From: a phage
Length of the DNA stretch: 64,000 nt
Reading direction: 5' to 3' (one strand)
Sequence record: PZ179880.1
Shown: piece by piece, positions 1-64,000 of the stretch
Layout: every line of letters begins with the position of its first letter
How positions within the stretch are numbered: position 1 is the stretch's first letter
Made by a program: the position numbers and the translations under genes
Notes under the pieces: model-generated
What the model saw: the letters and a program-made list of their open reading frames with translations, nothing else
The model's database searches: none
What the model was told of the DNA's origin: nothing

Positions 1-240
1 GATCCATTCACAAACATCATATCAGCATTTACATCATGACACAATGCTTTTGCTACAGTTGTTTTACCTGTTCCTGGAGAAGGAGAATGAAGAATAATAT
101 GTGGAATCTTACCTTTACTTGTAATAGATTTAAAGGTTTCTTTATCAAAGGCGGGAAGAATACATTCATCGATAGTAGATGGACGATATTTCTGTTCAAG
201 AATGTGTTCTTTTTCATTTACGGTAATCATAATTTCCTCA
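1..240 (-). CDS. 44: Clamp loader subunit gp44, first 80 codons only (start codon at 238-240; rest of gene lies beyond the window start)
   Basis: Minus-strand translation from 240 reads MITVNEKEHILEQKYRPSTIDECILPAF...SPSPGTGKTT (Walker A); lies immediately downstream of gene 45 as in T4. Confidence 0.85.
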
Positions 241-262
241 TTCAAGTTTTAGTGTAAATTAT

Positions 263-280
263 AAAGGGCCGAAGCCCTTT
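263..280 (-). other. Intercistronic stem-loop (UUCG tetraloop on the transcript) between genes 45 and 44
   Basis: aaagggccgaagcccttt perfect hairpin directly after the gene 45 stop; same 20-nt sequence recurs at 4973-4990. Confidence 0.5.
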
Positions 281-281
281 A

Positions 282-968
282 TTAAAAATCGTGGGTAGAA
301 TCAGCTTCAAGAGCTACCACATAATTCGCGTGTTCACCTTCAAATTTAGCAGCACCTTGTTTACCTTTTGCCCAGAGCAGAAGTTTATAATTTCCTGGTT
401 GCATTTTCATATTTGCCATATTGATAATGAAATTAAATGTATTTTCACCATCATAATCACCAAGAGTCAAAGAATATTTAACACGGGTCAAAGCAGAATC
501 TTCTACTTTATTAAAACCGTTAATTACGATTTTACCTTCTTTTACTGTGATAGCAATTGTATCAATCTGCAGACCGCGAGATACACGCAACAGCTGTTGA
601 AGGTCTTCAGCTTTAATTTCAGTAACAACAGATGCTACCGGGAATGGAATTGGTTTATTAGGAGCAACTACTGTACTCGGATCGGCTGCTGGCCAAAAAA
701 TTGTTGAGCGGGCATCAGCAATTTTAATATTTCCATCTTCTGACTGGGAAATTTCTGCATCATCATTAACTAGAGACAGAATACCGAGAAAACCGTTCAA
801 ATCGTAAATCGCTACATCAAAATCAATAGTGTCAGAAATATTTGCTTCTGCATAAGTTGTACCATTAACTGCGCGAGTCATAATAAATTGACCAGATTTA
901 AGCATAATACCGGAGTTAATAGTAGCGAAATTTTTAAGCAGAGCAGTAGTATCTTTAGACAGTTTCAT
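282..968 (-). CDS. 45: DNA polymerase sliding clamp gp45 (228 aa)
   Basis: ORF begins MKLSKDTTALLKNFATINSGIMLKSGQFIMTRAV, the T4 gp45 sequence and length. Confidence 0.95.
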   Translation of the reverse strand: MKLSKDTTALLKNFATINSGIMLKSGQFIMTRAVNGTTYAEANISDTIDFDVAIYDLNGFLGILSLVNDDAEISQSEDGNIKIADARSTIFWPAADPSTVVAPNKPIPFPVASVVTEIKAEDLQQLLRVSRGLQIDTIAITVKEGKIVINGFNKVEDSALTRVKYSLTLGDYDGENTFNFIINMANMKMQPGNYKLLLWAKGKQGAAKFEGEHANYVVALEADSTHDF

Positions 969-996
969 GTAATTTCCTTCAATTCAAATGAGATTT

Positions 997-1022
997 AATT
1001 TTATAACTAATTTAATAAAGCA
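997..1022 (-). promoter_or_regulatory. Candidate MotA-dependent middle promoter upstream of gene 45
   Basis: Minus strand reads aTTGCTTtattaaattagtTATAAAAT: a MotA-box-like TGCTT about 12 nt upstream of a -10-like element. Confidence 0.3.
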
Positions 1023-1023
1023 A

Positions 1024-1413
1024 TTAACGATTAAAATCAGCAGCAATTGTTTCCGCAACAATTTGAGCAGCAACAATTAGACGTTCATCTGCATTGCCGC
1101 AATATTCATCTTCAAGGCGTTCACCACATGAAGTCATAATAAATTTAGCACCGGCGTTTAGAGATTCTGTAGTATGTTTGCGCATTAGTTCAATCCATTT
1201 ATTACTTACTTCACGATCGATAGCTTCATAATACGCATGACGAGCAGGTGCAGATTTAATTTTGCTCTGAATAACTTCCATTGCGTTATTAGAAAGAGAC
1301 AAAACCCATGCTCGACGAATTTTATTTTGGTTTTGTGGATTTGATTCAGAACGCACGTGTTTTGGCTGAATATCTTTTACATCAACAGTATAATTCACAG
1401 TAATTTTAGTCAT
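1024..1413 (-). CDS. rpbA: RNA polymerase-binding protein RpbA (129 aa)
   Basis: 129-aa ORF immediately upstream of gene 45, matching T4 rpbA position and length. Confidence 0.7.
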
Positions 1414-1422
1414 AATACACCT

Positions 1423-1611
1423 TTAGTCATAATAATCAGTAACAGTCCAAGCTTCATTTCTGTTGGACATTATTTTCGTATATTCTGATTTAAATGCATT
1501 CTTAAGCATAGATTCAGTAACTATATGCTCTTCATTAGAAAAATTATTTCTCAGAATATATCGTTTTATTTCAGGAATAGTTAATAGATGCTGTCCAGTT
1601 GAATATTCCAT
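1423..1611 (-). CDS. Hypothetical small protein (62 aa)
   Basis: ORF in the operon gap between gene 46 and rpbA; start coupled to neighbours. Confidence 0.5.
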   Translation of the reverse strand: MEYSTGQHLLTIPEIKRYILRNNFSNEEHIVTESMLKNAFKSEYTKIMSNRNEAWTVTDYYD

Positions 1612-1666
1612 GTTTTTCCTCCATAGAGATTATACTCTAATAAATTAAAGCATAATCTCTTATAAA

Positions 1667-3349
1667 TTAAACCATTACAGTAAATCGACCAACTTTCTTC
1701 ATTTGAAGATGCTGACCATATTCTTGCGGGTCATGGTCTTTATGCGAAATTATAAAAACATTAGTGTTTTTCATTGAATTTATAATATTAGCTACACCTT
1801 TAATACCTTCGGCATCAAATGACCCATCAAACACTTCATCAAGAATTAATGTACTAATACTAACACCAGATACGATAGAAGCAATATCACGCCAAGTAAA
1901 TAAAAGAGCAATATCAATTCGTGCCTTTTCACCTTCACTAAATGAAGCATAACTAAAATCTTCACGACCACGGGATTTAATTGTCTCATTAAATTCTTCA
2001 TCTAATGTAAACACATAATCCGCTTCCATTATTTTAAGATAATGGTTAATCTGCTTATTAAATAATGGAATGTACTTTTTAATAATAGCACCTTTAATAC
2101 CAGAATCTTTGAGCATATCAGTCAAAATTCCTCGGTGGTATTTTTCCATTACTAAATTAGTTTTTGTCTTAACAATTTTATCAAGTTCTTCTTGAAGCAA
2201 TGCTATTTCATCAGCATGGTCAATAAACTCGGATGATGCTTTTTCTATAGCTGCTTTAACTTTTTTAGCTTTATCTACCGTCGTGATTAAGGATTGCTTT
2301 TTATTGCGAATATCATTTGCCAACGACTGCTGGGTTTTAATATTATCTCGGTATTCATCAACAAGAACTTTTAAATTATCACGGTGTGTTGAAAGCTGTT
2401 CAAACGAATGCGTACATTCAGAAACTTTATCTTTAATTTTAGAAACAACTTTATCACCGGAACTTAATTGTGACAAACAGGTTGGACATAATCCACCTTC
2501 GTGATACATATTAATGACTTTATTATACGAGTCAATTTTTGATTTAATTAAAACTGCTTCTTGACCGATTTTATTAAATGCATCAGTCGGGTCTTCATCT
2601 AAAACAATATTAACTAATCTTTCATTAGCTTCTTCTATTTCCGATTTTAGCGTTCTAGCTTCTTTTGCCAAATCATCATACATATTTTGAAGACGAGTAA
2701 GGTTGTCACCCGTTAATTTTTTCTGGCGTTCAACGTTATCATTATATATTTTAATTTGTTGGATAATACTATCTTTTTTAACGTCAAGCACTTGGTTTTG
2801 TGAATTTAATTCACGTATTAGTGCTTTATTAAGCTTATCCATTTCAGCTAATGTTCCTACCTCAAGCAGGTCTTCCACAAGCTTTCTTCGCGCAGGGGTC
2901 GACAAACCCATGAAAGGGGTATACCCTGCTGTACCAAGGACAACAATCTGCTTGAAACTGGCATATGACATTCCGATAAGCTGTTCAAATTCTGCTTGGA
3001 AATCTTTACTGCTGGCAGATTCATTAAGACGTGTACCGTTAACGGTGATTTCGAAAACGTTTGGTTTTTGTCCTCTTTTGATATAGTACTTTTTCTCATC
3101 ATATTCCATCCACAGTTCAACTAAAAGTTCTTTCTTATTTGTGCTGTTTATTAATTGGCCTTTCTTTACATCACGAAATGGCTTGCCAAAAAGCCCAAAT
3201 GTGATGGCTTCTAACATAGTAGACTTACCACCGCCATTTCGTCCAGTAATAAGAGTTTTTTGAACCTTATCTAATTGAATGTCAATAGGATTTCCACCTA
3301 CTGACATTATATTTTGATATCTAACTCGGTTTAGTTTAAAATTCTTCAC
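1667..3349 (-). CDS. 46: Recombination endonuclease subunit gp46 (Rad50/SbcC-like ATPase, 560 aa)
   Basis: Walker A GRNGGGKST near N-terminus, long coiled-coil middle, CxxC zinc hook (GGLCPTCLS), C-terminal ABC signature region; T4 gp46 length. Confidence 0.95.
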   Translation of the reverse strand: MKNFKLNRVRYQNIMSVGGNPIDIQLDKVQKTLITGRNGGGKSTMLEAITFGLFGKPFRDVKKGQLINSTNKKELLVELWMEYDEKKYYIKRGQKPNVFEITVNGTRLNESASSKDFQAEFEQLIGMSYASFKQIVVLGTAGYTPFMGLSTPARRKLVEDLLEVGTLAEMDKLNKALIRELNSQNQVLDVKKDSIIQQIKIYNDNVERQKKLTGDNLTRLQNMYDDLAKEARTLKSEIEEANERLVNIVLDEDPTDAFNKIGQEAVLIKSKIDSYNKVINMYHEGGLCPTCLSQLSSGDKVVSKIKDKVSECTHSFEQLSTHRDNLKVLVDEYRDNIKTQQSLANDIRNKKQSLITTVDKAKKVKAAIEKASSEFIDHADEIALLQEELDKIVKTKTNLVMEKYHRGILTDMLKDSGIKGAIIKKYIPLFNKQINHYLKIMEADYVFTLDEEFNETIKSRGREDFSYASFSEGEKARIDIALLFTWRDIASIVSGVSISTLILDEVFDGSFDAEGIKGVANIINSMKNTNVFIISHKDHDPQEYGQHLQMKKVGRFTVMV

Positions 3350-3609
3350 AAAAGATTCCTTTTAATGTATCTTTTAGACCATTCTATCATATCATCATAA
3401 TCTAAAAAGTATTCATCAAATTCAGCCATGCAAACAACGCCTTGTGCTGTTTTTGATGTAATATAAATTATTCCAACATATCTAGAATCTTCTTCGGTAT
3501 AATCAATGTTTGCTATGAATTCATCATTAATGTCAAATGTCGAAAACTTCACAGTATGCATCCTTAATACAAGATACGGCCATATCTCGCAATGATTTAG
3601 GTGTGTCAT
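3346..3609 (-). CDS. Hypothetical protein (start uncertain; likely an internal Met)
   Basis: ORF between genes 47 and 46; 5' end overlaps the upstream ORF. Confidence 0.4.
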   Translation of the reverse strand: MTHLNHCEIWPYLVLRMHTVKFSTFDINDEFIANIDYTEEDSRYVGIIYITSKTAQGVVCMAEFDEYFLDYDDMIEWSKRYIKRNLL

Positions 3610-3796
3610 TATCTAAAATGTTGAAGTTAAAAGATACAGCCCAGTCAGTGCAGACCGTGACCTTTTTAATACAATTATCTTCAACCTCTAGCGGTTCAAA
3701 CCAATATTCAATAATTTCTTTATGCCCAATATCATCTTTTACTTCGCATTCAAAATGCTGACTCATCATAACATTTTTAAATTCATCAAAAGTCAT
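3533..3796 (-). CDS. Hypothetical protein (87 aa)
   Basis: ORF whose start overlaps the gene 47 stop (coupled arrangement). Confidence 0.5.
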   Translation of the reverse strand: MTFDEFKNVMMSQHFECEVKDDIGHKEIIEYWFEPLEVEDNCIKKVTVCTDWAVSFNFNILDNDTPKSLRDMAVSCIKDAYCEVFDI

Positions 3797-4812
3797 TGTG
3801 TTGCCTCTACATATAACTGATTTGCATATTGAATAAGTGCTTCACGGTCAGAATCAGTGATGTCTGGAATTGCATTAATGTATTCTTCCATCAACGTCTG
3901 AAGAGATTGAACTTCAACTTCTTCACTGTCATCTGACTCGACAGAGTTATCAATCTTTGACACAACTCGTAATGAATGCACAACTTTTTCTAGTTCAGAT
4001 TCGAACTTCGTTAGATTTTTGTCTACTTCAGTTACTATAACACGTACTGATAGATTTGTAAAATCTTTATAGTCAATTTTTCCTTTAAATGGATAATGAA
4101 TTCTACGATGCCAGGTAGTGTTGTTTGGAATAAATTCCATTCGTTCTGTTTCTGTATCAAACATCCAGAACCCACGAGGGTCATTCTCGTCACCTGCAGT
4201 TAGTGTCCATGGTGTCCCAATATATCTGACGTTAGCAGCCTCAGAGATAGTATGGAAGTGACCAGACCACACCTCTTTATAAGTCTTAAGGAAATCAGGT
4301 TCAAGACCGTGAGATTTCATTCCTTTATAAAAATAAAATCCATTCAGTTCCCAGTGACCGACGCAAAAAGAAGCAGATGAAGTTTTGATGTGCTCAAGAA
4401 TTTCACCAGTATTTTCTTCACACATCCAAGGAATTAAATCAATTAAACATCCGTCAAAATCTACTGTAGTAGGCTTATCATATACTTTAACATTAGGATA
4501 TTTAGCCAAAAGCTCAGTAGAGGCATTTGGAGTTAAAGTATTTTTAAAGTGCATATCATGGTTTCCTACAACAGTATGTAGGGTAATACCAGCATCATCA
4601 AGCATTTGAACTATTTCACGAGCGAACTCCATAGTTTTATGCGTGATTGCTTTTCGCACATCAAAAATATCGCCGTATTGAATCCATGTAGTAATTCCAT
4701 TTTTCTTAGAATATTCTATTGCTTGTTTAATTCCATCCAACTGAATGGATTGAACCCACTCATCATCGGCTTTAACGCCTAAATGCCAATCACCTAAATT
4801 TAAAATTTTCAT
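3793..4812 (-). CDS. 47: Recombination endonuclease subunit gp47 (Mre11/SbcD-like phosphoesterase, 339 aa)
   Basis: Calcineurin-like phosphoesterase motifs (LGDWHLG, GDIFD, GNHD, GHWE) and T4 gp47 length. Confidence 0.95.
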   Translation of the reverse strand: MKILNLGDWHLGVKADDEWVQSIQLDGIKQAIEYSKKNGITTWIQYGDIFDVRKAITHKTMEFAREIVQMLDDAGITLHTVVGNHDMHFKNTLTPNASTELLAKYPNVKVYDKPTTVDFDGCLIDLIPWMCEENTGEILEHIKTSSASFCVGHWELNGFYFYKGMKSHGLEPDFLKTYKEVWSGHFHTISEAANVRYIGTPWTLTAGDENDPRGFWMFDTETERMEFIPNNTTWHRRIHYPFKGKIDYKDFTNLSVRVIVTEVDKNLTKFESELEKVVHSLRVVSKIDNSVESDDSEEVEVQSLQTLMEEYINAIPDITDSDREALIQYANQLYVEATQ

Positions 4813-4974
4813 ATATCAAGAACCGTCATTGAAATGCAAAATAAAATTATTGAAATAAACCCATCTGGCGTGCTAAAGAAACCAATCCAGCATGCTCTAG
4901 TGAATAGATAAAATGCAAGAAAAAGTATCACATATCCAAGAAATATCATTATATCAAACTCCGTATAAAGCTAA

Positions 4975-4988
4975 AGGGCCGAAGCCCT
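4975..4988 (-). terminator. UUCG-tetraloop hairpin at the 3' end of a-gt
   Basis: agggccgaagccct perfect stem-loop at the a-gt stop codon. Confidence 0.45.
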
Positions 4989-6191
4989 TTATTTTGTAAT
5001 AATGTCAAACTGTTCTTTAAAGCAGAAGCTTGAATCTTGATGCTGATACAAAAATTCATATGCTTTTTCTCGCTCACGGTCATAAAGAGCTCGGTCAGAT
5101 GACAGTTCTTTAATACGTTCAAACGTTGATTCCATATCATTTTCATCAAACCAAATGATACCGCTATCATGCGAGGTCAAAGGAGTATTATCAACACGGA
5201 ATTTTAAATTTTCGCCAGTAGATTTCCAAAATACCGGAATTGTTCCACATGCACCAAGCTCGAGATGAGTATATTCTAAAGAACGTTGTAGATATTTTTT
5301 GTCCAACTTACTCAGCTGATAACCAAATCCGGATTTACTCATGCGTTCAAGCATTTCGCTATTTACATAACGGTCAAGAATTTGCGTTGGCAAATTAGGA
5401 GCAATTTTAATTTGGTCTACTTGATGAAGACGATAATACTCGTATGGAATTCCTTTTTCTTTAATAGGAATGAACGCTGGAGAACGTTCCAGACCTTCCA
5501 TAATAGTACTTAGTCCTGCAGGTTTAAGATGTTTTTCATGAAAATCAAACATCTGATAAAAACCTTTCCATGTAGTCGTACGACCAATCCAACGGTTGAT
5601 ATTCATGTTAATTTCAGAAACATCTTTCCAGTAGGTTGATCTAACCTTCGCAATATCCATAGGAGGCTGAAAGTTATATACTGTCGGCGCTTCTTCAATA
5701 TCATCAAACAAAGAAACTGTTTCAGGATACCATTCTTTCATCAGAACTTTATTAAAATCGCCATTATCAGAATGACTAAAAATAACATCAGCTCGACGAA
5801 CAGTTTCTTCTAATCCCAAATTTCGGCGCAAAGAAAGAGAAGAATGGTCATGTTGATAAACTACAACACGAACCGAAGGTTTAATGTTATCAATAATTTT
5901 TTTATAGTTATTAATAGTGTCTTCTTCAACTGAAGTAGCAGGAACTGAATTGATAATTAGAATATCACAATCATTTACCAGCTTAAGTGTTTTATCGTAT
6001 TCTTTTGCCAATAAAACCGGAATTGAAAATGATTTATAATCATGCGCACAATTACGAGTAAATGATTTATCTTTAGCATAAACCAAAGTTACTTCATGAC
6101 CATTTTTAATAAACCAATCACGCTGCTCAAGAGAAAATTTAGTTACACCGCAACCTTCAAGACCTCGAGCCATAAAAATACATACTTTCAT
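4989..6191 (-). CDS. agt: DNA alpha-glucosyltransferase (400 aa)
   Basis: 400-aa ORF, N-terminus MKVCIFMARGLEGCGVTKF, position after gene 47 as in T4. Confidence 0.85.
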   Translation of the reverse strand: MKVCIFMARGLEGCGVTKFSLEQRDWFIKNGHEVTLVYAKDKSFTRNCAHDYKSFSIPVLLAKEYDKTLKLVNDCDILIINSVPATSVEEDTINNYKKIIDNIKPSVRVVVYQHDHSSLSLRRNLGLEETVRRADVIFSHSDNGDFNKVLMKEWYPETVSLFDDIEEAPTVYNFQPPMDIAKVRSTYWKDVSEINMNINRWIGRTTTWKGFYQMFDFHEKHLKPAGLSTIMEGLERSPAFIPIKEKGIPYEYYRLHQVDQIKIAPNLPTQILDRYVNSEMLERMSKSGFGYQLSKLDKKYLQRSLEYTHLELGACGTIPVFWKSTGENLKFRVDNTPLTSHDSGIIWFDENDMESTFERIKELSSDRALYDREREKAYEFLYQHQDSSFCFKEQFDIITK

Positions 6192-6241
6192 TTAATATCC
6201 TCTTTGTTTTGGTTTATTTTACCAAAAATTTATAAAGCAAT

Positions 6242-6261
6242 ATAGGAGCCGAAGCTCCTAT
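6242..6261 (-). other. Stem-loop (GAAG/UUCG loop) upstream of a-gt
   Basis: ataggagccgaagctcctat inverted repeat. Confidence 0.4.
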
Positions 6262-6434
6262 CCACATAATACGCCATACAGAGGCTCGTTAGAACTTTTA
6301 AATTTTATGCGCTTATATTTTATAGTTCCTTCTGCTTTAGCTTTATCATGAGACTCTTTAAAGCGTCTCATCATTTCCTCTTTAGAGGAACGAATTTTAT
6401 TATAATCTATTTCAGAAGTCTGGGTGTTCATCTT

Positions 6435-6641
6435 TCATAGTTTCCACCATTTTTTGACTTGATAGGAATCAACCCACACTTTCATATTAGGGTCTGCTCT
6501 TACAATAGGAGGATTAACTTCTTTAATTGAACTATCATGGTATTCTTTTTCAGAAATTTTCACACAAAGATGACCATTTAAAGATTCAGTAAATCCTGCA
6601 TTAATTTTAAGACGCTTGAATTTTACGTGTGTAAGCATCAA
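6435..6641 (-). CDS. Hypothetical protein (68 aa)
   Basis: ORF in the 55/a-gt interval. Confidence 0.4.
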   Translation of the reverse strand: MMLTHVKFKRLKINAGFTESLNGHLCVKISEKEYHDSSIKEVNPPIVRADPNMKVWVDSYQVKKWWKL

Positions 6642-6924
6642 TCATATCCTCAATCTGCGATCTAGTAGTCTTCCAAAGAATACTGATGAGTTCATCGTTA
6701 TATGGCTGTTTCAGAATATCCCGACTTTTCTTGATAGCATATTCGTATTGAGCAAAATTATTGTTTTCAGCTGCGATCTGAGCGTGCTTATAAAGACGAT
6801 TCAGTTCGCGTTTGTTTTTAGACAATAACTTATTTGCTTTTCTTTCTGCTTCAAGACGGTTCTTTTCTTCAATAGAAGAAATAAGCTTTTCCACTTCATC
6901 ATTAATTTCGGGTTTATCAGTCAT
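6607..6924 (-). CDS. Hypothetical protein (105 aa), predicted helical
   Basis: ORF in the 55/a-gt interval. Confidence 0.5.
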   Translation of the reverse strand: MTDKPEINDEVEKLISSIEEKNRLEAERKANKLLSKNKRELNRLYKHAQIAAENNNFAQYEYAIKKSRDILKQPYNDELISILWKTTRSQIEDMIDAYTRKIQAS

Positions 6925-6925
6925 A

Positions 6926-7144
6926 TTATTTCTCTAATATAAAATAAAAATCATCATCTGTTAAATGATACCGATAGTTTAATTCTACACCATTAGATTT
7001 AAAAGCGGTATCATACGGATTTTCTGGATCAATATCAATGTCAAGAGCTAAAACTTCCCTGAGATACATTTTAAGTAAATAGGGAATAGCTTCAACTTCA
7101 GGTATTTCTTCTAAGAATCCGGAGAGGTTAATCGTTAGCCTCAT
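6926..7144 (-). CDS. Hypothetical acidic protein (72 aa)
   Basis: ORF immediately downstream of gene 55. Confidence 0.5.
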
Positions 7145-7685
7145 ATAAAAAATCCAAACTAGGAGAATCGTCTACAACACTTTTCTTTTCAGCCCCCGGT
7201 GTTCTATAGGTTGATTCTTCGTAATGCGTCATTTTATCGTAGATGTCTTGAATAAAAGTTTCATCTACTAACGCAACCATATCGTCGTCACGACTGTCAT
7301 AGACATTGTGAACGAAGTAACTGTATTTCTTTGCAACTTCCTTACGTTCTTTTTTAATACGTTGGACGAATGCATTAAAACAAGCTTGAGTTATATATGC
7401 ATGTGGGTTTTTATATTTCGTTTCATCAAAATTATGAAGCCCCTTAATAGAAGCTTCTATACCATCTGCAATCATTTCTTGTTTCCAGGATTGGGTGTAT
7501 CCTGAAAAGTTGAAACGTTTAGATAAGCCTTCTGCAATAAGCATAATGGCTAATCCGATGGTATCATTCTGACGAACTACTTTATTTGGGTCTTTATTAT
7601 TTGCTAATTCTGTTTTCCAATCAATAATAGCTTGTAAAAGCTCTTTATTGTTTACGTAATTATATTTAGGCTTAGTTTCTGACAT
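7128..7685 (-). CDS. 55: Late-transcription sigma factor gp55 (185 aa from [10 protein letters not shown])
   Basis: Sequence [32 protein letters not shown] matches T4 gp55; start set at the third codon of the track ORF. Confidence 0.9.
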
Positions 7686-7706
7686 TTTCACCTCTTAGCT
7701 CAATTC

Positions 7707-7752
7707 ATAGATCTATTATATCATAATATTTGAAGATCTATCTTAAAGCATA
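7707..7752 (-). promoter_or_regulatory. Promoter region upstream of gene 55: extended -10 TGATATAAT flanked by an 8-bp inverted repeat, with a MotA-box-like TGCTT further upstream
   Basis: Inverted-repeat arms atagatct (7707-7714) and agatctat (7734-7741) bracket the -10; taTGCTTta lies upstream on the minus strand. Confidence 0.3.
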
Positions 7753-7763
7753 GAGGATATCAG

Positions 7764-8033
7764 TTATCTAAGTAAACAGTATGCTTGGAACACTTTCTCC
7801 ATCATCTTTTTAAATTCATGAATATCTATGTAATGACTAGTTAAATCAGCATGATATAAAAAGTCTAAAAACTTTTCATGTGTGCTAACATATTCGCTTT
7901 CATTTAATTCAGAAACATGGCTTTCCCAATATCCAACACCAGTCTTATTTGGGAAAAATGAAATTTTCATGTATTGGTCAACATAGAAAATTCCATAATT
8001 TTCAATAGTAATAGAAATATTAATAAATTTCAT
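7764..8033 (-). CDS. Hypothetical protein (89 aa)
   Basis: ORF, coupled to the downstream ORF. Confidence 0.45.
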   Translation of the reverse strand: MKFINISITIENYGIFYVDQYMKISFFPNKTGVGYWESHVSELNESEYVSTHEKFLDFLYHADLTSHYIDIHEFKKMMEKVFQAYCLLR

Positions 8034-8245
8034 ACATTCATCAACTTAGCCGCTTCGAGAGCTGCATCTAATGAATCAAATTGATCGACATATTCAATTA
8101 ATTCGCCATAATTAGCATATAACCACCATTGGCTAAATTCATACTCAAGGATGAATCCGTTTCCTTCAATTTGAGTTAAACCAATGCCATTTGTATTTAC
8201 TTCATATCCGGCAAGACGTAAATCGTTAATAAGAGCTTCGTTCAT
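8030..8245 (-). CDS. Hypothetical protein (71 aa)
   Basis: ORF with stop/start coupling. Confidence 0.45.
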   Translation of the reverse strand: MNEALINDLRLAGYEVNTNGIGLTQIEGNGFILEYEFSQWWLYANYGELIEYVDQFDSLDAALEAAKLMNV

Positions 8246-8247
8246 AA

Positions 8248-8574
8248 TTATACCTTAGTAATTTTCAGGTCTGCAAATTTTTTCTTACGTTGATTTTTCA
8301 TGCGACGAATAGTTTTATCGGAAATTTCATGCTTTTGATAAGCTTTAGATTCTACACCAAAAGCTTTAACATCAAATTCTGACAAGATATATTGAACCAA
8401 CAATTCACGGACAGTATTGCGTCCAATCTTCTGATCATTCTGTTTCATCGTCTGATGAAGCTCTTTTTCCCATTTATCCAAAATTTGAGGAGTTACAATA
8501 TCGCCTTTTTCTAGCAAAGAAACTACTTTATCATATGCGTAAGAATTGATGGCGTTTTTAATTTGAATAGTCAT
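8248..8574 (-). CDS. Hypothetical protein (108 aa), basic C-terminus
   Basis: ORF preceded by a hairpin at 8614-8625. Confidence 0.5.
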   Translation of the reverse strand: MTIQIKNAINSYAYDKVVSLLEKGDIVTPQILDKWEKELHQTMKQNDQKIGRNTVRELLVQYILSEFDVKAFGVESKAYQKHEISDKTIRRMKNQRKKKFADLKITKV

Positions 8575-8613
8575 ACATTATCCTCAATTACGTTAAAATT
8601 TTATTATCCAAAA

Positions 8614-8625
8614 AGGGCCGAAGCC
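8614..8625 (-). terminator. UUCG-tetraloop hairpin
   Basis: gggccgaagccc immediately after the stop of ORF 8627-8827. Confidence 0.45.
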
Positions 8626-8626
8626 C

Positions 8627-8827
8627 TTAGCTAAACTTTTTGGCACCCTTCCAGCCTTCGTACATCATTGCGACTGACAATGACAAAGCTCCTTCACATG
8701 CTGCATACTTATTATTCCAGAACCAATTTAGAAAAACTTCATCCTCAATACCATTGTGTTTCATGTTCTGGAAAAATTTGGCGCGTTCTTCAGCAATTCG
8801 CTGCGATAATTTAGATTCAGGATTCAT
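8627..8827 (-). CDS. Hypothetical protein (66 aa)
   Basis: ORF. Confidence 0.45.
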   Translation of the reverse strand: MNPESKLSQRIAEERAKFFQNMKHNGIEDEVFLNWFWNNKYAACEGALSLSVAMMYEGWKGAKKFS

Positions 8828-8968
8828 TTAAATTTCCCAATTACCATTTTCATCAATAAATTTAATCCAGTCATTTACTGACCATTTAGTTGTATCGCCT
8901 TTTGGAGTAGCATTTAAAGTATATAGCCCCCTTGCTTAAAAAGCATTCGTTTGATATTCATATTTTCC

Positions 8969-9307
8969 TCAGCTGTAACGATAGCACTCGTTTGATTTAC
9001 GTTTAGCAACTCGTTGAGAAATATTATAATCAAAATCATCGTCAATGTAAACTGATTTTTTCAACTTTCTTACTTCACCACGTAATTGACGATTCAATTC
9101 ATTCTTAACCTCTGAATCAACACCTCGCATACGTCGCCATTTATCTGAGCGAAAAATGTTTTCAACCATATCTTTATGACTTACACCATCAGGAGCTTTA
9201 CGCTTTCCGAAATAGTCATAATCACGTACTTTTAAATCTTTACGACGATACGTTTTACCCATGGAGTTTAATTTCCTTAGCAACTGAACTAAATACAGCA
9301 CGGTCAC
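8969..9307 (-). CDS. Hypothetical basic protein (start probably an internal Met)
   Basis: Lys/Arg-rich ORF. Confidence 0.4.
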   Translation of the reverse strand: MTVLYLVQLLRKLNSMGKTYRRKDLKVRDYDYFGKRKAPDGVSHKDMVENIFRSDKWRRMRGVDSEVKNELNRQLRGEVRKLKKSVYIDDDFDYNISQRVAKRKSNECYRYS

Positions 9308-9437
9308 AAATCATCTGTTTATGTAACTTAAGTATAAGATAATAAACTTCAAAACCGTTTACGTAAGTAACACGAACAACATTACCATTAATAAAATAAT
9401 ATTGTCCCTTTTTAATTTCTTTATCAACCACAACCAT
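9255..9437 (-). CDS. Hypothetical protein (60 aa)
   Basis: ORF directly downstream of an early promoter. Confidence 0.45.
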   Translation of the reverse strand: MVVVDKEIKKGQYYFINGNVVRVTYVNGFEVYYLILKLHKQMICDRAVFSSVAKEIKLHG

Positions 9438-9467
9438 ATCAAATCCTCAAAGGCAATTCATATGTTA

Positions 9468-9496
9468 ATAATACCATAGTTTGAACTTCTTGTAAA
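9468..9496 (-). promoter_or_regulatory. sigma70-type early promoter (TTTACA, 17 nt, TATTAT)
   Basis: Minus strand TGTTTACAagaagttcaaactatggTATTAT. Confidence 0.45.
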
Positions 9497-9578
9497 CAAC
9501 TTTGTGAAAATTATTTTAGGGAATGATAAGAAGGGAACGATAGCTTAGAATGGTAATATACAGAATGTGAGAAAGAAA

Positions 9579-9593
9579 GGCCCAGAGGGCCCG
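9579..9593 (-). terminator. Rho-independent terminator after nrdH
   Basis: GGGCCCucuGGGCC hairpin followed by a U-rich tract on the minus-strand transcript. Confidence 0.5.
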
Positions 9594-9595
9594 TC

Positions 9596-9904
9596 TTAGT
9601 CTTCTATGATATCTCTATCATATCCAAGTGAAATGAGAGTTTCTTTGAAGTGTTTAATGTTCTTTTGTCTAGAATCATTAATGAAAATGACTGGATAACG
9701 AATGTTAAGAGATGTGAATCCAGCGCGTTTAGCAAGAGATACAATCAGTGGACGATCATACTCAATCTTACCGTTATTTGTAAGAACTTTATAGAAAGTA
9801 AAAGGAGCATTGAGCTCCTTTAGAAGTTTTGTAACTGATTGACATCCAGGACAACGACCTACTTCATCTGGAATTCCATAGACTTCAATCTTGTTCTGTT
9901 TCAC
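9596..9904 (-). CDS. nrdH: Glutaredoxin-like protein NrdH (102 aa)
   Basis: CPGC redox motif in a glutaredoxin-sized protein, adjacent to nrdG/nrdD. Confidence 0.8.
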   Translation of the reverse strand: MKQNKIEVYGIPDEVGRCPGCQSVTKLLKELNAPFTFYKVLTNNGKIEYDRPLIVSLAKRAGFTSLNIRYPVIFINDSRQKNIKHFKETLISLGYDRDIIED

Positions 9905-9906
9905 AA

Positions 9907-10143
9907 CTATTCCTTACTAAGAGCAGCATTCAGCGTGTTAGTAATTTTATCCAGACGCTCATTGAACTCGCTAGAAGATAGTCCTTTTTCTGGAGAAATT
10001 AAGCTAATCACGAAAAATATAGCAATAAAAGGAATAAGAAAAATAGCACCAACTGCCATAAACAAAAAGAACGTTACAGTTGTAAGAAAATCAGCTAAAC
10101 CTTTACGAAATTTATACATATTTACCCTTAATTGATTAACCAA
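9907..10143 (-). CDS. Hypothetical small membrane protein (78 aa)
   Basis: Central hydrophobic stretch TVTFFLFMAVGAIFLIPFIAIFFVISLI. Confidence 0.5.
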   Translation of the reverse strand: MVNQLRVNMYKFRKGLADFLTTVTFFLFMAVGAIFLIPFIAIFFVISLISPEKGLSSSEFNERLDKITNTLNAALSKE

Positions 10144-10233
10144 GCATTGATAAGTACTAAACTATACTGCGAATAAAATTCTGGACCAAAATGAAAAATC
10201 ATATCATTTATAGTATCAATAATATAATTCAGT

Positions 10234-10704
10234 TTAATCATGTTTCCACACCCCATCGGTATTTGACCAAAGTCGCTGATTATCTGAACCTCGCCACAGC
10301 TTTTTGGTCGGAAGATTTTTCTCATACTTCCCATCAATAATAACATCAACATATTTAAGCATTTCTAGTTGTTTAATATCTTCAAACTTGTACCCTGTCC
10401 ACAACCAAATGCTTTTATTTGGATAAAGATTTTTTACTGTTTGAACAATGCAATGAACAACATCTCGGTTATCAGGATAAAGAGGGTCTCCTCCAGTTAT
10501 AGTTAATCCTTCTATATAATCATTATTCAAACATTCAATTAATTGTTCTAGTGTTTCACCAGTGAATGGAACGCCATTTCTAGCATTCCATGTTGATTTA
10601 TTATAACACCCTTCACATTTATGCAAACACCCCGTAACGAAAAGAACGACCCTGCATCCAGGGCCATTCACAAAATCACAGGGATAAAATCTATCGTAAT
10701 TCAT
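10234..10704 (-). CDS. nrdG: Anaerobic ribonucleotide reductase activating protein NrdG (radical SAM, 156 aa)
   Basis: Cys cluster GCLHKCEGCYN; stop overlaps the nrdD start. Confidence 0.9.
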   Translation of the reverse strand: MNYDRFYPCDFVNGPGCRVVLFVTGCLHKCEGCYNKSTWNARNGVPFTGETLEQLIECLNNDYIEGLTITGGDPLYPDNRDVVHCIVQTVKNLYPNKSIWLWTGYKFEDIKQLEMLKYVDVIIDGKYEKNLPTKKLWRGSDNQRLWSNTDGVWKHD

Positions 10705-12518
10705 TGGTGTTTAACCCTATGCATGATTTCTTTATTTTTGCCAAGATTAAATCCGCGCTCGTTCGGATTTCCCAAATAACCGCAAGTTCTTCTTATTGTG
10801 TTCATCTTTTTAGGATCAGTTTCTCCACAAATAGAACAAACAAACCCGTTTTCAGTAGGAGTCATTTCATGGGTACTTCCACACGTAAAACATTTATCTA
10901 CTGGCATGTTAACACCAAAATAATCTAAATGTTGTGCAGCATAATCCCAGACAGCCTCAAGACCTTTTAGGTTATTTTTCATATCAGGAAGTTCAACATA
11001 AGAAATGTGACCACCTGTCGCAATGAAATGATATGGGGCTTCGCGAGAAATCTTTTCAAACGGAGTAATATTTTCTTCTACTGAAACATGGAAACTGTTA
11101 GTGTACCATCCTTTATCGGTAACATCTTTTACACTTCCATATTTTTTTGTATCAAGTTTACAGAAGCGATAACAAAGGTTTTCAGCAGGAGTCGAATACA
11201 AACTAAAAGCAAACCCAGTTCTTTCAGCCCACTGTTTAAGACGAGCATTCATTTTAGTTAAAATTTCTTGTCCAATATCACGACCGACAAGAATATTCAA
11301 TTCATGAATACCAATGTATCCTAAAGACACTGAACTTCTACCGTTTTTAAATAACTCAATTATGTCGTCATCAGGTTTAAGACGAACCCCGAATGCACCT
11401 TCTTGGTAAAGAATAGGAGCAACAGTCGCTTTAACTCCTTTTAAGGAACTAATTCTACACATCAAAGCTTCAAAACATAAATCCATTCGCTCATTGAACA
11501 ATTCAGTAAATTTCTGTTCATTGAACTGTGTTCCAATATAAGAATCCAACGCAATACGAGGAAGATTCAGTGTTACAACACCAAGATTATTACGTCCATC
11601 AAGAATTTCATTACCGGTTGAATCTTTCCACGCGCTCAAGAAACTGCGGCAACCCATTGGAGAAACAGGAATAGATGAGCCGGTGATAGCTTTATTGTTC
11701 TTAGCTGAAATAATATCAGGATACATCCTTTTGCTTGCACACTCTAGAGCAAGCTGCTTAATATCATAGTTCGGATCGTCTTTATAAAGATTAACACCTT
11801 CTTCAACGAACATAACAAGCTTAGGGAAAATAGGAGTTATCCCATCACGACCGAGACCTTTAATACGATTTTTCAGAATTGCTTTCTGAATCATTCGTTC
11901 AGTCCAGTCAGTTCCCGTACCAAATGTAATTGTTACAAAAGGAGTCTGTCCGTTTGAACTAAAGAGAGTATTTACTTCATATTCATAAGCTTGGAATGCA
12001 TCGTATACATCTTTTTCTGTTTTAGATTGAGCATAATTTAACGCATCAGCGATTTGCCATTTTTCTGCATCCTCAATATGTTTTGCATAGGTGCGTTTAA
12101 CATAAGGAGAAAGTACTTTATCTACATTAGCAAAAGTCGTTCCGCCATATTGATGGGAAGCAACTTGCGCAGTAATTTGTGCCATAATTGCAGTAGCAAC
12201 GCCAATTGATTTAGGAGTTTCAATCTGCGCATTACCAAGCTTAAATCCGTTCTCAAGCATTCCTTTTAAATCTACTAAACAGCAATTAGTAAATGGAAGA
12301 GCAGGGGAATAATCAATATCATGAAAATGAATAATTCCGCTTTCATGCGCTTTCATAATAAAAGACGGGACCATATTTTTGGCAATGTGTTTAGACACAA
12401 TACCAGCCATAAGGTCCCGTTGAGTTGGAAAAACACGAGAATCTTTATTAGCATTCTCGTTCAAAAGGTCTTTATTAGTTTTATGAATCAATCCTTCAAT
12501 TTCTTTTTCAATTGTCAT
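10701..12518 (-). CDS. nrdD: Anaerobic ribonucleoside-triphosphate reductase NrdD (605 aa, uninterrupted)
   Basis: C-terminal glycyl-radical motif RRTCGYLG, Zn-ribbon CFTCGSTHEM...CSICG; single continuous ORF. Confidence 0.95.
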   Translation of the reverse strand: MTIEKEIEGLIHKTNKDLLNENANKDSRVFPTQRDLMAGIVSKHIAKNMVPSFIMKAHESGIIHFHDIDYSPALPFTNCCLVDLKGMLENGFKLGNAQIETPKSIGVATAIMAQITAQVASHQYGGTTFANVDKVLSPYVKRTYAKHIEDAEKWQIADALNYAQSKTEKDVYDAFQAYEYEVNTLFSSNGQTPFVTITFGTGTDWTERMIQKAILKNRIKGLGRDGITPIFPKLVMFVEEGVNLYKDDPNYDIKQLALECASKRMYPDIISAKNNKAITGSSIPVSPMGCRSFLSAWKDSTGNEILDGRNNLGVVTLNLPRIALDSYIGTQFNEQKFTELFNERMDLCFEALMCRISSLKGVKATVAPILYQEGAFGVRLKPDDDIIELFKNGRSSVSLGYIGIHELNILVGRDIGQEILTKMNARLKQWAERTGFAFSLYSTPAENLCYRFCKLDTKKYGSVKDVTDKGWYTNSFHVSVEENITPFEKISREAPYHFIATGGHISYVELPDMKNNLKGLEAVWDYAAQHLDYFGVNMPVDKCFTCGSTHEMTPTENGFVCSICGETDPKKMNTIRRTCGYLGNPNERGFNLGKNKEIMHRVKHQ

Positions 12519-12988
12519 TTTAAACTCTTTCTAAGCTGCTTCTTAAATGAAGCTATTAATTGTGTTTTAGTGTCAGATTCATTATATTCAAATCCTCTTT
12601 GAAGCATCTCGGCCATCATTTCCTCTTTTCCTAAACGAGAAAATTCCTTTGATTTATCTCCAACAAAGTTAGGGTGAATATTATTTTGGGTGTAATCGGA
12701 TTTTAAATAAGTAAGTAAATTTTCTAACCATTCAAGATAATCAACACCTTGTCCCTTTAAGCCAGAACGATTAAATTTATGCTTCATTTGACCTTCTGCG
12801 GCATTGCATAGATTACAAAGCAATCCACGTACCTTTCCTGCTTTTGGTCCATTTAATTCATGGTCATGATCAAGATGATTAGCTTGAACATCAGGATTTA
12901 GTTCTCGTTGGCAAATTAAGCATTTACCGTTTTGCGCATCATAAAATTTCTGTTTTTCTTCTTTATATAATTTGCCAGTCAATAACAT
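12515..12988 (-). CDS. 49: Endonuclease VII (Holliday junction resolvase gp49, 157 aa)
   Basis: MLLTGKLYKEEKQKFYDAQNGKCLICQRELNPDVQANHLDHDHELNGPKAGKVRGLLCNLCNAAEG matches T4 endo VII. Confidence 0.95.
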   Translation of the reverse strand: MLLTGKLYKEEKQKFYDAQNGKCLICQRELNPDVQANHLDHDHELNGPKAGKVRGLLCNLCNAAEGQMKHKFNRSGLKGQGVDYLEWLENLLTYLKSDYTQNNIHPNFVGDKSKEFSRLGKEEMMAEMLQRGFEYNESDTKTQLIASFKKQLRKSLK

Positions 12989-13030
12989 AATAAAACCCTT
13001 ACCTTAAATAGATAAGGGTATTTATTATTT

Positions 13031-13207
13031 TTAAGTATTGTAAAACATTCGATGCAATCGTTTATACTGTCGAATCATCTTTTTAGTAGGACGAGAATAG
13101 GTTCCTACGCAAGTGGTCATATGAGGGTCCGTAGAATGTCCTTTAATAAAAAGTTTCCAAACCTTACCGCCATTTAACTTTTCAGTATAAACCAATTCGG
13201 TTTTCAT
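13031..13207 (-). CDS. Small ORF (58 aa) whose C-terminal 13 residues duplicate the C-terminus of the pin-like protein
   Basis: Translation MKTELVYTEKLNGGKVWKLFIKGHSTDPHMTTCVGTYSRPTKKMIRQYKRLHRMFYNT; below the ORF-track size cutoff. Confidence 0.35.
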   Translation of the reverse strand: MKTELVYTEKLNGGKVWKLFIKGHSTDPHMTTCVGTYSRPTKKMIRQYKRLHRMFYNT

Positions 13208-13243
13208 TAAAATGTCCTGTCAGAAAAAGAATTTTGAGTTTTT

Positions 13244-13729
13244 TCAAGTATTGTAAAACATTTGATGCAATCGCTTATATTGCCGAATCTTTTGGTCAGA
13301 AAAAGAAATTTGAGTTTCAAGCCATTCAATGTACTCTGCGGCAGCTTGCATCAGGTTACCTTCATAGCCATCGTTATTTTCTTGCGCAGCTAATTTAGCT
13401 AATGCGTATGAAATACGTTCACCTTGAAAAGCGGCTTTAGGCTTCTGAACATCTTGGCTAGTTCTCTCTACAACTTCTTCAATTTCGCCATTTTCAACGG
13501 ATTCAGTATTCCACAAACACCAGTATGTAATTGGCTTATCATAGATGTTAATAATCTTTCCGTCGGAAAGTTCAATTTCAATAATTCCAGTATCAGGTTC
13601 TATATCATCTTCGCATTCTTTTGCAAGTTCACGAACTTTAAAGACAATACCTGCACTAAGTTCAGGCCAGTAATTACACAGCCCTTTATCAGCACGATTA
13701 ATTCTAAACCACTTATCTACTGTAATCAT
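13244..13729 (-). CDS. pin: Pin-like protein (protease inhibitor homologue; 161 aa from MITVDKWF)
   Basis: Position between 49 and nrdC and a 161-aa length from the second in-frame Met, as I recall for T4 Pin; sequence identity not verifiable here. Confidence 0.5.
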   Translation of the reverse strand: MITVDKWFRINRADKGLCNYWPELSAGIVFKVRELAKECEDDIEPDTGIIEIELSDGKIINIYDKPITYWCLWNTESVENGEIEEVVERTSQDVQKPKAAFQGERISYALAKLAAQENNDGYEGNLMQAAAEYIEWLETQISFSDQKIRQYKRLHQMFYNT

Positions 13730-13851
13730 GTCCCATCTCCATATCAATTATGTCATTTATTGTAGGTTCATTATATACTGTTTCTTCATCAGTGTAAACC
13801 GGTTCTTCCGGCTCTGGCTCCACAGTTTCCCATCTAACCGCCCACCAAGGT

Positions 13852-14061
13852 TTAACCCCGAAGCTTATTAAGTTCTTCATAATCAATCCAGGATTCTAGT
13901 CCTGATGGCAAATCAGATTCAATTTCCCAAAGAAGTTCTTCAATTTTATGAAGACGATCTAATTCTTCAGCTGGAATAGTAACCATTGATGGAGTTCTTG
14001 CTACATTAATATCGTAAATCATATTTACCCCAGTTTGACCATACAATCGCCGTATTTCCAC
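13852..14061 (-). CDS. Hypothetical protein (69 aa)
   Basis: ORF between pin and nrdC. Confidence 0.45.
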   Translation of the reverse strand: MEIRRLYGQTGVNMIYDINVARTPSMVTIPAEELDRLHKIEELLWEIESDLPSGLESWIDYEELNKLRG

Positions 14062-14240
14062 TTAGAAATAGACTTTTCACCATTAGAATAATAAACTTCA
14101 AGTTTAGCACGATTATTTTTAATTTGAATAACCTTGGCTGTCATCAAAGTTCCATACCCATAATAAACTGCAACTTCATCACCTACATATACCGCGCTTC
14201 CGCGGTAATCATGAATATAGTCAGTTCCTTCGAGCATCAT
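14025..14240 (-). CDS. Hypothetical protein (71 aa)
   Basis: ORF between pin and nrdC. Confidence 0.45.
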   Translation of the reverse strand: MMLEGTDYIHDYRGSAVYVGDEVAVYYGYGTLMTAKVIQIKNNRAKLEVYYSNGEKSISKWKYGDCMVKLG

Positions 14241-14500
14241 TTAAAATATTCTCGCAGTTGGTCAAATCCACCAATATGACTTCCATCAGGAGCAAATACC
14301 TGGGGCATTGTCAAGCCGATTTGAGTATCACGACCTAGTTTAGTCAGAAGCTCAGCAATTTTCTCATCATCAAAAACACCTTTTTCCGGCATAATGTTGA
14401 TAAATTCAAACGGCTGTTTCTTCACGGTCAAAAGACGTTTTGCATTATCGCAATACACACATTTATGAATGTTGCTATCATAACCATATACTTTAAACAT
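14237..14500 (-). CDS. nrdC: Thioredoxin/glutaredoxin NrdC (87 aa)
   Basis: MFKVYGYDSNIHKCVYCDNAKRLL with CVYC active site; T4 thioredoxin sequence and length. Confidence 0.9.
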   Translation of the reverse strand: MFKVYGYDSNIHKCVYCDNAKRLLTVKKQPFEFINIMPEKGVFDDEKIAELLTKLGRDTQIGLTMPQVFAPDGSHIGGFDQLREYFK

Positions 14501-14501
14501 A

Positions 14502-14744
14502 TTATTCCTTAATTCCTAGTACTTGTTTAAAAGTCTCGTCGTAATCAAGACTTTGGCCCGTTTGTTCTTTATGTTTGTATATAATATCACTTACTTCTGA
14601 TAGCATATTTTTATATGAACGAGTTAAAGCAGATTTAAGCACGCTGTATCTATCAGGAAATTTACCATGTTCATTATAATAAGCTATTGCTAATTCACGG
14701 ACTGCCTTTTCAGCAGCCTCCATATATTCTTTACGCTTGGTCAT
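14502..14744 (-). CDS. Hypothetical protein (80 aa)
   Basis: ORF coupled to nrdC. Confidence 0.5.
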
Positions 14745-14746
14745 TT

Positions 14747-15136
14747 TTAATCCAAAATATTATTAGGCATTGGTTGAACACTCACAAGTTCTTTAAAGAA
14801 CTCAGTAGAGTCAGGCAATTTAACCATTTCCGGAGCATGCTTACTGAATTTATGTTTACATTGACGGCATTTATATTCAAGCTCTGGTTTACGCCAGTTA
14901 ATCAATTGAACTTGTTCAGTACCGCATTCAGGGCAATTAGGAACGTTTTTAGAAGCTCTTTCACGTCGTTCAACCATAGCCATAATAGCATCCCATGCTG
15001 GAGGTTTAAAATCTAAATCGTCGCAGCCGTGAATCTTTCCACGCATTTCCATATCATCTTCCTCACCAGCCATAATAATTTTAATTAAACTGGAATTACT
15101 TGAAGCTGCAATGTCTTCTAATAAACGCTTTTTCAT
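14747..15136 (-). CDS. Hypothetical protein with C-terminal zinc-ribbon (129 aa)
   Basis: CPECG...CRQCKHKF Cys4 pattern. Confidence 0.5.
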
Positions 15137-16059
15137 TTCAATACCTCAATAGCATTACGTAAACCATTTGCTTTGGCGGTTAAAGCCTTAAGAACTTTAG
15201 TATGCTCTTCAATCTGTTTTTCAACTTCAATCAAACGGGCACTGAGATATTCGCGTTCTTCTTTCATAGTATCATTTCCATGATTGGATTTTGGTGTAGG
15301 TTTAAATTCACTAGGGTCCTTTAATTTAATAACAAATTTAGTTTCAAACAGCGAAAGACCATAATTCGTATTATCATCAAAGGATTTGACTACATCCATA
15401 TCAGATAATAACACGCGTAAATTATAAGCCAAAGAACTAATAGTTTCATTGTGTTTATTAGCTTCGCGTGGTTTCATATACGGAAGATTTTTATATATCT
15501 CGTGCGGAGCACAAATGATAATTGACAATTCAAATTGCCCATTCTGGGACGATGGAGTGAATTTAGCCGTAACCCAGTCTTTTACATTCACATTAATAGT
15601 ACGGTTATCACCATGACAAAACAGTCTACGAGAATGCTTAAAAAGCATATTCACGTTATTATTGAATTCGTGTGAAAATTCACTAGCAAATTTTTCTTTA
15701 CTATCTTTAGAAAACCATTCTTCTAAATAAGTTCTTTTCACGTCGTTAATAATATTAAATGTAACAACACTAGCATTTGATACATTAGTCTCAATGTAGC
15801 TTGGATACATAAATTTTTTAACATTATTAACAGCTATCACAGAAGATAGTAATCGGGAACGTTTGAACCACTCGAGCAAAGAACCAAGAGAATGTGAATA
15901 CGCATTTTGTGTATCTTTACAAATATGGTTTTCCCATCCAATATAGTCTAAAAAATCACGAAGAATATTATTGATTACTGCTCTGTGTCCTATCTGATAA
16001 TTACGATGTTTAGTAATAAGACTGTCAAAATAATCAATATAATGTTTACGAGTTTTCAT
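15133..16059 (-). CDS. Paralogue-family protein A (308 aa) with C-terminal coiled coil
   Basis: N-terminal MKTRKHYIDYF and internal SRLLS/HGDNR motifs shared with the next ORF; heptad-like C-terminus. Confidence 0.55.
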   Translation of the reverse strand: MKTRKHYIDYFDSLITKHRNYQIGHRAVINNILRDFLDYIGWENHICKDTQNAYSHSLGSLLEWFKRSRLLSSVIAVNNVKKFMYPSYIETNVSNASVVTFNIINDVKRTYLEEWFSKDSKEKFASEFSHEFNNNVNMLFKHSRRLFCHGDNRTINVNVKDWVTAKFTPSSQNGQFELSIIICAPHEIYKNLPYMKPREANKHNETISSLAYNLRVLLSDMDVVKSFDDNTNYGLSLFETKFVIKLKDPSEFKPTPKSNHGNDTMKEEREYLSARLIEVEKQIEEHTKVLKALTAKANGLRNAIEVLK

Positions 16060-16111
16060 GTTCTTCTCACTTGGTTAATGATTTATACTCCGAGCCATCC
16101 TTGGCTTTAAA

Positions 16112-17113
16112 TTACTTAATTAACTGTAAAGCTTGTTCCAGACGATCAAGACGATTAACAGATTCTTCCCAAATCCTTTTAGCCTGCTCATATTCTTTCT
16201 GCGCTTTATTAGAAATTTCTAGAACTTCTTTATAAGCTTTTTCTAGTGCAATAACTTCTGGACGAATTTCTATCGGTTCAGGTGAATCATCAAGACATTC
16301 CATTAGTTCCTCAAGGGTAGTTTCTTCTTTAGGAGTATTCACAATTTCATCACATTTTTGTTGGTAAATTTCTTTATCAGTAGGTGAATAAGCACATTTC
16401 ACTTCACGAAGGCTAATTACGAGTTTATATCCTTCCCAACCGCATATATTCTTAAAAGGATATGTATGAATATTTTCTACTGTTTCCATACAAAGTAATG
16501 CGGTCACTAATTGACGAGTTATAGTGCTAGCAATTGAGAAAAATTTATTAATATTCTTTTGGTTAGTTTCTGGTGTAAAAAATCCATAATTCACAAAAAT
16601 AGATACTTTATTTTTATCAAGTTCATATTCTTTTATGATAATCATATCAGAAGCCAAAGGATGAATTTGACGATAATCGCCATAACATAATTTAGAAGCT
16701 GATTTTAGAATCTGTCCTTTGAAAAGTCTGAAATTACTAATCCAACGACGAGTAAAAATATTCTCAGGGTCTTCTTTATTATTAAGATGATAAGAATTAA
16801 CATCACCGAACCAATTATATCCTACTACATCTTTGGTTCGTTTAATTTCTTTCCCAAAATTACCAAGAATATCCCGATTAACCAAATATGAAAGAAGACG
16901 AGACTCTTTAAAGGTTTTCTTGATAACATCTTTATCTACACGGCTAGAAATTTTACGAATTTCATGAATAAATTTAGTAGAAGAAACAATACTTGCATCA
17001 ACACTATTGAGCCATTGATTGATAATAGAAAGAACGCTATTTTGGCCAAACATCGGTATAGCTTTATCATCAATAACGCTATTGAATGATTTGATATATT
17101 CGTTACGAGTCAA
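16112..17113 (-). CDS. Paralogue-family protein B (333 aa) with C-terminal coiled coil
   Basis: MTRNEYIKSF, ESRLLSYL and YGDYR motifs align with protein A. Confidence 0.55.
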   Translation of the reverse strand: MTRNEYIKSFNSVIDDKAIPMFGQNSVLSIINQWLNSVDASIVSSTKFIHEIRKISSRVDKDVIKKTFKESRLLSYLVNRDILGNFGKEIKRTKDVVGYNWFGDVNSYHLNNKEDPENIFTRRWISNFRLFKGQILKSASKLCYGDYRQIHPLASDMIIIKEYELDKNKVSIFVNYGFFTPETNQKNINKFFSIASTITRQLVTALLCMETVENIHTYPFKNICGWEGYKLVISLREVKCAYSPTDKEIYQQKCDEIVNTPKEETTLEELMECLDDSPEPIEIRPEVIALEKAYKEVLEISNKAQKEYEQAKRIWEESVNRLDRLEQALQLIK

Positions 17114-17129
17114 TAATCTCCTCAGTAGA

Positions 17130-17159
17130 AAGTAAGAACATTATACCACATCCTTGTGG
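17130..17159 (-). promoter_or_regulatory. sigma70-type early promoter (TTTACT, 17 nt, TATAAT)
   Basis: Minus strand AGTTTACTttgccacaaggatgtggTATAAT upstream of ORF 16112-17113. Confidence 0.45.
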
Positions 17160-17168
17160 CAAAGTAAA

Positions 17169-18197
17169 CTAGTTCAGTGCATTTAGTGCATTGTTCAGTT
17201 TAGAACGTTGCTTTGTCAGATTTTGAACCCTTGACTGAGCTTGTTCTAACGCCTTTTCAGCTTCTAGCATTTCATTGGTCGCTTTAACGAGTTCATCATC
17301 TACTGCCTTAAGAGACTTTTCAATCGCATCAGCGTGCCATTTTTCTACAGGTTTAAAATTTGAATTTTCAGTAGGAAGAAAACTCACTTTATTAAGTTTA
17401 CATGCATCTATGTTACTTGAACTGTACATCCAACATTTAGGATCGTTTGATAAGTAATTGGATAAATTTAAATTTAAGGTATCTTGCACTTCCTGCTTTT
17501 TCTCTTGAACAATTTCATCCTTTCTCAAAAATTCATATTTAAATGAAACGATCATATCAAGTTCATATGTTGTTGTATGTTCCCAATTTCGCTCAAAACG
17601 AGGTAAAATCTTAGATTGAACAGCAGCAACAACATCCATATACTTAAATGCTTCTGTCAGCTGTGATTTAAGACATTCACAAATTGAAAGAGAATTTTTA
17701 GTATTAGGCTTAAAGCTAATTCGTGCAGTTCTATTATTTTCTTTTAACGGTCTTACTTCCATCTGAAGAGTATAACCATCAAATTTCAGGTTCTTTAAGT
17801 TAATATCAGAGCCTTTTAATCGACTAGCAGTAGACAAAATTTGCTTTAATTGTTTACGGAATAGAGCAATAAATCTCCATTCAATACGATAATGATTTGG
17901 ATTGAAAAATCCAGATGATAAATCGACCTTACTTTGACCAACGCCTTGAACAATCAAAGGATTTTTATAATCAATAGTTTTACAGAAATCGGTGAGCTGT
18001 TCACGAGCAGTCATTTGTGTAATATACCCTGCTTTACTAAAATTACGCACCCATTCACTGCTATTCGTATACTTAAAGTGATGAATAACACGATTAACTT
18101 TATCAGGGTCTAAATTATTTTCACACAAAAATGTCATAACATCACGAGTATAGCTGGCATTACGAACCATATCTTCAATTTGAGAACGAGTTTTCAT
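17169..18197 (-). CDS. Paralogue-family protein C (342 aa) with C-terminal coiled coil
   Basis: MKTRSQIEDM N-terminus and coiled-coil tail like proteins A/B. Confidence 0.5.
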   Translation of the reverse strand: MKTRSQIEDMVRNASYTRDVMTFLCENNLDPDKVNRVIHHFKYTNSSEWVRNFSKAGYITQMTAREQLTDFCKTIDYKNPLIVQGVGQSKVDLSSGFFNPNHYRIEWRFIALFRKQLKQILSTASRLKGSDINLKNLKFDGYTLQMEVRPLKENNRTARISFKPNTKNSLSICECLKSQLTEAFKYMDVVAAVQSKILPRFERNWEHTTTYELDMIVSFKYEFLRKDEIVQEKKQEVQDTLNLNLSNYLSNDPKCWMYSSSNIDACKLNKVSFLPTENSNFKPVEKWHADAIEKSLKAVDDELVKATNEMLEAEKALEQAQSRVQNLTKQRSKLNNALNALN

Positions 18198-18205
18198 GGT
18201 GTTCC

Positions 18206-19108
18206 TTAAGATTTAAGTAAATCAACGATTTTAATTAATTTTTCACGCTCAGATTTAGCTTTACTACTCAATCCAGATAGTCTGAAAATTTCATCATCAT
18301 ATTGCTGAATAGAAATATTTAGCTCTTCAATCTGCTTATTAAAATAAGCAATTTGTTCAGAATGTTTTTCATTACTGCGAACTGGTACAGGTTTTGTAGG
18401 TAATTTAGTTGAACTGGATTCATCTGGGCGATAAATTAAAATGCAATTTGAACCAATCGGACATTTAGCACCAGACACATATTCTAATGTTCCGGCTTCT
18501 TTTAAAACTTCAAAAGCTAAACAGAGATGATGCCCCATATTAACATAATCTGTAGAGCGAGCTCTGATGTAATAATCATCTCCACGAGTACTAAATTTAA
18601 AGCATTTAAGGTCTTCTGTATTATTGGTCTTAAAAATCATTTGTTTATCTAGACCTTTAGCTAATCGAGCGCCTAATGCTAATAATCGTCGTTGATTTTC
18701 CCACAAATCCGCAATCATTTGGTCAAATGATAATTTCGGCATTAGTCGACCATAAAGGTCATATCCTTTATTATAATTGCGAAGGATTTCACTCGCATTA
18801 ATACGAGACAACGCTCCAATTTTATTAAGGGCTTTCATGATGCGATTAGATAAACCCATTCCAGATCCGTTTGTTCGTTGCAAATGTTTATCTAATCCAA
18901 ACCCAATATCAACTTTAAATTTATCTAAAATTTCAGCATGAACATCTCTGTCAATAACATTCAAATCCAAAGTTGGGTTAAATCTATGAAAAAATTTATC
19001 TGGCTCTCCACGACGAAGTACAGTCCATTCATTTAATTTTTTATTAACTAAAGATTTAATTACTGCATTGACATTATTAATTACTACTGACATATTTTCC
19101 TCACTCAA
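18206..19108 (-). CDS. Hypothetical protein D (300 aa) with C-terminal coiled coil; possible distant member of the same family
   Basis: Similar size and C-terminal heptad region; N-terminus diverged. Confidence 0.5.
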   Translation of the reverse strand: MSEENMSVVINNVNAVIKSLVNKKLNEWTVLRRGEPDKFFHRFNPTLDLNVIDRDVHAEILDKFKVDIGFGLDKHLQRTNGSGMGLSNRIMKALNKIGALSRINASEILRNYNKGYDLYGRLMPKLSFDQMIADLWENQRRLLALGARLAKGLDKQMIFKTNNTEDLKCFKFSTRGDDYYIRARSTDYVNMGHHLCLAFEVLKEAGTLEYVSGAKCPIGSNCILIYRPDESSSTKLPTKPVPVRSNEKHSEQIAYFNKQIEELNISIQQYDDEIFRLSGLSSKAKSEREKLIKIVDLLKS

Positions 19109-19509
19109 TTTTCAATTTTACTAAATATACAGAATAAGATGGAACAGACTATATAAGCACCACACACAGATTGAACTAATACCATTCCAAAGAACCAAAC
19201 AATATTATCAAACAATGTCTGTTTTACGTCGAAAGGACGTAAACTTACAGTAATATTATCACCTTTTTCTATTGAAGAATACATCTCTGGGGAAATATAT
19301 TCACTAAATCTATAACCGTCTTTGAGTTCATATACAGCAATAAACGATAAACTAGACCCCTTTCCTTGAGTTCCTGTAAAGGTATTAACTACAGTAACAT
19401 CATAATCTTTATAATGCATATAATCATTAATAGCATAATAACCATATGCAATTATTATACATAAACAACATATCAATAAATTCAATCTTTTAATTATCAA
19501 CTGTTTCAT
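19105..19509 (-). CDS. Hypothetical membrane protein (134 aa)
   Basis: N-terminal and C-terminal hydrophobic segments. Confidence 0.5.
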   Translation of the reverse strand: MKQLIIKRLNLLICCLCIIIAYGYYAINDYMHYKDYDVTVVNTFTGTQGKGSSLSFIAVYELKDGYRFSEYISPEMYSSIEKGDNITVSLRPFDVKQTLFDNIVWFFGMVLVQSVCGAYIVCSILFCIFSKIEN

Positions 19510-19564
19510 AATAATCTCAATTAAAAGGGCTTAGAACCATTATACCATCCTTGGTATAAAGCGG

Positions 19565-20092
19565 TTATGCGAGTACCGTCTTTAACCGTTCTTCAAACTT
19601 CCGAAGAGTATTTTGGCGTTCAGCTCTTTGCTTTTTGTAAGTTTCAATACGCTCTGAAATGAGAGTGTATCGTTCATTTACTGATTCTTTCATAAAATCA
19701 GGAATTTCACGAGAAGCTTTAATCTCATCAAATTTATCAATAACAGCTTGCTCTTCAGCAATTAAGTTATCATACATCAAAATATCTTTCTTGATGAACT
19801 CAATATCTTCTTGAGTTACACGAGATAATTTAGATGCTTTATCCTTTTTGTACTGTTCATTAGTATCACGAGACCAGTGTAATGTACGATTTTTATTCGT
19901 ATTCTTGTAAATTTCTACAATACCAATCTCATCGATAATAACGATCCAATTCCAACGGGATTTGTAAATTTGTCCTCCATCAACCGTGATTTCACCTCCG
20001 ATTGAGATGTCATTAAAGAACTTGCTTTGTGCTTCAGATTTAAATTTACCATCGTTATAATTTACTAAGTTGAAAATATCTTTAGCGTTCAT
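19565..20092 (-). CDS. Hypothetical protein (175 aa)
   Basis: ORF downstream of an early promoter with an RBS-pairing inverted repeat. Confidence 0.5.
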   Translation of the reverse strand: MNAKDIFNLVNYNDGKFKSEAQSKFFNDISIGGEITVDGGQIYKSRWNWIVIIDEIGIVEIYKNTNKNRTLHWSRDTNEQYKKDKASKLSRVTQEDIEFIKKDILMYDNLIAEEQAVIDKFDEIKASREIPDFMKESVNERYTLISERIETYKKQRAERQNTLRKFEERLKTVLA

Positions 20093-20120
20093 TTTCTGTT
20101 CCTCCGTAGTTGATAGGGTA

Positions 20121-20149
20121 ATAATACCACAGAGGAACAGTCTTGTAAA
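20121..20149 (-). promoter_or_regulatory. sigma70-type early promoter (TTTACA, 17 nt, TATTAT) inside an RBS-sequestering inverted repeat
   Basis: Minus strand GGTTTACAagactgttcctctgtggTATTAT; arms at 20132-20140 and 20096-20104. Confidence 0.45.
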
Positions 20150-20152
20150 CCA

Positions 20153-20467
20153 CTAAAAGAAACTTCTTTCACAATTTTTTCCACTGAACCATGCACTTAC
20201 CGCTTTCTTGGTCTCAGGAGCAGTGTTATCCATAAACCATTCAAAGGCAGCCTTTTTGTGATTCTGGAGGGCTTCTCGGGCTTTAATCTGCTCACGGTCT
20301 ATTAACACTAACATATGAGCCTTTCTTGTCACCATGGGCTTCTTATGATTTTTTGAATACTCCCAGTCATTTGTCCATCGCATTGTCGTTGCGAACTTAA
20401 ATACTGCTTCTTTAATTTTAGTTTCGTAAATTTCACGAGCCTTTGAGTATAACATCATTACCTCCAT
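20153..20467 (-). CDS. Hypothetical protein (104 aa)
   Basis: ORF. Confidence 0.45.
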   Translation of the reverse strand: MEVMMLYSKAREIYETKIKEAVFKFATTMRWTNDWEYSKNHKKPMVTRKAHMLVLIDREQIKAREALQNHKKAAFEWFMDNTAPETKKAVSAWFSGKNCERSFF

Positions 20468-20556
20468 TCACCAGTTTAATTCTAGTTATCTTTTTAATGG
20501 CAGTCCATATAATCTATTTCTGAACTGCCTTTTTGTCATAGAAGTCCTCTTATGAA

Positions 20557-21537
20557 TTATTTCAGAAGAGTAACCTCAGCAATTTCTTCCCAACCGTTTT
20601 TGTCGGTCATAATAAAGTCAGCAAGATAAAGAGCAGTACGCAGTGAAACATTGCGTAAACGATTAACATTAACTTTCATCCATGATAATGCTTTATAAGT
20701 TTCTTCATCAGAAAGACCGCGCTTTTGCATCATGTCAGTTGAAAGAATAACATCTTCAACCCTGACCATAATTTCTTCATTAGTGTGAACACCCAAATCC
20801 AAATAAACCGAGCGGGACACTAATGCTTGTAAATGTGGAGCAAGTTTAGTACCACGGTCTAATTCGCGGTCAATGTCAACGTTTGTGATAAAAACAATCG
20901 TTCCTTTAAATTCAAACTCACGCTCAATGCCTTTTTCTTCTAAGTAAGAAGATGCGGTGCTCCAGCAGACTTTACGGGTCTCTCCAGTGTCCAGAGCAGC
21001 TTTCAGAAGATTAAGAATGTCCATATCAGAGAAAACATCCACATCATCAATCAAAAGGACAGAATTCTCTTCACGATTATTCCAAAGCTGCTCATAAAGA
21101 CCAATACCAGAGATTTTACCATTAATGCTTTTATATTCAATGTATCCAATATCATTTGCTTTATTTAAAGCTTTATCTAAAGAATACGTTTTACCAATAC
21201 CTGCTGCGCCAGAGATAATTAATGAACGAATATTTCCATTAATAATACCATTCGTCATCATTCCCATAACATTAAATCTTTTATTAATGCGGGTTTTCAT
21301 ATCTTCATACGATTCTTTAATTTCTTCAACTTTTACACCATCATATGAAATATCTGATTTGTAAACCCAAACACCGCGACGTTTACCGTCAATTTCAACA
21401 AAAACTTTACCATCTCCTTGTGCATCTACCGGAGCATTATCTGGGAACCATTCGCCTAAGAGCTCAAAAGTTCCAGAGATTTCTTTACCGAAGTAGATAC
21501 CCTTATTGATAGTTACAGTTTTCATTTTATTCTCCAA
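20557..21537 (-). CDS. P-loop AAA-type ATPase (326 aa)
   Basis: Walker A GAAGIGKT and Walker B VLLIDDVD. Confidence 0.6.
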   Translation of the reverse strand: MENKMKTVTINKGIYFGKEISGTFELLGEWFPDNAPVDAQGDGKVFVEIDGKRRGVWVYKSDISYDGVKVEEIKESYEDMKTRINKRFNVMGMMTNGIINGNIRSLIISGAAGIGKTYSLDKALNKANDIGYIEYKSINGKISGIGLYEQLWNNREENSVLLIDDVDVFSDMDILNLLKAALDTGETRKVCWSTASSYLEEKGIEREFEFKGTIVFITNVDIDRELDRGTKLAPHLQALVSRSVYLDLGVHTNEEIMVRVEDVILSTDMMQKRGLSDEETYKALSWMKVNVNRLRNVSLRTALYLADFIMTDKNGWEEIAEVTLLK

Positions 21538-21561
21538 TTTTACATTTGTTTTGATAGGGTA

Positions 21562-21591
21562 ATAGTATCACACTACTACCCTGCTGTAAAC
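21562..21591 (-). promoter_or_regulatory. sigma70-type early promoter with inverted repeat around the -10
   Basis: Minus strand TGTTTACAgcagggtagtagtgtgaTACTAT; inverted-repeat arms 21556-21564 and 21575-21583. Confidence 0.4.
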
Positions 21592-21594
21592 AAT

Positions 21595-21858
21595 TTATTT
21601 TAATGTTTGCCAAATTTTTACTGCTTCGCGACGAGATACTTCTACGGCGCCAAGTTCTATAGCTTTTTGGCGTCGCCGAGCGTGTAAGTCATAATGTTTA
21701 ATGCGTTTATCTTGAAACCAAGAACGTTTCATTCCTATTGCTTCTGCCATTTCATGAAGCTCTTCAATATCTCCATCAGTGAACATATGACAATTTTTAG
21801 TTGGATGACCGCGAAGTTTCCATCCATGATTCATTAAAACATCTACGTAAACTGTCAT
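21595..21858 (-). CDS. Hypothetical protein (87 aa); by recollection resembles DUF4031-type proteins
   Basis: Motifs CHMFTD...EELHEMAEAIGMKRSWFQ...HYDL; family assignment from memory, unverified. Confidence 0.45.
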   Translation of the reverse strand: MTVYVDVLMNHGWKLRGHPTKNCHMFTDGDIEELHEMAEAIGMKRSWFQDKRIKHYDLHARRRQKAIELGAVEVSRREAVKIWQTLK

Positions 21859-22004
21859 TGATTCTGCTCCAAATATGTTTCTATAATTTTCTGAGCGAGA
21901 TAAACTGCATTATCTTCAGTTGCATCTTCTAAGAAACTTTCAAAACACTCTGAAATTTCTTCTGTGTCAATCAACTTTTTTACTTCAATTGGTGTAATTT
22001 TCAT
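21855..22004 (-). CDS. Hypothetical small protein (49 aa from MKITPIEV)
   Basis: The 5' part of the track ORF is occupied by the promoter at 22042-22070, so the start is placed at the next Met. Confidence 0.4.
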   Translation of the reverse strand: MKITPIEVKKLIDTEEISECFESFLEDATEDNAVYLAQKIIETYLEQNQ

Positions 22005-22041
22005 TTTGTTTTTCCGTTTAAGTGTTTGTTTTGATAGTTGT

Positions 22042-22070
22042 ATAGTACCATAAAGCTTTATGCTTGTAAA
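22042..22070 (-). promoter_or_regulatory. sigma70-type early promoter (TTTACA, 17 nt, TACTAT)
   Basis: Minus strand TGTTTACAagcataaagctttatggTACTAT; spacer contains the palindrome CATAAAGCTTTATG. Confidence 0.4.
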
Positions 22071-22100
22071 CAATTTTGTGAAAAATTTTTGAAATAAAAA

Positions 22101-22120
22101 AGGGAGCCCGAAGGCTCCCT
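22101..22120 (-). terminator. UUCG-tetraloop hairpin after the nucleotidyltransferase-like gene
   Basis: agggagcccgaaggctccct perfect stem-loop. Confidence 0.45.
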
Positions 22121-22121
22121 A

Positions 22122-23135
22122 TCATTTATAATAACTTCGGTGGTTTTCAAGATAAACCCTCTCAAGGAAGTCATCCCAAAAACCCATGTCTACTTTTTGC
22201 TGCATACCGTTCTTAGAAGCTTCAGTAGATGCTGCTTCTACTTGATCGACCACATCTTCCAAAAACTCTTGAACCGTTTTAAATGGATGTTTACCCAACT
22301 TCACGTCGAGAATAAATGGAGCATCTTGGAGTGGATAAACCAAGTCACCAGTTTTGTAAATTTCCAATAGTTGGAGTCCACCACGGCAAGCATGACTCAG
22401 AGCTTTCCAGTCAATACCTTCATTGGCTTCGGCCTTACGAGCACGTTCACCGTATTCAGCATCTAATTTGTTCAGTGACTGCTTAAGCTCAATAAGAGAA
22501 AGCGTTGTCTGATATTTACGACCCAACACTGTGTAGAACGTCTGTGGGCCTGTTTTCTCATGATTATGGAACACCCATTCACAGAATTCGTTTTCTGGAA
22601 GACGATGCTTAATATCTTCAACTTTAGTACGACGCTGCTTAATGGAACCGTCTTCTTGGTAATCAACCCATTGCTCAGGGATTTGATTAACTACTTTCAA
22701 TACATCACGTAATGCAGCCAAACGAGAACCCTTAACGCCGTATTTAGAAGCTTGCTTACGGACATATCCTAAATAGGATTTCATGTTAGTCGTATAAAAA
22801 CGAGAACGGTTGTCTTGAATAAACTTCCACACATCAGGCAAATCAGATTTAACCACTAGTTCAGGTGGAGTGTGAAGCATATCTAACGCTACAGTTTCAC
22901 CATCTGCTGCTAATTTAAAGAAATACTTAAGACTATACAATTCGTGGTCAATATCATCTTTAGTGTTTTTAGATGATGTGTTGTTAGTGTTTTTACTCAT
23001 GTGCTCTTTAACATTTCCGATAAGAATATCACGAGCAGGAGGAACAAAGATTTCTTTAAAATCTACATCAGATTCTGGGGTAGAAGTTCCATAAAGATGA
23101 CTACCAAAATAGCTTTTCATTACTGTTTTCATCAT
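22122..23135 (-). CDS. Nucleotidyltransferase-fold protein (337 aa)
   Basis: N-terminal GSHLYGTSTPESDVDFKEIF fits the pol-beta-type NTase signature (GS...DxD). Confidence 0.55.
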   Translation of the reverse strand: MMKTVMKSYFGSHLYGTSTPESDVDFKEIFVPPARDILIGNVKEHMSKNTNNTSSKNTKDDIDHELYSLKYFFKLAADGETVALDMLHTPPELVVKSDLPDVWKFIQDNRSRFYTTNMKSYLGYVRKQASKYGVKGSRLAALRDVLKVVNQIPEQWVDYQEDGSIKQRRTKVEDIKHRLPENEFCEWVFHNHEKTGPQTFYTVLGRKYQTTLSLIELKQSLNKLDAEYGERARKAEANEGIDWKALSHACRGGLQLLEIYKTGDLVYPLQDAPFILDVKLGKHPFKTVQEFLEDVVDQVEAASTEASKNGMQQKVDMGFWDDFLERVYLENHRSYYK

Positions 23136-23593
23136 TCAGCCTTATATTCAATAACAGGACATACTTTAGCTTTACGAGCTTTTAAAAATTCGACGATAAT
23201 CGATTTCTTGGGTTGAATAGGAGGTAAACCTTTATACGCCCTATCAATATTTTCTACGTGTAAAGCATAATCCTTTTTCCATTTATAATCTTTATATTTT
23301 TCACGCAAATGCGCAGGAATAACAAATGAACCGATAATAAGTAAAACAAGCAAAATGGCAAGTATAAATGCTGATGGAATAAGAGTCCATAAACTACCAA
23401 AAATAAGCCATTTCTGTATGATTTCTGCACAGATGATAGTTAGACCTACGAGTATAGTACATCCGAAAAAAGAAACGAAAAATGTAGGGATAACAATAGA
23501 CCAAAAGTATGCGCATAGTGTCTTAGGTCGTTTCCATTCGTCGTTAAACATTTTAAATAATTTATAGTGCCAAGAGCTTTCATTAATAATCAT
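23132..23593 (-). CDS. Hypothetical membrane protein (153 aa)
   Basis: Several hydrophobic helices (FFVSFFGCTILVGLTIICAEII, LILAILLVLLIIGSFVI). Confidence 0.5.
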   Translation of the reverse strand: MIINESSWHYKLFKMFNDEWKRPKTLCAYFWSIVIPTFFVSFFGCTILVGLTIICAEIIQKWLIFGSLWTLIPSAFILAILLVLLIIGSFVIPAHLREKYKDYKWKKDYALHVENIDRAYKGLPPIQPKKSIIVEFLKARKAKVCPVIEYKAE

Positions 23594-23595
23594 AA

Positions 23596-24117
23596 TTATC
23601 CTTTCATTGAAGGTGTAACAGTTGTTAAATACTTAATCATAGCTTCAGCTTCTGATTTTGATAATGAAATTTCTTCATTGTTTTGACGAATAGAAATAAA
23701 ATCCGGATGACGGTCACCACCAGCTTTTAAAACACACATATAAGTATCAGTTTCATCTTCAATATCTGAAATGATTGAAGCAGTTCCACACGAATGTGGT
23801 TTTTGATAAATCAATACAGCTTTTCTTCCACCATTTGACTGTTCATAAACTTTTAATACATCAAACAAATCACTTCTTTTATCAATAGCTAAAATGTTAT
23901 TTTCATCTTCAATGTTAAATCCTTCGGATACTTCATAAAGTGTCACCCATAAATCACCTATATCGATAGTAGCATTTTCCTTTCCATGACTTTCAAGAGC
24001 ATGACAAATTTTCTTAATTTCGTCATAACTCATTTTAATAATATCATCTCCTTGAATAAGGAAGATGTCATTTTTAAATTCAACACGAATTAAACCGCTT
24101 CCACTTGAAATAAACAT
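23596..24117 (-). CDS. Hypothetical protein (173 aa), paralogue of the next ORF
   Basis: C-terminal LSKSEAEAMIKYLTTVTPSM aligns with FTKDEAIALKTYLDSVIPTM of ORF 24124-24678. Confidence 0.5.
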   Translation of the reverse strand: MFISSGSGLIRVEFKNDIFLIQGDDIIKMSYDEIKKICHALESHGKENATIDIGDLWVTLYEVSEGFNIEDENNILAIDKRSDLFDVLKVYEQSNGGRKAVLIYQKPHSCGTASIISDIEDETDTYMCVLKAGGDRHPDFISIRQNNEEISLSKSEAEAMIKYLTTVTPSMKG

Positions 24118-24123
24118 ATTTCC

Positions 24124-24678
24124 TCACTTTGAAATCATAGTTGGAATGACAGAATCAAGATAAGTCTTTAACGCAATAGCTTCGTCTTTGGTAAATGTGA
24201 CAATATGTGATCGAAAATCGTCAATTTGGCGAATAGTTAAGACATCTCCCTCTTCATAACATTTTGATACATTTAAAAGAGTTTCATCATTCTGATTGCA
24301 AGCGTTAGTAATAATAGCATTGCAATTTTTGAGCCATTTTAAACTATGTTTTCTTTCATTAGAATAATAAAAATATTTAATCTTAGCTATAAAACTATCC
24401 CAATGGATAACTGATAAACACATTGACTCACTTTTAATATTAAATCCTGGGCATGAAGAATAAAAATGAATTTTGTGCTCATCATTGATGCTTACTATTT
24501 TATCAGTATAAGGATATTCAATTTGGGTTAAATGAATGATTTCACTAGGCGTAAAATATAGCATATCGTCTTCTTGCGTCAAACGATACATGTTATTTAC
24601 TTTTTCTATAGCCAATTCACCAAAAAGCGGACTAACTTCTAATACTAATCGTTTCATATTAATCCTTTTTATTGGCAT
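24124..24678 (-). CDS. Hypothetical protein (184 aa), paralogue of the previous ORF
   Basis: Shared C-terminal motif. Confidence 0.5.
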   Translation of the reverse strand: MPIKRINMKRLVLEVSPLFGELAIEKVNNMYRLTQEDDMLYFTPSEIIHLTQIEYPYTDKIVSINDEHKIHFYSSCPGFNIKSESMCLSVIHWDSFIAKIKYFYYSNERKHSLKWLKNCNAIITNACNQNDETLLNVSKCYEEGDVLTIRQIDDFRSHIVTFTKDEAIALKTYLDSVIPTMISK

Positions 24679-24937
24679 GAATTTGTTCTAAAATTTTAGA
24701 GTATTCCTTTGTATCAGATTTACGTACAATCGATACACTATAAGGCATACTATCGGTATCTTTTATAAAGCGTTCCAAATGACACTCTAACAAAATTTCT
24801 GGGTTATAAATCGTGTACATCAAATTACCTGTTGCTCCACGATATTGACAGATTTCTACTGATTGAGCATCATTCCACAATTTTGTTAAGACTAAATCGC
24901 CTACTTCTAATTTAGGAAAGCCCATGTTATTCACCAA
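24659..24937 (-). CDS. Hypothetical protein (92 aa)
   Basis: ORF. Confidence 0.45.
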   Translation of the reverse strand: MVNNMGFPKLEVGDLVLTKLWNDAQSVEICQYRGATGNLMYTIYNPEILLECHLERFIKDTDSMPYSVSIVRKSDTKEYSKILEQIHANKKD

Positions 24938-25112
24938 TTAAAGTTTCAATATAAGAATCAAGATTTACTTTAGCTTCTTCCATAAGAGTTTTGTATTTAA
25001 TCTTGTTAGCATGTCCGGAGAAAGCTGATTCATCAATAATTGTTGATGTATGAACAGCTTTACTATACGTCTCAATTAATTCTCTTAATTTAAAAGCCTG
25101 CTCACTTGTCAT
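24927..25112 (-). CDS. Small helical protein (61 aa), member of a short paralogue family
   Basis: N-terminus MTSEQAFKLRELIETY resembles four other small ORFs. Confidence 0.45.
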   Translation of the reverse strand: MTSEQAFKLRELIETYSKAVHTSTIIDESAFSGHANKIKYKTLMEEAKVNLDSYIETLIGE

Positions 25113-25281
25113 TACATACTCCTTTGAATAATATCAATAATGTTGTTCACCAGATTATAAGTAAACATTGGGTAATTATATTGAATCATCACATACACAA
25201 CAAACAAAACTTTCATTCTCTTCTCCTTGGCAGTTGACAAGATTACTATACCATAACCTTGCCAACTTGTAAACCATTAAA

Positions 25282-25452
25282 TGACGTTTTCAATAAAATT
25301 CTGAAGCTTTGTATGAGCATCAACCATGATTTTCAATTCTTCTTTAGCGAAAGCTGTACCTCTTTCACGAGAAGAACATTCATAGTCAGAAACTGCATTA
25401 GCATATTCTTCAATTAGCTTCATTAAAAACATCTGCTTTTCAGTTTTCATTA
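25282..25452 (-). CDS. Small helical protein (57 aa, below ORF-track cutoff), same family
   Basis: Translation MKTEKQMFLMKLIEEYANAV... Confidence 0.35.
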
Positions 25453-25634
25453 TTCCACCTAATCATTTCAAGATATTGAACTAACTTAGCTTTAGATTTA
25501 TCCAAATCCTTTTTAGCTGCTTCTATACCATCGTATGAATATCCTTCACAATGCTCAACTGCTAATTGATATGAATCTATTTCAATATCACGTGCTAATT
25601 TAATGATTTTTTCAAACTGTTCGCGTGTTAGCAT
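25440..25634 (-). CDS. Small helical protein (64 aa), same family
   Basis: N-terminus MLTREQFEKIIKLARDIE. Confidence 0.45.
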   Translation of the reverse strand: MLTREQFEKIIKLARDIEIDSYQLAVEHCEGYSYDGIEAAKKDLDKSKAKLVQYLEMIRWNNEN

Positions 25635-25636
25635 AC

Positions 25637-25819
25637 TTACACTCTCGTATTATGATCGATAATTTCATCAAGAAACATATCTAACGCTTCTACAGCATTA
25701 TCAACTTTAGCTTCAAATTCTTCAATACCTGATAAGGCAAAGTTAATGCGTTCCTCATCTGCTTTGCGAATTAAAGCTATCAATTCCTTAATTTTATCCG
25801 CTTGTTCAATGCTAGTCAT
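25637..25819 (-). CDS. Small helical protein (about 60 aa from [14 protein letters not shown]), same family
   Basis: Start placed at an internal Met that restores the family N-terminal motif. Confidence 0.4.
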   Translation of the reverse strand: MTSIEQADKIKELIALIRKADEERINFALSGIEEFEAKVDNAVEALDMFLDEIIDHNTRV

Positions 25820-26007
25820 TATTCCACCACATATGAAAGAGAGAATATTGCACACGCCATATGAGTTGCAACTTCATCACACATATCATAACGTTTCTTA
25901 AGAAGTTCTACAAGTTCTTCACTAGTGACTTCATCCATGTCGACGAAAAAATCACCATTAATGATGACATAGATATTTCCTTCTTGATTAAGTGCTTCAA
26001 TTTTCAT
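25819..26007 (-). CDS. Hypothetical protein (62 aa from MKIEALNQ)
   Basis: RBS GAGGAG precedes this Met; the upstream part of the track ORF is an early promoter (TTTACT...TACTAT). Confidence 0.45.
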
Positions 26008-26080
26008 GATGTTCTCCTCTTTATCCGATGGTTGTATAGTACCACAGCTCAAACGGAAAGTAAACCGGTAAAATGAAAAA

Positions 26081-26098
26081 AGTCTCCCGAAGGAGACT
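26081..26098 (-). terminator. UUCG-tetraloop hairpin
   Basis: agtctcccgaaggagact. Confidence 0.45.
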
Positions 26099-26102
26099 AA
26101 TG

Positions 26103-26489
26103 TTATTCGAGGGAAAGAAGATACTTACTCTGGTAAAACATTCCAGTAATATCATCTATCGTGCTTTGGATGGCTGGAGGCATTTCTTTATAAATGCTGT
26201 TAGATTGGTCTAGTATGCGATCAATCATTTTAATTGTGTCGGTAGGAAGTTTACTAGCATCTGGAATTGAAGGTGTGTATTTTCTACCAGAATACCCCAA
26301 ATATTGCTCACCAAATTTATCAATCAAATCTGGCAACTCGGAGAAAATAAAATCGTATGCTTTGTGTCTAGCATAACTTTTAGTTTCAAAATGTGCAGAA
26401 TGAAAATAAGCTTGTGCAGCCATTAATAAACCTAAGTATTCATCTGCCTTTGAAGGTTTTCCACTTTGTGAAAAGTCGCTGAATTTCAT
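26103..26489 (-). CDS. Hypothetical protein (128 aa)
   Basis: ORF immediately upstream of rI. Confidence 0.5.
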
Positions 26490-26779
26490 TCAGTCTCCAA
26501 TTTAATGTTCATAATTCTAGCGTATGATTGTGCCATCTCCGCGCCTCGCTCTATACATTCAAAATCGGAAGAGCACGGGTCATTTTTATAAGTCGTTCGC
26601 ATAAAACTATAGAACTGTTCAGATGATTCTACGCTTTTGTTTTCAAAAAGCATATAAACGTGTCTAATACCAGATTCCATAAATTTATCAAAATGAGGAT
26701 CGACATTCGCTTCAATTGGTGGAGATAAAGCAAACGCTAATCCTAGCATGGCAAATAGTGCCGTTGCTTTTAAGGCCAT
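26486..26779 (-). CDS. rI: Lysis-inhibition regulator RI (97 aa, signal-anchor protein)
   Basis: MALKATALFAMLGLAFALSPPIEANVDPHFDKFMESGIRHVYMLFENKS matches T4 RI; hydrophobic N-terminal anchor. Confidence 0.85.
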   Translation of the reverse strand: MALKATALFAMLGLAFALSPPIEANVDPHFDKFMESGIRHVYMLFENKSVESSEQFYSFMRTTYKNDPCSSDFECIERGAEMAQSYARIMNIKLETE

Positions 26780-26791
26780 AAAGGCCTCCTA

Positions 26792-27004
26792 TCATTTTTG
26801 TCCTGTATTTACTTTATGCCGATGCACGGCCTTAACTTTATCAAGGTATTTTTCAAAATTTCGCAATCTAGTATAGTCTGCCGGAGATTGGTTGAGTGAT
26901 ACTTCTCGACGCAAAGCTGAAATGATATTTCCAACTTCCCTACGAATTTCATCTAATTGAAGAACAGTAAGATTGCGAAGTTGCTTTTCAGTTAATTGTA
27001 GCAT
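26792..27004 (-). CDS. Hypothetical protein (70 aa)
   Basis: ORF between tk and rI. Confidence 0.45.
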
Positions 27005-27046
27005 ATATACCCCTTTAGTTAGATAAACCTATTTATAACTTTTGCA

Positions 27047-27628
27047 CTAACCGAGCTTTTTAGTTAATTCATTCCAATGTTTTCTACACAAAGAAACATA
27101 AATTTCATCACCAATACAGATTTGATTACCTTCTTTAACTGGTGTTCCATCTTCCATTAATCGAGCTGTCATAATCGCTTTTTTACCGCAATGACAAACT
27201 GCCTTTAGTTCAATAAGTTTATCTGCAATCGCCAAAAGTTCTTTAGAACCTTCAAATAATTTTCCGGCGAAATCAGTCCTTAGACCATAAGCCATAACAG
27301 GAACATTATATGTATCAACAATTCGACTTAATTGATGCACCTGTTCAGTTTTTAAAAACTGGGCTTCATCTACAAATACACAATGAATATCTTTTTGTGC
27401 TTCAGCCCATTTATAGAACTCAAAAATATCCATATCATCCGTAATAATATTCGCTTCCTGCTTAATTCCAATGCGAGAAACGACTTCACAGACAGAATCG
27501 CGAGTATCAATAGCAGGCTTAAGAACTAATACACCCATTCCGCGTTCTTTATAATTATGTGCAGCAGTCAAAAGAGAAGCAGATTTTCCAGCATTCATTG
27601 CTGCGTAAGTAAAAATTAAACTCGCCAT
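27047..27628 (-). CDS. tk: Thymidine kinase (193 aa)
   Basis: P-loop MNAGKSASLL, C-terminal zinc-binding CxxC...CxxH; T4 Tk length. Confidence 0.95.
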   Translation of the reverse strand: MASLIFTYAAMNAGKSASLLTAAHNYKERGMGVLVLKPAIDTRDSVCEVVSRIGIKQEANIITDDMDIFEFYKWAEAQKDIHCVFVDEAQFLKTEQVHQLSRIVDTYNVPVMAYGLRTDFAGKLFEGSKELLAIADKLIELKAVCHCGKKAIMTARLMEDGTPVKEGNQICIGDEIYVSLCRKHWNELTKKLG

Positions 27629-27637
27629 ATCACCTTC

Positions 27638-27823
27638 TTAAAGCATATTCACATAAGCTATTAATTCGTTTTCTTTCTTATCAAACCGATCAGCAAATTC
27701 TTCTTGCTGTTCGGGAGATAGCGGGCCGTATTCATCATAAAAGGTGTTTGCTTCTGTATGCTCATCTAGAAGTTCATGGATAAGCTCAAACAATTTATCT
27801 TTTTGTTCTTTACTCAGACTCAT
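27638..27823 (-). CDS. Small acidic helical protein (61 aa), same small-protein family
   Basis: N-terminus MSLSKEQKDKLFELIHELL. Confidence 0.45.
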   Translation of the reverse strand: MSLSKEQKDKLFELIHELLDEHTEANTFYDEYGPLSPEQQEEFADRFDKKENELIAYVNML

Positions 27824-27989
27824 ATATTAATTTCCAGGAGTTTTAAAATAATTCGCTTTTGCTTAAATATTTCCATAGTTAAATGACCAGTATCTTTTTG
27901 ACCGATTCCAATGGCAAAACCTTTATTGACAGCGAGTTCAATTAAATTATCAAGCTCACGTAACACTTCATACTGTAACTCAAAACTAT

Positions 27990-28202
27990 TCATTTCGGTT
28001 TACCTTCTTTAACGAAATCTGGATAAGGATAAAATCCCGAATAAAATCCTTCACCTTTATGATTGATGCATCCTTTATTAGAACAATAACACCAATAATC
28101 GAAATCACAAGCCATTTCATCGTTGCATAAAGCAAAAACAACTGGCCATTTACACTTTTCACAATGGGCATTTTTAAGAATACTAGTTTGGCTCATAACC
28201 AT
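27990..28202 (-). CDS. Cys-rich hypothetical protein (70 aa)
   Basis: HCEKCKW...CNDEMACDFDYWCYCSNKGCINH suggests metal binding. Confidence 0.45.
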   Translation of the reverse strand: MVMSQTSILKNAHCEKCKWPVVFALCNDEMACDFDYWCYCSNKGCINHKGEGFYSGFYPYPDFVKEGKPK

Positions 28203-28420
28203 GTAACCTTTAAGCAGTATTCTTCTACATGCTGTTTACGACCTTTCTTATCAATAAAGGTATATTCAACGAATGTTCCAATGTAGTCTTTATCTACATC
28301 ATGCGGACTATTAATTGGACATTTAGTACGGCAAATGCGTTCCCATTGACGAATAATTACTGCCTTATTCTTTGGGTCATATGGATGTGGATAATGTATA
28401 TTCATAATAACGGTTCCCAA
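28193..28420 (-). CDS. Hypothetical protein (75 aa)
   Basis: ORF. Confidence 0.45.
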   Translation of the reverse strand: MGTVIMNIHYPHPYDPKNKAVIIRQWERICRTKCPINSPHDVDKDYIGTFVEYTFIDKKGRKQHVEEYCLKVTWL

Positions 28421-28869
28421 TCAACAATCACAATTTCTAATTTAGAGGAATATGTATCTAAAATCCCCTCAATAATATCCCAGTTCCCTTTACCTATGCC
28501 TGCACCAATCCTAGGCATATAGATTGTAGGTTTAATCAGTTTATTTTCACCAAACTCATTTAATTCTAACATACAATTCATTAAAGCGGAATACTCAAAA
28601 TTTGGCCCTGGTTGAAATTGAGTATAAAGGTTGAAGCAATACGCTTTATGAGTCCTAAAGTATTTTTCATAGACTGAGTAAGAACCGAGTTTAGTTACAT
28701 CACCCCATTCAGTCTGTAATTTATCAGCTTCCAAAATTTTAGGGAAAGCTTTGGTTAATTGACCCGCTACGCCTGAACCCATAGTATGAAAACAATTGCA
28801 TCCATGCGCAATATTTTTACCTTCAGCGAAAAGGGCGACAATATCGCCCTTGATATATTTTACAATCAT
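28402..28869 (-). CDS. Macro-domain protein (ADP-ribose binding/processing fold, 155 aa)
   Basis: Macro-domain-like signature HGCNCFHTMGSGVAG and GAGIGKG glycine-rich loop. Confidence 0.55.
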   Translation of the reverse strand: MIVKYIKGDIVALFAEGKNIAHGCNCFHTMGSGVAGQLTKAFPKILEADKLQTEWGDVTKLGSYSVYEKYFRTHKAYCFNLYTQFQPGPNFEYSALMNCMLELNEFGENKLIKPTIYMPRIGAGIGKGNWDIIEGILDTYSSKLEIVIVDWEPLL

Positions 28870-29213
28870 CTAGTACTCAATCCTCGATTATAAGAATCTA
28901 CCAAACGGTCAACCATTGAATGACAAGCGGCTTTATCTTTCTCCTCCGCAACTGAACATTCTAAGGTATTCCACTTTTTAGCATATCGTTTTAATAATGT
29001 ATCGTTTTTGTATCTGCTTGATTTATCTCTTTCTCCGTCTTTATATGCATATATTAATTTCTGCGCAAATTCAGCTTGGCATGCTTTATTTTTCCCACAA
29101 TAATCTGCCGCAGTGCGATTTACATATTCTCTAATTTCAGTATATGATGTATCTGCTGACGCAGAAGCAGAAAATGAAATTAATCCTATACATAAAACCA
29201 AAATTTTAGTCAT
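28866..29213 (-). CDS. Small secreted/periplasmic protein (115 aa) with N-terminal signal peptide
   Basis: MTKILVLCIGLISFSASASA signal-like N-terminus; 4 Cys in mature part. Confidence 0.5.
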   Translation of the reverse strand: MTKILVLCIGLISFSASASADTSYTEIREYVNRTAADYCGKNKACQAEFAQKLIYAYKDGERDKSSRYKNDTLLKRYAKKWNTLECSVAEEKDKAACHSMVDRLVDSYNRGLSTR

Positions 29214-29751
29214 TTACTATTTCCAAAAGTTTATTATTTTTAAGGTAATTAGCCTTTTCTAGGACTTCAGAAGCATATTTAGAACCAGCTTTAACATTCC
29301 ATCCCGAATTATAAGAGGATATTGCTTTTCTTATATCGCCCTTATGTATATTTAACCAATAAGAAAGTTCAATGTACGCCCAGGAAGCTGAATTGGATCG
29401 TTTATTCAACATTCTTTTTATTTCAGCATCGGTCATATTATAACCAAGTTCCTTAACTCTTGCTCGCATAGTAGGCAAATAATTTTGGAACATTCCATAA
29501 GCGTGATGCTTTGGTTTAGATTTTAAATTAACTCCGCCAGAGCTTTCTTGCCATAAAATAGCAGCCATTATATGACCTAATCCGCTCTTGTGGATATTTT
29601 TGTGTGTTTTATATTTTCCATCCTTAGAAAATTGTTCCCCGAATTGATACGCGTAACGCATGTTATCGAGTTGGACATTACTGAAAGTATGCTCGGAGCT
29701 ATGTGCCATCATTGAAATGGCCAATAGACCAGCGAGTAGTGCTTTTCTCAT
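29206..29751 (-). CDS. Secreted lytic transglycosylase-like (SLT domain) protein (181 aa)
   Basis: Signal peptide MRKALLAGLLAISMMAHS; catalytic-region motifs WQESSGG and AYGMFQ. Confidence 0.55.
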   Translation of the reverse strand: MRKALLAGLLAISMMAHSSEHTFSNVQLDNMRYAYQFGEQFSKDGKYKTHKNIHKSGLGHIMAAILWQESSGGVNLKSKPKHHAYGMFQNYLPTMRARVKELGYNMTDAEIKRMLNKRSNSASWAYIELSYWLNIHKGDIRKAISSYNSGWNVKAGSKYASEVLEKANYLKNNKLLEIVND

Positions 29752-29758
29752 GCTTACC

Positions 29759-30220
29759 TCATTGAGTTTTAATTACTGCTTTAGAAGCCTTTCCTGGTAA
29801 ACGACGACTGTTGATAATTGCCATCCTACATTGAAGTGACGGGTCTTTGAACTTCGCGTTAGGTTTACAAACTGTAAATCCAAGCCAAAGATTTCCATCT
29901 GTGATTTCTAAACGTCCAGGACGATATTCAACCCCATCAATAAAATCCTCGTCAATGTCAGGACGCGGAGGCATACTCAGGAATTCATTAACTTCTAAAA
30001 CATGGTCTTTTATTTTATGGAATAATTCAAAAACATATGTCTCATCAATCTCCCGTTGAATTGCACGATCAAGAAGATGTTGAGAATATTTTAGATGAAA
30101 CGATGAGACTCCTGCTGCTTTTGATGCCTCACGAATCTCATTGTTAATTTGACGAAACTCCGACTCAAAGTGACGACGAAGCTTATTTCGACGGATAAAA
30201 ACTTCTGTATTGATAGTCAT
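29759..30220 (-). CDS. regB: Endoribonuclease RegB (153 aa)
   Basis: MTINTEVFIRRNKLRRHFESEFRQINNEIREASKAAGV matches T4 RegB. Confidence 0.9.
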   Translation of the reverse strand: MTINTEVFIRRNKLRRHFESEFRQINNEIREASKAAGVSSFHLKYSQHLLDRAIQREIDETYVFELFHKIKDHVLEVNEFLSMPPRPDIDEDFIDGVEYRPGRLEITDGNLWLGFTVCKPNAKFKDPSLQCRMAIINSRRLPGKASKAVIKTQ

Positions 30221-30226
30221 GTTATT

Positions 30227-30277
30227 CTCCTCTTAACTGATAGAAAAATTATACCACAGTCAAGAGGAAAAGTAAAC
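30227..30277 (-). promoter_or_regulatory. Early promoter (TTTACT, 17 nt, TATAAT with TGG extension) embedded in an inverted repeat that pairs with the regB RBS
   Basis: Minus strand TGTTTACTtttcctcttgactgTGGTATAAT; arms 30257-30267 and 30227-30239. Confidence 0.5.
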
Positions 30278-30279
30278 AG

Positions 30280-30600
30280 TTATTCTTTAAATCTAATCAA
30301 TTTATTCATAGACTTTGAAACTTCTGCACGAACCTCATGTAGATTTTTGAGCTGTTCAAGACGCTGTTCATAGTAAGCAATTTCATCTTCTTCGAGACAG
30401 TCCTGTGAATCTTCTTTAAGATAACGTGCATAGTCCTGGAAAGCGTTACGAACTACTTCCTGGAAGTCATCAAGACTTTGAATTTTCTTAGGAGCAACAG
30501 ATACACGACGAGGGGCAGTATAATACTCATAACCAAACCCTGCGCTTAATTGAGCCATTAGTATTTTTCCTCTGGCTGGAACACAGCACGACAAGCCCAC
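30280..30600 (-). CDS. Hypothetical protein (start probably internal Met MAQLSAGF)
   Basis: ORF. Confidence 0.45.
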
Positions 30601-30824
30601 ATACTGGCTTCTTTGAGTTTCGTTTTAGCAATAGTTAACTGATCGAGGCTTTCAGCATAATTCTTCGCGAATTCACAGTCTTCACAATTATCTAGTGCTT
30701 CCCAAAATTCATCGTATAAAGCGTCAAAGATAAGTCCTAATCGAACTTCAGCGTCTTTGATAGCATTCACTTTACCGATTTTCTTTTCAGTATGCGGTTT
30801 ATAACCTTTAATATCTTCAATCAT
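30558..30824 (-). CDS. Hypothetical protein (88 aa)
   Basis: ORF. Confidence 0.45.
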
Positions 30825-31038
30825 ATTCTACTTCCTCACCCGTTCCCAAATCATATTCAACTAAACGAATAGGTTCATGAATGCTATATCCTTGAACAGA
30901 AATTTCTGTCGTAGGATAAATTCCATTAATATCACCCATATTCCAAGCTTCATTAAATTGTTGTTCGCCTGAATTACTAAACCACTCTGCGAAAGCATTT
31001 AGTACATCTTCAGAACCTTCAATAATTATCTTTGCCAT
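30817..31038 (-). CDS. Hypothetical acidic protein (73 aa)
   Basis: ORF. Confidence 0.45.
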   Translation of the reverse strand: MAKIIIEGSEDVLNAFAEWFSNSGEQQFNEAWNMGDINGIYPTTEISVQGYSIHEPIRLVEYDLGTGEEVEYD

Positions 31039-31400
31039 TACAGACTCTCAGTAAAGGTACGAGCAATAACGTCGCGCTGCTGTTCCGGAGTCAGAGAGTT
31101 AAAGCGAACTGCATAACCGGATACACGGATGGTCAGCTGCGGATATTTTTCCGGATGCTTAACTGCATCTTCCAGAGTTTCACGACGCAGAACGTTTACG
31201 TTCAGGTGTTGACCACCTTCAATTTTAACTGTAGGCTGTGGTTCAATTTCAATTTCACGTGCATGCAAACCGCAGAAAATTTCTGGGTCTACAAAAGAGT
31301 CCTCTTTAAAGGTTTTAGAGACAATAATTCGCGCTTGAATACCATCTTCAAAATAAATAGTACCTTTATGTGTGCCTTCAAGAATTTGATATGCTTTCAT
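31038..31400 (-). CDS. Autonomous glycyl-radical cofactor (GrcA/YfiD-like, 120 aa)
   Basis: C-terminal [25 protein letters not shown] is the glycyl-radical fingerprint of pyruvate formate-lyase C-terminus/GrcA. Confidence 0.7.
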
Positions 31401-31406
31401 ATAACC

Positions 31407-31736
31407 TCAATTAGAAAATAAATTTATCCAAGATTGTTCTTTAATTAAAAATGGCTCAGAATCATATGCTATTAAACTTTGGGTGATTAGTCCTTTAAAA
31501 GGTCCATCAATAAATTCCATGGTAAAATATGGAATTTTATTCATTAATCTTGCATTAGGAGCCGTGCACAAAACTCTGCATCCTTTGAATACGCCTTTTT
31601 GTAATTTGTATTGCTTGGGATAAAATTCGCTCAAAATGTTATTTTTTGCCAAAATTTCAAAATGATTCACCAATTTATTTTTAATAGTTTTTGGCGAAAA
31701 ATAAAGATATTCGAAAAGCTGAGTGTCTGTCATCAT
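31407..31736 (-). CDS. Hypothetical protein (start uncertain)
   Basis: ORF; start set near the stop of the upstream ORF. Confidence 0.4.
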   Translation of the reverse strand: MMTDTQLFEYLYFSPKTIKNKLVNHFEILAKNNILSEFYPKQYKLQKGVFKGCRVLCTAPNARLMNKIPYFTMEFIDGPFKGLITQSLIAYDSEPFLIKEQSWINLFSN

Positions 31737-32320
31737 TGCATTCCGATTACGAAAAACTGTGGACGAGTAATACCACCAATGCAGCATTTACTATTGCAAC
31801 AGTGATGCACAGTTTCAATATGAATATCGTAAATTTTATCCATATCAGGAGATTTAACAGGCTCATCGATTATATACAAAATCCGCGAAAGCGATAAACC
31901 TCTGAACTTGCTTCCTTTATTACCGATAAAACTACGGACAGAATCGGTAAATAAGCGGAATCGAATATCATCGCTAGAATAACGAGAAAATTCTTTTTTA
32001 ATGTGGCCCGCAGAAATTTTAGCATAAGCTGAAGTATTAGAAAGAACAATAACTGTTCCGCCATCATACAGCCAATTAGCAGCGAAGTTAGTCACAGCAG
32101 TTGATTTACCGGATTGACGTCCACCATCTAGTCGAAGTGTGCAATACTGTTTGAGTAAGTCTTCAAATGGTGGGATATAATCGTTTTTACAAATTTCTTC
32201 TACTCTAGCATCAGAATGGTGTGTAAAAGCATTCATCAGGGATAGATAAGGACCAGTTAAAAATGTTCTCATTTTGTTATCTCTAAATTTGGGCCATTCC
32301 ATGGCGCATGAATTTTCCAT
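31733..32320 (-). CDS. P-loop NTPase-like hypothetical protein (195 aa)
   Basis: Walker A-like GGRQSGKST and Walker B-like ILYIIDE. Confidence 0.5.
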   Translation of the reverse strand: MENSCAMEWPKFRDNKMRTFLTGPYLSLMNAFTHHSDARVEEICKNDYIPPFEDLLKQYCTLRLDGGRQSGKSTAVTNFAANWLYDGGTVIVLSNTSAYAKISAGHIKKEFSRYSSDDIRFRLFTDSVRSFIGNKGSKFRGLSLSRILYIIDEPVKSPDMDKIYDIHIETVHHCCNSKCCIGGITRPQFFVIGMQ

Positions 32321-32425
32321 TTCTGTATTTACCCATTACCGCACTTGGGCTCGACCTTATTACAGGTTGGCGGGAATCCCTCATAGAATCATGAGGTCCA
32401 GCTTGTTCCCATATTTCTTATTTGC

Positions 32426-32899
32426 TTATTTGAATGATTTGACATACTGAACAGAACCTTTGCTATTCACAAAGGCGATTTTACCATTTTTGTTATACAT
32501 GGTGGCAGTACGCTGATAGCCATAAGTTTGCTTACCAGATTGATAACCAACTAATGCAAAATTATCTTCGCCCATTTTATTCTGCTTAGCGCGGATGCGT
32601 TCATGGCCGTGTGCCATAAGAACCTTAGCATCACCAGTTGCAATGGATCTACGAGTTTTTTCATCTTCAACTGTATTAACAAAATCGTCAAATGAATCAA
32701 ATTTAGCATGGGATTTATTATACAGTTTTCCATCTACTGCATAATTATATCCCTGTACATCCATCTCAACTTCTGTACCATCATCCAATACAGCAGTGAT
32801 TTTTTGACCTTTTTTAAATTTCAAAAGATCAGTAAAAGATTCAGCAATAATTTGAGAATTAATAGCTGCTTCAGTGATAAATTCTTGATATGTTTTCAT
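32426..32899 (-). CDS. Internal-protein-like capsid-targeted protein (157 aa)
   Basis: N-terminal MKTYQEFITEAA is the T4 capsid-targeting sequence shared by IPI/IPII/IPIII. Confidence 0.6.
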   Translation of the reverse strand: MKTYQEFITEAAINSQIIAESFTDLLKFKKGQKITAVLDDGTEVEMDVQGYNYAVDGKLYNKSHAKFDSFDDFVNTVEDEKTRRSIATGDAKVLMAHGHERIRAKQNKMGEDNFALVGYQSGKQTYGYQRTATMYNKNGKIAFVNSKGSVQYVKSFK

Positions 32900-32908
32900 A
32901 TGTTTCCT

Positions 32909-33325
32909 TTAAATGTAAATATTTTTGCCGTAATACTTGTACCAGTGTGGCTTCATTAAAATTTTTTCATCGAGTCGTTGTTGACTCAATTTAATAGCTG
33001 ATTTGCATGGATTATAATCATTTTTCCATTCTGCTGGAATATCGCTGATGTCAGGAACTTCAGTATCTTTTATACTAAACCCACGTTTTAAGCATTCCGT
33101 TATAATGTCTGATTGACGCTTTCGCAAAAATTCTAACTTATCGTAAAAGAACGTAACATGACCAGAACCTAAAATAAACTCGGAAGATATTTTAAAATCT
33201 TTAACCCGCTTACCATTTGCCACGTGTTTACGAACTATACCAAAAACACGTGGCAATTCACGATACTCAGCCATAAGATGTTGGTCGGTCAGTTCAGAAA
33301 CAAGTGTTAAATTGATACGAGTCAT
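32909..33325 (-). CDS. denV: Endonuclease V (pyrimidine-dimer DNA glycosylase DenV, 138 aa)
   Basis: [29 protein letters not shown]... matches T4 endo V closely but not identically; RBS GGAGG before MTRIN. Confidence 0.95.
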
Positions 33326-33328
33326 AAT

Positions 33329-33382
33329 TTCCTCCAAGTAGTTGATGAATGTATAGTATCAAAGTCCTTGGAGGAAGTAAAC
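33329..33382 (-). promoter_or_regulatory. Early promoter (TTTACT...TACTAT) embedded in an inverted repeat that pairs with the denV RBS
   Basis: Arms 33367-33376 and 33329-33338; -10 at 33353-33358, -35 at 33377-33382. Confidence 0.45.
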
Positions 33383-33383
33383 A

Positions 33384-34186
<803 letters not shown>

Positions 34187-34642
34187 TTAAAAGAGGCTGT
34201 TCATTATTCGGTAAAGTGAAGGGCCCATCACATATTGCCACTGGGTACGAGGAATAAGAGCAAAAGCATCCATCTCTGGAATCATAACGCCATCTTTATT
34301 TTCAAAATAAGACTCGCAATAGCAATTTCTAAACATCTCATGCTCTACTGGAATCGTATAATAAAATAACTGTAGGTCTTTATTACTAGAATATTTAAAT
34401 ACACCTAGGTCTTCTAGAAGGTCTGGATTATAATTGTTAAAACCAGTCTCTTCTAAACATTCTCTTCGTGCTGCATCTAATGCGCTTAAATCAGAATTTT
34501 CTACACGGCCCTTTGGAATATCCCAGCGATGTGCCATCATTCCAGGCTTACGAGAACCAGTAACCCGACCCATAAATAAATCTTTATCTTCTGTCATAAA
34601 GATAATACCAGCTGATAATGTTTTCATTTTAATTTCCTGCAA
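34187..34642 (-). CDS. nudE: Nudix hydrolase NudE (151 aa)
   Basis: Nudix box GRVENSDLSALDAARRECLEETG. Confidence 0.85.
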   Translation of the reverse strand: MQEIKMKTLSAGIIFMTEDKDLFMGRVTGSRKPGMMAHRWDIPKGRVENSDLSALDAARRECLEETGFNNYNPDLLEDLGVFKYSSNKDLQLFYYTIPVEHEMFRNCYCESYFENKDGVMIPEMDAFALIPRTQWQYVMGPSLYRIMNSLF

Positions 34643-34986
34643 TCAATCACAAACTCTTTCATTGATTCATTTTCAATATAAGACATGTAGCTATTATATT
34701 CTTTTAATTGTATTTTGTAATCCTTTTTTCTTTGCCAATTTATTTTAAAATTATCATAATGAAAATATAGAATGATACAAAAGAATGAAAATAATGAAAT
34801 AATTTTAGTATAGCGAAGTTCACTCCAAACTTCTATTATATTTACTGTGCCATCGATGTTTAAAATAAGACAGTCAATTAACAATCCAAAAAGACTACCC
34901 GCAAGAGCTGCAGCCAACGCCACAGCAAAAATTAAAAATGACCCAGGAAGCGAATATTTGACTTTATTTAGTTTTGGCTTTTGCAT
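34624..34986 (-). CDS. Hypothetical membrane protein (120 aa)
   Basis: Two hydrophobic helices. Confidence 0.5.
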   Translation of the reverse strand: MQKPKLNKVKYSLPGSFLIFAVALAAALAGSLFGLLIDCLILNIDGTVNIIEVWSELRYTKIISLFSFFCIILYFHYDNFKINWQRKKDYKIQLKEYNSYMSYIENESMKEFVIDCRKLK

Positions 34987-35381
34987 CGTGATTCCTTAAC
35001 AAATTTCATAATTTCATCAAATTCATACGCAGCAAGTTTAAGCTGATATTCCTTTTTAATCTTTTTACACTGTGCTTTCCAATCACGTACGCGTTTACGA
35101 TAATGCCTTCCTTGATACCAGTATCCTACCCAATTTACAGGTACTAATAAAAATGGAACTATTAATGGAAGAATTAGCATTAATACAAGTATTTCGCCAG
35201 AATCAATATCAGTCATAACATCTAAAACACCTCCAATAATCAATAGAATTACAAATGATATGAGTATAACAGGACCTATTAATACATCAGTAGAAATTAG
35301 CTGGCGCTTTAATTCATACTTCAAAGGTTTACTTGGAAGGTATAGTGATGGCTTTGACATATTCTCTACATTCCTTAACAA
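34968..35381 (-). CDS. Hypothetical membrane protein (137 aa)
   Basis: Two hydrophobic helices followed by a basic tail. Confidence 0.5.
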   Translation of the reverse strand: MLRNVENMSKPSLYLPSKPLKYELKRQLISTDVLIGPVILISFVILLIIGGVLDVMTDIDSGEILVLMLILPLIVPFLLVPVNWVGYWYQGRHYRKRVRDWKAQCKKIKKEYQLKLAAYEFDEIMKFVKESRCKSQN

Positions 35382-35937
35382 ATTTTTCTAGTAATAAATC
35401 GCTTTCAAAATTAGGATTTTCTACGAATTTATCAAAAAGATCATCAACAATAGTCAAGATATTCTTTTTACTAAGAATACGCTTATTTTCATATTTTGTT
35501 TCAGAGTCAACTATAAGAGTAAAGAAATATTTCTTGCCTTGAAATTTTACTGTAGTATCAATATAAAATAAATTTGACTTTTGTAAATTACGTCTAAAAC
35601 ACGCGTCACTTAAACTATAAATGCCAAGATAATCATAATCGTCGTTTAAATAACAAACTGTCCATTCAGGAGAAATGAAATCAGTAAATTCAACATCAAA
35701 ATCACATGTCAATGAATGAATTGATTCAATACTGTTAATAAGTATTCCAGGACGTATTAAAGACTTTTTACCTCTATAAAATCTTCCAGAAAGACTTTCG
35801 TCAGTTTCATACGAAGACCCCCAATAGTAATTACGTCCTTCTGCCATACGTTTAAGAACATTCAGTAATTGGTCTGGAACATCAACATGTCTTTGGAACT
35901 CTTCAAACATTGAATTGAAATCATTTTGCATTCTCAT
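35329..35937 (-). CDS. Hypothetical protein (202 aa)
   Basis: ORF. Confidence 0.5.
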   Translation of the reverse strand: MRMQNDFNSMFEEFQRHVDVPDQLLNVLKRMAEGRNYYWGSSYETDESLSGRFYRGKKSLIRPGILINSIESIHSLTCDFDVEFTDFISPEWTVCYLNDDYDYLGIYSLSDACFRRNLQKSNLFYIDTTVKFQGKKYFFTLIVDSETKYENKRILSKKNILTIVDDLFDKFVENPNFESDLLLEKFVKECREYVKAITIPSK

Positions 35938-35958
35938 TCCTATTTACTCCAAGTAATA

Positions 35959-35972
35959 GGGGCCGAAGCCCC
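35959..35972 (-). terminator. UUCG-tetraloop hairpin
   Basis: ggggccgaagcccc. Confidence 0.45.
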
Positions 35973-35978
35973 TTATCA

Positions 35979-36572
35979 TTATTTCAGAGAATTAATGTAT
36001 TCCTGAACATCGGCAGAGGTAGTTTCAACCCCAGAAATATTACCGTTAAAGGTTTCAACTCGAGCAAGGGTATCTTCAATATCAACCTTAGTCAGTGCTG
36101 CAATTTCAACTACATCATCAGCAGTACTAATTCCAAGGGCATTTGCTGCACGAGTTTCACGGATATATTCCAATTTAACCGCAAGTTCTTGACGAGCATC
36201 ATCTAACTCAACTACTTTCTTGGCGATTTCAATTCGCATTTCAGCATAACCGTCAGCCTTAGTAGTCAACTGCTCAGCTGTTCGACGATATAGTAAACCG
36301 AGTTTAGCATGCATTGTTACATCTTGGCCTTCGGAAAGAAGTTTACGAATTTCACGCTCTTTTGATTCGGCCTGTCGATTCTTTTCGATAACAAGTTCAC
36401 GAATACGTTTTTCTTCGTTAATAGATTTAACAGAAGCAGTTTTTAGATCTTTAATTTTATCAAGTAGTTTTGCTGCTGCAGCAGTATACTGTTCTTCAAC
36501 AGATAGATTTTTAGCCATAGCAGAACCAAGTTTAGTGCGAATAAACTCAACAATTTTCTTCAGTGTGTTCAT
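35979..36572 (-). CDS. Coiled-coil protein (197 aa); PspA-like character is a loose impression only
   Basis: Long heptad-rich helical sequence with charged residues. Confidence 0.45.
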
Positions 36573-36629
36573 AGTATTTCCTTAGGTTGATATAATTAGA
36601 TAATATCATGTTTCTAATAGATTGTAAAC

Positions 36630-36965
36630 TTATTCTTCGTCTAGTTCGTCGATAAAGACGTTGATGGCCTCGACAATGGCATCGTTAATAGCCAGTAAAA
36701 TAAAATCGTCGTCAGTACCTTTATAAGATTCTGAAGCATTGATATATGCTTGATTGGCGAGTTCCCAAGCCTTTTTAAAATAAGGAGCTTCATCATCAGG
36801 ACAAATATCCCGCACACCTTCAAAGATACGATTGGCATAATCTAACACCCATTGTACAGGCATGTTTTGAGAACGTTCATTAAACTCTTTAAAGTCCTTA
36901 GATTCAAAAAGCTCTTCAGGATAATCATTTCTATTACAAAAATCTTTGCTAAAGTTGCGTTTCAT
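36630..36965 (-). CDS. Hypothetical acidic protein (111 aa)
   Basis: ORF. Confidence 0.5.
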   Translation of the reverse strand: MKRNFSKDFCNRNDYPEELFESKDFKEFNERSQNMPVQWVLDYANRIFEGVRDICPDDEAPYFKKAWELANQAYINASESYKGTDDDFILLAINDAIVEAINVFIDELDEE

Positions 36966-37021
36966 AATATTTTCCTCATTTGTATAGGCTCATAATATCT
37001 CAATCATGAGCCCGTGTAAAC

Positions 37022-37285
37022 TTATTTCATATTATTGAAATATTCTTCTGCGATTTCATCATTATCGTGGTAAACTTTAGAAGACAGTTTAACATAACCT
37101 TCAGCAGTGAACATGTTAATCACAACTTTTACAGTATACCACTGACCGTCTTCATTACCCATTACTGCGTAAGTTTCAAACATCGGATGGTCAGGACCGA
37201 TAACTTTAATATCATTCACTGTACGACCGAAATCTTCTGAAACGCATTTCATAAAGAAGTTGAACAGTTCGCCGTAATTATCCAT
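37022..37285 (-). CDS. Hypothetical protein (87 aa from MDNYGELF)
   Basis: The 5' end of the track ORF is occupied by an early promoter (GTTTAC...TACTAT at about 37320-37350); start moved to the next Met. Confidence 0.45.
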   Translation of the reverse strand: MDNYGELFNFFMKCVSEDFGRTVNDIKVIGPDHPMFETYAVMGNEDGQWYTVKVVINMFTAEGYVKLSSKVYHDNDEIAEEYFNNMK

Positions 37286-37514
37286 TTTATTCTCCAAGTT
37301 GTTTTCTGTATCAGTAGTTGATAGTTGTATAGTACCATGGAAGAACAGAGATGTAAACAGTTTTGTGAAAAAATTTTTAGGGAATTCTAGGGCAGAGAGG
37401 GGCAATTAAAGGATAGGATAATATATTATAAAGGGTAGAAACTAAATGATGCTTAGAGAGGTCCAGAAAGGCCTAGATACCAAAAAGCCCTATCATTTAG
37501 ATAGGGATTTAAAA

Positions 37515-38078
37515 TTATTTACCTAGTTTAGTTATTATAGCTTCGGCAGCAGCTTTTAGTTTAGATGCGGTGTTAATACGATTTTTAATTTCAGTATACG
37601 CATCGCCAAGAACGTCAAGGCTATCAGAATAAACACTTACACTATTGCGTTCGCTATTTGAAATAGAACCTTTAGTTTTACGATCAAAATCGGTGTACAC
37701 GTCTTGAAGATCACGGGCTGCCTTCTTTGCATCATCCAATGCATCAAGAGCTTTATTCAAAGCATTAACATATTTTTTAGTGTCAAACATATTCTTAGAA
37801 ATTTTAACAGGTGCACGTTCAGGAGTAGCTAAGGCAGATTTAGGAACCTGAGCGCCTGATGCTAATTTCTTAGAAATTTTGAAAAATGCTTTATTGAATT
37901 TATTTTCTTGACTCATCGTAAAAGAACTATTATCAATGTTATACATTTCAATAGCTTTAGCTTTCCACTTAAGAAAATCGCCACGGTCTTTTGGGTCCAA
38001 TTGGAAGAATACTTTAGTAAGATCTGCTTCAGATGGTAATTTTGCTGCTTCGGTTAAAAATTCGGCATAGGTTTTCAT
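37515..38078 (-). CDS. Internal-protein-like capsid-targeted protein (187 aa)
   Basis: N-terminal MKTYAEFLTEAAKL capsid-targeting sequence. Confidence 0.6.
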   Translation of the reverse strand: MKTYAEFLTEAAKLPSEADLTKVFFQLDPKDRGDFLKWKAKAIEMYNIDNSSFTMSQENKFNKAFFKISKKLASGAQVPKSALATPERAPVKISKNMFDTKKYVNALNKALDALDDAKKAARDLQDVYTDFDRKTKGSISNSERNSVSVYSDSLDVLGDAYTEIKNRINTASKLKAAAEAIITKLGK

Positions 38079-38173
38079 TTAAAATCCTTGAAATAATTTA
38101 TCGGTTGGTTATTAATTATTTATTACTTTGTTATTATCCGTAACAGCATTCTCTATGTGATTCAAACTAAAAA

Positions 38174-38199
38174 GCCCCAACCTTTCGGTCGGGGCTAAG
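38174..38199 (-). terminator. Rho-independent terminator
   Basis: Minus strand AGCCCCGACCgaaaGGTTGGGGCTTTTT. Confidence 0.6.
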
Positions 38200-38500
38200 C
38201 CTTGCGGCAACCTTGTCGGGGTTCCACCTGCTAAGGCAAGTGTTTGTACGAAACGCCGGGATTCGAACCCGGTTATTAAGTAGTTGACGCTACTCAATAT
38301 TTTTAAAAGGCCATATCTCGACCATATCCGAACGTTCCGTCAAAAACGCTACTCGGCTTACGGCAAAGATATTTCCTCGAATCGATAATTCGGTGCGCCG
38401 TTTCTGCTGTGATAGTAAAGAGCCAGAACACAGTAAAACTGTGGGAGGAAACTATACTCCAGGGAACATCAGTCCGACGACTTACCGGTAGCGACCCGGT
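38200..38500 (-). ncRNA. Candidate small stable RNA(s): non-coding, structured region with a tRNA-like T-arm; cf. the T4 species 1/2 RNAs
   Basis: No ORF of 60 codons or more on either strand; local GC enrichment; CCGGGTTCGAATCCCGG T-arm-like hairpin; ends at a strong terminator. Confidence 0.35.
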
Positions 38501-38503
38501 TTC

Positions 38504-38854
38504 TTAATATTCTTTTAAAGAATCAATATATTCACGGCGTTTACGCCACAAATCAATTGCTTCATACGCGGATTCAGCATTTCGAATTAGCCGGCATTTA
38601 TGTAAAGACTTATGATTTTGATATTGTGTAGATAACGGAATTGTATCTAAAAGGTCTTTACGATCAAAATATTCGTAACCATCTAAACCAAATGAACGAT
38701 TTTTGAGAAATTGCCAATGACCATATTCGTTTTCGACATAAACATAATCTGCATGCTGATAAAGCAAATTAATTACACGTTCAGAAATAACAGTATCATT
38801 ATGATTAAAATAGAATGTTAAATCATGAACTACTAAATAAACATTACCTTTCAT
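38504..38854 (-). CDS. Hypothetical protein (116 aa)
   Basis: ORF between tRNA-Arg and the putative stable-RNA region. Confidence 0.5.
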   Translation of the reverse strand: MKGNVYLVVHDLTFYFNHNDTVISERVINLLYQHADYVYVENEYGHWQFLKNRSFGLDGYEYFDRKDLLDTIPLSTQYQNHKSLHKCRLIRNAESAYEAIDLWRKRREYIDSLKEY

Positions 38855-38872
38855 ATTTTCCTCACTTATAAT

Positions 38873-38948
38873 TGGTCGAGGCAGTAGGGATCGAACCTAC
38901 GACCTAGGACTTAGAAGGTCCTTGCTCTTCCTTCTGAGCTATGCCCCG
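38873..38948 (-). tRNA. tRNA-Arg (anticodon UCU), CCA encoded
   Basis: Manual cloverleaf: acceptor CGGGGCA/TGCCTCG, D-arm TAGCTCAG, anticodon loop CTTCTAA, T-loop GGTTCGATCC. Confidence 0.85.
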
Positions 38949-38951
38949 TAA

Positions 38952-39027
38952 TTGGGTGACCGATGGGAGTCGAACCCATGACTACGAGAATCACAATCTC
39001 GAGTTCTACCAACTGAACTACGGCCAC
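38952..39027 (-). tRNA. tRNA-His (anticodon GUG), discriminator C73, no encoded CCA
   Basis: Acceptor GTGGCCG/CGGTCAC, anticodon loop TTGTGAT, T-loop GGGTTCGACTCCC. Confidence 0.75.
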
Positions 39028-39120
39028 ATTAATACCTACTCCAACAATCAAGATGTCTTCACACGAAATTAAGAGAAGAGTGATCAGTTCAACCCCTATA
39101 ATCGCGTCAAGTAGGTATTA
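39028..39120 (-). ncRNA. Unassigned structured element inside the tRNA operon (not a tRNA)
   Basis: 11-bp perfectly complementary closing stem (TTAATACCTAC / GTAGGTATTAA) enclosing about 70 nt; no T-loop or D-loop. Confidence 0.3.
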
Positions 39121-39141
39121 ATGTGACAGTTGTCACAAATT

Positions 39142-39216
39142 TGGCGGACGTGATAGGATTCGAACCTATAACCAATCGCTTAACAGGCGATCGCTCTGCC
39201 ATTGAGCTACACATCC
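39142..39216 (-). tRNA. tRNA-Asn (anticodon GUU), CCA encoded
   Basis: Acceptor GGATGTG/CACGTCC, anticodon loop CTGTTAA, T-loop GGTTCGAATCC. Confidence 0.8.
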
Positions 39217-39220
39217 AAAT

Positions 39221-39307
39221 TGGTGGGGAGTGGTGGAGTCGAACCACCCGAGTCGCAATGACAATGGATTTACAGTCCACACCGCTACCTCTACGGGATA
39301 ACTCCCC
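39221..39307 (-). tRNA. tRNA-Tyr (anticodon GUA), class II with long variable arm, CCA encoded
   Basis: Acceptor GGGGAGT/ACTCCCC, anticodon loop CTGTAAA, variable arm about 15 nt, T-loop GGTTCGACTCC. Confidence 0.75.
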
Positions 39308-39317
39308 CAAATTAATT

Positions 39318-39392
39318 TGGTGGCCCTGGGTGGAATTGAACCACCATCTGGCGATTATGAGTCGCTTGCTTGAACCTTCCAGCTACAGGGCC
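39318..39392 (-). tRNA. tRNA with anticodon CAU; probably the Ile (AUA-reading, lysidine-type) species rather than Met
   Basis: Acceptor GGCCCTG/CAGGGCC with C4-G69 and C5-G68, anticodon stem-loop GCGACTCATAATCGC resembling bacterial tRNA-Ile2. Confidence 0.75.
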
Positions 39393-39393
39393 T

Positions 39394-39469
39394 TGGTGCT
39401 GATTGACGGAATCGAACCGCCGACCTTCTCATTACAAGTGAGTTGCTCTACCTACTGAGCTAAATCAGC
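39394..39469 (-). tRNA. tRNA-Thr (anticodon UGU)
   Basis: Acceptor GCTGATT/AATCAGC, D-arm TAGCTCAGTAGG, anticodon loop CTTGTAA. Confidence 0.85.
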
Positions 39470-39474
39470 AAAAC

Positions 39475-39564
39475 TGGCGGAGGCGATAGGATTTGAACCT
39501 ATGAGTCGCCGGAGCGACTGCCGGTTTTCAAGACCGGTGCATTAAACCACTCCGCCACGCCTCC
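39475..39564 (-). tRNA. tRNA-Ser (anticodon UGA), class II
   Basis: Acceptor GGAGGCG/CGCCTCC, anticodon arm CCGGTCTTGAAAACCGG, long variable arm. Confidence 0.85.
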
Positions 39565-39566
39565 AG

Positions 39567-39640
39567 TCTCCGTGGCAGGATTTGAACCTACGACATTCTG
39601 CTCCCAAAGCAGACGCTCTACCAAACTGAGCTACACGGAG
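39567..39640 (-). tRNA. tRNA-Pro (anticodon UGG), no encoded CCA
   Basis: Acceptor CTCCGTG/CACGGAG, anticodon loop TTTGGGA, T-loop GGTTCAAATCC. Confidence 0.85.
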
Positions 39641-39650
39641 TAAATTAAAT

Positions 39651-39724
<74 letters not shown>

Positions 39725-39728
39725 AAAT

Positions 39729-39816
39729 TTGGTGCGAGAAGTGGGACTCGAACCCACAAGGAAATCATTCCGCAGCATTTTAAGTGCTGTGCCTTTACCA
39801 ATTTGGCCATTCTCGC
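39729..39816 (-). tRNA. tRNA-Leu (anticodon UAA), class II
   Basis: Acceptor GCGAGAA/TTCTCGC, D-arm TGGCCAAATTGGTAAAGGC, anticodon loop CTTAAAA, long variable arm. Confidence 0.85.
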
Positions 39817-39817
39817 G

Positions 39818-39890
39818 CTGGGAATAAAGGACTCGAACCTTTGCATCCTGGAATCAAAATCCAGTGCCTTACCAACTTGGCTAATTCCCA
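39818..39890 (-). tRNA. tRNA-Gln (anticodon UUG), U1-A72 first pair, no encoded CCA; abuts tRNA-Leu
   Basis: Acceptor TGGGAAT/ATTCCCA, D-arm GCCAAGTTGGTAAGGC, anticodon loop TTTTGAT. Confidence 0.8.
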
Positions 39891-39987
39891 ATTATTAACA
39901 AAGGCTCTTAAGCAAGAACCCTTGATGATAGAGGGTATTAATCAGTGCGATATGAGTTAATAATAACAAATAATTCTTAAAGCATAT

Positions 39988-40275
39988 TTACCATTTATAA
40001 TAATACATATTTACGATGCATTCAAGACCCAAAGGATTCTTGAAAATATCATATTCAAGAGGACCTTTTTCTGTTTCAATAAAGAAATCAAAATTTACTG
40101 TATTAAATTTACGTTCTTCCTTCACTAATTTAACTTGAGAAGATGAACGGTCAATGTAAACCTTTTCAACTTCAAAACATGTTAAAATGCCATAATCATC
40201 AATCAAAGCTTTAGCCGCGTCTTGATCATATTTATATCCATTTTCAATGGATGATACTTTCGCATAAAGAATCAT
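39988..40275 (-). CDS. Hypothetical protein (95 aa)
   Basis: ORF upstream of the tRNA operon. Confidence 0.5.
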   Translation of the reverse strand: MILYAKVSSIENGYKYDQDAAKALIDDYGILTCFEVEKVYIDRSSSQVKLVKEERKFNTVNFDFFIETEKGPLEYDIFKNPLGLECIVNMYYYKW

Positions 40276-40277
40276 TA

Positions 40278-40676
40278 TCAGCCTTCATCAACAATAGTGT
40301 GAGTATTAGCATTTACGATTTGCCACCAATCAAAGCGATTAGAATCCATCGGTTTGTTTTCATTTTCTTTGATAATGTCACGGAGTTCATCTTCAGAGAA
40401 TGCTTTAGCAATTAAATCGGTATACCCACCACGGGGATAATAATTATCACCTGCAAACAAAAGGAAATTTACCTTCCCGGAAGCAACATATGCTTCCTTA
40501 GGATACTTGTTTCCTGCGTGGTCAACCACTTCAATATAACGGTAAGGAATATCGGTTCTTTCAACCCATTGCCATGCCGCCGCAGGGGAATCGAAAGCAT
40601 CTACACCTAAACGATTATCTTCATCTTTAGACGGATTATTTTCGTAATCCGCATATACATAATATTCAACGTTCAT
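40278..40676 (-). CDS. Hypothetical protein (132 aa)
   Basis: ORF. Confidence 0.5.
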   Translation of the reverse strand: MNVEYYVYADYENNPSKDEDNRLGVDAFDSPAAAWQWVERTDIPYRYIEVVDHAGNKYPKEAYVASGKVNFLLFAGDNYYPRGGYTDLIAKAFSEDELRDIIKENENKPMDSNRFDWWQIVNANTHTIVDEG

Positions 40677-40861
40677 TATTCACCTTTAGAAATTTTATCC
40701 ATAACAATAGCAATTAAACCAATTAAAAATGCTACTACAAGTGAAAAAACATTTTCTGCCGTAGTCAATAATCCGCATATAAATCCAACAAACATTGAAA
40801 AACTGAAAGCGGAAGCAGAAATTGCAATAGCAACATTTCGAATTAATTCACAACGTTTCAT
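40676..40861 (-). CDS. Small membrane protein (61 aa)
   Basis: Two hydrophobic helices. Confidence 0.5.
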   Translation of the reverse strand: MKRCELIRNVAIAISASAFSFSMFVGFICGLLTTAENVFSLVVAFLIGLIAIVMDKISKGE

Positions 40862-40878
40862 TTTATTCTCCTCAGTAG

Positions 40879-40918
40879 TAGATAGGGTAATAGTATCACT
40901 ACCCTATCTAAAAGTAAA
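40879..40918 (-). promoter_or_regulatory. Early promoter (TTTACT, 17 nt, TACTAT) with an 11-bp inverted repeat bracketing the -10
   Basis: Arms tagatagggta (40879-40889) and taccctatcta (40900-40910). Confidence 0.45.
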
Positions 40919-40919
40919 C

Positions 40920-41153
40920 TTATTTTTTACGAAAAATTGATTTATTTTCTGCTGCCCATTTTTCAATAACTGCAGCAGGACCAGTAACAACAATTTTATC
41001 ACCGTAATCTTCTGCGGCGAGTTGACCGAAATTATCTAATGCATCACGAAGAACTCCATGAGGCATTTCACCCATTTTATCTTTCTTGCCAGTGTAAATA
41101 AACTCAACTTTTACATCAGCAGTTTCAGCAATAAATTCTTGGTAAGTTTTCAT
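40920..41153 (-). CDS. Internal-protein-like capsid-targeted protein (77 aa; IPI position)
   Basis: N-terminal MKTYQEFIAE capsid-targeting sequence; located upstream of 57B as ipI is in T4. Confidence 0.6.
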   Translation of the reverse strand: MKTYQEFIAETADVKVEFIYTGKKDKMGEMPHGVLRDALDNFGQLAAEDYGDKIVVTGPAAVIEKWAAENKSIFRKK

Positions 41154-41173
41154 TTTATTTTCCTAATTAATTT

Positions 41174-41212
41174 TGATGAGGTAATAATATCACTACCTCA
41201 TCAGTATGTAAA
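41174..41212 (-). promoter_or_regulatory. Early promoter (TTTACA, 17 nt, TATTAT) with a 10-bp inverted repeat bracketing the -10
   Basis: Arms tgatgaggta (41174-41183) and tacctcatca (41194-41203); same architecture as 40879-40918 with different arm sequence. Confidence 0.45.
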
Positions 41213-41225
41213 CAACTTTGTGAAA

Positions 41226-41910
<685 letters not shown>

Positions 41911-41911
<1 letters not shown>

Positions 41912-42636
41912 TATAGTACCTTTAGTGTATTTTTAATTTTAGAAAAAAGTTCTTCAAGAGAACCATCGTTTGTAATTACTAAATCGCCATCACGAATTGG
42001 CAATCCAGCTTCTGTAATATGTGTATCATTGGATTTTTGACCAGGACGAACTACATGAATTACTGTAGCACCCATCGCCCTAGCCGCATCCATTTCATGA
42101 TCTTGACGGGTATCAGGAACGATATAATAATCATAACCTGAGTTAAATTTATCAAGATAATCTAAAGCAAATAATTTTACCCAATACATGCGGTCGAAGT
42201 TATTAACAATCAAATCCGTACCTAGGGCTTGCATCAGACGACGGACTGACCATTGATCTTCAATATTATTTATAACGTCAATAATCTTGTTACATGCTAC
42301 GGAATCAACTGATTCTTGTCCTTCGTCCTCAAAAACACACACACCCTTAATTGGGCTTTTACCGTTAAGATAGCAAAATGCTTGTTCCATAATCGTAATT
42401 ACTTCTGATTTAGTCAGATTTAAATTAGTCTCACGATCATAGTCAATTCCTTCAAACTCTTTGCGAGTTAAGCAAGGATAGTCAGTGTTTGTTGCAAATA
42501 CACCCCACGCATAAGCCAATGCATCCTTAATAGGACCAGCAAGTTGATATTTAACTGCAGAATAATTATTCATGATAAAATCTGCAGTAGTATCTTTTCC
42601 ACTACGCTTTACACCACTTAAAAAGATTAGTTTCAT
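41911..42636 (-). CDS. 1: Deoxynucleoside monophosphate kinase gp1 (241 aa)
   Basis: MKLIFLSGVKRSGKDTTADFIM P-loop; T4 gp1 sequence and length. Confidence 0.95.
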
Positions 42637-42685
42637 ATGTTTCTCCTCAAATTTAGTTAAGATTATAACACATGAAACTGAAGCA

Positions 42686-43216
42686 TTAAACTTCTGCTAT
42701 AATTTTGCCATCTTTTTCTACTTGAAAATACGTATAAGGAATCGTTGCTGTACATACTAAAGCTGGGTCTGAATCTTCAGTGTAGCTAAATTCTACTTCA
42801 GACAGGTCAGAAACCCAAGGCTTATAAAAATTTATTGACATCACGATTTCAGTTTTACTATTATCTAAAATGTAAAGCGTAATGTATTCAGGACCTGTTT
42901 TTTGGGCAGTATTTTCGCCTGTAAGATAGTTACTAGTTCCTAGCATCCATTCATACATTCCTATCCACGACTTAAGTTCTTCATCAACTATAAATCTCAC
43001 GATGAGTGGATCGTACTCAAATGTAACACCTGGACGTTGTGCTCGGCCCAGTCCAAACGGCCCAGTCACGGTATCAGTAACAGGTATCCTAATTCCTGGA
43101 ATAGGAACTGACTGAGCATTTAAAGTAAAAGCAGATGTAGTATTACTATGCGGTATTGATACTACAAAGTTAGTTGTATTTGCTTGGTTAAAAATTTGTT
43201 GTAGTGCTTGCGACAT
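42686..43216 (-). CDS. 3: Tail completion/sheath stabiliser gp3 (176 aa from MSQALQQIF)
   Basis: Gene order 1-3-2-4 and 176-aa length from the internal Met. Confidence 0.8.
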   Translation of the reverse strand: MSQALQQIFNQANTTNFVVSIPHSNTTSAFTLNAQSVPIPGIRIPVTDTVTGPFGLGRAQRPGVTFEYDPLIVRFIVDEELKSWIGMYEWMLGTSNYLTGENTAQKTGPEYITLYILDNSKTEIVMSINFYKPWVSDLSEVEFSYTEDSDPALVCTATIPYTYFQVEKDGKIIAEV

Positions 43217-43322
43217 ATATTCCTCATAATGCTTTATAAATGTTGGTGGTATAATGGGTCTAAGTCCCTTCCATTCAATTTCAATTAGAACAAACAATAG
43301 AAAAGAATGGAAGATAATAGAA

Positions 43323-43997
43323 TTAATTTATTAGACTTCTTAAACGAGCAGAAGTCATAAATGGAAATTTTTCTAAAGTTGGCTTTCGCCAATATCTTGG
43401 ATGACAAGTTGATTTAAAATCAAGAACAATTTTCTTTGCTTCATCAATAGTGCTAACTCCAAAGTTATCTAACATTATTTTCTTTTCTTTTTCCCACCGT
43501 TTATTAGCTAAAGCAGATTGAAGCTTTTTGTTTTTAAATGTATCATTTTTTCTAGAATGAGTTGTGCCTTGTGTCGGACTCCATCCTCTTCCTAAAATAA
43601 ATCCCTCAGGAATTATATCTCCATCATGCAATTTTATACATCTTTTACCATTATTATAATATTTTCGTCCAGTTTGTGTATTTGAAATATTATTTGCATG
43701 TTTTCTTTTTAACCAACCATAAACTTTATTATTTCTCCTAACATATTTAGTTGAAACCGTCATTTTTATGGCCGCATAAGATAATTTTAAAGAATTTGGG
43801 TGTATTTTTACTAATAGTTGATGTGCAACATAATGCTCTTCTGGAGTTAAATCAACCAAGTTAGAAGCATCATTACTACCGCCTAAACATTTCGGAATAA
43901 TATGATGTCTTTCTTTATATCCAGTAAGGGCTCTATTGCGAGCCCTATCAATTAGTGAATTATAAATTTTTTCATAATTCATCGTACATTGCTCCAA
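43323..43997 (-). CDS. HNH homing endonuclease (free-standing, about 220 aa)
   Basis: N-terminal HNH motif [31 protein letters not shown]; basic C-terminal DNA-binding region; inserted between genes 3 and 2. Confidence 0.75.
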
Positions 43998-44806
43998 ACT
44001 TTGTTTGCAGAGAAACGTTTTCCTTTGGAGTAGAAGCTTTGGAGTGGCATTAACACAACGTTCGCCCAGTCTTTCGGGGCGATTTCAACAAGGCTACCCA
44101 TGATATTACCAGGTATATATGCCTTAATCATTTGATCTGCACCCCTAAATCCTTTCACTTGACTCCAATCAATTTTTAATTTCGTTTTATTAGTAATAGT
44201 AGGTGTATTTGAATATTGCTTTAAAAGCTCTTCTAGAAACTGTTGACGAGCTTTAGGTGGAATATAGTGCAAGTTCAATCCATACATTAAATTATGTTTA
44301 CCTAAACCGAGGTAAATTATCAAAGGAAATTTATCCCAATAAGGAAGAGTTTCCTTGTGTTTAGCATCGTAAGCAAAAGCATATATTCGTCCCGGCTGCG
44401 GGCGAACAACTTTATGTCCTTTTACCTGCTTAATAGTTTCAGCAAACCACTTTCTGGTTTTATTATTAATTGCTGCACCTTCATTACGAATTTTATCACG
44501 CAACGTTTGCCTGAATGAATTTATCATAAGCAGTTGTCTTTCTTGCTTATTGAGTTTATTCATTGGTTTTGATTCAAGCTTTTGAATCTTTTCAGCTGTT
44601 TTAATTCCTGAAGCATATTTTGACATTGCCGAAGTAAACGTAGAATATTTAATTCCTTTTTCTTCAGCAAATTGCTTTCCTGTCATTCCTTTTGCTTTGG
44701 CCTTTTTGTATTCAAGACCTATCTGAATCCATTTCTTTTCGTTTAATGATTGCTTAACCTTTGGAACTTGGGGAGTGCTTTCATTAATTATTTGAAAAAT
44801 AGCCAT
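43979..44806 (-). CDS. 2: DNA end-protector protein gp2 (275 aa)
   Basis: Gene order and size; stop overlaps the gene 4 start. Confidence 0.85.
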
Positions 44807-45258
44807 TATGCCCCCTTAAAGCCAAGAGCTCGTAATCCATCTTCTGTTAAAATTCTAAATTTTATTCCACGCTTTTCAGCTAAAGATTGTGCTGCTTTCC
44901 ATTTGTCAGTATTAACGGAATATGTATAGATTTCATTCATAAATCTTTTCTTCGCTGCAGTTGTTAGATGTGCTGGTTTAACTGGTGGTTGTGTTTCTTT
45001 TTTAGGTTTTATTTCAATAAAAAATTCTTGTCCAGAAGAATCTTTCATCCAAATATCCATGAAGTATCTACGTTTTTTCCCTTCTGCATTACAAAAATAA
45101 GGAATTACTGCTGTTTCACTACCCCATGCAATAATTTCTGGATTTTTATCTAACCATTCAAAAAAGAATTTTTCCCAATTTGATCTATACGTAATTTTTT
45201 TAGGGTCACCTCTATATTTTGATATATTTTTAGGAACCCATTTTCCAGAATATGCCAT
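44806..45258 (-). CDS. 4: Head completion protein gp4 (150 aa)
   Basis: Gene order and size (150 aa). Confidence 0.85.
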
Positions 45259-45269
45259 TGGATTCTCCT

Positions 45270-45277
45270 TATAAATA
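45270..45277 (+). promoter_or_regulatory. Late promoter TATAAATA for gene 53
   Basis: Exact TATAAATA about 30 nt upstream of the gene 53 start. Confidence 0.55.
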
Positions 45278-45285
45278 GATAATAT

Positions 45286-45293
45286 ATTTATAA
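45286..45293 (-). promoter_or_regulatory. Late promoter TATAAATA (minus strand) for genes 4/2/3
   Basis: Reverse complement of tatttata gives TATAAATA about 28 nt upstream of the gene 4 start. Confidence 0.5.
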
Positions 45294-45305
45294 ACAGGAG
45301 GGCCC

Positions 45306-45896
45306 ATGCTCTTTACATTTTTTGATCCGATTGAATATGCGGCCAAAACGGTGAATAAAAACGCGCCGACTATTCCTATGACAGATATTTTTAGAAACTA
45401 TAAAGACTATTTCAAACGTGCTCTTGCGGGATATCGCTTACGTACTTATTATATTAAAGGTTCACCACGCCCGGAAGAATTAGCAAATGCTATATATGGA
45501 AATCCACAGTTGTATTGGGTTTTATTGATGTGTAATGATAATTATGATCCGTATTATGGATGGATTACTTCACAGGAAGCTGCTTATCAAGCATCTATAC
45601 AAAAATACAAAAATGTAGGTGGAGACCAAATAGTATATCATGTGAATGAGAATGGTGAAAAATTTTATAATTTAATATCATACGATGATAATCCATATGT
45701 TTGGTATGATAAAGGCGATAAAGCTAGAAAATATCCTCAATATGAAGGAGCACTTGCTGCTGTTGATACGTATGAAGCTGCTGTTCTTGAAAATGAAAAA
45801 CTTCGTCAAATAAAAATAATAGCAAAATCAGACATCAATTCATTTATGAACGACCTTATACGTATAATGGAGAAATCTTATGGAAATGATAAGTAA
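45306..45896 (+). CDS. 53: Baseplate wedge protein gp53 (196 aa)
   Basis: Gene order and size. Confidence 0.9.
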   Translation: MLFTFFDPIEYAAKTVNKNAPTIPMTDIFRNYKDYFKRALAGYRLRTYYIKGSPRPEELANAIYGNPQLYWVLLMCNDNYDPYYGWITSQEAAYQASIQKYKNVGGDQIVYHVNENGEKFYNLISYDDNPYVWYDKGDKARKYPQYEGALAAVDTYEAAVLENEKLRQIKIIAKSDINSFMNDLIRIMEKSYGNDK

Positions 45897-47607
45897 TAAC
45901 CTTAATTGGTTTGTTGGTGTTGTTGAAGATAGAATGGACCCATTAAAATTAGGTCGTGTTCGTGTTCGTGTGGTTGGTCTGCATCCGCCTCAAAGAGCAC
46001 AAGGTGATGTAATGGGTATTCCAACTGATAAATTACCATGGATGTCAGTTATTCAACCTATAACTTCGGCAGCAATGTCTGGAATTGGAGGCTCCGTTAC
46101 TGGTCCGGTAGAAGGAACTAGAGTTTATGGTCATTTTTTAGACAAATGGAAAACTAACGGAATTGTCCTTGGCACGTATGGTGGGATAGTTCGCGAAAAA
46201 CCTAATAGACTCGAAGGATTTTCTGACCCAACTGGACAGTATCCTAGACGTCTAGGAAATGATACTAACGTATTAAACCAAGGCGGAGAAGTAGGATATG
46301 ATTCGTCTTCTAACATTATCCAAGATAGCAATCTAGACACTGCGATAAATCCCGATGATAGACCACTATCAGAGATTCCAACTGATGATAATCCAAATAT
46401 GTCAATGGCTGAAATGCTTCGCCGTGATGAAGGATTAAGACTAAAAGTTTATTGGGATACCGAAGGATATCCGACAATTGGTATTGGTCATCTTATCATG
46501 AAGCAGCCAGTTCGTGATATGACCCAAATTAATAAAGTTTTATCAAAACAAGTTGGTCGTGAAATTACCGGAAATCCAGGTTCCATTACAATGGAAGAAG
46601 CGGTAACTTTATTTGAACGCGATTTGGCTGATATGCAACGTGACATTAAATCACATTCTAAAGTTGGCCCAGTTTGGCAAGCAGTTAATCGTTCTCGTCA
46701 AATGGCGTTAGAAAATATGGCATTCCAAATGGGCGTTGGTGGCGTAGCTAAATTTACCACAATGTTAACTGCTATGTTAGCCGGAGATTGGGAAAAAGCA
46801 TATAAAGCCGGTCGTGATTCATTGTGGTATCAACAAACAAAAGGCCGTGCATCCCGTGTTACCATGATTATTCTTACAGGGAATTTGGAATCATACGGTA
46901 TTGAAGTTAAAACACCAGCTAGGTCTTTGTCAGCAATGGCTGCTACTGTAGCAAAGTCTTCTGACCCGGCTGACCCTCCTATTCCGAATGATTCGAGAAT
47001 TTTATTCAAAGAACCTGTTTCTTCATATAAAGGTGAATATCCGTATGTTCACACAATGGAAACTGAAAGCGGTCATATTCAGGAATTTGATGATACTCCG
47101 GGGCAAGAACGATACAGATTAGTTCATCCAACTGGAACGTATGAGGAAGTATCACCATCAGGAAGAAGAACGAGAAAAACTGTTGATAATTTGTATGATA
47201 TAACAAATGCTGATGGTAATTTTTTGGTAGCCGGCGATAAAAAGACTAACGTCGGTGGATCAGAAATTTATTACAACATGGATAATCGTCTTCACCAAAT
47301 AGATGGAAGCAATACGATATTTGTGCGTGGAGATGAAACCAAGACGGTTGAAGGTAATGGAACTATCCTAGTCAAAGGTAATGTTACTATTGTAGTTGAA
47401 GGTAATGCTGACATTACAGTTAAAGGGGATGCTACCACTTTAGTTGAAGGAAATCAGACTAATACAGTAAATGGAAATCTTTCTTGGAAAGTTGCTGGAA
47501 CAGTTGATTGGGACGTTGGCGGTGATTGGACAGAAAAAATGGCATCTATGAGTTCTATTTCATCTGGTCAATACACAATTGATGGATCGAGGATTGACAT
47601 TGGCTAA
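45880..47607 (+). CDS. 5: Baseplate hub/cell-puncturing protein gp5 with lysozyme domain (575 aa)
   Basis: N-terminal OB region, internal T4-lysozyme-like segment (MLRRDEGLRLKVYWDTEGYPTIGIGHL), C-terminal VxGxxxxxV beta-helix repeats. Confidence 0.95.
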   Translation: MEMISNNLNWFVGVVEDRMDPLKLGRVRVRVVGLHPPQRAQGDVMGIPTDKLPWMSVIQPITSAAMSGIGGSVTGPVEGTRVYGHFLDKWKTNGIVLGTYGGIVREKPNRLEGFSDPTGQYPRRLGNDTNVLNQGGEVGYDSSSNIIQDSNLDTAINPDDRPLSEIPTDDNPNMSMAEMLRRDEGLRLKVYWDTEGYPTIGIGHLIMKQPVRDMTQINKVLSKQVGREITGNPGSITMEEAVTLFERDLADMQRDIKSHSKVGPVWQAVNRSRQMALENMAFQMGVGGVAKFTTMLTAMLAGDWEKAYKAGRDSLWYQQTKGRASRVTMIILTGNLESYGIEVKTPARSLSAMAATVAKSSDPADPPIPNDSRILFKEPVSSYKGEYPYVHTMETESGHIQEFDDTPGQERYRLVHPTGTYEEVSPSGRRTRKTVDNLYDITNADGNFLVAGDKKTNVGGSEIYYNMDNRLHQIDGSNTIFVRGDETKTVEGNGTILVKGNVTIVVEGNADITVKGDATTLVEGNQTNTVNGNLSWKVAGTVDWDVGGDWTEKMASMSSISSGQYTIDGSRIDIG

Positions 47608-48136
47608 TATACTTCCAATGAGCGCTGATTTAGGAGAATCCATGGAAGGTTCTTCTATCGACGTCACCTTTACCGCTCAATTAGAAACAGGTGAAACGTT
47701 AGTATCTATAAATATAACTAGTTACGAAGAAACTCCTGGGGTTTTAGTAGAAGAAAATCGCTTATACGGAACGTATGAATCTGTATTTGGATTTGGAAAT
47801 GACGCATTGAAATATCGTTTAGATGATGAATTTAAAACTGCTGCTTCATGGGAAGACCTTCCAACTGATTCTAATACTCAGTTATATCTATGGAAAGCTC
47901 CTCAAAACCTCCAGAAGACATTCACTTATGAAGTAACATTAATATATGACTACCAAGAACAAAGTGAATCTGGAGGTTCTGGCAGTAATTCTAGGTCATC
48001 TTCTGATACTACTGAACCAACGGATCCTCCTGCTCCAATAAGAAAAACTCTTGTTAAAAATTACACAAAAACTATAGTTGGAAATTGGAGCCGTTGGGCT
48101 AATAAATTGAGAAGCTACGTATATGAGAGGCAATAA
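47579..48136 (+). CDS. 5.1: gp5.1-like protein (start may be an internal Met)
   Basis: ORF between genes 5 and 5.4. Confidence 0.6.
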
Positions 48137-48429
48137 TGTCAGGATTAAGTTATGATAAGTGTGTTACTGCTGGCCATGAAGCGTGGCCTCCAACAGTTGT
48201 GAATGCTACACAAAGTAAAGTATTCACTGGAGGAATTGCTGTTCTCGTAGCAGGTGATCCAATTACAGAACACACAGAAATTAAAAAGCCATATGAAACA
48301 CATGGCGGAGTGACACAACCTAGAACTTCTAAGGTATATGTCACTGGAAAGAAAGCTGTTCAAATGGCTGATCCAATATCATGCGGTGATACTGTGGCTC
48401 AGGCATCATCTAAAGTATTCATTAAATAG
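48136..48429 (+). CDS. 5.4: PAAR-repeat spike tip protein gp5.4 (97 aa)
   Basis: 97-aa ORF directly after 5.1. Confidence 0.8.
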
Positions 48430-48437
48430 GATTTAAA

Positions 48438-50420
48438 ATGGCAAATACCCCTGTAAATTATCAATTAACAAGAACAGCAAATGCTATTCCCGAGATATTC
48501 GTCGGGGGTACATTTGCTGAAATAAAACAAAACCTCATTGAATGGCTTAATGGTCAAAATGAATTTTTGGATTATGATTTTGAAGGCTCAAGATTAAACG
48601 TTCTGTGCGACCTTTTGGCTTATAATACATTGTACATTCAACAGTTTGGTAATGCTGCCGTGTATGAAAGCTTTATGCGTACTGCTAACTTACGTAGTTC
48701 AGTAGTTCAAGCGGCACAAGATAATGGATATTTACCTACTTCAAAATCAGCTGCTCAAACTGAAATTATGCTAACTTGTACAGACGCATTGAATAGAAAT
48801 TACATTACTATTCCTCGTGGTACTCGCTTTTTAGCATATGCAAAGGATACTTCTGTTAATCCTTATAACTTTGTCTCTACTGAAGATGTTATTGCTATTC
48901 GTGATAAAAATAACCAATATTTTCCACGTTTAAAATTGGCCCAAGGACGTATAGTAAGAACTGAAATCATTTACGATAAATTAACACCTATTATCATTTA
49001 TGACAAAAATATAGATAGAAACCAAGTTAAACTATACGTTGATGGAGCAGAATGGATTAACTGGACAAGAAAGTCAATGGTTCATGCTGGTTCTACATCA
49101 ACAATTTACTACATGCGTGAAACTATTGATGGAAATACTGAATTTTATTTTGGTGAAGGTGAGATTTCTGTTAACGCGGCAGAAGGAGCATTGACCGCTA
49201 ATTATATTGGAGGTCTTAAACCTACCCAGAACTCTACGATTGTTATTGAGTACATCAGTACTAACGGTGCAGATGCGAATGGTGCAGTCGGATTTTCATA
49301 CGCAGATACATTAACAAATATAACTGTCATCAATATTAATGAAAACCCAAACGATGACCCAGATTTTGTTGGGGCAGATGGCGGCGGTGACCCAGAAGAT
49401 ATTGAACGTATTCGCGAATTGGGTACTATTAAACGTGAAACCCAACAACGCTGCGTAACTGCGACTGATTATGATACATTCGTTTCAGAAAGATTCGGTT
49501 CTATTATTCAAGCGGTTCAGACTTTCACTGATTCTACTAAACCTGGTTATGCATTTATTGCTGCTAAACCTAAATCAGGACTATATTTAACTACTGTACA
49601 ACGTGAAGATATTAAAAATTATCTAAAAGATTATAATTTAGCTCCTATTACACCATCAATTATTTCTCCTAATTATCTTTTTGTTAAGACTAATTTAAAA
49701 GTAACATATGCTTTAAATAAGCTGCAAGAATCAGAACAGTGGCTAGAAGGTCAAATAATTGATAAAATTGATCGTTATTATACCGAAGATGTAGAAATTT
49801 TTAACTCATCTTTCGCTAAATCTAAGATGTTGACATATGTAGATGATGCAGATCATTCTATCATTGGCTCATCCGCGACAATTCAAATTGTCCGTGAAGT
49901 ACAAAACTTCTATAAAACGCCTGAAGCGGGTATTAAATACAATAATCAAATAAAAGATCGTTCTATGGAATCTAATACGTTTTCATTTAATTCTGGACGA
50001 AAGGTTGTAAATCCTGATACTGGTTTAGAAGAAGATGTATTATATGACGTTCGTATAGTATCAACAGACCGAGATTCTAAAGGAATTGGCAAAGTTATTA
50101 TTGGTCCATTTGCTTCTGGCGATGTTACAGAAAATGAAAACATTCAGCCATATACAGGCAATGATTTTAATAAATTAGCAAGTTCCGATGGACGTGACAA
50201 ATACTATGTTATCGGTGAAATAAATTATCCAGCTGACATGATTTATTGGAATATCGCTAAAATTAATTTAACATCCGATAAATTTGAGGTTCAGACTATT
50301 GAGCTATATTCTGATCCAATAGACGATGTTATTTTCACGCGCGATGGTTCACTGATTGTATTTGAAAATGATTTACGTCCACAATACTTAACTATCGATT
50401 TGGAGCCTATATCACAATGA
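48438..50420 (+). CDS. 6: Baseplate wedge protein gp6 (660 aa)
   Basis: Gene order and exact T4 length. Confidence 0.95.
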   Translation: MANTPVNYQLTRTANAIPEIFVGGTFAEIKQNLIEWLNGQNEFLDYDFEGSRLNVLCDLLAYNTLYIQQFGNAAVYESFMRTANLRSSVVQAAQDNGYLPTSKSAAQTEIMLTCTDALNRNYITIPRGTRFLAYAKDTSVNPYNFVSTEDVIAIRDKNNQYFPRLKLAQGRIVRTEIIYDKLTPIIIYDKNIDRNQVKLYVDGAEWINWTRKSMVHAGSTSTIYYMRETIDGNTEFYFGEGEISVNAAEGALTANYIGGLKPTQNSTIVIEYISTNGADANGAVGFSYADTLTNITVININENPNDDPDFVGADGGGDPEDIERIRELGTIKRETQQRCVTATDYDTFVSERFGSIIQAVQTFTDSTKPGYAFIAAKPKSGLYLTTVQREDIKNYLKDYNLAPITPSIISPNYLFVKTNLKVTYALNKLQESEQWLEGQIIDKIDRYYTEDVEIFNSSFAKSKMLTYVDDADHSIIGSSATIQIVREVQNFYKTPEAGIKYNNQIKDRSMESNTFSFNSGRKVVNPDTGLEEDVLYDVRIVSTDRDSKGIGKVIIGPFASGDVTENENIQPYTGNDFNKLASSDGRDKYYVIGEINYPADMIYWNIAKINLTSDKFEVQTIELYSDPIDDVIFTRDGSLIVFENDLRPQYLTIDLEPISQ

Positions 50421-53400
50421 CAGTAAAAGCACCTTCAGTCACTAGTCTCAGAATTTCCAAGTTATCCGCAAATCAGGTGCAAGTACGCTGGGATGACGTT
50501 GGTGCTAATTTCTACTATTTTGTAGAAATCGCTGAGACAAAAACAGACTCGGGGGAAAATCTCCCGAGTAATCAATACAGATGGGTTAACTTAGGATATA
50601 CTGCAAATAACAGCTTCTTTTTTGATGATGCCGACCCATTGACATCATACATTATTAGAGTAGCCACAGCTGCGCAAGATTTTGAGCAGTCTGATTGGAT
50701 TTATACCGAAGAGTTTGAAACTTTTGCTACAAACGCTTATACATTTCAAAACATGATTGAAATGCAATTAGCTAATAAATTCATTCAAGAAAAATTTGCT
50801 CTTAATAATTCTGACTATGTTAATTTTAATAATGATACTATAATGGCTGCATTGATGAATGAATCATTCCAATTCAGCCCATCATATGCTGATGTTTCAT
50901 CAATAAGTAATTTTATTATTGGTGAAAATGAGTATCATGAAATACAAGGTTCTATTCAGCAAGTATGTAAGGATATTAACCGAGTTTATTTGATGGAATC
51001 AGAAGGGATTCTATATCTTTTTGAGCGTTATCAACCTGTAGTTAAAGTATCTAATGATAAAGGACAAACCTGGAAAGCTGTAAAGCTCTTCAATGATCGT
51101 GTAGGATATCCTTTATCTAAGACTGTATATTACCAATCTGCAAACACAACATACGTTCTAGGATACGACAAGATTTTCTACGGCCGCAAATCTACTGATG
51201 TTAGATGGTCAGCTGATGATGTTAGATTTAGTTCGCAGGATATAACATTTGCTAAACTTGGAGATCAACTTCATTTGGGATTTGATGTTGAAATATTTGG
51301 TACTTATGCTACATTACCAGCGAATGTATACCGCATTGCAGAAGCTATTACTTGCACCGATGATTACATTTACGTTGTCGCCAGAGACAAAGTTAGATAC
51401 ATAAAAACGAGTAATGCACCTATAGATTCTGATCCATTATCTCCAACATATTCGGAAAGACTTTTTGAACCTGATACAATGACTATAACCGGAAATCCTA
51501 AAGCAGTATGCTATAAAATGGATTCTATCGGTGATAAAGTTTTTGCTCTTATTATTGGTGAAGTTGAAACATTAAATGCTAATCCTAGAACATCAAAAAT
51601 AATTGACTCTGCTGATAAAGGAATATATATTTTAAATCATGACACGAAAACATGGAAAAGAGTTTTTGGCAACACTGAAGAAGAAAGAAGACGTATTCAA
51701 CCTGGATATGCGAATATGTCAACTGACGGTAAATTAGTTTCTCTATCTTCGAGTAATTTTAAATTTTTAAGTGATAACATTGTTAATGACCCTGAAACTG
51801 CAGCGAAATATCAGTTAATCGGTGCTGTTAAATATGAATTTCCTCGTGAATGGCTAGCTGATAAGCATTATCATATGATGGCATTTATAGCAGATGAAAA
51901 ATCTGATTGGGAAACTTTTACGCCTCAGCCGATGAAATACTATGCAGAACCATTCTTTAACTGGTCTAAAAAATCTAACACACGCTGTTGGATAAACAAC
52001 TCTGACAGAGCTGTAGTAGTTTATGCTGATTTAAAATATACCAAAGTTATTGAAAATTTTCCAGAAACATCGCCAGATAGATTAGTTCATGAATACTGGG
52101 ATGACGGCGATTGCACTATAGTAATGCCAAATGTTAAATTCACGGGATTTAAAAAATATGCGTCTGGGATGCTTTTTTATAAATCTTCTGGTGAAATAAT
52201 TTCTTACTATGATTTTAACTATCGAGTGAGAGATACGGTTGAAATAATTTGGAAGCCAACTGGAATATTTTTAAAAGCATTTTTACAAAACCAAGAGCGT
52301 GAAACTCCTTGGTCACCGGAAGAAGAGCATGGATTAGCTGATCCTGATTTAAGACCATTGATTGGCACAATGATGCCTGATTCTTATTTGCTACAGGATT
52401 CTAATTTTGAGGCATTCTGCGAAGCATATATTCAGTATCTTTCTGATGGATATGGAACTCAGTATAATAATTTACGAAATTTAATTCGTAACCAATATCC
52501 GCGAGAAGAGCATGCATGGGAATATTTGTGGTCAGAGATATATAAAAGAAACATTTATTTAAATGCTGATAAACGTGATGCTGTTGCAAGATTTTTTGAA
52601 TCACGTAGCTATGATTTTTATTCTACTAAAGGAATTGAAGCATCATACAAATTTCTTTTTAAAGTTCTTTATAATGAAGAAGTTGAAATTGAAATTGAAT
52701 CTGGGGCTGGTACTGAATATGATATAATCGTTCAATCTGATTCTTTGACTGAAGATTTAGTAGGACAAACGATTTATACTGCTACAGGAAGATGTAATGT
52801 TACTTATATAGAAAGAAGCTATTCCAATGGCAAATTGCAATGGACCGTAACTATTCATAATCTTTTGGGAAGATTAATTGCCGGTCAAGAAGTTAAAGCA
52901 GAAAGACTCCCTAGTTTCGAAGGCGAAATTATTCGCGGGGTTAAAGGAAAGGATTTGCTTCAAAATAATATAGACTATATTAATAGAAGTAGATCATATT
53001 ATGTAATGAAAATTAAATCAAATTTACCTTCTTCCCGCTGGAAATCTGACGTTATTCGTTTTGTTCATCCAGTAGGATTTGGATTTATAGCAATTACTCT
53101 TTTAACAATGTTTATTAATGTCGGTTTAACTCTTAAACATACAGAGACTATAATTAATAAATACAAAAACTACAAATGGGATTCTGGATTGCCTACTGAA
53201 TATGCTGATAGAGTAGCTAAATTAACTCCAACCGGTGAAATTGAGCATGACTCAGTTACAGGCGAAGCAATTTATGAACCTGGCCCAATGGCTGGTGTAA
53301 AATATCCTCTTCCTGATGACTATAATGCTGAAAATAATAATTCAATATTTCAAGGTCAATTGCCGTCTGAACGACGTAAATTAATGAGTCCTCTATTTGA

Positions 53401-53515
53401 TGCATCTGGAACAACATTTGCACAATTTAGGGATTTAGTTAATAAACGTCTAAAAGATAATATAGGAAATCCAAGAGACCCTGAAAATCCAACACAGGTT
53501 AAAATAGATGAATGA
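50417..53515 (+). CDS. 7: Baseplate wedge protein gp7 (1032 aa)
   Basis: Gene order and exact T4 length. Confidence 0.95.
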   Translation: MTVKAPSVTSLRISKLSANQVQVRWDDVGANFYYFVEIAETKTDSGENLPSNQYRWVNLGYTANNSFFFDDADPLTSYIIRVATAAQDFEQSDWIYTEEFETFATNAYTFQNMIEMQLANKFIQEKFALNNSDYVNFNNDTIMAALMNESFQFSPSYADVSSISNFIIGENEYHEIQGSIQQVCKDINRVYLMESEGILYLFERYQPVVKVSNDKGQTWKAVKLFNDRVGYPLSKTVYYQSANTTYVLGYDKIFYGRKSTDVRWSADDVRFSSQDITFAKLGDQLHLGFDVEIFGTYATLPANVYRIAEAITCTDDYIYVVARDKVRYIKTSNAPIDSDPLSPTYSERLFEPDTMTITGNPKAVCYKMDSIGDKVFALIIGEVETLNANPRTSKIIDSADKGIYILNHDTKTWKRVFGNTEEERRRIQPGYANMSTDGKLVSLSSSNFKFLSDNIVNDPETAAKYQLIGAVKYEFPREWLADKHYHMMAFIADEKSDWETFTPQPMKYYAEPFFNWSKKSNTRCWINNSDRAVVVYADLKYTKVIENFPETSPDRLVHEYWDDGDCTIVMPNVKFTGFKKYASGMLFYKSSGEIISYYDFNYRVRDTVEIIWKPTGIFLKAFLQNQERETPWSPEEEHGLADPDLRPLIGTMMPDSYLLQDSNFEAFCEAYIQYLSDGYGTQYNNLRNLIRNQYPREEHAWEYLWSEIYKRNIYLNADKRDAVARFFESRSYDFYSTKGIEASYKFLFKVLYNEEVEIEIESGAGTEYDIIVQSDSLTEDLVGQTIYTATGRCNVTYIERSYSNGKLQWTVTIHNLLGRLIAGQEVKAERLPSFEGEIIRGVKGKDLLQNNIDYINRSRSYYVMKIKSNLPSSRWKSDVIRFVHPVGFGFIAITLLTMFINVGLTLKHTETIINKYKNYKWDSGLPTEYADRVAKLTPTGEIEHDSVTGEAIYEPGPMAGVKYPLPDDYNAENNNSIFQGQLPSERRKLMSPLFDASGTTFAQFRDLVNKRLKDNIGNPRDPENPTQVKIDE

Positions 53516-54512
53516 TTCAAGTGTTATCTATCGTGCGATAGTTACTTCAAAATTTAGAACAGAAAAAATGTTGAATTTTTATAATTCAATTGGAAGTGGT
53601 CCGGATAAAAACACTATCTTTATTACATTTGGAAGATCAGAACCGTGGTCATCAAACGAAAACGAGGTGGGATTTGCCCCACCTTATCCCACCGATTCTG
53701 TGTTAGGTGTAACTGACATGTGGACTCATATGATGGGAACCGTGAAGGTTCTTCCATCTATGCTTGATGCAGTTATTCCTCGTCGAGATTGGGGAGATAC
53801 TAGATATCCGGATCCATACACATTTAGAATTAACGATATTGTAGTGTGTAACTCAGCTCCTTACAACGCTACCGAATCAGGCGCAGGCTGGTTAGTATAT
53901 CGTTGTTTAGATGTTCCTGATACCGGAATGTGCTCAATTGAGTCTTTAACTAATAAGGATGAATGCCTTAAGCTAGGTGGAAAATGGACTCCTTCTGTTA
54001 GGTCAATGACTCCTCCTGAAGGTCGAGGAGACGCGGAAGGAACAATCGAACCTGGAGACGGGTATGTATGGGAATATCTTTTTGAGATTCCGCCTGATGT
54101 ATCTATAAACAGATGCACGAATGAATATATCGTGGTTCCTTGGCCTGAGGAATTAAAAGAAGATCCGACTAGATGGGGGTATGAAGATAACCTCACTTGG
54201 CAGCAAGATGATTTTGGATTAATTTACCGGGTTAAGGCAAATACTATTCGTTTTAAAGCATACTTAGATTCAGTTTATTTTCCTGAAGCTGCATTGCCAG
54301 GAAATAAAGGATTTAGACAAATATCGATAATCACGAATCCTCTTGAAGCTAAAGTTCATCCAAATGACCCAAACGTTAAAGCTGAAAAGGATTACTATGA
54401 TCCGGAAGATTTAATGAGGCATTCGGGCGAAATGATTTATATGGAAAATAGGCCACCTATTATTATGGCAATGGACCAAACAGAAGAAATCAATATTCTG
54501 TTTACATTTTAA
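53508..54512 (+). CDS. 8: Baseplate wedge protein gp8 (334 aa)
   Basis: Gene order and exact T4 length. Confidence 0.95.
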   Translation: MNDSSVIYRAIVTSKFRTEKMLNFYNSIGSGPDKNTIFITFGRSEPWSSNENEVGFAPPYPTDSVLGVTDMWTHMMGTVKVLPSMLDAVIPRRDWGDTRYPDPYTFRINDIVVCNSAPYNATESGAGWLVYRCLDVPDTGMCSIESLTNKDECLKLGGKWTPSVRSMTPPEGRGDAEGTIEPGDGYVWEYLFEIPPDVSINRCTNEYIVVPWPEELKEDPTRWGYEDNLTWQQDDFGLIYRVKANTIRFKAYLDSVYFPEAALPGNKGFRQISIITNPLEAKVHPNDPNVKAEKDYYDPEDLMRHSGEMIYMENRPPIIMAMDQTEEINILFTF

Positions 54513-54516
54513 ATTA

Positions 54517-54540
54517 AGGGAGCCCATGGGCTCCCTTTTT
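54517..54540 (+). terminator. Rho-independent terminator after gene 8
   Basis: agggagcccatgggctccct hairpin followed by ttttt. Confidence 0.6.
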
Positions 54541-54543
54541 CTT

Positions 54544-54551
54544 TATAAATA
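54544..54551 (+). promoter_or_regulatory. Late promoter TATAAATA for gene 9
   Basis: Exact TATAAATA about 25 nt upstream of the gene 9 start. Confidence 0.55.
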
Positions 54552-54575
54552 CTATAAACTCATAAGGAAACCGCT

Positions 54576-55442
54576 ATGTTCATTCAAGAACCAAAGAAAT
54601 TGATTGATACCGGCGAAATTGGTAACGCTTCTACTGGTGATATCTTATTCGACGGTGGTAATAAAATTAATAGTGATTTTAATGCAATTTATAACGCGTT
54701 TGGCGATCAGCGTAAAATGGCAGTAGCAAATGGCACTGGTGCTGACGGCCAAATTATCCATGCTACTGGATATTATCAAAAGCATTCTATCATAGAGTAC
54801 GCAACTCCGGTGAAAGTTGGTACTAGACATGATATTGATACCTCTACTGTAGGTGTTAAAGTTATCATTGAAAGAGGCGAACTTGGCGACTGTGTTGAAT
54901 TTATTAACTCAAATGGATCAATATCAGTTACTAATCCTTTAACGATTCAAGCTATTGATTCAATTAAAGGTGTTTCGGGTAATTTGGTAGTAACTAGCCC
55001 ATATAGTAAAGTTACTTTACGTTGTATTTCATCTGATAATTCTACGTCAGTTTGGAATTATTCTATTGAAAGTATGTTTGGCCAAAAAGAATCACCGGCC
55101 GAAGGTACATGGAATATTTCTACATCTGGGTCAGTTGACATTCCATTGTTTCATCGTACTGAATATAACATGGCTAAATTGTTAGTTACATGCCAATCAG
55201 TAGATGGAAGAAAAATTAAAACGGCAGAAATAAATATTCTTGTAGATACTGTTAATTCAGCGGTCATTTCTTCTGAATATGCTGTCATGCGAGTTGGGAA
55301 TGAAACCGAAGAAGACGAAATCGCTAATATTGCATTTAGTATTAAAGAAAATTATGTAACGGCGACTATAAGTTCTTCAACTGTCGGTATGAGAGCAGCA
55401 GTTAAAGTTATCGCTACGCAGAAAATCGGGGTGGCTCAATAA
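54576..55442 (+). CDS. 9: Baseplate protein gp9 (long tail fibre socket, 288 aa)
   Basis: Gene order and exact T4 length. Confidence 0.95.
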   Translation: MFIQEPKKLIDTGEIGNASTGDILFDGGNKINSDFNAIYNAFGDQRKMAVANGTGADGQIIHATGYYQKHSIIEYATPVKVGTRHDIDTSTVGVKVIIERGELGDCVEFINSNGSISVTNPLTIQAIDSIKGVSGNLVVTSPYSKVTLRCISSDNSTSVWNYSIESMFGQKESPAEGTWNISTSGSVDIPLFHRTEYNMAKLLVTCQSVDGRKIKTAEINILVDTVNSAVISSEYAVMRVGNETEEDEIANIAFSIKENYVTATISSSTVGMRAAVKVIATQKIGVAQ

Positions 55443-57247
55443 TGAAACAAAATATTAATATCGGTAATGTTGTTGATGATGGTACCGGTGACTACCTGCG
55501 TAAAGGTGGTATAAAAATAAATGAAAACTTTGATGAACTTTATTATGAACTTGGTGATGGAGATGTTCCATATTCAGCCGGTGCCTGGAAAACTTATAAT
55601 GCTTCATCTGGACAAACACTAACGGCAGAATGGGGAAAATCATATGCCATTAATACTTCGTCTGGAAGAGTAACTCTACAACTTCCTAAAGGAACTGTTA
55701 ATGATTACAACAAGGTAATTAGAGCTAGAGACGTATTCGCTACATGGAACATCAATCCAGTTACTTTAGTAGCTGCTTCCGGAGATACAATTAAAGGGTC
55801 GTCATCATCGGTTGAAATTAATGTTCAATTTAGTGATTTAGAGTTAGTTTATTGCGCTCCAGGACGTTGGGAATATGTCAAAAACAAACAAATTGACAAA
55901 ATTGTTAGTTCAGATATTAGTAATGTAGCTCGCAAAGAATTTTTAGTTGAAGTTCAAGGACAAACTGACTTTTTAGATGTTTTCAATGGAACTAGTTATA
56001 ATGTTAATAACATAAGAGTGAAGCATCGTGGTAACGAATTATATTACGGTGATGTATTTAGTGAAAATAGCGACTTTGGCTCTCCAGGGGAAAATGAAGG
56101 CGAATTAGTTCCTCTTGATGGATTTAATATTCGATTAAGACAGCCATGTAATATTGGTGACACCGTTCAAATTGAAACATTTATGGATGGTGTATCACAA
56201 TGGAGAAGTTCATATACAAGACGCCAAATAAAAGTACTAGATTCAAAACTAACATCAAAGACTTCATTAGAAGGAAGTATTTACGTTACTGATTTATCAA
56301 CGATGAAATCAATTCCATTTTCCGCTTTTGGATTAATTCCTGGTGAACCTATTAATCCTAATTCTCTTGAGGTTCGTTTTAATGGAATTTTACAGCAGCA
56401 GGCTGGAACAGCTGGATATCCTCTGTTTTTGTGTGAAGGCGCTAATTCAGATACGCAAGAAGGATGTATATCTCTTGGCGGCGAATGGAAAGAATCAAAC
56501 ACGGATTATTCTATAGAATATGAAGACGGAAAACCTATCAGTCTTTTATTTGATAGAAAATTTGAATCCGGCGACATTATCGTTATAACATGGTTCAATA
56601 ACGATTTAGGAACTCTTTTAGAAAAAGATGACATTATTGAATTAACAGATGACCGTTATGTTAGCAAAGGATCATCTACTGAAGTTACTGGTGATGTGGC
56701 CTTAACAGATTTTGATAAAATCGGCTGGCCAAATGTTGAAAAAGTTGATTCTTATACTAGAACGTATAATTCAATATCATCTATTTTCGATAGCATTTAT
56801 CCTGTAGGTTCAATTTATGAAAATGCTATAAATCCAAATAATCCGGTGACTTATATGGGATTTGGTTCATGGAAATTATTTGGCAAAGGACAAGTTTTAG
56901 TAGGATGGAATGATGATGTTACGGATCCAAACTTTGCTTTAAACAATAATGATTTAGATTCTAGCGGAAATCCTTCACATACTGCTGGTGGAACAGTTGG
57001 AACAACATCAGTAACGCTTGAAAACGCAAATCTTCCTGCAACTAAAACCGACGAAAGAGTTTTAATTGAAGACGAAAATGGATCGGTTATTATTGGAGGT
57101 TGCCAATATGACCCAGATGAAACTGGTCCTATATATACAAAATATCGTGAAGACTATGCAACAACAAACTCTTCACATACTCCTCCTGCTAATATTAGTA
57201 ATATTCAACCGTCTATTACTGTATACCGTTGGATAAGGATTGCATAA
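55442..57247 (+). CDS. 10: Baseplate wedge protein gp10 (601 aa)
   Basis: Gene order and size. Confidence 0.95.
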
Positions 57248-57906
57248 TGAGTTTACTTAATAATAAAGCGGGAGTTATTTCCCGCTTAGCAGATTTTCTT
57301 GGTTTTAGAACTAAGAAAAATGATATTTCGGTTATGAATAATCAGCCAGTAGGCGCTGTAACAATTTCACAAATAGCAAAAGGTTTTTATGACCCAAATG
57401 TAGAATCTGCTATCAATGATGTTAGAAATATGGCAGAGCAACAAGTTGGAGCTGTATTAGTTAATATAAGCGGCGTATCTCCCACTGGTGTGCAGCAAAC
57501 AGACTATTGGTCATTTGAAGGAACTGTTACTGATACTTCAGCCAAACCAGGTGACCCAGTTATTGTTAACATGTTTGGTATTCCAGTTAAAGCTACTAAC
57601 GGAATGACTTCAATTGAATTTACCAGTGCCGTTAGAATAGCTCTACAGGAAATGGTTGCAAAATTTATTGCAATTGATTCATTTGAAGACCATCCTACAA
57701 TAGGAAATAAAATACAAGTTAAGTATTTAGATAACCAAGAACATATCTTAGAACAATACTCTGATAAAGGAATTACTTTCAAACAAGAAATAATTTCTCC
57801 TTCTAAACCTGGATACGGAACTTGGCAATTATTAGGTGCGCAAACTGTTACGCTAGATAGTCACACACAACCTACGGTATTTTATTATTTTGAGAGAATA
57901 GCATGA
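57247..57906 (+). CDS. 11: Baseplate wedge protein gp11 (219 aa from MSLLNNKAG)
   Basis: Start set at the Met giving the T4 gp11 length; track ORF extends 6 codons upstream. Confidence 0.9.
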
Positions 57907-59453
57907 GTAACAATACATATCAGCACGTATCAAATGAATCAAAATATGTTAAATTCGATCCTGCAGGATCGAATTTTCCTGACACTGTCACAACAGTACA
58001 GTCTGCATTATCAAAAATAAGTAATATCGGCGTAAATGGTATTCCTGATGCAACTATGGAAGTTAAAGGAATAGCAATGATTGCGTCAGAGCAAGAGGTT
58101 TTAGATGGAACTAATAATTCTAAAATCGTTACGCCAGCTACATTAGCAACAAGATTATTATATCCAAATGCTACTGAAACTAAATATGGTTTAACGCGTT
58201 ATTCAACAAATGAAGAAACATTAGAAGGCTCAGATAATAATTCATCAATAACGCCGCAAAAACTGAAATACCACACTGACGATGTGTTCCAAAATAGATA
58301 TTCGTCTGAGTCATCAAACGGGGTTATTAAAATATCATCTACACCTGCAGCTTTAGCTGGAGTTGATGATACTACGGCAATGACTCCATTAAAAACACAA
58401 AAACTTGCAATAAAATTAATTTCACAAATAGCCCCTTCCGAAGATACTGCATCAGAATCTGTGAGAGGTGTAGTTCAATTATCTACTGTTGCGCAAACTC
58501 GTCAAGGAACTCTCCGCGAAGGATATGCAATTTCTCCGTATACCTTTATGAATTCTGTTGCAACACAAGAATATAAGGGTGTTATACGTTTAGGAACACA
58601 ATCGGAAATTAACAGTAATTTGGGAGATGTTGCAGTAACAGGTGAAACACTAAATGGTCGAGGAGCTACTGGTTCTATGCGTGGAGTAGTTAAATTAACG
58701 ACGCAAGCCGGTATTGCCCCTGAAGGTGATAGTTCTGGAGCATTAGCATGGAACGCAGATGTAATTAATACTCGTGGTGGACAAACTATTAACGGTTCTT
58801 TAAATTTAGACCATCTTACAGCAAACGGAATTTGGTCGCGCGGCGGAATGTGGAAAAATGGCGATCAACCTGTTGCCACTGAAAGATATGCGTCCGAAAG
58901 GATTCCAGTTGGAACTATTATGATGTTTGCAGGTGATTCAGCACCTCCAGGTTGGATTATGTGCCACGGCGGAACCGTGTCAGGAGATCAATATCCTGAT
59001 TATAGAAACGTAGTTGGAGGAAGATTTGGTGGGGATTGGAATAATCCAGGGATTCCTGATATGCGAGGTCTTTTCGTCAGAGGAGCTGGCACGGGCGGTC
59101 ATATTTTAAATCAACGTGGACAAGATGGCTATGGAAAGGATAGACTGGGCGTAGGATGTGACGGAATGCATGTTGGTGGTGTTCAGGCACAACAAATGTC
59201 ATACCATAAACATGCTGGTGGTTGGGGAGAATACCAAAGACATGAAGCTCCATTTGGCGCGTCAGTTTATCAAGGATATCTTGGAACTAGAAAATATTCC
59301 GACTGGGATAATGCTTCATACTTCACTAATGATGGATTTGAATTGGGTGGACCGAGAGATGCCCTTGGTACACTTAATCGTGAAGGATTAATTGGTTATG
59401 AAACTAGACCATGGAATATATCATTAAACTATATTATTAAAGTTCATTACTAA
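57903..59453 (+). CDS. 12: Short tail fibre protein gp12 (516 aa)
   Basis: Gene order; about 11 aa shorter than the T4 gp12 length I recall. Confidence 0.9.
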
Positions 59454-59462
59454 GGATTACAA

Positions 59463-60920
59463 ATGATTGAATTAAAAGAGTTACCTTTTGTTGATAGCGT
59501 TCCTGACGAAGGTCAGGAACGTATTTCATGGATTAAAAATGGTGAAGAAATATTAGGAGCTAGTACTAAGTATGGAAATGATGGATCAATGAATAGACCA
59601 ATTGTTTCCGTGTTTAAAAACGTCGAAGTTCTTGATGAAAATGTGGGAATTCTTAAAACTGCCATTGAAACATCACAGAAAGATATTAAAACAATTCAAG
59701 GAGTTTTAGATGTATCAGGAGATATAGAAGCACTATCGCAGATCAGTGTTAATAAAAATGACATATCGAATTTAAAGACACTTACTAGTGAACACACTGA
59801 AATATTAACTGGAACTAATAATACAGTTGACAAAATTATCGCTGATATAGGTCCATTTAATGATGAAGAAAACTCTGTTTATAGAACAATTAGAAATGAT
59901 TTACTGTGGATTAAACAGGAATTAGGACAATATTCTGGCCAAGACATTAACGGTCTTCCTGTTGTTGGTAATGCTAGCACAGGAATGAAACACAGAATAA
60001 TAACAAATAGTACATTATTATCTTCACAAGGCATTCGTTTAAGCGAATTAGAAAATAAATTTACTGAATCTGACGTAGGATCATTGACTGTTGAAGTTGG
60101 TAAATTACGTGATGAACTTGGTAATAAACCGGTAGATTTTGGACCAAATATTTATAATAGATTAAACACTATAGATGATAAACAAACTTTAATAAATTCT
60201 GATATAGCAGAAATTAAATCTTCTATTGGATACCCAGAAAATGTTTCTATAATAACAGAAATTAATAATAACAAAAGTAGCATTGAAGCTATTAATAATG
60301 AATTAAATCAGAGTGAAGGTGTTAAACAACGCTTAACGGCTATTGAAACTTCTATCGGTTCAGATGATATTCCTTCTAGTATTAAAGGAAAAATTAAAAA
60401 TCACACAACTTCTATTGAGTCTTTAAACGGAATTGTTGGTGAAAACACTTCGTCTGGTTTAAGAGCGAATGTTTCGTGGTTAAATCAAATTGTTGGAACT
60501 GACTCCAGCGGAGGACAACCGTCTCCTTCTGGATCTCTATTAAATAAAGTTTCAGTGCTTGAAGGAGAAGTTTCAGTTTTAAACAATAATGTTCAAAATA
60601 TACAAGTTGAAATAGGAAATAATAGAACAGGAATTAAAGGTCAAGTTATTGAACTTACTTCACTTATAAATGGAAATAATCCTGACGGATCAACTGTTGA
60701 AGAACGAGGATTAACTAATTCTGTAAAAACGAATGAAACCAACATTGCGGCAGTCACACATGAAGTAAATACAGCTAAAGACAATATATCCTCTTTACAG
60801 AGCAGCGTTCAAGCTCTACAAGAAGCAGGTTATATTCCTGAAGCTCCAAAAGATGGCCAAGCTTACGTTCGTAAAGACGGCGAATGGGTATTACTTTCTA
60901 CCTTTTTATCACCAGCATAA
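59463..60920 (+). CDS. wac: Fibritin (whisker protein Wac, 485 aa)
   Basis: Long coiled-coil segments; gene order after gene 12. Confidence 0.9.
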
Positions 60921-60923
60921 CAT

Positions 60924-60939
60924 GGGGCCGCAAGGCCCC
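60924..60939 (+). terminator. GCAA-tetraloop hairpin after wac
   Basis: ggggccgcaaggcccc followed by a U-rich stretch. Confidence 0.45.
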
Positions 60940-60952
60940 AAAGGATTTTTAA

Positions 60953-62654
<1,702 letters not shown>

Positions 62655-62695
62655 TAAATATTATAAACTAATTAAAGCCCAGATTAGGAGAAATC

Positions 62696-64000
<1,305 letters not shown>

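What the first reader, a model, noticed from the sequence alone, without database searches (positions are those of the whole stretch)
20557..23135. AAA-type ATPase, DUF4031-like protein and nucleotidyltransferase-fold protein in one early cluster
A 326-aa P-loop ATPase (GAAGIGKT / VLLIDDVD), an 87-aa protein I recall as DUF4031-like, and a 337-aa protein with an N-terminal pol-beta-type nucleotidyltransferase signature (GSHLYGTSTPESDVDFK) lie in a co-directional cluster served by early promoters at 21562-21591 and 22042-22070. Nucleotidyltransferase-fold proteins in phages include RNA-repair enzymes and signalling-nucleotide modifiers, so this could be a counter-defence or RNA-repair module. 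No function is evident from sequence alone.
Basis: partly seen in the sequence, partly recalled or inferred. Interest (0 to 1): 0.6.

Follow-up and report, generated by a model that had tools for sequence, protein, structure and literature searches.

The report
Three unlinked T4 accessory genes
These are the already catalogued phage T4 genes nrdC.10 and nrdC.11, with a small mobile two-gene insert (one gene carrying DUF4031, a domain of unknown function) between them; they are neighbours in a variable genome region, not a conserved working unit.

Summary
All three ORFs, the quoted motifs and both promoter-like sites are present. The window is a T4-like phage (genus Tequatrovirus), 98-99% identical to deposited genomes.

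- **ATPase (nrdC.10):** a generic AAA+ ATPase with no specific clade assignment.
- **87-aa protein:** a true DUF4031 (PF13223).
- **NTase (nrdC.11):** scores above threshold for Pfam RlaP (PF10127). A December 2025 preprint already lists T4 NrdC.11 in this RNA-repair nucleotidyltransferase family.

The "one module" reading fails.

- A strong terminator separates nrdC.11 from the downstream genes.
- DUF4031 and a 49-aa ORF form a 480-bp cassette bounded by two copies of a T4-type early promoter (a PeSL, "promoter-early stem-loop", element). T4 itself lacks the cassette.
- nrdC.10 lies beside nrdC.11 only in close enterobacterial relatives: 33/40 loci at 60% NTase identity or above, 1/38 below.
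- None of 80 cellular NrdC.11-like loci carries either partner.

Distant NrdC.11 relatives instead sit next to Rnl1-like ligase, Pnkp, RtcB, a CCA-adding enzyme, or (33/80) a canonical RlaP. This supports RNA 3'-end repair for the NTase alone.

Verdict: ordinary and already annotated. The functions of nrdC.10 and DUF4031 remain unknown.

The parts
22122..23135 (-). nrdC.11 orthologue: 337-aa Pol-beta-superfamily nucleotidyltransferase of the RlaP family (PF10127), divergent 'NrdC.11-type' subfamily
   Evidence: The ORF is. It is 99% identical to T4 NrdC.11. Pfam RlaP scores 44.3 bits against a cut-off of 23, covering residues 7-135. It matches phrog_388 'nucleotidyltransferase' full-length. 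G11-S12, D23, D25, D61 and D63 are invariant down to 29-36% identity. The start codon overlaps the stop of the upstream 153-aa membrane-protein gene as ATGA.
22101..22120 (-). Intrinsic terminator hairpin (8-bp stem, 6 GC pairs, T-run) directly after nrdC.11; the stem-loop half of a PeSL element
   Evidence: Found by the scan. A related phage record annotates it as a terminator of -18.9 kcal. It is identical in T4.
22042..22070 (-). T4-type early promoter (TTTACA-N17-TACTAT with an upstream TG), copy 1; drives orf49 and DUF4031
   Evidence: It matches the PST/T4 PeSL promoter consensus TTTACW-N17-TAYWAT (PMC4122927).
21855..22004 (-). 49-aa ORF (phrog_6888) of unknown function; first gene of the cassette, translationally coupled (ATGA) to DUF4031
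   Evidence: It is annotated as a 150-bp CDS in phage G9062. It travels with DUF4031 in 9 of the 10 IMG/VR loci that carry DUF4031.
21595..21858 (-). 87-aa DUF4031 (PF13223) protein; small alpha/beta domain with invariant D6, H24, H35, Q49, H55-Y56-D57; function unknown
21562..21590 (-). T4-type early promoter, copy 2 (a diverged direct repeat of copy 1, 480 bp away); drives nrdC.10
   Evidence: Direct-repeat families D1, D3 and D5 all have a spacing of 479-480 bp.
20557..21525 (-). nrdC.10 orthologue: 322-aa AAA+ ATPase with an N-terminal ~70-aa beta-rich domain, Walker A GAAGIGKT, Walker B LLIDDVD, and an inserted hairpin before sensor 1 carrying invariant R188/W192

Best explanation
The region is part of the nrdC-mobD variable ('hyperplastic') early region of a T4-like phage (genus Tequatrovirus). 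It holds three separately transcribed accessory units. They are neighbours through inherited gene order and cassette insertion, not because they work together.

1. **nrdC.11** is a divergent RlaP-family Pol-beta nucleotidyltransferase. Its most likely activity (inferred, not shown) is adding one or two nucleotides to RNA 3'-OH ends. That would restore a nucleotide removed by 'smart' anticodon nucleases such as RloC. The phage's own Pnkp would first heal the ends and Rnl1 would then seal the tRNA. Both are encoded far away in the genome.
2. **A 480-bp cassette (49-aa ORF plus DUF4031)** is bounded by two copies of a terminator/early-promoter (PeSL) element. It was gained or lost by recombination between those repeats. 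DUF4031 is probably a small enzyme or metal-binding protein, judged from its invariant Asp and His residues. Its target is unknown.
3. **nrdC.10** is an orphan AAA+ ATPase, probably a ring-forming remodelling motor. Its substrate is unknown. In distant phages its homologues sit among replication and nucleotide-metabolism genes.
For: **Identity**
- The region is 98-99% nucleotide-identical to T4-like phages, and the genes map to T4 nrdC.10 and nrdC.11.

**Transcription units**
- A terminator follows nrdC.11.
- An early promoter lies in front of orf49/DUF4031 and another in front of nrdC.10.
- The early-promoter motif occurs 15 times, always on the minus strand, against 0.39 expected.

**Cassette**
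- T4 has one terminator-promoter copy in a 114-bp gap between nrdC.11 and nrdC.10. The window has two copies 480 bp apart flanking orf49 and DUF4031.
- This matches published PeSL-mediated shuffling, including the promoter consensus (PMC4122927).
- The cassette occupies two different positions: 5 loci between NTase and ATPase, and 5 loci 1.7-2 kb downstream of the ATPase.

**Non-linkage**
- Phage records with a match: NTase 1518, ATPase 1312, DUF4031 327.
- ATPase within 10 kb of the NTase: 4/4 loci at >=90% NTase identity, 29/36 at 60-90%, 1/38 below 60%.
- Distant ATPase loci in Vibrio phages D481 and D509 and Pseudomonas phage PAC2 have no NTase within 12-20 kb. In D509 the homologue sits among clamp, clamp-loader, dUTPase and helicase genes; in D481 it lies between nrdAB and a topoisomerase II gene.
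- 0/80 cellular NrdC.11-like loci carry nrdC.10 or DUF4031.

**NTase function**
- Pfam RlaP hit is above threshold, and the catalytic G-S...D-x-D plus a third Asp are conserved.
- Relatives lie next to Rnl1-like ligase with a Pnkp-like kinase (L081-83, L160), RtcB (5/80), bacterial Pnkp (5/80), and a CCA-adding enzyme (L006, L062).
- Pseudomonas RlaPs add 1-2 NMP to RNA 3'-OH ends, and T4 NrdC.11 falls in cluster 5 of that paper's PF10127 sequence-similarity network (PMC12776372).
- RlaP distribution mirrors RNA ligases in jumbo phages (PMC7824862).
Against: - NrdC.11 is far from the biochemically characterised RlaPs. Pairwise BLAST gives E=1.1, and hhalign gives 49% probability over the NTase domain only.
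- The Pfam profile matches only positions 23-142 of 249, so the activity is an extrapolation.
- In bacteria, the NrdC.11-type protein is often paired with a canonical RlaP (33/80 loci). The phage loci lack that partner, so the two may have different, complementary roles.
- No RNA ligase or Pnkp lies in this window. In T4 they are 50-80 kb away.
- nrdC.10 is adjacent to nrdC.11 in most enterobacterial T-even relatives, so a lineage-specific partnership cannot be excluded from sequence alone.
- Neither the function of DUF4031 nor that of nrdC.10 is established by any result here.
Confidence: 0.72

Rival explanations
1. One reading: the AAA+ ATPase, DUF4031 and the NTase form one RNA-repair or counter-defence module. 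The ATPase would remodel or deliver damaged RNA, DUF4031 would heal the ends, and the NTase would add nucleotides.
For: - The genes are co-directional and adjacent, and all lie behind early promoters.
- nrdC.10 lies within about 0.1-3.3 kb of nrdC.11 in 33/40 viral loci with NTase identity of 60% or more.
- When present in T4-like phages, DUF4031 always lies within about 2 kb of nrdC.10.
- DUF4031 has enzyme-like invariant Asp and His residues.
Against: - A strong terminator separates the NTase from the other two genes.
- T4 itself lacks DUF4031.
- The DUF4031 cassette is flanked by recombinogenic promoter repeats and occupies two alternative sites.
- Only 1/38 loci with NTase identity below 60% has the ATPase within 10 kb.
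- Some phages with NTase 82% identical to the window's have lost nrdC.10 from the locus: L013, L015, L047.
- Distant ATPase loci lack the NTase.
- 0/80 cellular loci carry either partner.
- DUF4031 elsewhere sits in unrelated prophage contexts.
Confidence: 0.07
2. NrdC.11 is not an RNA-repair enzyme. Instead it nucleotidylylates a different target, such as a host or phage protein, a small molecule, or a signalling nucleotide, as other minimal Pol-beta NTases do (MntA-type antitoxins, aminoglycoside NTases, CD-NTases).
For: - Only the generic NTase core aligns with canonical RlaP.
- The 200-residue C-terminal region has its own conserved motif, YGxR...GxDWKxxSHxxR, which the RlaP profile does not match.
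- In T4-like phages and in Aeromonas phage Riv-10 the gene is not next to RNA-repair genes. In Riv-10 its neighbours include the NAD-salvage genes NadM and Nampt.
- In bacteria it is paired with a canonical RlaP, which suggests a non-redundant role.
Against: - The Pfam RlaP score is nearly twice the gathering threshold.
- The MntA model scores 13 bits against a cut-off of 60.
- There are no PADLOC or CD-NTase hits.
- Recurrent neighbours in distant relatives are RNA-end enzymes: Rnl1-like ligase, Pnkp, RtcB, CCA-adding enzyme, HD and metallophosphoesterase proteins.
Confidence: 0.18
3. nrdC.10 is a replication or recombination accessory AAA+ ATPase, such as an alternative clamp-loader-like, RarA-like or initiator-like factor, unrelated to RNA repair.
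For: - There are weak profile hits to phage clamp loaders (phrog_168 and phrog_5846, E about 1e-4) and to Hda. Cdc6 is the best PDB sequence hit, but at E=0.23 it is not significant.
- Some database sources name homologues RarA or clamp loader.
- In Vibrio phage D509 the homologue lies between the clamp, clamp-loader, regA and dUTPase genes and a DNA helicase. In D481 it lies between nrdAB and topoisomerase II.
- The motif ALVSRSVYLDL resembles the clamp-loader 'SRC' arginine-finger motif. This is an inference from the sequence.
Against: - All sequence hits are below family thresholds.
- The nrdC.11-mobD.3 block is deletable in T4 (PMC9825161). nrdC.10 itself was not named among the deleted blocks quoted there.
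Confidence: 0.3

Closest known systems
T4 NrdC.11 / RlaP family (PF10127, RNA ligase-associating Pol-beta nucleotidyltransferases; Pseudomonas PfRlaP and PaRlaP characterised in PMC12776372)
   Same: - The window protein is 99% identical to T4 NrdC.11, which that paper places in cluster 5 of its PF10127 sequence-similarity network.
- It shares the NTase core (hGS...DxD plus a third Asp).
- Relatives show the RNA-repair neighbours expected of the family: Rnl1, Pnkp, RtcB.
   Different: - It is 337 aa, against about 266 aa for canonical RlaP.
- Only the N-terminal 130 residues align to the profile.
- It is not adjacent to a ligase in T4-like phages.
- In bacteria it occurs as a separate paralogue immediately upstream of a canonical RlaP (33/80 loci).
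- Its activity has not been tested.
T4 nrdC.10 (phrog_1250), an orphan AAA+ ATPase
   Same: - It is 99% identical to the T4 protein.
- The AAA+ core has Walker A and B motifs, sensor 1, an Arg-containing SRS motif and a helical lid.
   Different: - It matches no curated AAA+ family above threshold.
- It has its own N-terminal beta-rich domain and an inserted hairpin before sensor 1 with an invariant Trp.
- Many GenBank records mislabel it 'thioredoxin'.
PeSL (promoter-early stem-loop) cassettes of T4-type phages (Arbiol et al. 2010, PMC2839356; Comeau et al. 2014, PMC4122927)
   Same: - A terminator hairpin, a TTTACW-N17-TAYWAT early promoter and a Shine-Dalgarno sequence flank a small ORF block that is present or absent between close relatives.
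   Different: - The downstream copy has lost the canonical GC-rich stem-loop. It is a 'half' PeSL, a state those authors also describe.
- I did not check whether this particular indel is listed in their supplementary tables.
DUF4031 (PF13223)
   Same: - The whole 87-aa protein is a full-length, high-scoring match.
- It is a standalone small protein like most of the family.

Membership tests
RlaP (PF10127) | Whole-protein score above Pfam's gathering threshold | tested here: met
   The score is 44.3 bits against a cut-off of 23, E=2.4e-11.
RlaP (PF10127) | Pol-beta NTase catalytic signature: hG[GS], then DxD 9-13 residues later, plus a third carboxylate | tested here: met
   G11-S12, D23-x-D25 and D61/D63 are invariant in homologues down to 29-36% identity. 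These residues align with the canonical RlaP GSRAWGF...DSDYDV...DxNGWD motif.
RlaP (PF10127) | Full-length similarity including the C-terminal helical domain | tested here: not met
   Only profile positions 23-142 of 249 align. hhalign against 13 canonical RlaPs aligns 107 N-terminal columns only, with 49% probability. Pairwise BLAST gives E=1.1.
RlaP (PF10127) | Gene neighbourhood with RNA ligases or RNA end-healing enzymes | tested here: inconclusive
   This is not met in the window or in T4: no Rnl1, Rnl2 or Pnkp lies in the window, and in T4 they are 50-80 kb away. It is met in some distant relatives: L081-83 and L160 (Rnl1 plus Pnkp), RtcB in 5/80, Pnkp in 5/80, and a CCA-adding enzyme in L006 and L062.
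RlaP (PF10127) | Adds 1-2 NMP to RNA 3'-OH ends (Mn2+-dependent) | not testable with these tools
   This activity is shown only for Pseudomonas RlaPs (PMC12776372).
AAA+ ATPase superfamily (nrdC.10) | Walker A, Walker B, sensor 1, arginine finger, alpha/beta core plus helical lid | tested here: met
Clamp-loader / RarA / initiator AAA+ clades (nrdC.10) | Specific best match to one clade by profile or fold | tested here: not met
   All sequence hits are below the cut-offs. Fold hits spread over the MoxR, MCM, sigma-54 activator, DnaA, Cdc6, RFC and RuvB clades with similar scores.
DUF4031 (PF13223) | Score above the gathering threshold over the whole domain | tested here: met
   The score is 76.8 bits against a cut-off of 25.6, covering residues 12-83 and profile positions 7-73 of 76.
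PeSL mobile regulatory cassette | Stem-loop terminator followed by an early promoter matching TTTACW-N17-TAYWAT and a Shine-Dalgarno sequence, flanking an indel between close relatives | tested here: met
   The terminator is at 22101-22120 and the promoter at 22042-22070, with a second promoter copy 480 bp downstream. T4 has a single copy and no cassette. The consensus comes from PMC4122927.
Anti-defence or defence-related NTases (CD-NTase, MntA-type) and known defence proteins | Profile match to defence-system or antitoxin models | tested here: not met
   None of the four proteins has a PADLOC hit. The MntA model scores 13.2 bits against a cut-off of 60.
   The numbers are given in the best explanation.

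The most novel reading that the evidence does not exclude
The NrdC.11-type NTase is not simply a copy of canonical RlaP. It may be one half of a widespread, undescribed two-NTase system: 33 of 80 cellular loci encode it immediately upstream of a canonical RlaP. T-even phages would have captured only this half. In the enterobacterial lineage they might have recruited the adjacent AAA+ ATPase NrdC.10, and sometimes DUF4031, as lineage-specific partners to counter anticodon nucleases that excise nucleotides.
Probability: 0.08. Interest if true: 0.6.

Novelty: already known. Interest (0 to 1): 0.2.

Why it matters
As it stands, little is new. The genes are catalogued T4 ORFs, and the NTase's family assignment and proposed RNA-repair role are already published.

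The useful outcome is negative. The three genes should not be treated as an operon-like module. The DUF4031 gene is a shuffled cassette.

Three open questions can be tested directly in T4 genetics:
- Does NrdC.11 let T4 survive RloC-type nucleases that remove a nucleotide?
- What do the orphan AAA+ ATPase NrdC.10 and the very widespread DUF4031 (7264 representative clusters) do?
- Why do bacteria pair an NrdC.11-type NTase with a canonical RlaP?

Tried and rejected
- **PDB sequence and profile searches:** nothing significant for any of the three proteins.
- **Fusion partners of DUF4031:** the ten longest of the top 150 representatives carry no second Pfam domain.
- **Bacterial and metagenomic DUF4031 neighbourhoods:** phage- or prophage-like with no recurrent informative partner.
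- **PADLOC scan of all four proteins:** no hits.
- **NCBIfam scan:** only sub-threshold noise.
- **Original RlaP paper (Burroughs & Aravind 2016):** I tried to read it, but it is not held. It is cited only through PMC12776372 and PMC7824862.
- **Genome-contig scan:** It succeeded with a 3-sequence alignment.
Full report
**What is there**

The window has about 35% G+C. Its genes run on the minus strand up to about 45 kb. The 2.9-kb region around the finding is 98-99% identical at the nucleotide level to many Tequatrovirus (T4-like) genomes, including ECO07P4, Yersinia phage fPS-90 and G9062.

Comparison with the annotated T4 genome identifies the 326/322-aa ORF as nrdC.10 and the 337-aa ORF as nrdC.11. 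Both are 99% identical to the T4 proteins.

The mechanical ORF for nrdC.10 starts at a TTG. All 26 aligned homologues begin at the ATG four codons later, which is preceded by GGAG, so the protein is 322 aa.

A fourth gene was overlooked. It is a 49-aa ORF (phrog_6888) at 21855-22004, and its stop overlaps the DUF4031 start codon as ATGA.

**Domain checks**

The 87-aa protein is an unambiguous DUF4031 (PF13223, E=1.5e-21).

The 337-aa protein matches Pfam RlaP, 'RNA repair pathway DNA polymerase beta family' (PF10127), at 44.3 bits against a gathering cut-off of 23. It also matches phrog_388 'nucleotidyltransferase' full-length.
- The catalytic G11-S12, D23-x-D25 and D61/D63 are invariant in homologues down to 29-36% identity.
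- The match covers only the N-terminal NTase domain, profile positions 23-142 of 249.

The ATPase has only sub-threshold AAA hits by sequence.
- A confident AlphaFold model (pLDDT 88) shows a small N-terminal beta-rich domain followed by an AAA+ core and a helical lid.
- It is therefore an AAA+ ATPase of unassigned clade.

DUF4031 also models confidently (pLDDT 92.8) as a small alpha/beta domain.
- Its invariant D6, H24, H35, Q49 and H55-Y56-D57 look like an active or metal-binding site. That is an inference.

**Transcription architecture**

- The pattern occurs 15 times in the window, all on the minus strand, against 0.39 expected from shuffles. They are credible T4 early promoters.
- A strong intrinsic terminator (8-bp stem, 6 GC pairs, T-run) sits immediately after nrdC.11 at 22101-22120. 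A related record annotates it as a terminator of -18.9 kcal.
- nrdC.11 has no promoter of its own. It is translationally coupled (ATGA) to the upstream 153-aa membrane-protein gene.

The region therefore contains three units:
- [...membrane gene-nrdC.11]-terminator;
- early promoter (P_E)-orf49-DUF4031;
- early promoter (P_E)-nrdC.10.

**The DUF4031 gene is a shuffled cassette**

In T4, nrdC.11 and nrdC.10 are separated by only 114 bp, containing one terminator plus early promoter. There is no DUF4031 gene.

Aligning the T4 gap with the two window promoter regions shows how they relate.
- T4 is identical to the window's upstream copy through the -10 box.
- T4 then continues into the nrdC.10 ribosome-binding site, which in the window follows the downstream copy.

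Three direct-repeat families in the window all have a spacing of 479-480 bp. They define a roughly 95-nt diverged repeat flanking orf49 and DUF4031.

This is the PeSL (promoter-early stem-loop) mechanism of modular shuffling described for T4-type phages (PMC2839356, PMC4122927).

Consistent with mobility:
- orf49 homologues accompany DUF4031 in 9 of 10 IMG/VR loci.
- The cassette lies between the NTase and ATPase in 5 loci, and 1.7-2 kb downstream of the ATPase in 5 others.
- In the phage collection, DUF4031 matches 327 records, against 1518 for the NTase and 1312 for the ATPase. Only 159 records have a copy at 90% identity or more, against 494 records with the NTase at 95% or more.

**Are the ATPase and NTase a pair?**

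I anchored on the NTase in 78 IMG/VR contigs with 10-kb flanks and looked for nrdC.10 within the flank.

| NTase identity to the window | Loci with nrdC.10 within 10 kb |
|---|---|
| >=90% | 4/4 |
| 60-90% | 29/36 |
| <60% | 1/38 |

Further observations:
- Three loci with NTase 82% identical to the window's (L013, L015, L047) have lost nrdC.10, and nrdC.9-like sequence follows the NTase instead.
- Aeromonas phage Riv-10 has the NTase but no nrdC.10 within about 25 kb on either side.
- Anchoring on the ATPase gives the converse result. Vibrio phage D509 has its homologue between the clamp, clamp-loader, regA and dUTPase genes and a helicase gene. D481 has it between nrdAB and topoisomerase II. 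Pseudomonas phage PAC2 has it among hypothetical genes. None has an NTase within 12-20 kb.
- In 80 bacterial and archaeal loci encoding full-length NrdC.11-like proteins (30-54% identity), neither nrdC.10 nor DUF4031 occurs within 6 kb.

Adjacency is therefore confined to one phage lineage. Inherited synteny explains it.

**What the NTase probably does**

Distant NrdC.11 relatives have RNA-end-processing neighbours:
- a Pnkp-kinase-like gene plus an Rnl1-like ligase directly upstream in viral contigs L081-83;
- an Rnl1-like ligase followed by Pnkp, both directly downstream of the NTase, in L160;
- a P-loop kinase, a CCA-adding enzyme and a hydrolase in Vibrio phage 11895-B1;
- RtcB in 5/80 cellular loci, bacterial kinase-phosphatase-ligase Pnkp in 5/80, HD_4 in 5/80 and metallophosphoesterase in 4/80.

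This agrees with the literature:
- RlaP was named for its association with RNA ligases.
- In jumbo phages its distribution mirrors the ligases (PMC7824862).
- Pseudomonas RlaPs add one or two NMPs to RNA 3'-OH ends. The authors of that paper propose them as antidotes to 'smart' ribotoxins such as RloC, which remove a nucleotide.
- The product is compatible with 5'-phosphate ligases, the class to which T4 Rnl1 belongs (class assignment from my own knowledge).
- That paper places T4 NrdC.11 in cluster 5 of its PF10127 sequence-similarity network (PMC12776372).

The inferred T4 pathway has three steps: Pnkp heals the ends, NrdC.11 restores the missing nucleotide, and Rnl1 seals. None of this has been shown for NrdC.11.

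Caveats:
- NrdC.11 is very distant from canonical RlaP: BLAST E=1.1, and hhalign 49% probability over 107 NTase-domain columns only.
- T4 pseT, rnlA and rnlB lie 50-80 kb away, and none is in the window.

**Noticed along the way**

In 33 of the 80 cellular loci, a canonical full-length RlaP (PF10127 E=4e-73 for the representative scanned) lies immediately downstream of the NrdC.11-type gene, often overlapping it. No phage locus, nor the window, has this partner. The two paralogues therefore probably have complementary roles, which tempers direct transfer of the Pseudomonas biochemistry to NrdC.11.

**DUF4031 and nrdC.10 remain unknown**

DUF4031 is very widespread, with 7264 representative clusters.
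- It is nearly always a standalone protein of about 90-120 aa. The ten longest of the top 150 representatives carry no second Pfam domain.
- In metagenomic and bacterial contigs it sits in phage- or prophage-like early regions without a consistent partner.
- Only one paper in the library mentions it, and only as an annotation.

nrdC.10 appears in the literature only as a weak AAA match (PMC1524935). The nrdC.11-mobD.3 block is among the large T4 fragments found deleted in viable genome-reduced T4 mutants (PMC9825161). No PADLOC model matches any of the four proteins.

**Verdict**

The genes are known T4-family ORFs, 98-100% identical to deposited sequences that carry the same annotations ('nucleotidyltransferase', 'DUF4031 domain-containing protein').

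The proposed three-gene module is not supported. The RNA-repair idea survives for the NTase alone and is already published as a hypothesis.

Novelty is 'already known' and interest is low. The residual interest lies in the untested role of NrdC.11 against nucleotide-excising anticodon nucleases, the bacterial NrdC.11-type/RlaP tandem, and the unknown functions of nrdC.10 and DUF4031.

Noticed in passing
L097-L176 (cellular loci), e.g. L126:6001-6978 followed by L126:6977-7777: In 33 of 80 bacterial loci, an NrdC.11-type NTase is followed immediately by a canonical full-length RlaP, often with overlapping stop and start codons. The representative RlaP scores PF10127 E=4e-73 and is about 266 aa. 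This tandem two-NTase pair occurs in Acetobacteraceae, Rhodospirillales, Babeliales, Chlamydiales and others. Phage loci and the window have only the NrdC.11-type gene.
   Followed up: partly
L081:5166-8064 (also L082, L083); L160:1135-3999; L006:4805-8921: Uncultured viral contigs L081-83 encode, contiguously, a Pnkp-kinase-like gene, an Rnl1-like RNA ligase and an NrdC.11-like NTase. L160 has the NTase, then an Rnl1-like ligase, then Pnkp. Vibrio phage 11895-B1 (L006) has a P-loop kinase, a CCA-adding enzyme interrupted by an HNH intron, a hydrolase and the NTase.
   Followed up: partly
window 38873-39890: A cluster of 11 tRNA genes lies on the minus strand: Arg, His, Asn, Tyr, Met, Thr, Ser, Pro, Gly, Leu and Gln. 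T4 has 8 and phage PST has 9 (PMC4122927). The cluster coincides with the G+C peak of 0.42 at 38-40 kb.
   Followed up: no
window, 15 sites from 9023 to 41212, minus strand: The T4/PST early-promoter pattern TTTACW-N17-TAYWAT occurs 15 times, always on the minus strand, against 0.39 expected. Most sites have an upstream TG (extended -10). This gives a ready map of early transcription units in the window.
   Followed up: partly
window 23132-23593: Where T4 has the HNH homing endonuclease gene mobD overlapping the start of nrdC.11, this phage has a 153-aa predicted membrane protein (phrog_944 / phrog_22816) translationally coupled to nrdC.11. This is another indel in the same variable region.
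   Followed up: no
GenBank records under hits H4, H9-H15, H70, H75, H103 and others: Many deposited phage genomes label nrdC.10 and nrdC.11 homologues 'thioredoxin'. This looks like an annotation error propagated from the locus names nrdC.x. Neither protein has a thioredoxin domain.
   Followed up: no
window about 44000-46000: GC skew changes sign from negative to positive at about 45 kb. This marks the switch from leftward early genes to rightward, presumably late, genes.
   Followed up: no
window 20153-20467: The gene downstream of nrdC.10 (nrdC.9, 104 aa) is a clear member of DUF7203 (PF23833, E=2.6e-15). This is another conserved T4-family protein of unknown function.
   Followed up: no

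Follow-up and report, generated by a model that had tools for sequence, protein, structure and literature searches.

The small phage protein family discussed here is already known as Pfam PF24219 (DUF7438) and as PHROGs 653, 2758, and 4859, and the paralogy of its members is itself captured there. No functional study was found in the literature on DUF7438 and on mobD.x and tk.1 of T4, and for no member has a target or partner, or a toxicity, host-range, or anti-defence phenotype, been recorded. All T4 members were scored as 'Not Fit' in CRISPRi-ART, i.e., with no knock-down phenotype in the laboratory host (PMC11879866 supplement), and the T4 block nrdC.11-mobD.3 can be deleted (PMC9825161). 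In the accessible part of the HIDEN-SEQ preprint, covering T4 and Bas37 on clinical isolates, no family member is named among the hits discussed; that part of the text does not mention the Bas37 (KarlGJung, MZ501089) members bas37_0211-0213 and 0219. The Druantia III inhibitor bas37_0203 of the same preprint came into question by its gene numbering; in the Bas37 genome it is a 175-aa gene of the nrdC region and not a member.

Small early phage inhibitors of host proteins are, as generally known, like the family in size, early expression, dispensability in the laboratory host, and location in hyperplastic early regions. Searches of Pfam, Foldseek PDB, BFVD, PADLOC, and PDB sequences found no characterised inhibitor that resembles the family in sequence or, specifically, in structure. 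Rop/Rom, the plasmid-borne repressor of primer of ColE1, is a helical hairpin of 63 aa; its dimer is a four-helix bundle, and its ligands are RNA kissing complexes. It has no sequence relationship to DUF7438 (no Pfam Rop match), the structural likeness is generic, and nothing points to binding of RNA kissing complexes by DUF7438.

The window, i.e., the whole 64,000-nt stretch analysed, belongs to a Tequatrovirus (T4-like phage) with 99% identity to Yersinia phage PYPS2T. Five genes of the family, here designated A to E, are coded on its minus strand. Paralogue A (24927..25112) has 61 aa, pI of 5.3, and matches to DUF7438 with 57.8 bits and to PHROG 4859 at 5e-39; its ATG overlaps the stop of a mobD.2-like ORF (TAATG), with AGGAG 7 nt upstream. 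Paralogue B (25277..25450; 57 aa, pI 5.3; DUF7438 54.2 bits, PHROG 2758) and the end of paralogue C (25440..25634; 64 aa, pI 5.0; DUF7438 64.1 bits, PHROG 653) overlap by 11 nt. Paralogue D (25637..25819) has 60 aa, pI of 4.4, and net charge of -8, and it matches DUF7438 with 49.6 bits and also PHROG 653. Paralogue E (27638..27823; 61 aa, pI 4.3, net charge -10) gives the highest DUF7438 score, 68.5 bits. The original prediction had placed A, C, D, and E exactly, but B at 25282-25452, which is corrected here to 25277-25450 (57 aa plus stop). It had also given a size range of 57-72 aa, while 57-64 aa is observed; the figure of 72 aa comes from a GTG-extended reading of D (25637-25855). The likely start of D is the ATG at 25819, since it overlaps the stop of mobD.5 and gives 60 aa as in T4 MobD.4.

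Directly after rI.-1, a terminator-like hairpin at 26081..26098 on the minus strand (AGTCTCC-TTCG-GGAGACT, then a T run), recognised by scan and in the sequence, lies between the tk-rI unit and the mobD.5-D-C-B unit and separates the two. An early promoter upstream of mobD.5 was read from the sequence at 26036..26065 on the same strand (GTTTAC, 18 nt, TACTAT, TG upstream); its score in the consensus scan does not reach the threshold, and it is likely the start of the mobD.5-D-C-B transcription unit. The transcript of the T4 mobD.5 promoter was detected by primer extension (PMC1702504). A promoter-like site at 25245..25273 on the minus strand (TTTACA, 17 nt, TATAGT, TG upstream; 10 of 12 matches in the scan) lies between B and the mobD.2-like ORF, has a near-identical stretch in T4, and is a likely candidate for the start of the unit carrying A. 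The view that these are early proteins agrees with RNA data, in which the T4 orthologues are early genes (PMC9697503 supplement). According to the same supplement, both the RNA and the protein of T4 MobD.3 and MobD.4 are early; for Tk.1 and Tk.2 the RNA is early and the protein middle, and no protein of the frameshifted MobD.2a was detected.

Pairwise BLASTP among the five gave identities of only 24-32%, with a best E-value of 1e-4 (A and B) and several pairs not significant. This is too weak as the sole proof of a family, and profile tests were used instead. All five proteins match the DUF7438 model, which is 57 positions long and has a gathering cut-off of 25 bits, with 49.6-68.5 bits over model positions 1-57, 1-56, or 3-57. 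In leave-one-orthogroup-out tests, an HMM was built from four orthogroups and the fifth was searched for among the 922 stop-to-stop ORFs of the window. The omitted member was the top non-training ORF in all five tests (about 918 non-training ORFs), with E-values of 1.5e-6 for A and 0.071, 0.029, 8.7e-5, and 0.066 in the other tests. Alignment of profiles in hhalign linked A with B (E-value 1e-4), C with D (2e-5), C with E (3e-4), and D with E (5e-4), while some orthogroup pairs, e.g., A-C and B-C, were unlinked. The prediction of five paralogues, for which HMM building had been asked, is borne out by the Pfam scores, the leave-one-out HMMs, and hhalign, and judged by their sequences the five ORFs are true members of one paralogous family of small phage proteins. 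The N-terminal motif proposed for them fits only D as it was written; when a register shift of one residue is tolerated, it fits exactly the five among 922 ORFs. No sixth DUF7438 member is present in the window. The rI.1 gene (26792-27004) and a 57-aa ORF at 27820-27993 are short, helical, and superficially alike, but neither matches DUF7438 and each has its own PHROG.

Names attached to some homologues were rejected. PHROG 4859 and the A-type proteins in RefSeq are labelled 'helicase loader', but A has 61 aa and DUF7438 is its sole Pfam match above the cut-off, while the T4 helicase loader gp59 has about 217 aa; the name is regarded as an annotation artefact. The T4 MobD.4 and PYPS2T homologues appear in RefSeq as 'molybdopterin-guanine dinucleotide biosynthesis protein MobD' and have no such Pfam or NCBIfam match; this label is evidently an expansion of mobD, the name of the T4 gene.

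C and D are orthologues of T4 MobD.3 and MobD.4, with 97% and 95% identity, respectively. B represents, in intact form, T4 mobD.2a (89% identical over 38 aa); in the DNA alignment, a deletion of 1 nt shifts the frame of the T4 gene and leaves 38 aa. E is a divergent allele of T4 Tk.2, not of Tk.1, with 54% aa and 68.5% nt identity, and it is located within a variable cassette of about 68% identity to T4 whose flanks are 97-99% conserved. A, an accessory member, is present neither in T4 nor in Bas37, and segment 24656-25100 is missing from T4. In comparison with T4, the present phage is without a Tk.1-type member and has A as an additional one. The A type was found in 193 phage records (tblastn), the T4 Tk.1 type in 195, the B type in 643, and the E type in 742, the identity of the last being bimodal (364 records at 95% or more and 293 below 60%). 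Almost all E- and B-type genes (640-740 records) are full-length. Truncated, fused, or frameshifted variants are common (T4 mobD.2a; P0104, P0050, P0109, and P0097), and alleles of D elsewhere have 62-70 aa, with insertions in the hairpin tip. Alleles are either near-identical or saturated. Because no stretch of the family alignment is conserved enough, tk served as the anchor for comparison of loci; 40 tk-centred loci had between none and five family members within 5 kb of tk, and members come and go between near-identical genomes. Outside T4-like phages, a member (51 bits) was found in N4-like phage IME11, in a region of small ORFs adjoining the RNAP1 subunit A gene, and another on a 62.7-kb integrase-bearing contig, presumably of a temperate phage. 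From these sequence matches, DUF7438 is seen to cross phage families, which argues for independence from T4-specific partners.

All five had been predicted to be short and helical, and this holds for E and C, the two proteins modelled. The AF2 model of E is an antiparallel two-helix hairpin (helices 5-32 and 37-60, pLDDT 91.7), and that of C is a kinked hairpin (helices 4-16, 21-28, and 34-63, pLDDT 83). On these models, the N-terminal motif looks like a helix N-cap (T/S-x-E-Q) followed by the beginning of the hydrophobic core stripe, and the shared motif is best read as scaffold (helix cap and hydrophobic core), not as active site. The a/d stripe consists, in the numbering of E, of L11, L14, I15, and L18 on the first helix and F47, L54, Y/F57, V/I58, and L61 on the second, and the hydrophobic face is widened at the open end of the hairpin (positions 14/15 and 57/58). 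The widening is suggestive only of a possible homodimeric four-helix bundle. B, D, and E have a hypervariable hairpin tip, their middle region showing a mean identity of 0.53-0.61 compared with 0.70-0.90 at the ends (0.61 and 0.88-0.90, respectively, in D), with indels. In contrast, the tip of C is conserved, with the middle region at 0.81, equal to the ends, and with the motif HCEGYSYxGIE. In BFVD, the nearest neighbours by structure are without exception small and uncharacterised, most of them from T4-like phages and one from an N4-like phage. The PDB sequence search and NCBIfam gave nothing usable, and PADLOC, with its defence-side models, nothing meaningful. The top Foldseek PDB matches were histidine-kinase DHp domains (e.g., HK853), likewise helical hairpins dimerising into a four-helix bundle, with 22-25% identity over about 60 residues. 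These matches are weak (E-values of at least 0.16, TM-scores of about 0.5) and may be driven by the His of the 'IHELL' of E, which is not conserved in the family, and the likeness was treated as chance.

The best explanation overall, offered tentatively as possible rather than probable, is a stoichiometric hairpin binding module with host proteins as partners. The five ORFs would be expressed, from tightly packed early units, as acidic antiparallel two-helix hairpins of about 60 residues, as modelled for E and C. The conserved positions (the N-cap, an a/d stripe on each helix, and the widened hydrophobic face) form the scaffold, and the hairpin would bind other proteins stoichiometrically. It could do so by dimerising like Rop into a four-helix bundle, or its hydrophobic face could pack onto helices of the partner. 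Host proteins would be bound in this way, as targets of takeover or as components of defence, and paralogues and alleles would differ in specificity, carried largely by the variable surface and the hairpin tip. The role of host-factor inhibitor suggested in the original prediction, or that of a defence inhibitor, would be plausible. Circumstantial points in favour of host inhibition are early expression and protein detection in T4, dispensability, mosaicism of presence and absence and of alleles, variability of the tip in three of the five, and occurrence in unrelated phage groups. Against the binder hairpin stand the lack of any partner, toxicity, or host-range phenotype on record and of any member among the hits discussed in the available part of HIDEN-SEQ; the common frameshifted and truncated variants would also fit weak selection, and the variable tip could be merely an unconstrained loop. 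Because C differs in its conserved tip, it is not certain that one mechanism applies to all five.

An extension of the binder hairpin, speculative and unlikely, is a diversifying alpha-hairpin scaffold with constant N-cap and heptad core and changing tip, each binder neutralising its own defence protein or host-factor variant of the host. Tip and surface would be altered by substitution, indels, and cassette exchange, and in their co-expressed paralogues, possibly also as heterodimers, T4-like phages would have a small set of different binders. Such a scaffold would be portable enough for transfer into N4-like and integrase-bearing (presumably temperate) phages.

Among other explanations, a role inside the phage, with the hairpins as adaptor or regulatory subunits of phage proteins such as thymidine kinase or the nucleotide-metabolism machinery, is also unlikely, although the neighbourhood of tk speaks for it. 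The 3' end of E is 9 nt before tk; a member ends at most 15 nt before tk in 17 of the 40 tk-centred loci and is within 1 kb upstream in 25, and the proximity extends across genera whose tk is only about 70% identical. However, gene order in T4-like genomes is expected to be conserved by common descent, 15 of the 40 loci have no member, A to D are 1.2-2.1 kb away from tk in other transcription units, the contexts in the N4-like and the integrase-bearing phages are unrelated, and knock-down gave no phenotype.

The very acidic D and E, with 25-26% Asp plus Glu and pI of 4.3-4.4, bring DNA mimicry into consideration, as does the hairpin fold a Rop-like four-helix bundle acting on RNA or DNA structures. 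Such a nucleic-acid-related role is quite unlikely. Strong negative charge is not a feature of the whole family, since the acidity of A, B, and C is no more than mild (net -2 to -3, pI 5.0-5.3); taking about 20-30% surface Asp/Glu and pI below 5 across the family as the mark of a DNA mimic, D and E qualify and A, B, and C do not clearly do so. Direct binding of nucleic acid is not expected of acidic proteins, no Pfam Rop match was found at E-values up to 1, and the structural match to Rop is one of 1625 generic hairpin matches.

It is very unlikely that the genes are nearly neutral cargo, i.e., duplicating and decaying ORFs with little or no current function in a hyperplastic region. Different genera and even different phage families retain the open frames, the heptad core, and the N-cap, conservation is seen at the ends of B, D, and E and at the tip of C, the proteins reach detectable levels, and the abundant E- and B-type genes are nearly always intact, although the frameshifted T4 copy of B with no detected protein, the many truncated or fused database variants, the absence of a knock-down phenotype, and gain and loss between near-identical genomes would all fit decay. 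Finally, the possibility that short amphipathic helices of biased composition have converged and are not homologous, as the non-significant BLASTP pairs and the unlinked A-C and B-C might suggest, was tested and is disfavoured as highly improbable, because each omitted member ranked first among the non-training ORFs, the relaxed motif is specific to the five, the curated Pfam model gives every member about twice its cut-off or more, and length, architecture, and clustered genomic position are common to them.

In T4, no function is known for about a third of the proteins and for most of those made early (PMC9697503). To the knowledge of the family, the present analysis adds a corrected map of the copies to T4 genes, the reading of the motif as scaffold, the contrast of the hypervariable tip of B, D, and E with the conserved tip of C, and the occurrence of the family across phage families. 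These results establish no function, but they narrow the experiments. With four or five copies per genome, expressed early, the family is one in which factors of host takeover or counter-defence can reasonably be sought.

The five small minus-strand ORFs designated A-E are almost certainly a real, expressed, and accessory family of paralogues, coding for acidic two-helix hairpins and already catalogued. In the region around them (24600-28000), identity is 99% to Yersinia phage PYPS2T and 97-98% to hundreds of Tequatrovirus genomes, and minus-strand gene order is as in T4 (tk.x, tk, rI.1, rI, rI.-1, mobD.5, mobD.4 onward). A (24927-25112, 61 aa) has no T4 counterpart. B (25277-25450, 57 aa) is the intact form of mobD.2a, which a 1-nt deletion has shortened to 38 aa in T4. 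C (25440-25634, 64 aa) and D (25637-25819, 60 aa) are 97% and 95% identical to T4 MobD.3 and MobD.4, respectively. E (27638-27823, 61 aa) corresponds to Tk.2, not Tk.1, with 54% aa and 68.5% nt identity. Coordinates in the original prediction were right for A, C, D, and E and a few bases off for B; the length of 72 aa given there came from reading D from an upstream GTG, and the ATG at 25819, overlapping the mobD.5 stop, agrees with T4 MobD.4 instead.

The T4 remnant of mobD.2a (NC_000866; 3550-3666 of the T4 locus compared) is frameshifted, and the full 57-aa gene is present in most relatives. A segment of about 445 bp (24656-25100), A together with the adjoining Tudor gene, is missing from T4. 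The Phage_tudor protein (PF24144, E = 4.9e-40) is coded at 24659-24925 (-), immediately downstream of A; homologues of it are present in 16 of the loci compared, some without an A-type gene. E is within a variable cassette (27629-28191), the flanks of which match T4 with 97% and 98.8% identity. Between E and tk.3 (27820-28202, -) are an ORF of 57 aa (PHROG 3452) and one coding for a Cys-rich protein of 70 aa (Pfam Phage_zn_bind, E = 2.6e-29), both absent from T4, which has tk.1 between tk and tk.2 instead. Tk.4 (28402-28869, -) carries a Macro domain (PF01661, 27.7 bits) already known in T4.

In pairwise BLASTP, A-E are only 24-32% identical and several pairs are non-significant, so the family is not provable from pairwise comparison alone. 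Profiles do connect all five and confirm the family described in the original prediction. Each matches DUF7438 (PF24219) over its full length with 49.6-68.5 bits (cut-off 25). In a leave-one-out test designed to avoid circularity, 116 database homologues were sorted into five orthogroups, and HMMs trained on four groups each were run against all stop-to-stop ORFs in the window (922). In all five runs, the protein left out was the top non-training match (E = 1.5e-6, 0.071, 0.029, 8.7e-5, and 0.066). In hhalign, A-B, C-D, C-E, and D-E were linked with E between 2e-5 and 5e-4. Non-homology of A-E, to which the weak pairwise scores would point, is hardly credible against these profile matches. The predicted N-terminal motif fits only D in its literal form, but a register-tolerant form matches exactly A-E. 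No sixth DUF7438 member was found within the window; rI.1 and ORF 27820-27993 were ruled out. T4 Tk.1 represents a sixth type (55.6 bits), absent from this phage. Novelty is low, because DUF7438 and PHROG 653 already cover the family.

The family is narrow: when 1.84 billion representatives were searched exhaustively with a profile, no more than 27 clusters (50% identity) emerged, almost all with proteins of 50-70 aa. Members are present in Tequatrovirus, Mosigvirus (RB69 Tk.2), and other T4-like phages. One is gp78 of N4-like Gamaleyavirus IME11 (51 bits), amid small ORFs adjoining the RNAP1 subunit A gene, and another is on an integrase-carrying contig of 62.7 kb. By tblastn, 742 phage records carry an E-type gene, the identity of which is bimodal (364 at >=95%, 293 below 60%); B-, A-, and T4 Tk.1-type genes are in 643, 193, and 195 records, respectively. 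In orthogroups B, D, and E, the tip between the helices varies far more (mean identity 0.53-0.61) than the ends do (0.70-0.90) and has indels (alleles span 60-70 aa in D and 53-61 aa in E); the C tip motif HCEGYSYxGIE is kept across genera (0.81). A diversifying repertoire of hairpin binders seems improbable. Among 40 tk-anchored IMG/VR loci, zero to five members lie within 5 kb of tk, and one abuts tk in 17. A phage-internal adaptor, for example a partner of Tk, is unlikely; transfer into unrelated phages speaks against a T4-specific partner.

AlphaFold2 models made with the family alignment bear out the predicted short helical proteins for E and C. E is an antiparallel hairpin (helices 5-32 and 37-60, pLDDT 91.7) and C a kinked one (helices 4-16, 21-28, and 34-63, pLDDT 83). 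Over 24 members non-redundant at 70% identity, T/S4, E6, Q7, and K10 are conserved, together with hydrophobic positions on helix 1 (11, 14, 15, 18, 21, 25) and helix 2 (43, 47, 50, 54, 57, 58, 61); L14 is conserved in 96% and L54 in all, and position 57 is aromatic throughout. T/S-x-E-Q is probably a helix N-capping motif and the remaining positions an a/d core, and thus the N-terminal motif would be scaffold, not active site. The doubling of hydrophobic positions at the open end suggests that the hairpin dimerises or binds a partner, and may recall Rop. That these acidic hairpins mimic DNA or act on nucleic acid in the manner of Rop is quite unlikely. The nearest BFVD structures are small uncharacterised proteins from T4-like phages of Escherichia, Yersinia, Citrobacter, Enterobacter, and Klebsiella, and from N4-like phage EcP1. 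Searches of PDB sequences, NCBIfam, and PADLOC gave no match to the family.

Directly after rI.-1 comes a terminator-like hairpin (26098-26081, -) and then, upstream of mobD.5-D-C-B, a promoter of early type (26065-26036, -; GTTTAC, 18 nt, TACTAT), consistent with the T4 mobD.5 promoter transcript on record (PMC1702504). Another promoter-like site (25273-25245, -) lies ahead of the mobD.2-like ORF and A. Coupling is tight, with D and C 2 nt apart and C and B overlapping by 11 nt; the A start overlaps the mobD.2 stop, and the E start is overlapped 4 nt by the upstream ORF. The 13-nt RBS/start stretch GGTGGAATAATGA, common to B (25448-25460) and D (25817-25829) on the minus strand, may be a duplication trace or merely a convergent ribosome-binding site. 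In T4, MobD.3 and MobD.4 are early at both the RNA and the protein level, Tk.1 and Tk.2 appear early as RNA and middle as protein, and MobD.2a was seen as RNA and undetected in proteomics (PMC9697503 supplement). CRISPRi-ART knock-down of T4 mobD.2a, mobD.3, mobD.4, tk.1, and tk.2 left fitness unaffected (PMC11879866 supplement), and the nrdC.11-mobD.3 block is deletable (PMC9825161). Nearly neutral cargo, with which such dispensability agrees, is nevertheless very unlikely given the conserved helix positions.

A second paralogous pair, MobD.1-like, adjoins the family (23596-24117 and 24124-24678, both -; 173 and 184 aa; 26% identity, BLASTP E = 8e-8). Both proteins have Pfam T4_y05I_N and T4_y05I_C ('putative transcription factor'). 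MobD.1 is single copy in T4, where homing endonuclease mobD occupies the place of the window's 153-aa and 173-aa ORFs. Several RefSeq product names seem to have been carried over in error (NC_000866, NC_054944): 'Molybdopterin-guanine dinucleotide biosynthesis protein MobD' on MobD.4 and relatives (apparently a gene-name expansion), 'Helicase loader' on A-type proteins, 'ABC transporter ATP-binding protein' on a 70-aa ORF (these two apparently misassigned), and 'Starvation-inducible transcriptional regulator' on rI.-1, though its sole Pfam match is DUF5856. According to the HIDEN-SEQ preprint (10.1101/2025.11.20.689424), bas37_0203 inhibits the Druantia type III defence system. It was rejected as a family member, being a 175-aa nrdC-region ORF and not DUF7438. 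Its phage Bas37 (KarlGJung, MZ501089) is of the same species as the closest relative of the window, where a 175-aa homologue (19568-20092, -) is 99.4% identical and has no Pfam domain.

Against binding of host proteins by the family are the lack of a phenotype or partner on record, an uninformative fold, and common decay variants. In its favour are early timing, dispensability in a laboratory strain, genes gained and lost in a mosaic pattern, tips that vary, and transfer into unrelated phages. It is plausible, and tentatively the most likely mechanism, that the hairpins would bind host proteins stoichiometrically, serving takeover or counter-defence, with a specificity that would differ among paralogues and among alleles.

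What the first reader, a model, noticed from the sequence alone, without database searches (positions are those of the whole stretch)
28402..29751. Macro-domain protein next to two signal-peptide proteins, one a lytic transglycosylase
Immediately downstream of regB are a secreted SLT-domain protein (signal peptide plus ESSGG and AYGMFQ motifs), a 115-aa secreted Cys-containing protein, and a cytoplasmic macro-domain protein (HGCNCFHTMGSGVAG). Macro domains bind or hydrolyse ADP-ribose derivatives; in a phage that (like T4) probably encodes ADP-ribosyltransferases this could reverse ADP-ribosylation, or it could degrade ADPR-based defence signals. A periplasmic transglycosylase expressed early is unusual and could serve superinfection exclusion or DNA-entry-related cell-wall remodelling rather than lysis.
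Basis: partly seen in the sequence, partly recalled or inferred. Interest (0 to 1): 0.55.

Follow-up and report, generated by a model that had tools for sequence, protein, structure and literature searches.

The report
T4 genes vs.1, vs and tk.4
This stretch holds three already catalogued phage T4 genes: tk.4, a macrodomain gene recently shown to protect T4 from the DarTG2 defence, and an exported cell-wall-cutting enzyme (vs.1) that always travels with a small exported partner, vs, whose textbook label "valyl-tRNA synthetase modifier" fits poorly with export.

Summary
Three back-to-back minus-strand ORFs lie at 28402-29751, just downstream of regB. Their products are 100% identical to phage T4 Tk.4, Vs and Vs.1, so nothing here is a new sequence.

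Tk.4 is a macrodomain of the ALC1/TARG1/DarG class. A 2025 preprint named it AdfM: transposon insertions and a clean knockout sensitise T4 to DarTG2. It lacks the catalytic Lys of DarG and TARG1. An invariant Gln84 sits there instead, as in SCO6735, where that Gln is essential for removing ADP-ribose from thymidine in DNA. Hydrolysis of DarT2 adducts on phage DNA is therefore the likely mechanism, though it is inferred rather than shown for T4.

Vs.1 has a signal peptide and all three SLT lytic-transglycosylase motifs.

The three genes are not one system. However, vs directly follows vs.1 in 52 of 52 related loci, even where regB and tk.4 are absent. Published transposon data show the same fitness defect for insertions in both genes. 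The open point is a possible periplasmic Vs.1-Vs module, which conflicts with a cytoplasmic role for Vs.

The parts
28402..28869 (-). tk.4 (adfM): a 155-aa cytoplasmic macrodomain protein and anti-DarTG2 factor. Key codons are His22 (28804-28806), Asn25 (28795-28797) and Gln84 (28618-28620).
   Evidence: 100% identical to T4 Tk.4. Pfam Macro match, E 2.9e-6. AF2 model with pLDDT 94.6. Foldseek matches to TARG1, BT1257, Poa1p and DarG, TM 0.72-0.81. Invariant Gln84 aligns with SCO6735 Gln85 and with TARG1 K84 and DarG K80. Genetics in T4.
28866..29213 (-). vs: a 115-aa precursor. The predicted Sec signal peptide is residues 1-20 (29154-29213). The mature protein is a 95-aa, 11.05-kDa four-helix protein with Cys39, Cys45, Cys86 and Cys97. 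It is annotated as valyl-tRNA synthetase modifier.
   Evidence: 100% identical to T4 Vs. In homologues the hydrophobic N-terminus varies in sequence, while Ala20 and four Cys are invariant. In the AF2 model residues 1-18 have pLDDT below 50, followed by four helices. No Pfam, PDB or fold relatives. The family is found only in phage-sized hits.
29206..29751 (-). vs.1: a 181-aa precursor. The predicted signal peptide is residues 1-18 (29698-29751). It carries an SLT / family-1 lytic-transglycosylase-like domain with catalytic Glu69 (29545-29547), G86-x-F-Q89 and Y147-N-x-G150.
   Evidence: 100% identical to T4 Vs.1. Pfam SLT match, E 1.4e-5, above cutoff. Weak PHROG matches to a lytic tail protein and an endolysin. 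The three motifs are invariant in 24 diverse homologues.
29759..30220 (-). regB endoribonuclease gene, the upstream neighbour. Listed for context only; it is not part of the feature.
   Evidence: Pfam REGB_T4 match, E 1.4e-68. T4 annotation.
30248..30276 (-). Sigma-70-type promoter-like site (TTTACT, 17-nt spacer, TG-TATAAT) upstream of regB. It is a candidate early promoter for the regB-vs.1-vs-tk.4 transcript.
   Evidence: Consensus scan, 10 of 12 matches with an extended -10. The total number of sites in the region is not above the shuffled expectation, so position is the only argument. In T4 these genes have early RNA.
28205..28420 (-). tk.3 (DUF7202, 70 aa from its ATG), the downstream neighbour. 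Its start overlaps the tk.4 stop codon. Listed for context only.
   Evidence: Pfam DUF7202 match, E 2.1e-38. 100% identical to T4 Tk.3.

Best explanation
This is the vs.1-vs-tk.4 segment of the early regB-to-tk region of a T4-type phage. It holds two functionally separate things.

(1) tk.4 (adfM) encodes a free-standing cytoplasmic macrodomain of the ALC1/TARG1/DarG class. It protects the phage from the DarTG2 toxin-antitoxin defence. The most likely mechanism is hydrolysis of the ADP-ribose that DarT2 attaches to thymidines in single-stranded phage DNA. It would use a Gln-type active site (His22-Gly-Cys-Asn25 plus invariant Gln84), as in Streptomyces SCO6735, rather than the catalytic Lys of DarG and TARG1.
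- Shown: sequence identity with T4 Tk.4, the fold, the active-site alignment, and the genetic requirement of tk.4 for T4 growth on a DarTG2 host.
- Inferred: the enzymatic step in T4.

(2) vs.1 and vs encode two Sec-exported proteins made from overlapping, probably translationally coupled reading frames. Vs.1 is a soluble periplasmic lytic-transglycosylase-like enzyme with an intact catalytic Glu. Vs is a small helical protein with four invariant Cys, and it always accompanies Vs.1 in T4-like phages. They probably act together on or at the cell wall, and they matter most in slowly growing cells in minimal medium.
- Shown: export signals by sequence features, the SLT motifs, the conserved pairing, and a shared fitness profile in published transposon data.
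- Inferred: export itself, muralytic activity, and any physical or functional partnership.
For: Identity:
- Searches show 99.8% DNA identity to Tequatrovirus genomes and 100% protein identity to T4 Tk.4, Vs and Vs.1.

tk.4:
- The T4 HIDEN-SEQ preprint found tk.4 as the single significant hit against DarTG2. A clean knockout sensitised T4.
- Its supplementary table gives mean insertion counts of 288.0 falling to 45.3, log2FC -2.64, adjusted p 0.
- tk.4 is non-essential on a host without the defence, with 45 of 46 TA sites hit.
- A profile of 39 family members matches BT1257 (9.6e-18), Poa1p (1.9e-14), SCO6735 (4.8e-14), TARG1 (5.9e-14) and Mtb DarG (1.9e-13).
- Gln84 is invariant. It aligns with SCO6735 Gln85, BT1257 Gln, TARG1 K84 and DarG K80.
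- SCO6735 removes DarT-made thymidine-ADPr faster than DarG and rescues E. coli from DarT. Its Q85A mutant is inactive.

vs.1 and vs:
- Signal-peptide features are present and are conserved in character but not in sequence.
- The SLT motifs are invariant.
- In 52 of 52 loci with a Vs.1 homologue, the next ORF starts -7 to +4 nt from the vs.1 stop. It encodes a 105-122-aa protein with a hydrophobic N-terminus and four Cys that fits the Vs profile, apart from two apparent frameshifts.
- The pair persists in the seven most divergent loci, which lack regB, tk.4 and tk.
- By contrast, tk.4 directly follows vs (start within 5 nt of the vs stop) in about half of the loci, about 27 of 52 if three loci with an 80-nt gap are also counted, and is absent from about ten.
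- In HIDEN-SEQ data, vs and vs.1 insertions are both depleted relative to their neighbours in every library. Solid LB: 103 and 76 against about 260-630. Liquid LB: 26.6 and 22.6 against about 180-770. M9Glc at 30 C: 9.9 and 9.4 against 267-729. Both fall further from LB to M9, by log2FC -2.19 and -0.87.
- A clean vs deletion impairs plaquing only on M9Glc.
Against: tk.4:
- No biochemical assay of T4 Tk.4 exists in what I could read.
- It lacks the longer mobile loop that characterises the SCO6735/BT1257 subclass.
- It also lacks the DarG Lys, so the chemistry is argued by analogy only.
- SCO6735 also inhibits DarT by binding, so a non-catalytic contribution is possible.

vs.1 and vs:
- SignalP was unavailable and no localisation data were found.
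- The SLT match is modest, at 25 bits, and a profile search of PDB sequences found only a goose-type lysozyme at E 0.6.
- No structure model of Vs.1 was made.
- regB-vs.1 adjacency is also common (45 of 52 loci), so part of the pairing reflects general synteny.
- The similar depletion of vs.1 insertions could be a polar effect on vs.
- From memory, classical work reports that the vs product binds cytoplasmic valyl-tRNA synthetase. A purely periplasmic role does not explain that.
Confidence: 0.8

Rival explanations
1. Vs is what the annotation says: a cytoplasmic factor that binds and modifies host valyl-tRNA synthetase. Its hydrophobic N-terminus is then not a working export signal, or only part of the protein is exported. 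Its position next to vs.1 reflects conserved gene order and nothing more. The depletion of vs.1 insertions is a polar effect on vs.
For: - Public annotation and PHROG 1256 carry the name.
- The papers I could read cite Muller and Marchin 1975/1977 for binding to the synthetase.
- A phenotype in minimal medium is plausible for a factor that affects aminoacylation.
- The predicted mature size of 11.05 kDa is close to the roughly 10-kDa factor that I recall from the older literature.
- regB-vs.1 adjacency is also well conserved.
- vs has a weak ribosome-binding site and overlaps vs.1, so polarity is likely.
Against: - The N-terminus is a textbook Sec signal with a Lys, an 11-residue hydrophobic core and ASA|D. 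Its character, though not its sequence, is kept in all homologues, down to Acinetobacter phages.
- Four Cys are invariant and lie at helix-turn-helix junctions in the model. That fits periplasmic disulfides and is not a CxxC metal site.
- Full-length His-tagged Vs was insoluble in the E. coli cytoplasm.
- A mature size matching the old factor implies cleavage by signal peptidase, which means export.
- The pair survives where all neighbouring genes have changed.
- I could not find how ORF 60.9 of the 1986 sequence came to be named vs.
Confidence: 0.3
2. Tk.4 protects against DarTG2 without catalysis, by binding and blocking DarT2 or by shielding ADP-ribosylated DNA. Alternatively, DarTG2 protection is a side effect of another main activity. 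Candidates are ADP-ribose-1''-phosphate phosphatase or O-acetyl-ADP-ribose deacetylase activity as in Poa1p, reversal of the phage's own Alt/ModA/ModB modifications, or destruction of ADPR-derived immune signals.
For: - Catalytically dead SCO6735, DarG and TARG1 still inhibit DarT in vitro.
- The Tk.4 profile scores Poa1p as high as SCO6735.
- Tk.4 shares Poa1p's HxCNC motif, including the His that was mutated in 6LFS.
- RefSeq calls it a phosphatase with an A1pp motif.
- The catalytic Lys of DarG is missing.
Against: - Gln84 and Asn25 are invariant across the family. That argues for a conserved active site rather than a binding surface for one toxin.
- The equivalent Gln is essential for thymidine-ADPr hydrolysis in SCO6735. 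The equivalent Asn matters in PhiKZ AdfM.
- Tk.4 lacks the DarT-binding C-terminal domain of DarG: only positions 2-146 of a 338-position model are matched.
- tk.4 insertions have no fitness cost without DarTG2. That argues against a housekeeping role in the phage's own ADP-ribosylation.
- The characterised enzymes of this class act on Glu/Asp esters and on thymidine. From established knowledge, T4 Alt and Mod enzymes make Arg linkages instead.
Confidence: 0.12
3. Vs.1 works alone, as an accessory lysis, superinfection-exclusion or cell-wall remodelling enzyme. Vs is an unrelated exported protein, or an inhibitor that keeps Vs.1 in check.
For: - Exported Vs.1-like SLT proteins occur without any Vs-like neighbour in Kuttervirus and Felixounavirus phages.
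- Vs.1 homologues were detected in more phage records (2046) than Vs homologues (796) at E 1e-3 or better.
Against: - Within T4-like phages the pairing is 52 of 52. The lower count for Vs largely reflects its fast divergence: the ZZ1 homologue is only detectable with a profile.
- An inhibitor-only role predicts that losing vs.1, or both genes through polarity, would be harmless. In fact vs.1 insertions are as depleted as vs insertions.
Confidence: 0.2

Closest known systems
T4 Tk.4 / AdfM (anti-DarT factor macrodomain; HIDEN-SEQ preprint, bioRxiv 10.1101/2025.11.20.689424)
   Same: The protein is identical (155 of 155 residues) and sits in the same genomic position.
   Different: Nothing differs at the sequence level. 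The preprint compares the protein only with the DarG macrodomain and assumes enzymatic removal. It does not note that the DarG catalytic Lys is replaced by Gln.
SCO6735 of Streptomyces coelicolor (PDB 5E3B) and BT1257 (PDB 2FG1): Gln-type ALC1-like macrodomains
   Same: - They share the fold class.
- They give the best or near-best profile matches.
- They share the H-x-C-N motif.
- They have a Gln at the position of the TARG1/DarG catalytic Lys.
- SCO6735 hydrolyses DarT-made thymidine-ADPr, and its Gln is essential.
   Different: - Identity is only about 26-28%.
- Tk.4 lacks the 5-6-residue longer mobile loop that defines that subclass.
- Tk.4 is a phage protein.
- Activity has not been measured for Tk.4.
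DarG antitoxin macrodomain (T. aquaticus 5M31, M. tuberculosis 5M3I) and PhiKZ gp104 'AdfM'
   Same: - It has the same fold class.
- It has the same biological outcome, neutralising DarT2.
- The Asn of the ADP-ribose pocket is conserved.
   Different: - The FPTK(K/D)xWR motif with the catalytic Lys80 is absent.
- There is no DarT-binding C-terminal domain.
- The NCBIfam DarG score is 30 bits against a cutoff of 250.
- PhiKZ gp104 matches DarG at E 9.4e-25. Tk.4 matches only at 5e-4 to 6e-3.
- The two phage proteins that share the name AdfM therefore belong to different subfamilies.
Family-1 lytic transglycosylases (Pfam SLT PF01464; e.g. Slt70, MltE) and exported or virion phage muralytic enzymes
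   Same: - It has the E-S, G-x-x-Q and A/S-Y-N-x-G motifs.
- The Pfam SLT match is above threshold.
- It has weak PHROG similarity to a lytic tail protein and an endolysin.
   Different: - It is a small single-domain protein with its own cleavable signal peptide.
- Its RNA is early, with middle protein.
- It is neither a virion protein nor the endolysin.
- It is non-essential.
- No close solved structure exists, and no activity has been shown.
T4 Vs, 'valyl-tRNA synthetase modifier' (PHROG 1256)
   Same: The protein is identical (115 of 115 residues).
   Different: The sequence features, a conserved export signal and four invariant Cys, fit a periplasmic protein. So does its constant coupling to vs.1. 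The named cytoplasmic function does not fit these features.

Membership tests
Macro domain (Pfam PF01661) | Profile score above the curated gathering threshold | tested here: met
   27.7 bits against a cutoff of 22, E 2.9e-6, covering residues 22-132.
ALC1/TARG1/DarG-like macrodomain class | Three-layer macro fold closest to TARG1, DarG, Poa1p and BT1257 rather than to MacroD or viral Mac1 | tested here: met
   AF2 model with pLDDT 94.6. The Foldseek top hits are TARG1, BT1257, Poa1p and DarG, with TM 0.72-0.81 and E 3e-10 to 1e-7. Viral and MacroD-type domains rank lower, with TM about 0.6.
DarG antitoxin (NCBIfam NF048014) | Equivalog score above cutoff, and presence of the C-terminal DarT-binding domain | tested here: not met
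   30.3 bits against a cutoff of 250. Only model positions 2-146 of 338 are matched, and the protein ends at residue 155.
DarG / TARG1 type hydrolases | Catalytic Lys (DarG K80, TARG1 K84) in the T-K motif | tested here: not met
   Invariant Gln84 occupies that column in the MAFFT alignment and in profile alignments to TARG1, Taq DarG and Mtb DarG. TARG1 Asp125 aligns with Gly125.
SCO6735/BT1257 Gln-type ALC1-like hydrolases | Gln at the catalytic position, plus the H-x-C-N pocket motif | tested here: met
   Gln84 aligns with SCO6735 Gln85 and with the BT1257 Gln. H22-G-C-N25 aligns with H24-V-C-N27. Gln85 is essential in SCO6735.
SCO6735/BT1257 Gln-type ALC1-like hydrolases | Extended 'mobile loop', about 5 residues longer than in TARG1 and DarG | tested here: not met
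   The Tk.4 family has a gap where BT1257 and SCO6735 carry the extra residues after the Gln. The loop is described.
Thymidine-ADP-ribose DNA glycohydrolase activity | Removal of ADP-ribose from DarT2-modified ssDNA | not testable with these tools
   Only genetic evidence in T4 is available. Biochemistry exists for SCO6735 and for PhiKZ gp104.
SLT / family-1 lytic transglycosylase (Pfam PF01464) | Profile score above the gathering threshold, and the three signature motifs including the catalytic Glu | tested here: met
   25.1 bits against a cutoff of 21.3. E69-S, G86-x-F-Q89 and Y147-N-x-G150 are invariant in 24 homologues. That these motifs define family 1 is established knowledge, not something tested here.
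SLT / family-1 lytic transglycosylase | Muralytic activity that produces 1,6-anhydro-MurNAc ends | not testable with these tools
   No assay was found in the literature searched.
Sec-exported, signal-peptidase-I-processed proteins (Vs and Vs.1) | A positively charged n-region, a hydrophobic h-region of 10-15 residues, and small residues at -3 and -1 | tested here: inconclusive
   All the features are present. They are conserved in character across homologues. In the Vs model the segment is disordered. SignalP was not available, and no localisation experiment was found.
T4 Vs (valyl-tRNA synthetase modifier) | Sequence identity to the T4 gene product | tested here: met
   115 of 115 residues identical. 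PHROG 1256 match, E 1.7e-39.
T4 Vs (valyl-tRNA synthetase modifier) | Binding to, and modification of, host valyl-tRNA synthetase by this polypeptide | not testable with these tools
   The claim is only cited second-hand in the papers I could read. The basis for assigning the function to this ORF could not be traced.

The most novel reading that the evidence does not exclude
The ORF called vs may not be, or not only be, a cytoplasmic modifier of valyl-tRNA synthetase. Instead it may be the exported, disulfide-bonded partner of the exported lytic transglycosylase Vs.1. Together they would form a conserved two-gene periplasmic module of T4-like phages. In many relatives a third exported protein of about 140 aa follows, and then rI. 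The module would be needed for efficient growth on slowly growing cells in minimal medium. If so, the 50-year-old puzzle of what the ValRS modification is for would partly rest on a mis-assigned or post-lysis association.
Probability: 0.3. Interest if true: 0.6.

Novelty: already known. Interest (0 to 1): 0.33.

Why it matters
As written, the finding re-discovers annotated T4 genes. The experiment it proposes for the macrodomain has already been published, with a positive result for DarTG2.

Two points add something:

- **The T4 anti-DarTG2 macrodomain is not a DarG-type enzyme.** It has a Gln-type active site like SCO6735. This gives a concrete mutational test (Q84A, N25A). It also shows that phages recruited at least two different macrodomain lineages, T4 Tk.4 and PhiKZ gp104, against the same defence.
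- **The vs gene has all the marks of an exported protein and is locked to an exported transglycosylase gene.** The biological role of vs has been unclear since the 1970s. The two genes also share a fitness profile specific to minimal medium. Simple localisation and non-polar deletion experiments could therefore settle a long-open question.

Tried and rejected
Searches that found nothing useful:
- PDB sequence searches for Vs and Vs.1 gave nothing. A Vs.1 family profile found only a goose-type lysozyme at E 0.6.
- A Vs profile run against 1.84 billion representative proteins found 8 hits, all of Vs size. There are therefore no bacterial relatives to borrow a function from.
- Literature searches on how ORF 60.9 became vs, and on any report of Vs or Vs.1 export, found nothing usable. 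Miller et al. 2003 and Muller and Marchin 1975 are not held.

Readings considered and rejected:
- Vs as a lipoprotein. Cys8 is not preceded by a lipobox and is not conserved.
- Tk.4 as a DarG family member. It has no catalytic Lys and no C-terminal domain, and its score is far below the cutoff.
- The three genes as one system. Their distributions differ (2847, 2046 and 796 phage records), and the position of tk.4 varies.
- An extra gene between tk.4 and tk.3 relative to T4. I first thought there was one. It is tk.3 itself, and the real difference from T4 lies further downstream.

Weak evidence:
- The promoter scan as a whole is not above the shuffled expectation.

Not done:
- No structure model of Vs.1 was made, because both prediction jobs went to Tk.4 and Vs.
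Full report
**What is there**

The window is AT-rich (GC about 0.35). Positions 28000-30300 are 99.8% identical to Tequatrovirus genomes, and 597 phage records cover at least 80% of that stretch.

Three tightly packed minus-strand ORFs occupy exactly 28402-29751, downstream of regB at 29759-30220. Against the T4 reference record they are T4 genes tk.4, vs and vs.1. Each product is 100% identical to its T4 counterpart, over 155, 115 and 181 residues.

The stop and start codons overlap: ATGA between vs and tk.4, and ATGACTAA between vs.1 and vs.

A strong sigma-70-like site with an extended -10 lies just upstream of regB. The scan as a whole is not enriched over shuffles, so this is weak evidence. 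In T4, published omics data class all three genes as early RNA and middle protein.

**tk.4**

The protein passes the Pfam Macro threshold. By sequence it is nearest to BT1257, Poa1p, SCO6735, TARG1 and DarG. A confident AF2 model (pLDDT 94.6) is structurally nearest to the same group, with TM 0.72-0.81. Viral Mac1 and MacroD types rank lower.

The A1pp/macro match for tk.4 orthologues was published in 2006. In November 2025 the HIDEN-SEQ preprint reported three things:
- tk.4 is the only significant T4 gene needed on a DarTG2 host.
- A clean knockout sensitises T4 to DarTG2.
- The authors named the gene adfM.

The supplementary table gives mean insertion counts of 288.0 falling to 45.3, log2FC -2.64, adjusted p 0. 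Earlier work had shown that T4 lacking adfA and adfN stays resistant to DarTG2, and had predicted a further factor.

The preprint assumes DarG-like enzymatic removal of ADP-ribose. In a 39-member family alignment, G23, N25, C26, G33, A35, D49, N80, Y82, Q84, P119, I121, G122, G124 and W130 are invariant. The catalytic Lys of TARG1 (K84) and of DarG (K80, in the FPTK motif) aligns with the invariant Gln84. This holds in the MAFFT alignment and in profile alignments. TARG1 Asp125 aligns with Gly.

Tk.4 therefore fails the DarG tests. It has no catalytic Lys and no DarT-binding C-terminal domain, and it scores 30 bits against the equivalog cutoff of 250.

This does not make it inactive. SCO6735 of S. 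coelicolor has Gln85 at that same position and lacks both TARG1 catalytic residues. It still removes DarT-made thymidine-ADPr faster than DarG or TARG1, and it rescues E. coli from DarT. Its Q85A mutant loses all activity. Tk.4's H22-G-C-N25 and Q84 align with SCO6735's H24-V-C-N27 and Q85. Tk.4 lacks the longer mobile loop of the SCO6735/BT1257 subclass, so I describe it as working like that subclass rather than as a member of it.

PhiKZ gp104 is also called AdfM, and it has been shown biochemically to de-ADP-ribosylate DarT2-modified DNA. It is a true DarG-clade protein, matching Mtb DarG at E 9.4e-25 and carrying FPTK. Phages have therefore recruited two different macrodomain lineages against the same defence.

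- tk.4 insertions cost nothing without DarTG2.
- The characterised enzymes of this class act on Glu/Asp esters and on thymidine. From established knowledge, T4's own transferases make Arg linkages.

**vs.1**

The protein passes the Pfam SLT threshold (25.1 against 21.3 bits). It has weak PHROG similarity to a lytic tail protein and an endolysin. In 24 diverse homologues, the E69-S, G86-x-F-Q89 and Y147-N-x-G150 motifs are invariant. The N-terminal 18-25 residues vary in sequence but stay hydrophobic and end in A-x-S or A-x-G.

The SLT similarity was already noted in 2003 and 2006. No solved structure is close by sequence. Homologues occur in 2046 phage records. These include Kuttervirus and Felixounavirus, where the protein also has a signal peptide. 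Several records mislabel it as RegB or endoribonuclease. It is non-essential in T4 on K-12.

**vs**

Its features:
- The N-terminus is a textbook Sec signal, with Lys3, an 11-residue hydrophobic core and ASA|D. The maximum Kyte-Doolittle value is 3.02, against 1.30 for Tk.4.
- In homologues this segment varies in sequence but not in character. Ala20 and four Cys (39, 45, 86, 97) are invariant.
- AF2 leaves residues 1-18 disordered and folds the rest into four helices, with the Cys pairs at the two helix-turn-helix junctions.
- There is no Pfam, PDB-sequence or fold relative.
- Only 8 hits appear among 1.84 billion representative proteins.
- His-tagged full-length Vs was insoluble in E. coli.
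- The predicted mature protein is 95 aa and 11.05 kDa.

All of this points to a periplasmic, disulfide-bonded protein. That is hard to square with a factor that binds a cytoplasmic synthetase. I could not trace how ORF 60.9 of the 1986 sequence came to be named vs, because the key papers are not held.

**Is it one system?**

It is not. Tk.4, Vs.1 and Vs homologues occur in 2847, 2046 and 796 phage records respectively.

I examined 52 loci that carry a Vs.1 homologue: 51 from IMG/VR and Acinetobacter phage ZZ1. tk.4 directly follows vs (start within 5 nt of the vs stop) in about half of them, or about 27 of 52 if three loci with an 80-nt gap are also counted. In others it is separated from vs by inserted genes, and it is absent from about ten.

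vs, in contrast, follows vs.1 in all 52 loci, with a gap of -7 to +4 nt. The downstream ORF always encodes a 105-122-aa protein with a hydrophobic N-terminus and four Cys that fits the Vs profile. Two loci are apparent frameshifts. After removing sequences more than about 85% similar, 24 of 24 remain paired.

The pair persists in the seven most divergent loci, where Vs.1 identity is 39-44% and regB, tk.4 and tk are missing. In ZZ1 the annotated vs start is too short. The upstream ATG, which overlaps the vs.1 stop, restores a signal peptide. A profile comparison aligns all four Cys.

The HIDEN-SEQ supplementary tables add independent support. Mean insertion counts per gene are:

| Library | vs | vs.1 | Neighbouring genes |
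|---|---|---|---|
| Solid LB | 103 | 76 | about 260-630 |
| Liquid LB | 26.6 | 22.6 | about 180-770 |
| M9Glc at 30 C | 9.9 | 9.4 | 267-729 |

Both genes fall further from LB to M9. For vs, log2FC is -2.19 with adjusted p 0. For vs.1, log2FC is -0.87 with p 0.0055 and adjusted p 0.155. A clean vs deletion plaques poorly only on M9Glc.

This fits co-function. It also fits a polar effect of vs.1 insertions on vs, and I cannot separate the two. regB-vs.1 adjacency is also frequent (45 of 52), so some of the signal is general synteny.

**Verdict**

The feature is real, and the coordinates and motifs are right. As stated, however, the finding re-identifies known T4 genes, and its main proposed experiment has already been done.

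- The best-supported mechanism for tk.4 is Gln-type hydrolysis of DarT2's thymidine-ADP-ribose on phage DNA. The genetics are shown. The chemistry is inferred from SCO6735.
- vs.1 and vs most likely encode an exported transglycosylase and an exported partner.
- The conflict between Vs's export features and its textbook name is the one unresolved and moderately interesting point. I put the probability that Vs really works in the periplasm with Vs.1 at about 0.3.

Noticed in passing
window 27629-28191: The window matches T4 at 97-99% DNA identity on both sides, in tk and from tk.3 to regB. Between them the two sequences do not align. T4's tk.1 and tk.2 are replaced by three small minus-strand ORFs. 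One is 61 aa and 54% identical to Tk.2, one is 57 aa, and one is 70 aa with a Pfam Phage_zn_bind match.
   Followed up: partly
window 38873-39890 (- strand): A cluster of 11 tRNA genes (Arg, His, Asn, Tyr, Met/CAT, Thr, Ser, Pro, Gly, Leu, Gln) explains the local GC rise to 0.42. From memory, T4 has eight tRNA genes, so His, Asn and Tyr would be extra in this phage.
   Followed up: no
L003:3004-3333 (Acinetobacter phage ZZ1, NC_018087): The gene annotated as 'valyl tRNA synthetase modifier' starts 33 nt too late in the record. The upstream ATG overlaps the vs.1 stop (TAATG) and restores a signal peptide, MKLINIIAVFCMIISMPVYA|Q.
   Followed up: yes
L003:3330-3761; also L032, L033, L037, L041, L045, L046, L049, L050 and L052-L055, directly after vs: In many T4-like relatives, a third exported protein of 130-147 aa follows vs. 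Its signal peptide ends in ...A|W-E/N/T, and it has 2 Cys. In the most divergent phages a roughly 99-aa protein with a hydrophobic N-terminus comes next, and then rI. This family has no homologue in the window. It suggests an ancestral cluster of periplasmic genes next to rI.
   Followed up: partly
public records, e.g. hits H63, H65, H66 and H73, and cluster P0141: Vs.1 homologues are often mislabelled in GenBank and UniRef as 'endoribonuclease', 'RegB' or 'site-specific RNA endonuclease'. The label was presumably transferred from the neighbouring regB gene.
   Followed up: no
T4 Tk.4 versus PhiKZ gp104: Two phage proteins were independently named AdfM (bioRxiv 2025.11.20.689424; Cell Rep 2026, PMC13309987). 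They belong to different macrodomain subfamilies. PhiKZ gp104 is DarG-type and has the catalytic Lys. T4 Tk.4 is Gln-type.
   Followed up: yes
window about 44000-48000: GC skew changes sign from negative to positive near 45-46 kb. This would fit a switch in the dominant direction of transcription.
   Followed up: no
L004:2453-3070 (Salmonella phage Det7) and L056:2001-2549 (Felixounavirus ASO1B): Exported Vs.1-like SLT proteins also occur outside the T4-like phages. In ASO1B the gene lies directly after rIIA-rIIB. There is no Vs-like gene downstream in Det7; the ASO1B downstream ORFs were not inspected.
   Followed up: partly

Follow-up and report, generated by a model that had tools for sequence, protein, structure and literature searches.

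Why would a lytic phage carry a short gene whose product bears a glycyl-radical fingerprint, and which enzyme, of the host or of the phage itself, would that product serve? The question is raised by positions 31038-31400 of a 64,000-nucleotide stretch of phage DNA (PZ179880.1; hereafter the window), for which a preliminary description, made from the letters and their open reading frames, had proposed a GrcA/YfiD-like spare part for oxygen-cleaved pyruvate formate-lyase (PFL) of the host or, conceivably, for the anaerobic ribonucleotide reductase NrdD of the phage. The reading preferred here, to which we assign a probability of about 0.85, is that of a phage GrcA-type spare part that is radicalized by the host enzyme PflA and rescues oxygen-cleaved host PFL; its docking half also appears to have been overwritten by host grcA, a point to which a lower likelihood is given below. 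Within the window, this reading is based on orthology, intact motifs, synteny and a docking module that is fully identical to that of host GrcA; activation by the PFL-activating enzyme (PFL-AE) and rescue of cleaved PFL are taken from the literature on the T4 protein, a 98%-identical allele other than the window's, as reported in PMC8683613.

A stand-alone glycyl-radical domain in a T4-like genome

The gene and the elements that define it are the following.

31038..31400, minus strand: ortholog of T4 vs.6/Y06I, a 120-aa phage autonomous glycyl-radical cofactor (GrcA homologue), identified by ORF and homology
31116..31118, minus strand: GGT codon of the predicted radical-bearing Gly95 (plus-strand bases acc), placed by alignment to GrcA and PFL
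31405..31408, minus strand: Shine-Dalgarno sequence GAGG, 4 nt 5' of the vs.6 ATG and overlapping the TGA stop of vs.7, by sequence reading
31036-31040, minus strand: TAATG, shared by the stop codon of vs.6 and the start codon of the following gene, by sequence reading

Read from the window sequence, the ORF extends from an ATG start to a TAA stop and encodes 120 aa, with Pfam Gly_radical (E=3e-18; 66.8 bits against a cutoff of 22.2) as the sole significant Pfam domain; this match to the glycyl-radical family is far beyond chance. The glycyl-radical loop, RVSGYAV, is part of the C-terminal end of the protein, which was read over its last 31 residues, and the 25-residue string singled out in the preliminary description corresponds to residues 92-116 and is followed by TESL. 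Gly95, which is set within an 11-residue segment, lies opposite GrcA Gly102 (6owr) and PFL Gly734 (1h16) and is invariant across 54 distinct viral homologues; in the same set, the module delimited by segments of 10 and 14 residues is essentially invariant. The ORF, the Pfam match and the matches to GrcA and PFL thus bear out the initial claim of a 120-aa protein with a glycyl-radical fingerprint, and the alignment to E. coli GrcA and the PFL C-terminus that had been suggested as a check shows both the radical Gly and its flanking consensus to be retained.

Among solved structures, the best match is E. coli GrcA (6owr; E=7.5e-42, residues 22-120 aligned to 28-127), followed by E. coli PFL (1h16; E=4.3e-26, residues 58-120 aligned to 697-759). 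The 13-residue loop around Gly734 of PflB is identical in the phage protein; the latter, however, consists of 120 aa with neither the catalytic barrel nor the Cys418/Cys419 site of PflB, is matched by models of the PFL family over its final 60-65 residues only, and therefore does not have the make-up of a full-length glycyl radical enzyme (a ten-stranded barrel of ~750-850 aa with a catalytic Cys). Its features are those of the GrcA/YfiD family (TIGR04365, IPR011140), namely a small stand-alone glycyl-radical domain of ~120-130 aa and an RVSGYAV fingerprint with the aligned Gly. TIGR04365, 'autonomous glycyl radical cofactor GrcA', is also the best NCBIfam match; divergence of the N-terminal half keeps its score, 154.3 bits, under the curated equivalog cutoff of 170, yet RefSeq names the T4 ortholog GrcA. 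When searched alone against NCBIfam, the N-terminal 59 residues matched no model, and the similarity of the N-terminal region to that of E. coli GrcA is weak but significant by pairwise BLASTP (36% identity over 39 aa, E=2e-5).

Like E. coli GrcA (YfiD; 6owr; TIGR04365), the phage product is a stand-alone glycyl-radical domain of ~14 kDa, and its last 61 residues (60-120), including the radical Gly, are 100% identical to the E. coli protein, compared to 49/61 for the C-terminus of E. coli PflB. The two GrcA proteins differ in their N-terminal halves, that of the phage being ~30% identical and 7 residues shorter, as well as in genomic setting: the phage gene belongs to the early-gene block of a lytic phage, whereas the E. 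coli gene adjoins ung.

By sequence, the window is assigned to a Tequatrovirus (T4-like) genome. The 2.5 kb around the gene are 96-98% identical to several hundred Tequatrovirus genomes, with 98.4% identity to phage ECO07P4, and the gene order vs.8-vs.7-vs.6-vs.5-vs.4-regB agrees with those of T4 and phage NR1. The full-length match to phrog_1209 (residues 1-120, 3.2e-62), together with the position between vs.7 and vs.5/vs.4/regB, places the protein in the T4 Vs.6/Y06I group. T4 vs.6 (NP_049730, named 'autonomous glycyl radical cofactor GrcA' in RefSeq) is the protein called Y06I; it shares with the window protein 98% amino-acid identity, the length of 120 aa, the location between vs.7 and vs.5 and a mosaic DNA with an E. 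coli-like 3' half, and differs from it by two substitutions (C43 in the window versus Y in T4, and R73 in the window versus H in T4) and a few synonymous changes. R73 is also the state found in E. coli GrcA. The feature has been known since its characterisation in T4 in 2001 and is annotated as a matter of routine; the preliminary description failed to identify the gene as a T4 gene that is both well known and commonly annotated.

Homologues were detected by tblastn in 1589 phage records, which include T4-like, T5-like and jumbo phages of Escherichia, Salmonella, Klebsiella, Yersinia, Aeromonas and other hosts, and many of them are annotated as GrcA or, loosely, as 'pyruvate formate-lyase'. 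The homologues from T5-like (Tequintavirus) and jumbo phages resemble the window protein in architecture, in the invariant radical module and in the MKAYQ start, but are ~52-65% identical to it overall.

Within the genome, vs.6 is packed in a tight, operon-like block of co-directional genes that is typical of the T4 vs region. A scan for sigma-70 promoters and terminators near the gene gave results no better than shuffled sequence, and the nearest MotA-box-like site upstream (33072-33094) is ~1.7 kb away. Over the whole window, shuffled sequence leads to an expectation of 7.9 MotA-box-like patterns (TGCTTNA, a 10-14 nt spacer and TANNNT) and 24 are observed, mostly on the minus strand, consistent with T4 middle promoters. 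As for the neighbouring genes, the second one downstream of vs.6, the vs.4 ortholog (30558-30824, minus strand), matches the Pfam Acb2/Tad1 hairpin domain (E=3.3e-19), which marks it as the T4-type anti-CBASS cyclic-nucleotide sponge. The vs.7 ORF (31407-31787, minus strand), counted from its first ATG, has 126 aa and runs into vs.8; since the annotated T4 vs.7 has 109 aa, translation probably begins at the internal methionine of MMTDTQ.... Finally, a 157-aa ORF between vs.8 and denV (32426-32899, minus strand) has no counterpart at that place in the T4 reference and appears only as hypothetical in the annotation of relatives (phage ime09 type).

Host PFL or phage NrdD as the partner enzyme

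E. coli YfiD and T4 Y06I are described as the two validated spare-part proteins (PMC8683613, on Wagner et al. 2001, BBRC 285:456). According to that source, both receive a glycyl radical from the PFL-activating enzyme, and both form in vitro a complex with oxygen-cleaved PFL in which activity is restored. The original suggestion of a GrcA/YfiD-like spare part for host PFL agrees with this published biochemistry of the 98%-identical T4 protein. The gene is among the T4 ORFs not identified as essential (PMC1524935), and no in vivo phenotype of a vs.6 deletion was found in the searchable literature.

Identity of the docking half to host GrcA would suit a competitor as well as a spare part. A decoy or regulator that competes with PFL or GrcA for PflA, or that caps PFL, could redirect pyruvate flux, and the phage-specific N-terminal half, strongly unlike that of host GrcA, might be expected of such a molecule. 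We regard this role as quite improbable, considering that the T4 ortholog is reported to restore cleaved PFL (PMC8683613) and that the radical Gly and its loop are strictly conserved in the viral homologues, whereas a pure decoy would need neither.

Two further genes enter the discussion at this point.

10234-10704, minus strand: nrdG (Pfam Fer4_12/Radical_SAM)
10701-12518, minus strand: nrdD (Pfam NRDD/Gly_radical)

The preliminary description had the spare part encoded 'alongside' this pair (10234-12518). Both genes are indeed present in the same genome; they are not adjacent to vs.6, however, but ~18.5 kb from it, with many genes between. Their presence raises the alternative that the protein is a spare part for phage NrdD, or that it is radicalized by phage NrdG instead of host PflA, and gene order in other phages lends itself to the same idea: in Aeromonas phage AsFcp_4 the order is nrdD-nrdG-vs.6-nrdC-nrdH, with the vs.6 homologue overlapping the end of nrdG by 4 nt, and in four IMG/VR contigs, jumbo phages included, the homologue lies beside or between nrdD and nrdG. 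A role in nucleotide metabolism was also speculated on by Nolan et al. 2006 from the Pfam match alone (PMC1524935). Direct comparison of the proteins nevertheless argues against this alternative. When the vs.6 product is compared by BLASTP with the NrdD of the window itself, E is 8.3 and the aligned stretch is outside the radical loop; on these grounds, an NrdD spare part was rejected for this phage. Moreover, the loop of NrdD reads RRTCGYLG and is preceded by a CxxC...CxxC (Cys4) site, whereas the vs.6 product has neither this loop nor the Zn Cys4 site expected of an NrdD spare part, and its C-terminal module instead equals that of host GrcA at every position and that of host PFL at 49 of 61. 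Considering also the ~18.5 kb between the genes in the window, the published in vitro activation by PFL-AE (PMC8683613) and a T5-like phage, DT571/2, that has grcA and nrdD with no nrdG in the 72 kb examined, which cover early and replication genes, a link to NrdD or NrdG is highly unlikely, and the earlier suggestion of NrdD repair or NrdG activation did not find support.

DT571/2 (an Escherichia phage; positions 14-86 kb) encodes two glycyl-radical proteins, namely a GrcA homologue and a NrdD with 50% identity to that of the window, both of which presumably rely on host activases. With no nrdG in those 72 kb, its GrcA would be independent of a phage activase, and a general need of phage GrcA for such an activase was rejected on this case. 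Where a grcA-like gene is found within an nrdD-nrdG(-nrdC-nrdH) cluster, as in some T4-like phages of Aeromonas (4056-7644 of the AsFcp_4 stretch examined) and in a like placing in jumbo phages, the arrangement may reflect a shared 'anaerobic infection' module. For these lineages there is a small probability of a link to the RNR system or of cross-activation, in which phage NrdG would also radicalize the GrcA homologue encoded inside nrdD-nrdG.

A host-identical tract in the 3' half of the gene

At the DNA level, the gene is divided into two parts.

31038..31222, minus strand: host-identical 3' tract (gene nt 179-363, codons 60-120 plus stop), encoding the module EGGQHLNV...RVSGYAV...TESL that corresponds to PFL 699-759, delimited by DNA identity to E. 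coli grcA
31223..31400, minus strand: phage-type 5' half (codons 1-59), a diverged GrcA N-terminal region recognized by weak protein similarity

In 5426/5426 complete E. coli genomes searched, grcA matches the tract at 98.4% identity (3 differences in 185 nt), and the 5' 178 nt have no DNA match. The alignment junction is abrupt, at about codon 60/Glu61 (EGGQHLNV), and the GC content is 0.48 in the tract versus 0.35 in the 5' half. Of the last 186 nt, 182 are identical to grcA and 146 to pflB, and a pflB origin of the tract was accordingly rejected. The MKAYQ(I/N)L start of the 5' half is common to T5-like and other phage homologues; because this half is GrcA-like in protein and shared with distant phages, the phage would already have possessed a grcA homologue, the 3' half of which was replaced later.

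Comparison of the two phage genera Tequatrovirus (window, T4) and Mosigvirus (MM02, RPN187, JS09, ST0) gives identities of 95-98% for the tract, 88-90% for the vs.6 5' half, 76-78% for the end of vs.7 and 69-70% for vs.5. Being far less diverged than its flanks, the tract would be much younger than the split between these genera, and its variable sites 204, 354 and 357 show homoplasy with the E. coli state. The corresponding tract of Klebsiella phage KP179 (Jiaodavirus) is closest to K. pneumoniae grcA, with 20 nt differences versus 28-31 to other genera (91.3% identity to K. pneumoniae grcA versus 85.7% to that of E. coli), and carries two Klebsiella-type residues, L76 and E81. T5-like, Krischvirus, Aeromonas and jumbo phage homologues, on the other hand, have 71-81% DNA identity to any grcA of the sampled set, which is without Cronobacter, Enterobacter and Aeromonas, and contain no host-like DNA; in particular, the 3' halves of the T5-like and jumbo-phage genes are 71-79% identical to any enterobacterial grcA sampled and, judged by sequence, carry no recent host tract.

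The Klebsiella grcA used here was taken from mislabelled chromosomes in the plasmid collection, which includes megabase chromosomes labelled as plasmids, such as the 5.37-Mb K. pneumoniae 'plasmid unnamed2'; CP125156.1 is among these records. Some 'viral' contigs of IMG/VR similarly contain bacterial-type genes: a 19-kb contig has a full-length grcA that is 88.8% identical to Yersinia grcA, and PFL C-termini are found on two further contigs. Rather than phage grcA, such genes are probably host DNA in or beside prophage contigs.

Taken together, a tract of ~185 nt and a handful of genomes tentatively suggest, as the simplest reading and with a likelihood that comes close to an even chance at best, that the PFL-docking half has been repeatedly overwritten by the grcA of the current host through short-patch gene conversion. 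With these data, independent conversions cannot be told apart from the passing of a converted tract from one phage to another in co-infection. Conversion breakpoints that vary among phages, which the greater length of the BLAST match to E. coli grcA in certain Mosigviruses might imply, were rejected upon alignment, which places all of them at the same junction and attributes the longer matches to extension through weak similarity.

Identity to the host could also date from an old acquisition and have been kept by purifying selection on amino acids and codon usage, rather than by recent conversion. The module is under extreme amino-acid constraint, host grcA is a highly expressed gene with biased codons, and the 5' junction is identical in all Tequatrovirus and Mosigvirus alleles inspected, all of which would be in keeping with such a history. 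Bacterial grcA genes, however, are subject to the same constraints and differ from each other at 14-25/61 synonymous codons of the C-terminal module (for E. coli, 15 relative to Citrobacter and 23 relative to Salmonella), compared to 3 between the window and E. coli. Furthermore, divergence between the two phage genera amounts to 22-31% in the flanking genes and to 2-5% in the tract, the difference in GC between the tract and the 5' half persists, and the tract of the Klebsiella phage follows Klebsiella, not E. coli. An old acquisition is hence unlikely. No earlier description of the DNA mosaic was found in the searchable literature, which leaves key subscription papers outside it and whose silence is not proof of absence.

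Proposed function and significance

In the preferred reading, that of a GrcA-type spare part for host PFL, PflA (the radical-SAM PFL-activating enzyme of the host) would radicalize the phage protein at Gly95 when the host is limited for oxygen. Upon cleavage of host PFL at Gly734 by oxygen, the activated phage protein would dock on the truncated enzyme and replace its lost C-terminal glycyl-radical domain, so that conversion of pyruvate to acetyl-CoA and formate would be restored. As T4 shuts off host gene expression, neither new host GrcA nor new PFL would be expected during infection; in vivo, we infer, the phage would benefit from a copy of its own by sustaining the fermentative energy supply through microaerobic shifts, and the spare part would complement the anaerobic ribonucleotide reductase that the phage also encodes. 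Overwriting of the docking half by host grcA DNA through gene conversion would, in turn, allow it to stay matched to the enzyme of the host.

In summary, the gene is of modest weight in itself, as a textbook example of a phage repair part for a metabolic enzyme of the host, by which fermentation may be kept going where oxygen is scarce, as in the gut, once the host has been shut off. If the conversion reading is true, a phage metabolic gene would be kept matched to its host by copying host DNA, not by point mutation. If full population data bear it out, the mosaic would show cleanly and on a small scale how an auxiliary gene of a phage is updated from a host template, and it would also offer a natural marker of the hosts that T4-like phages have recently had.
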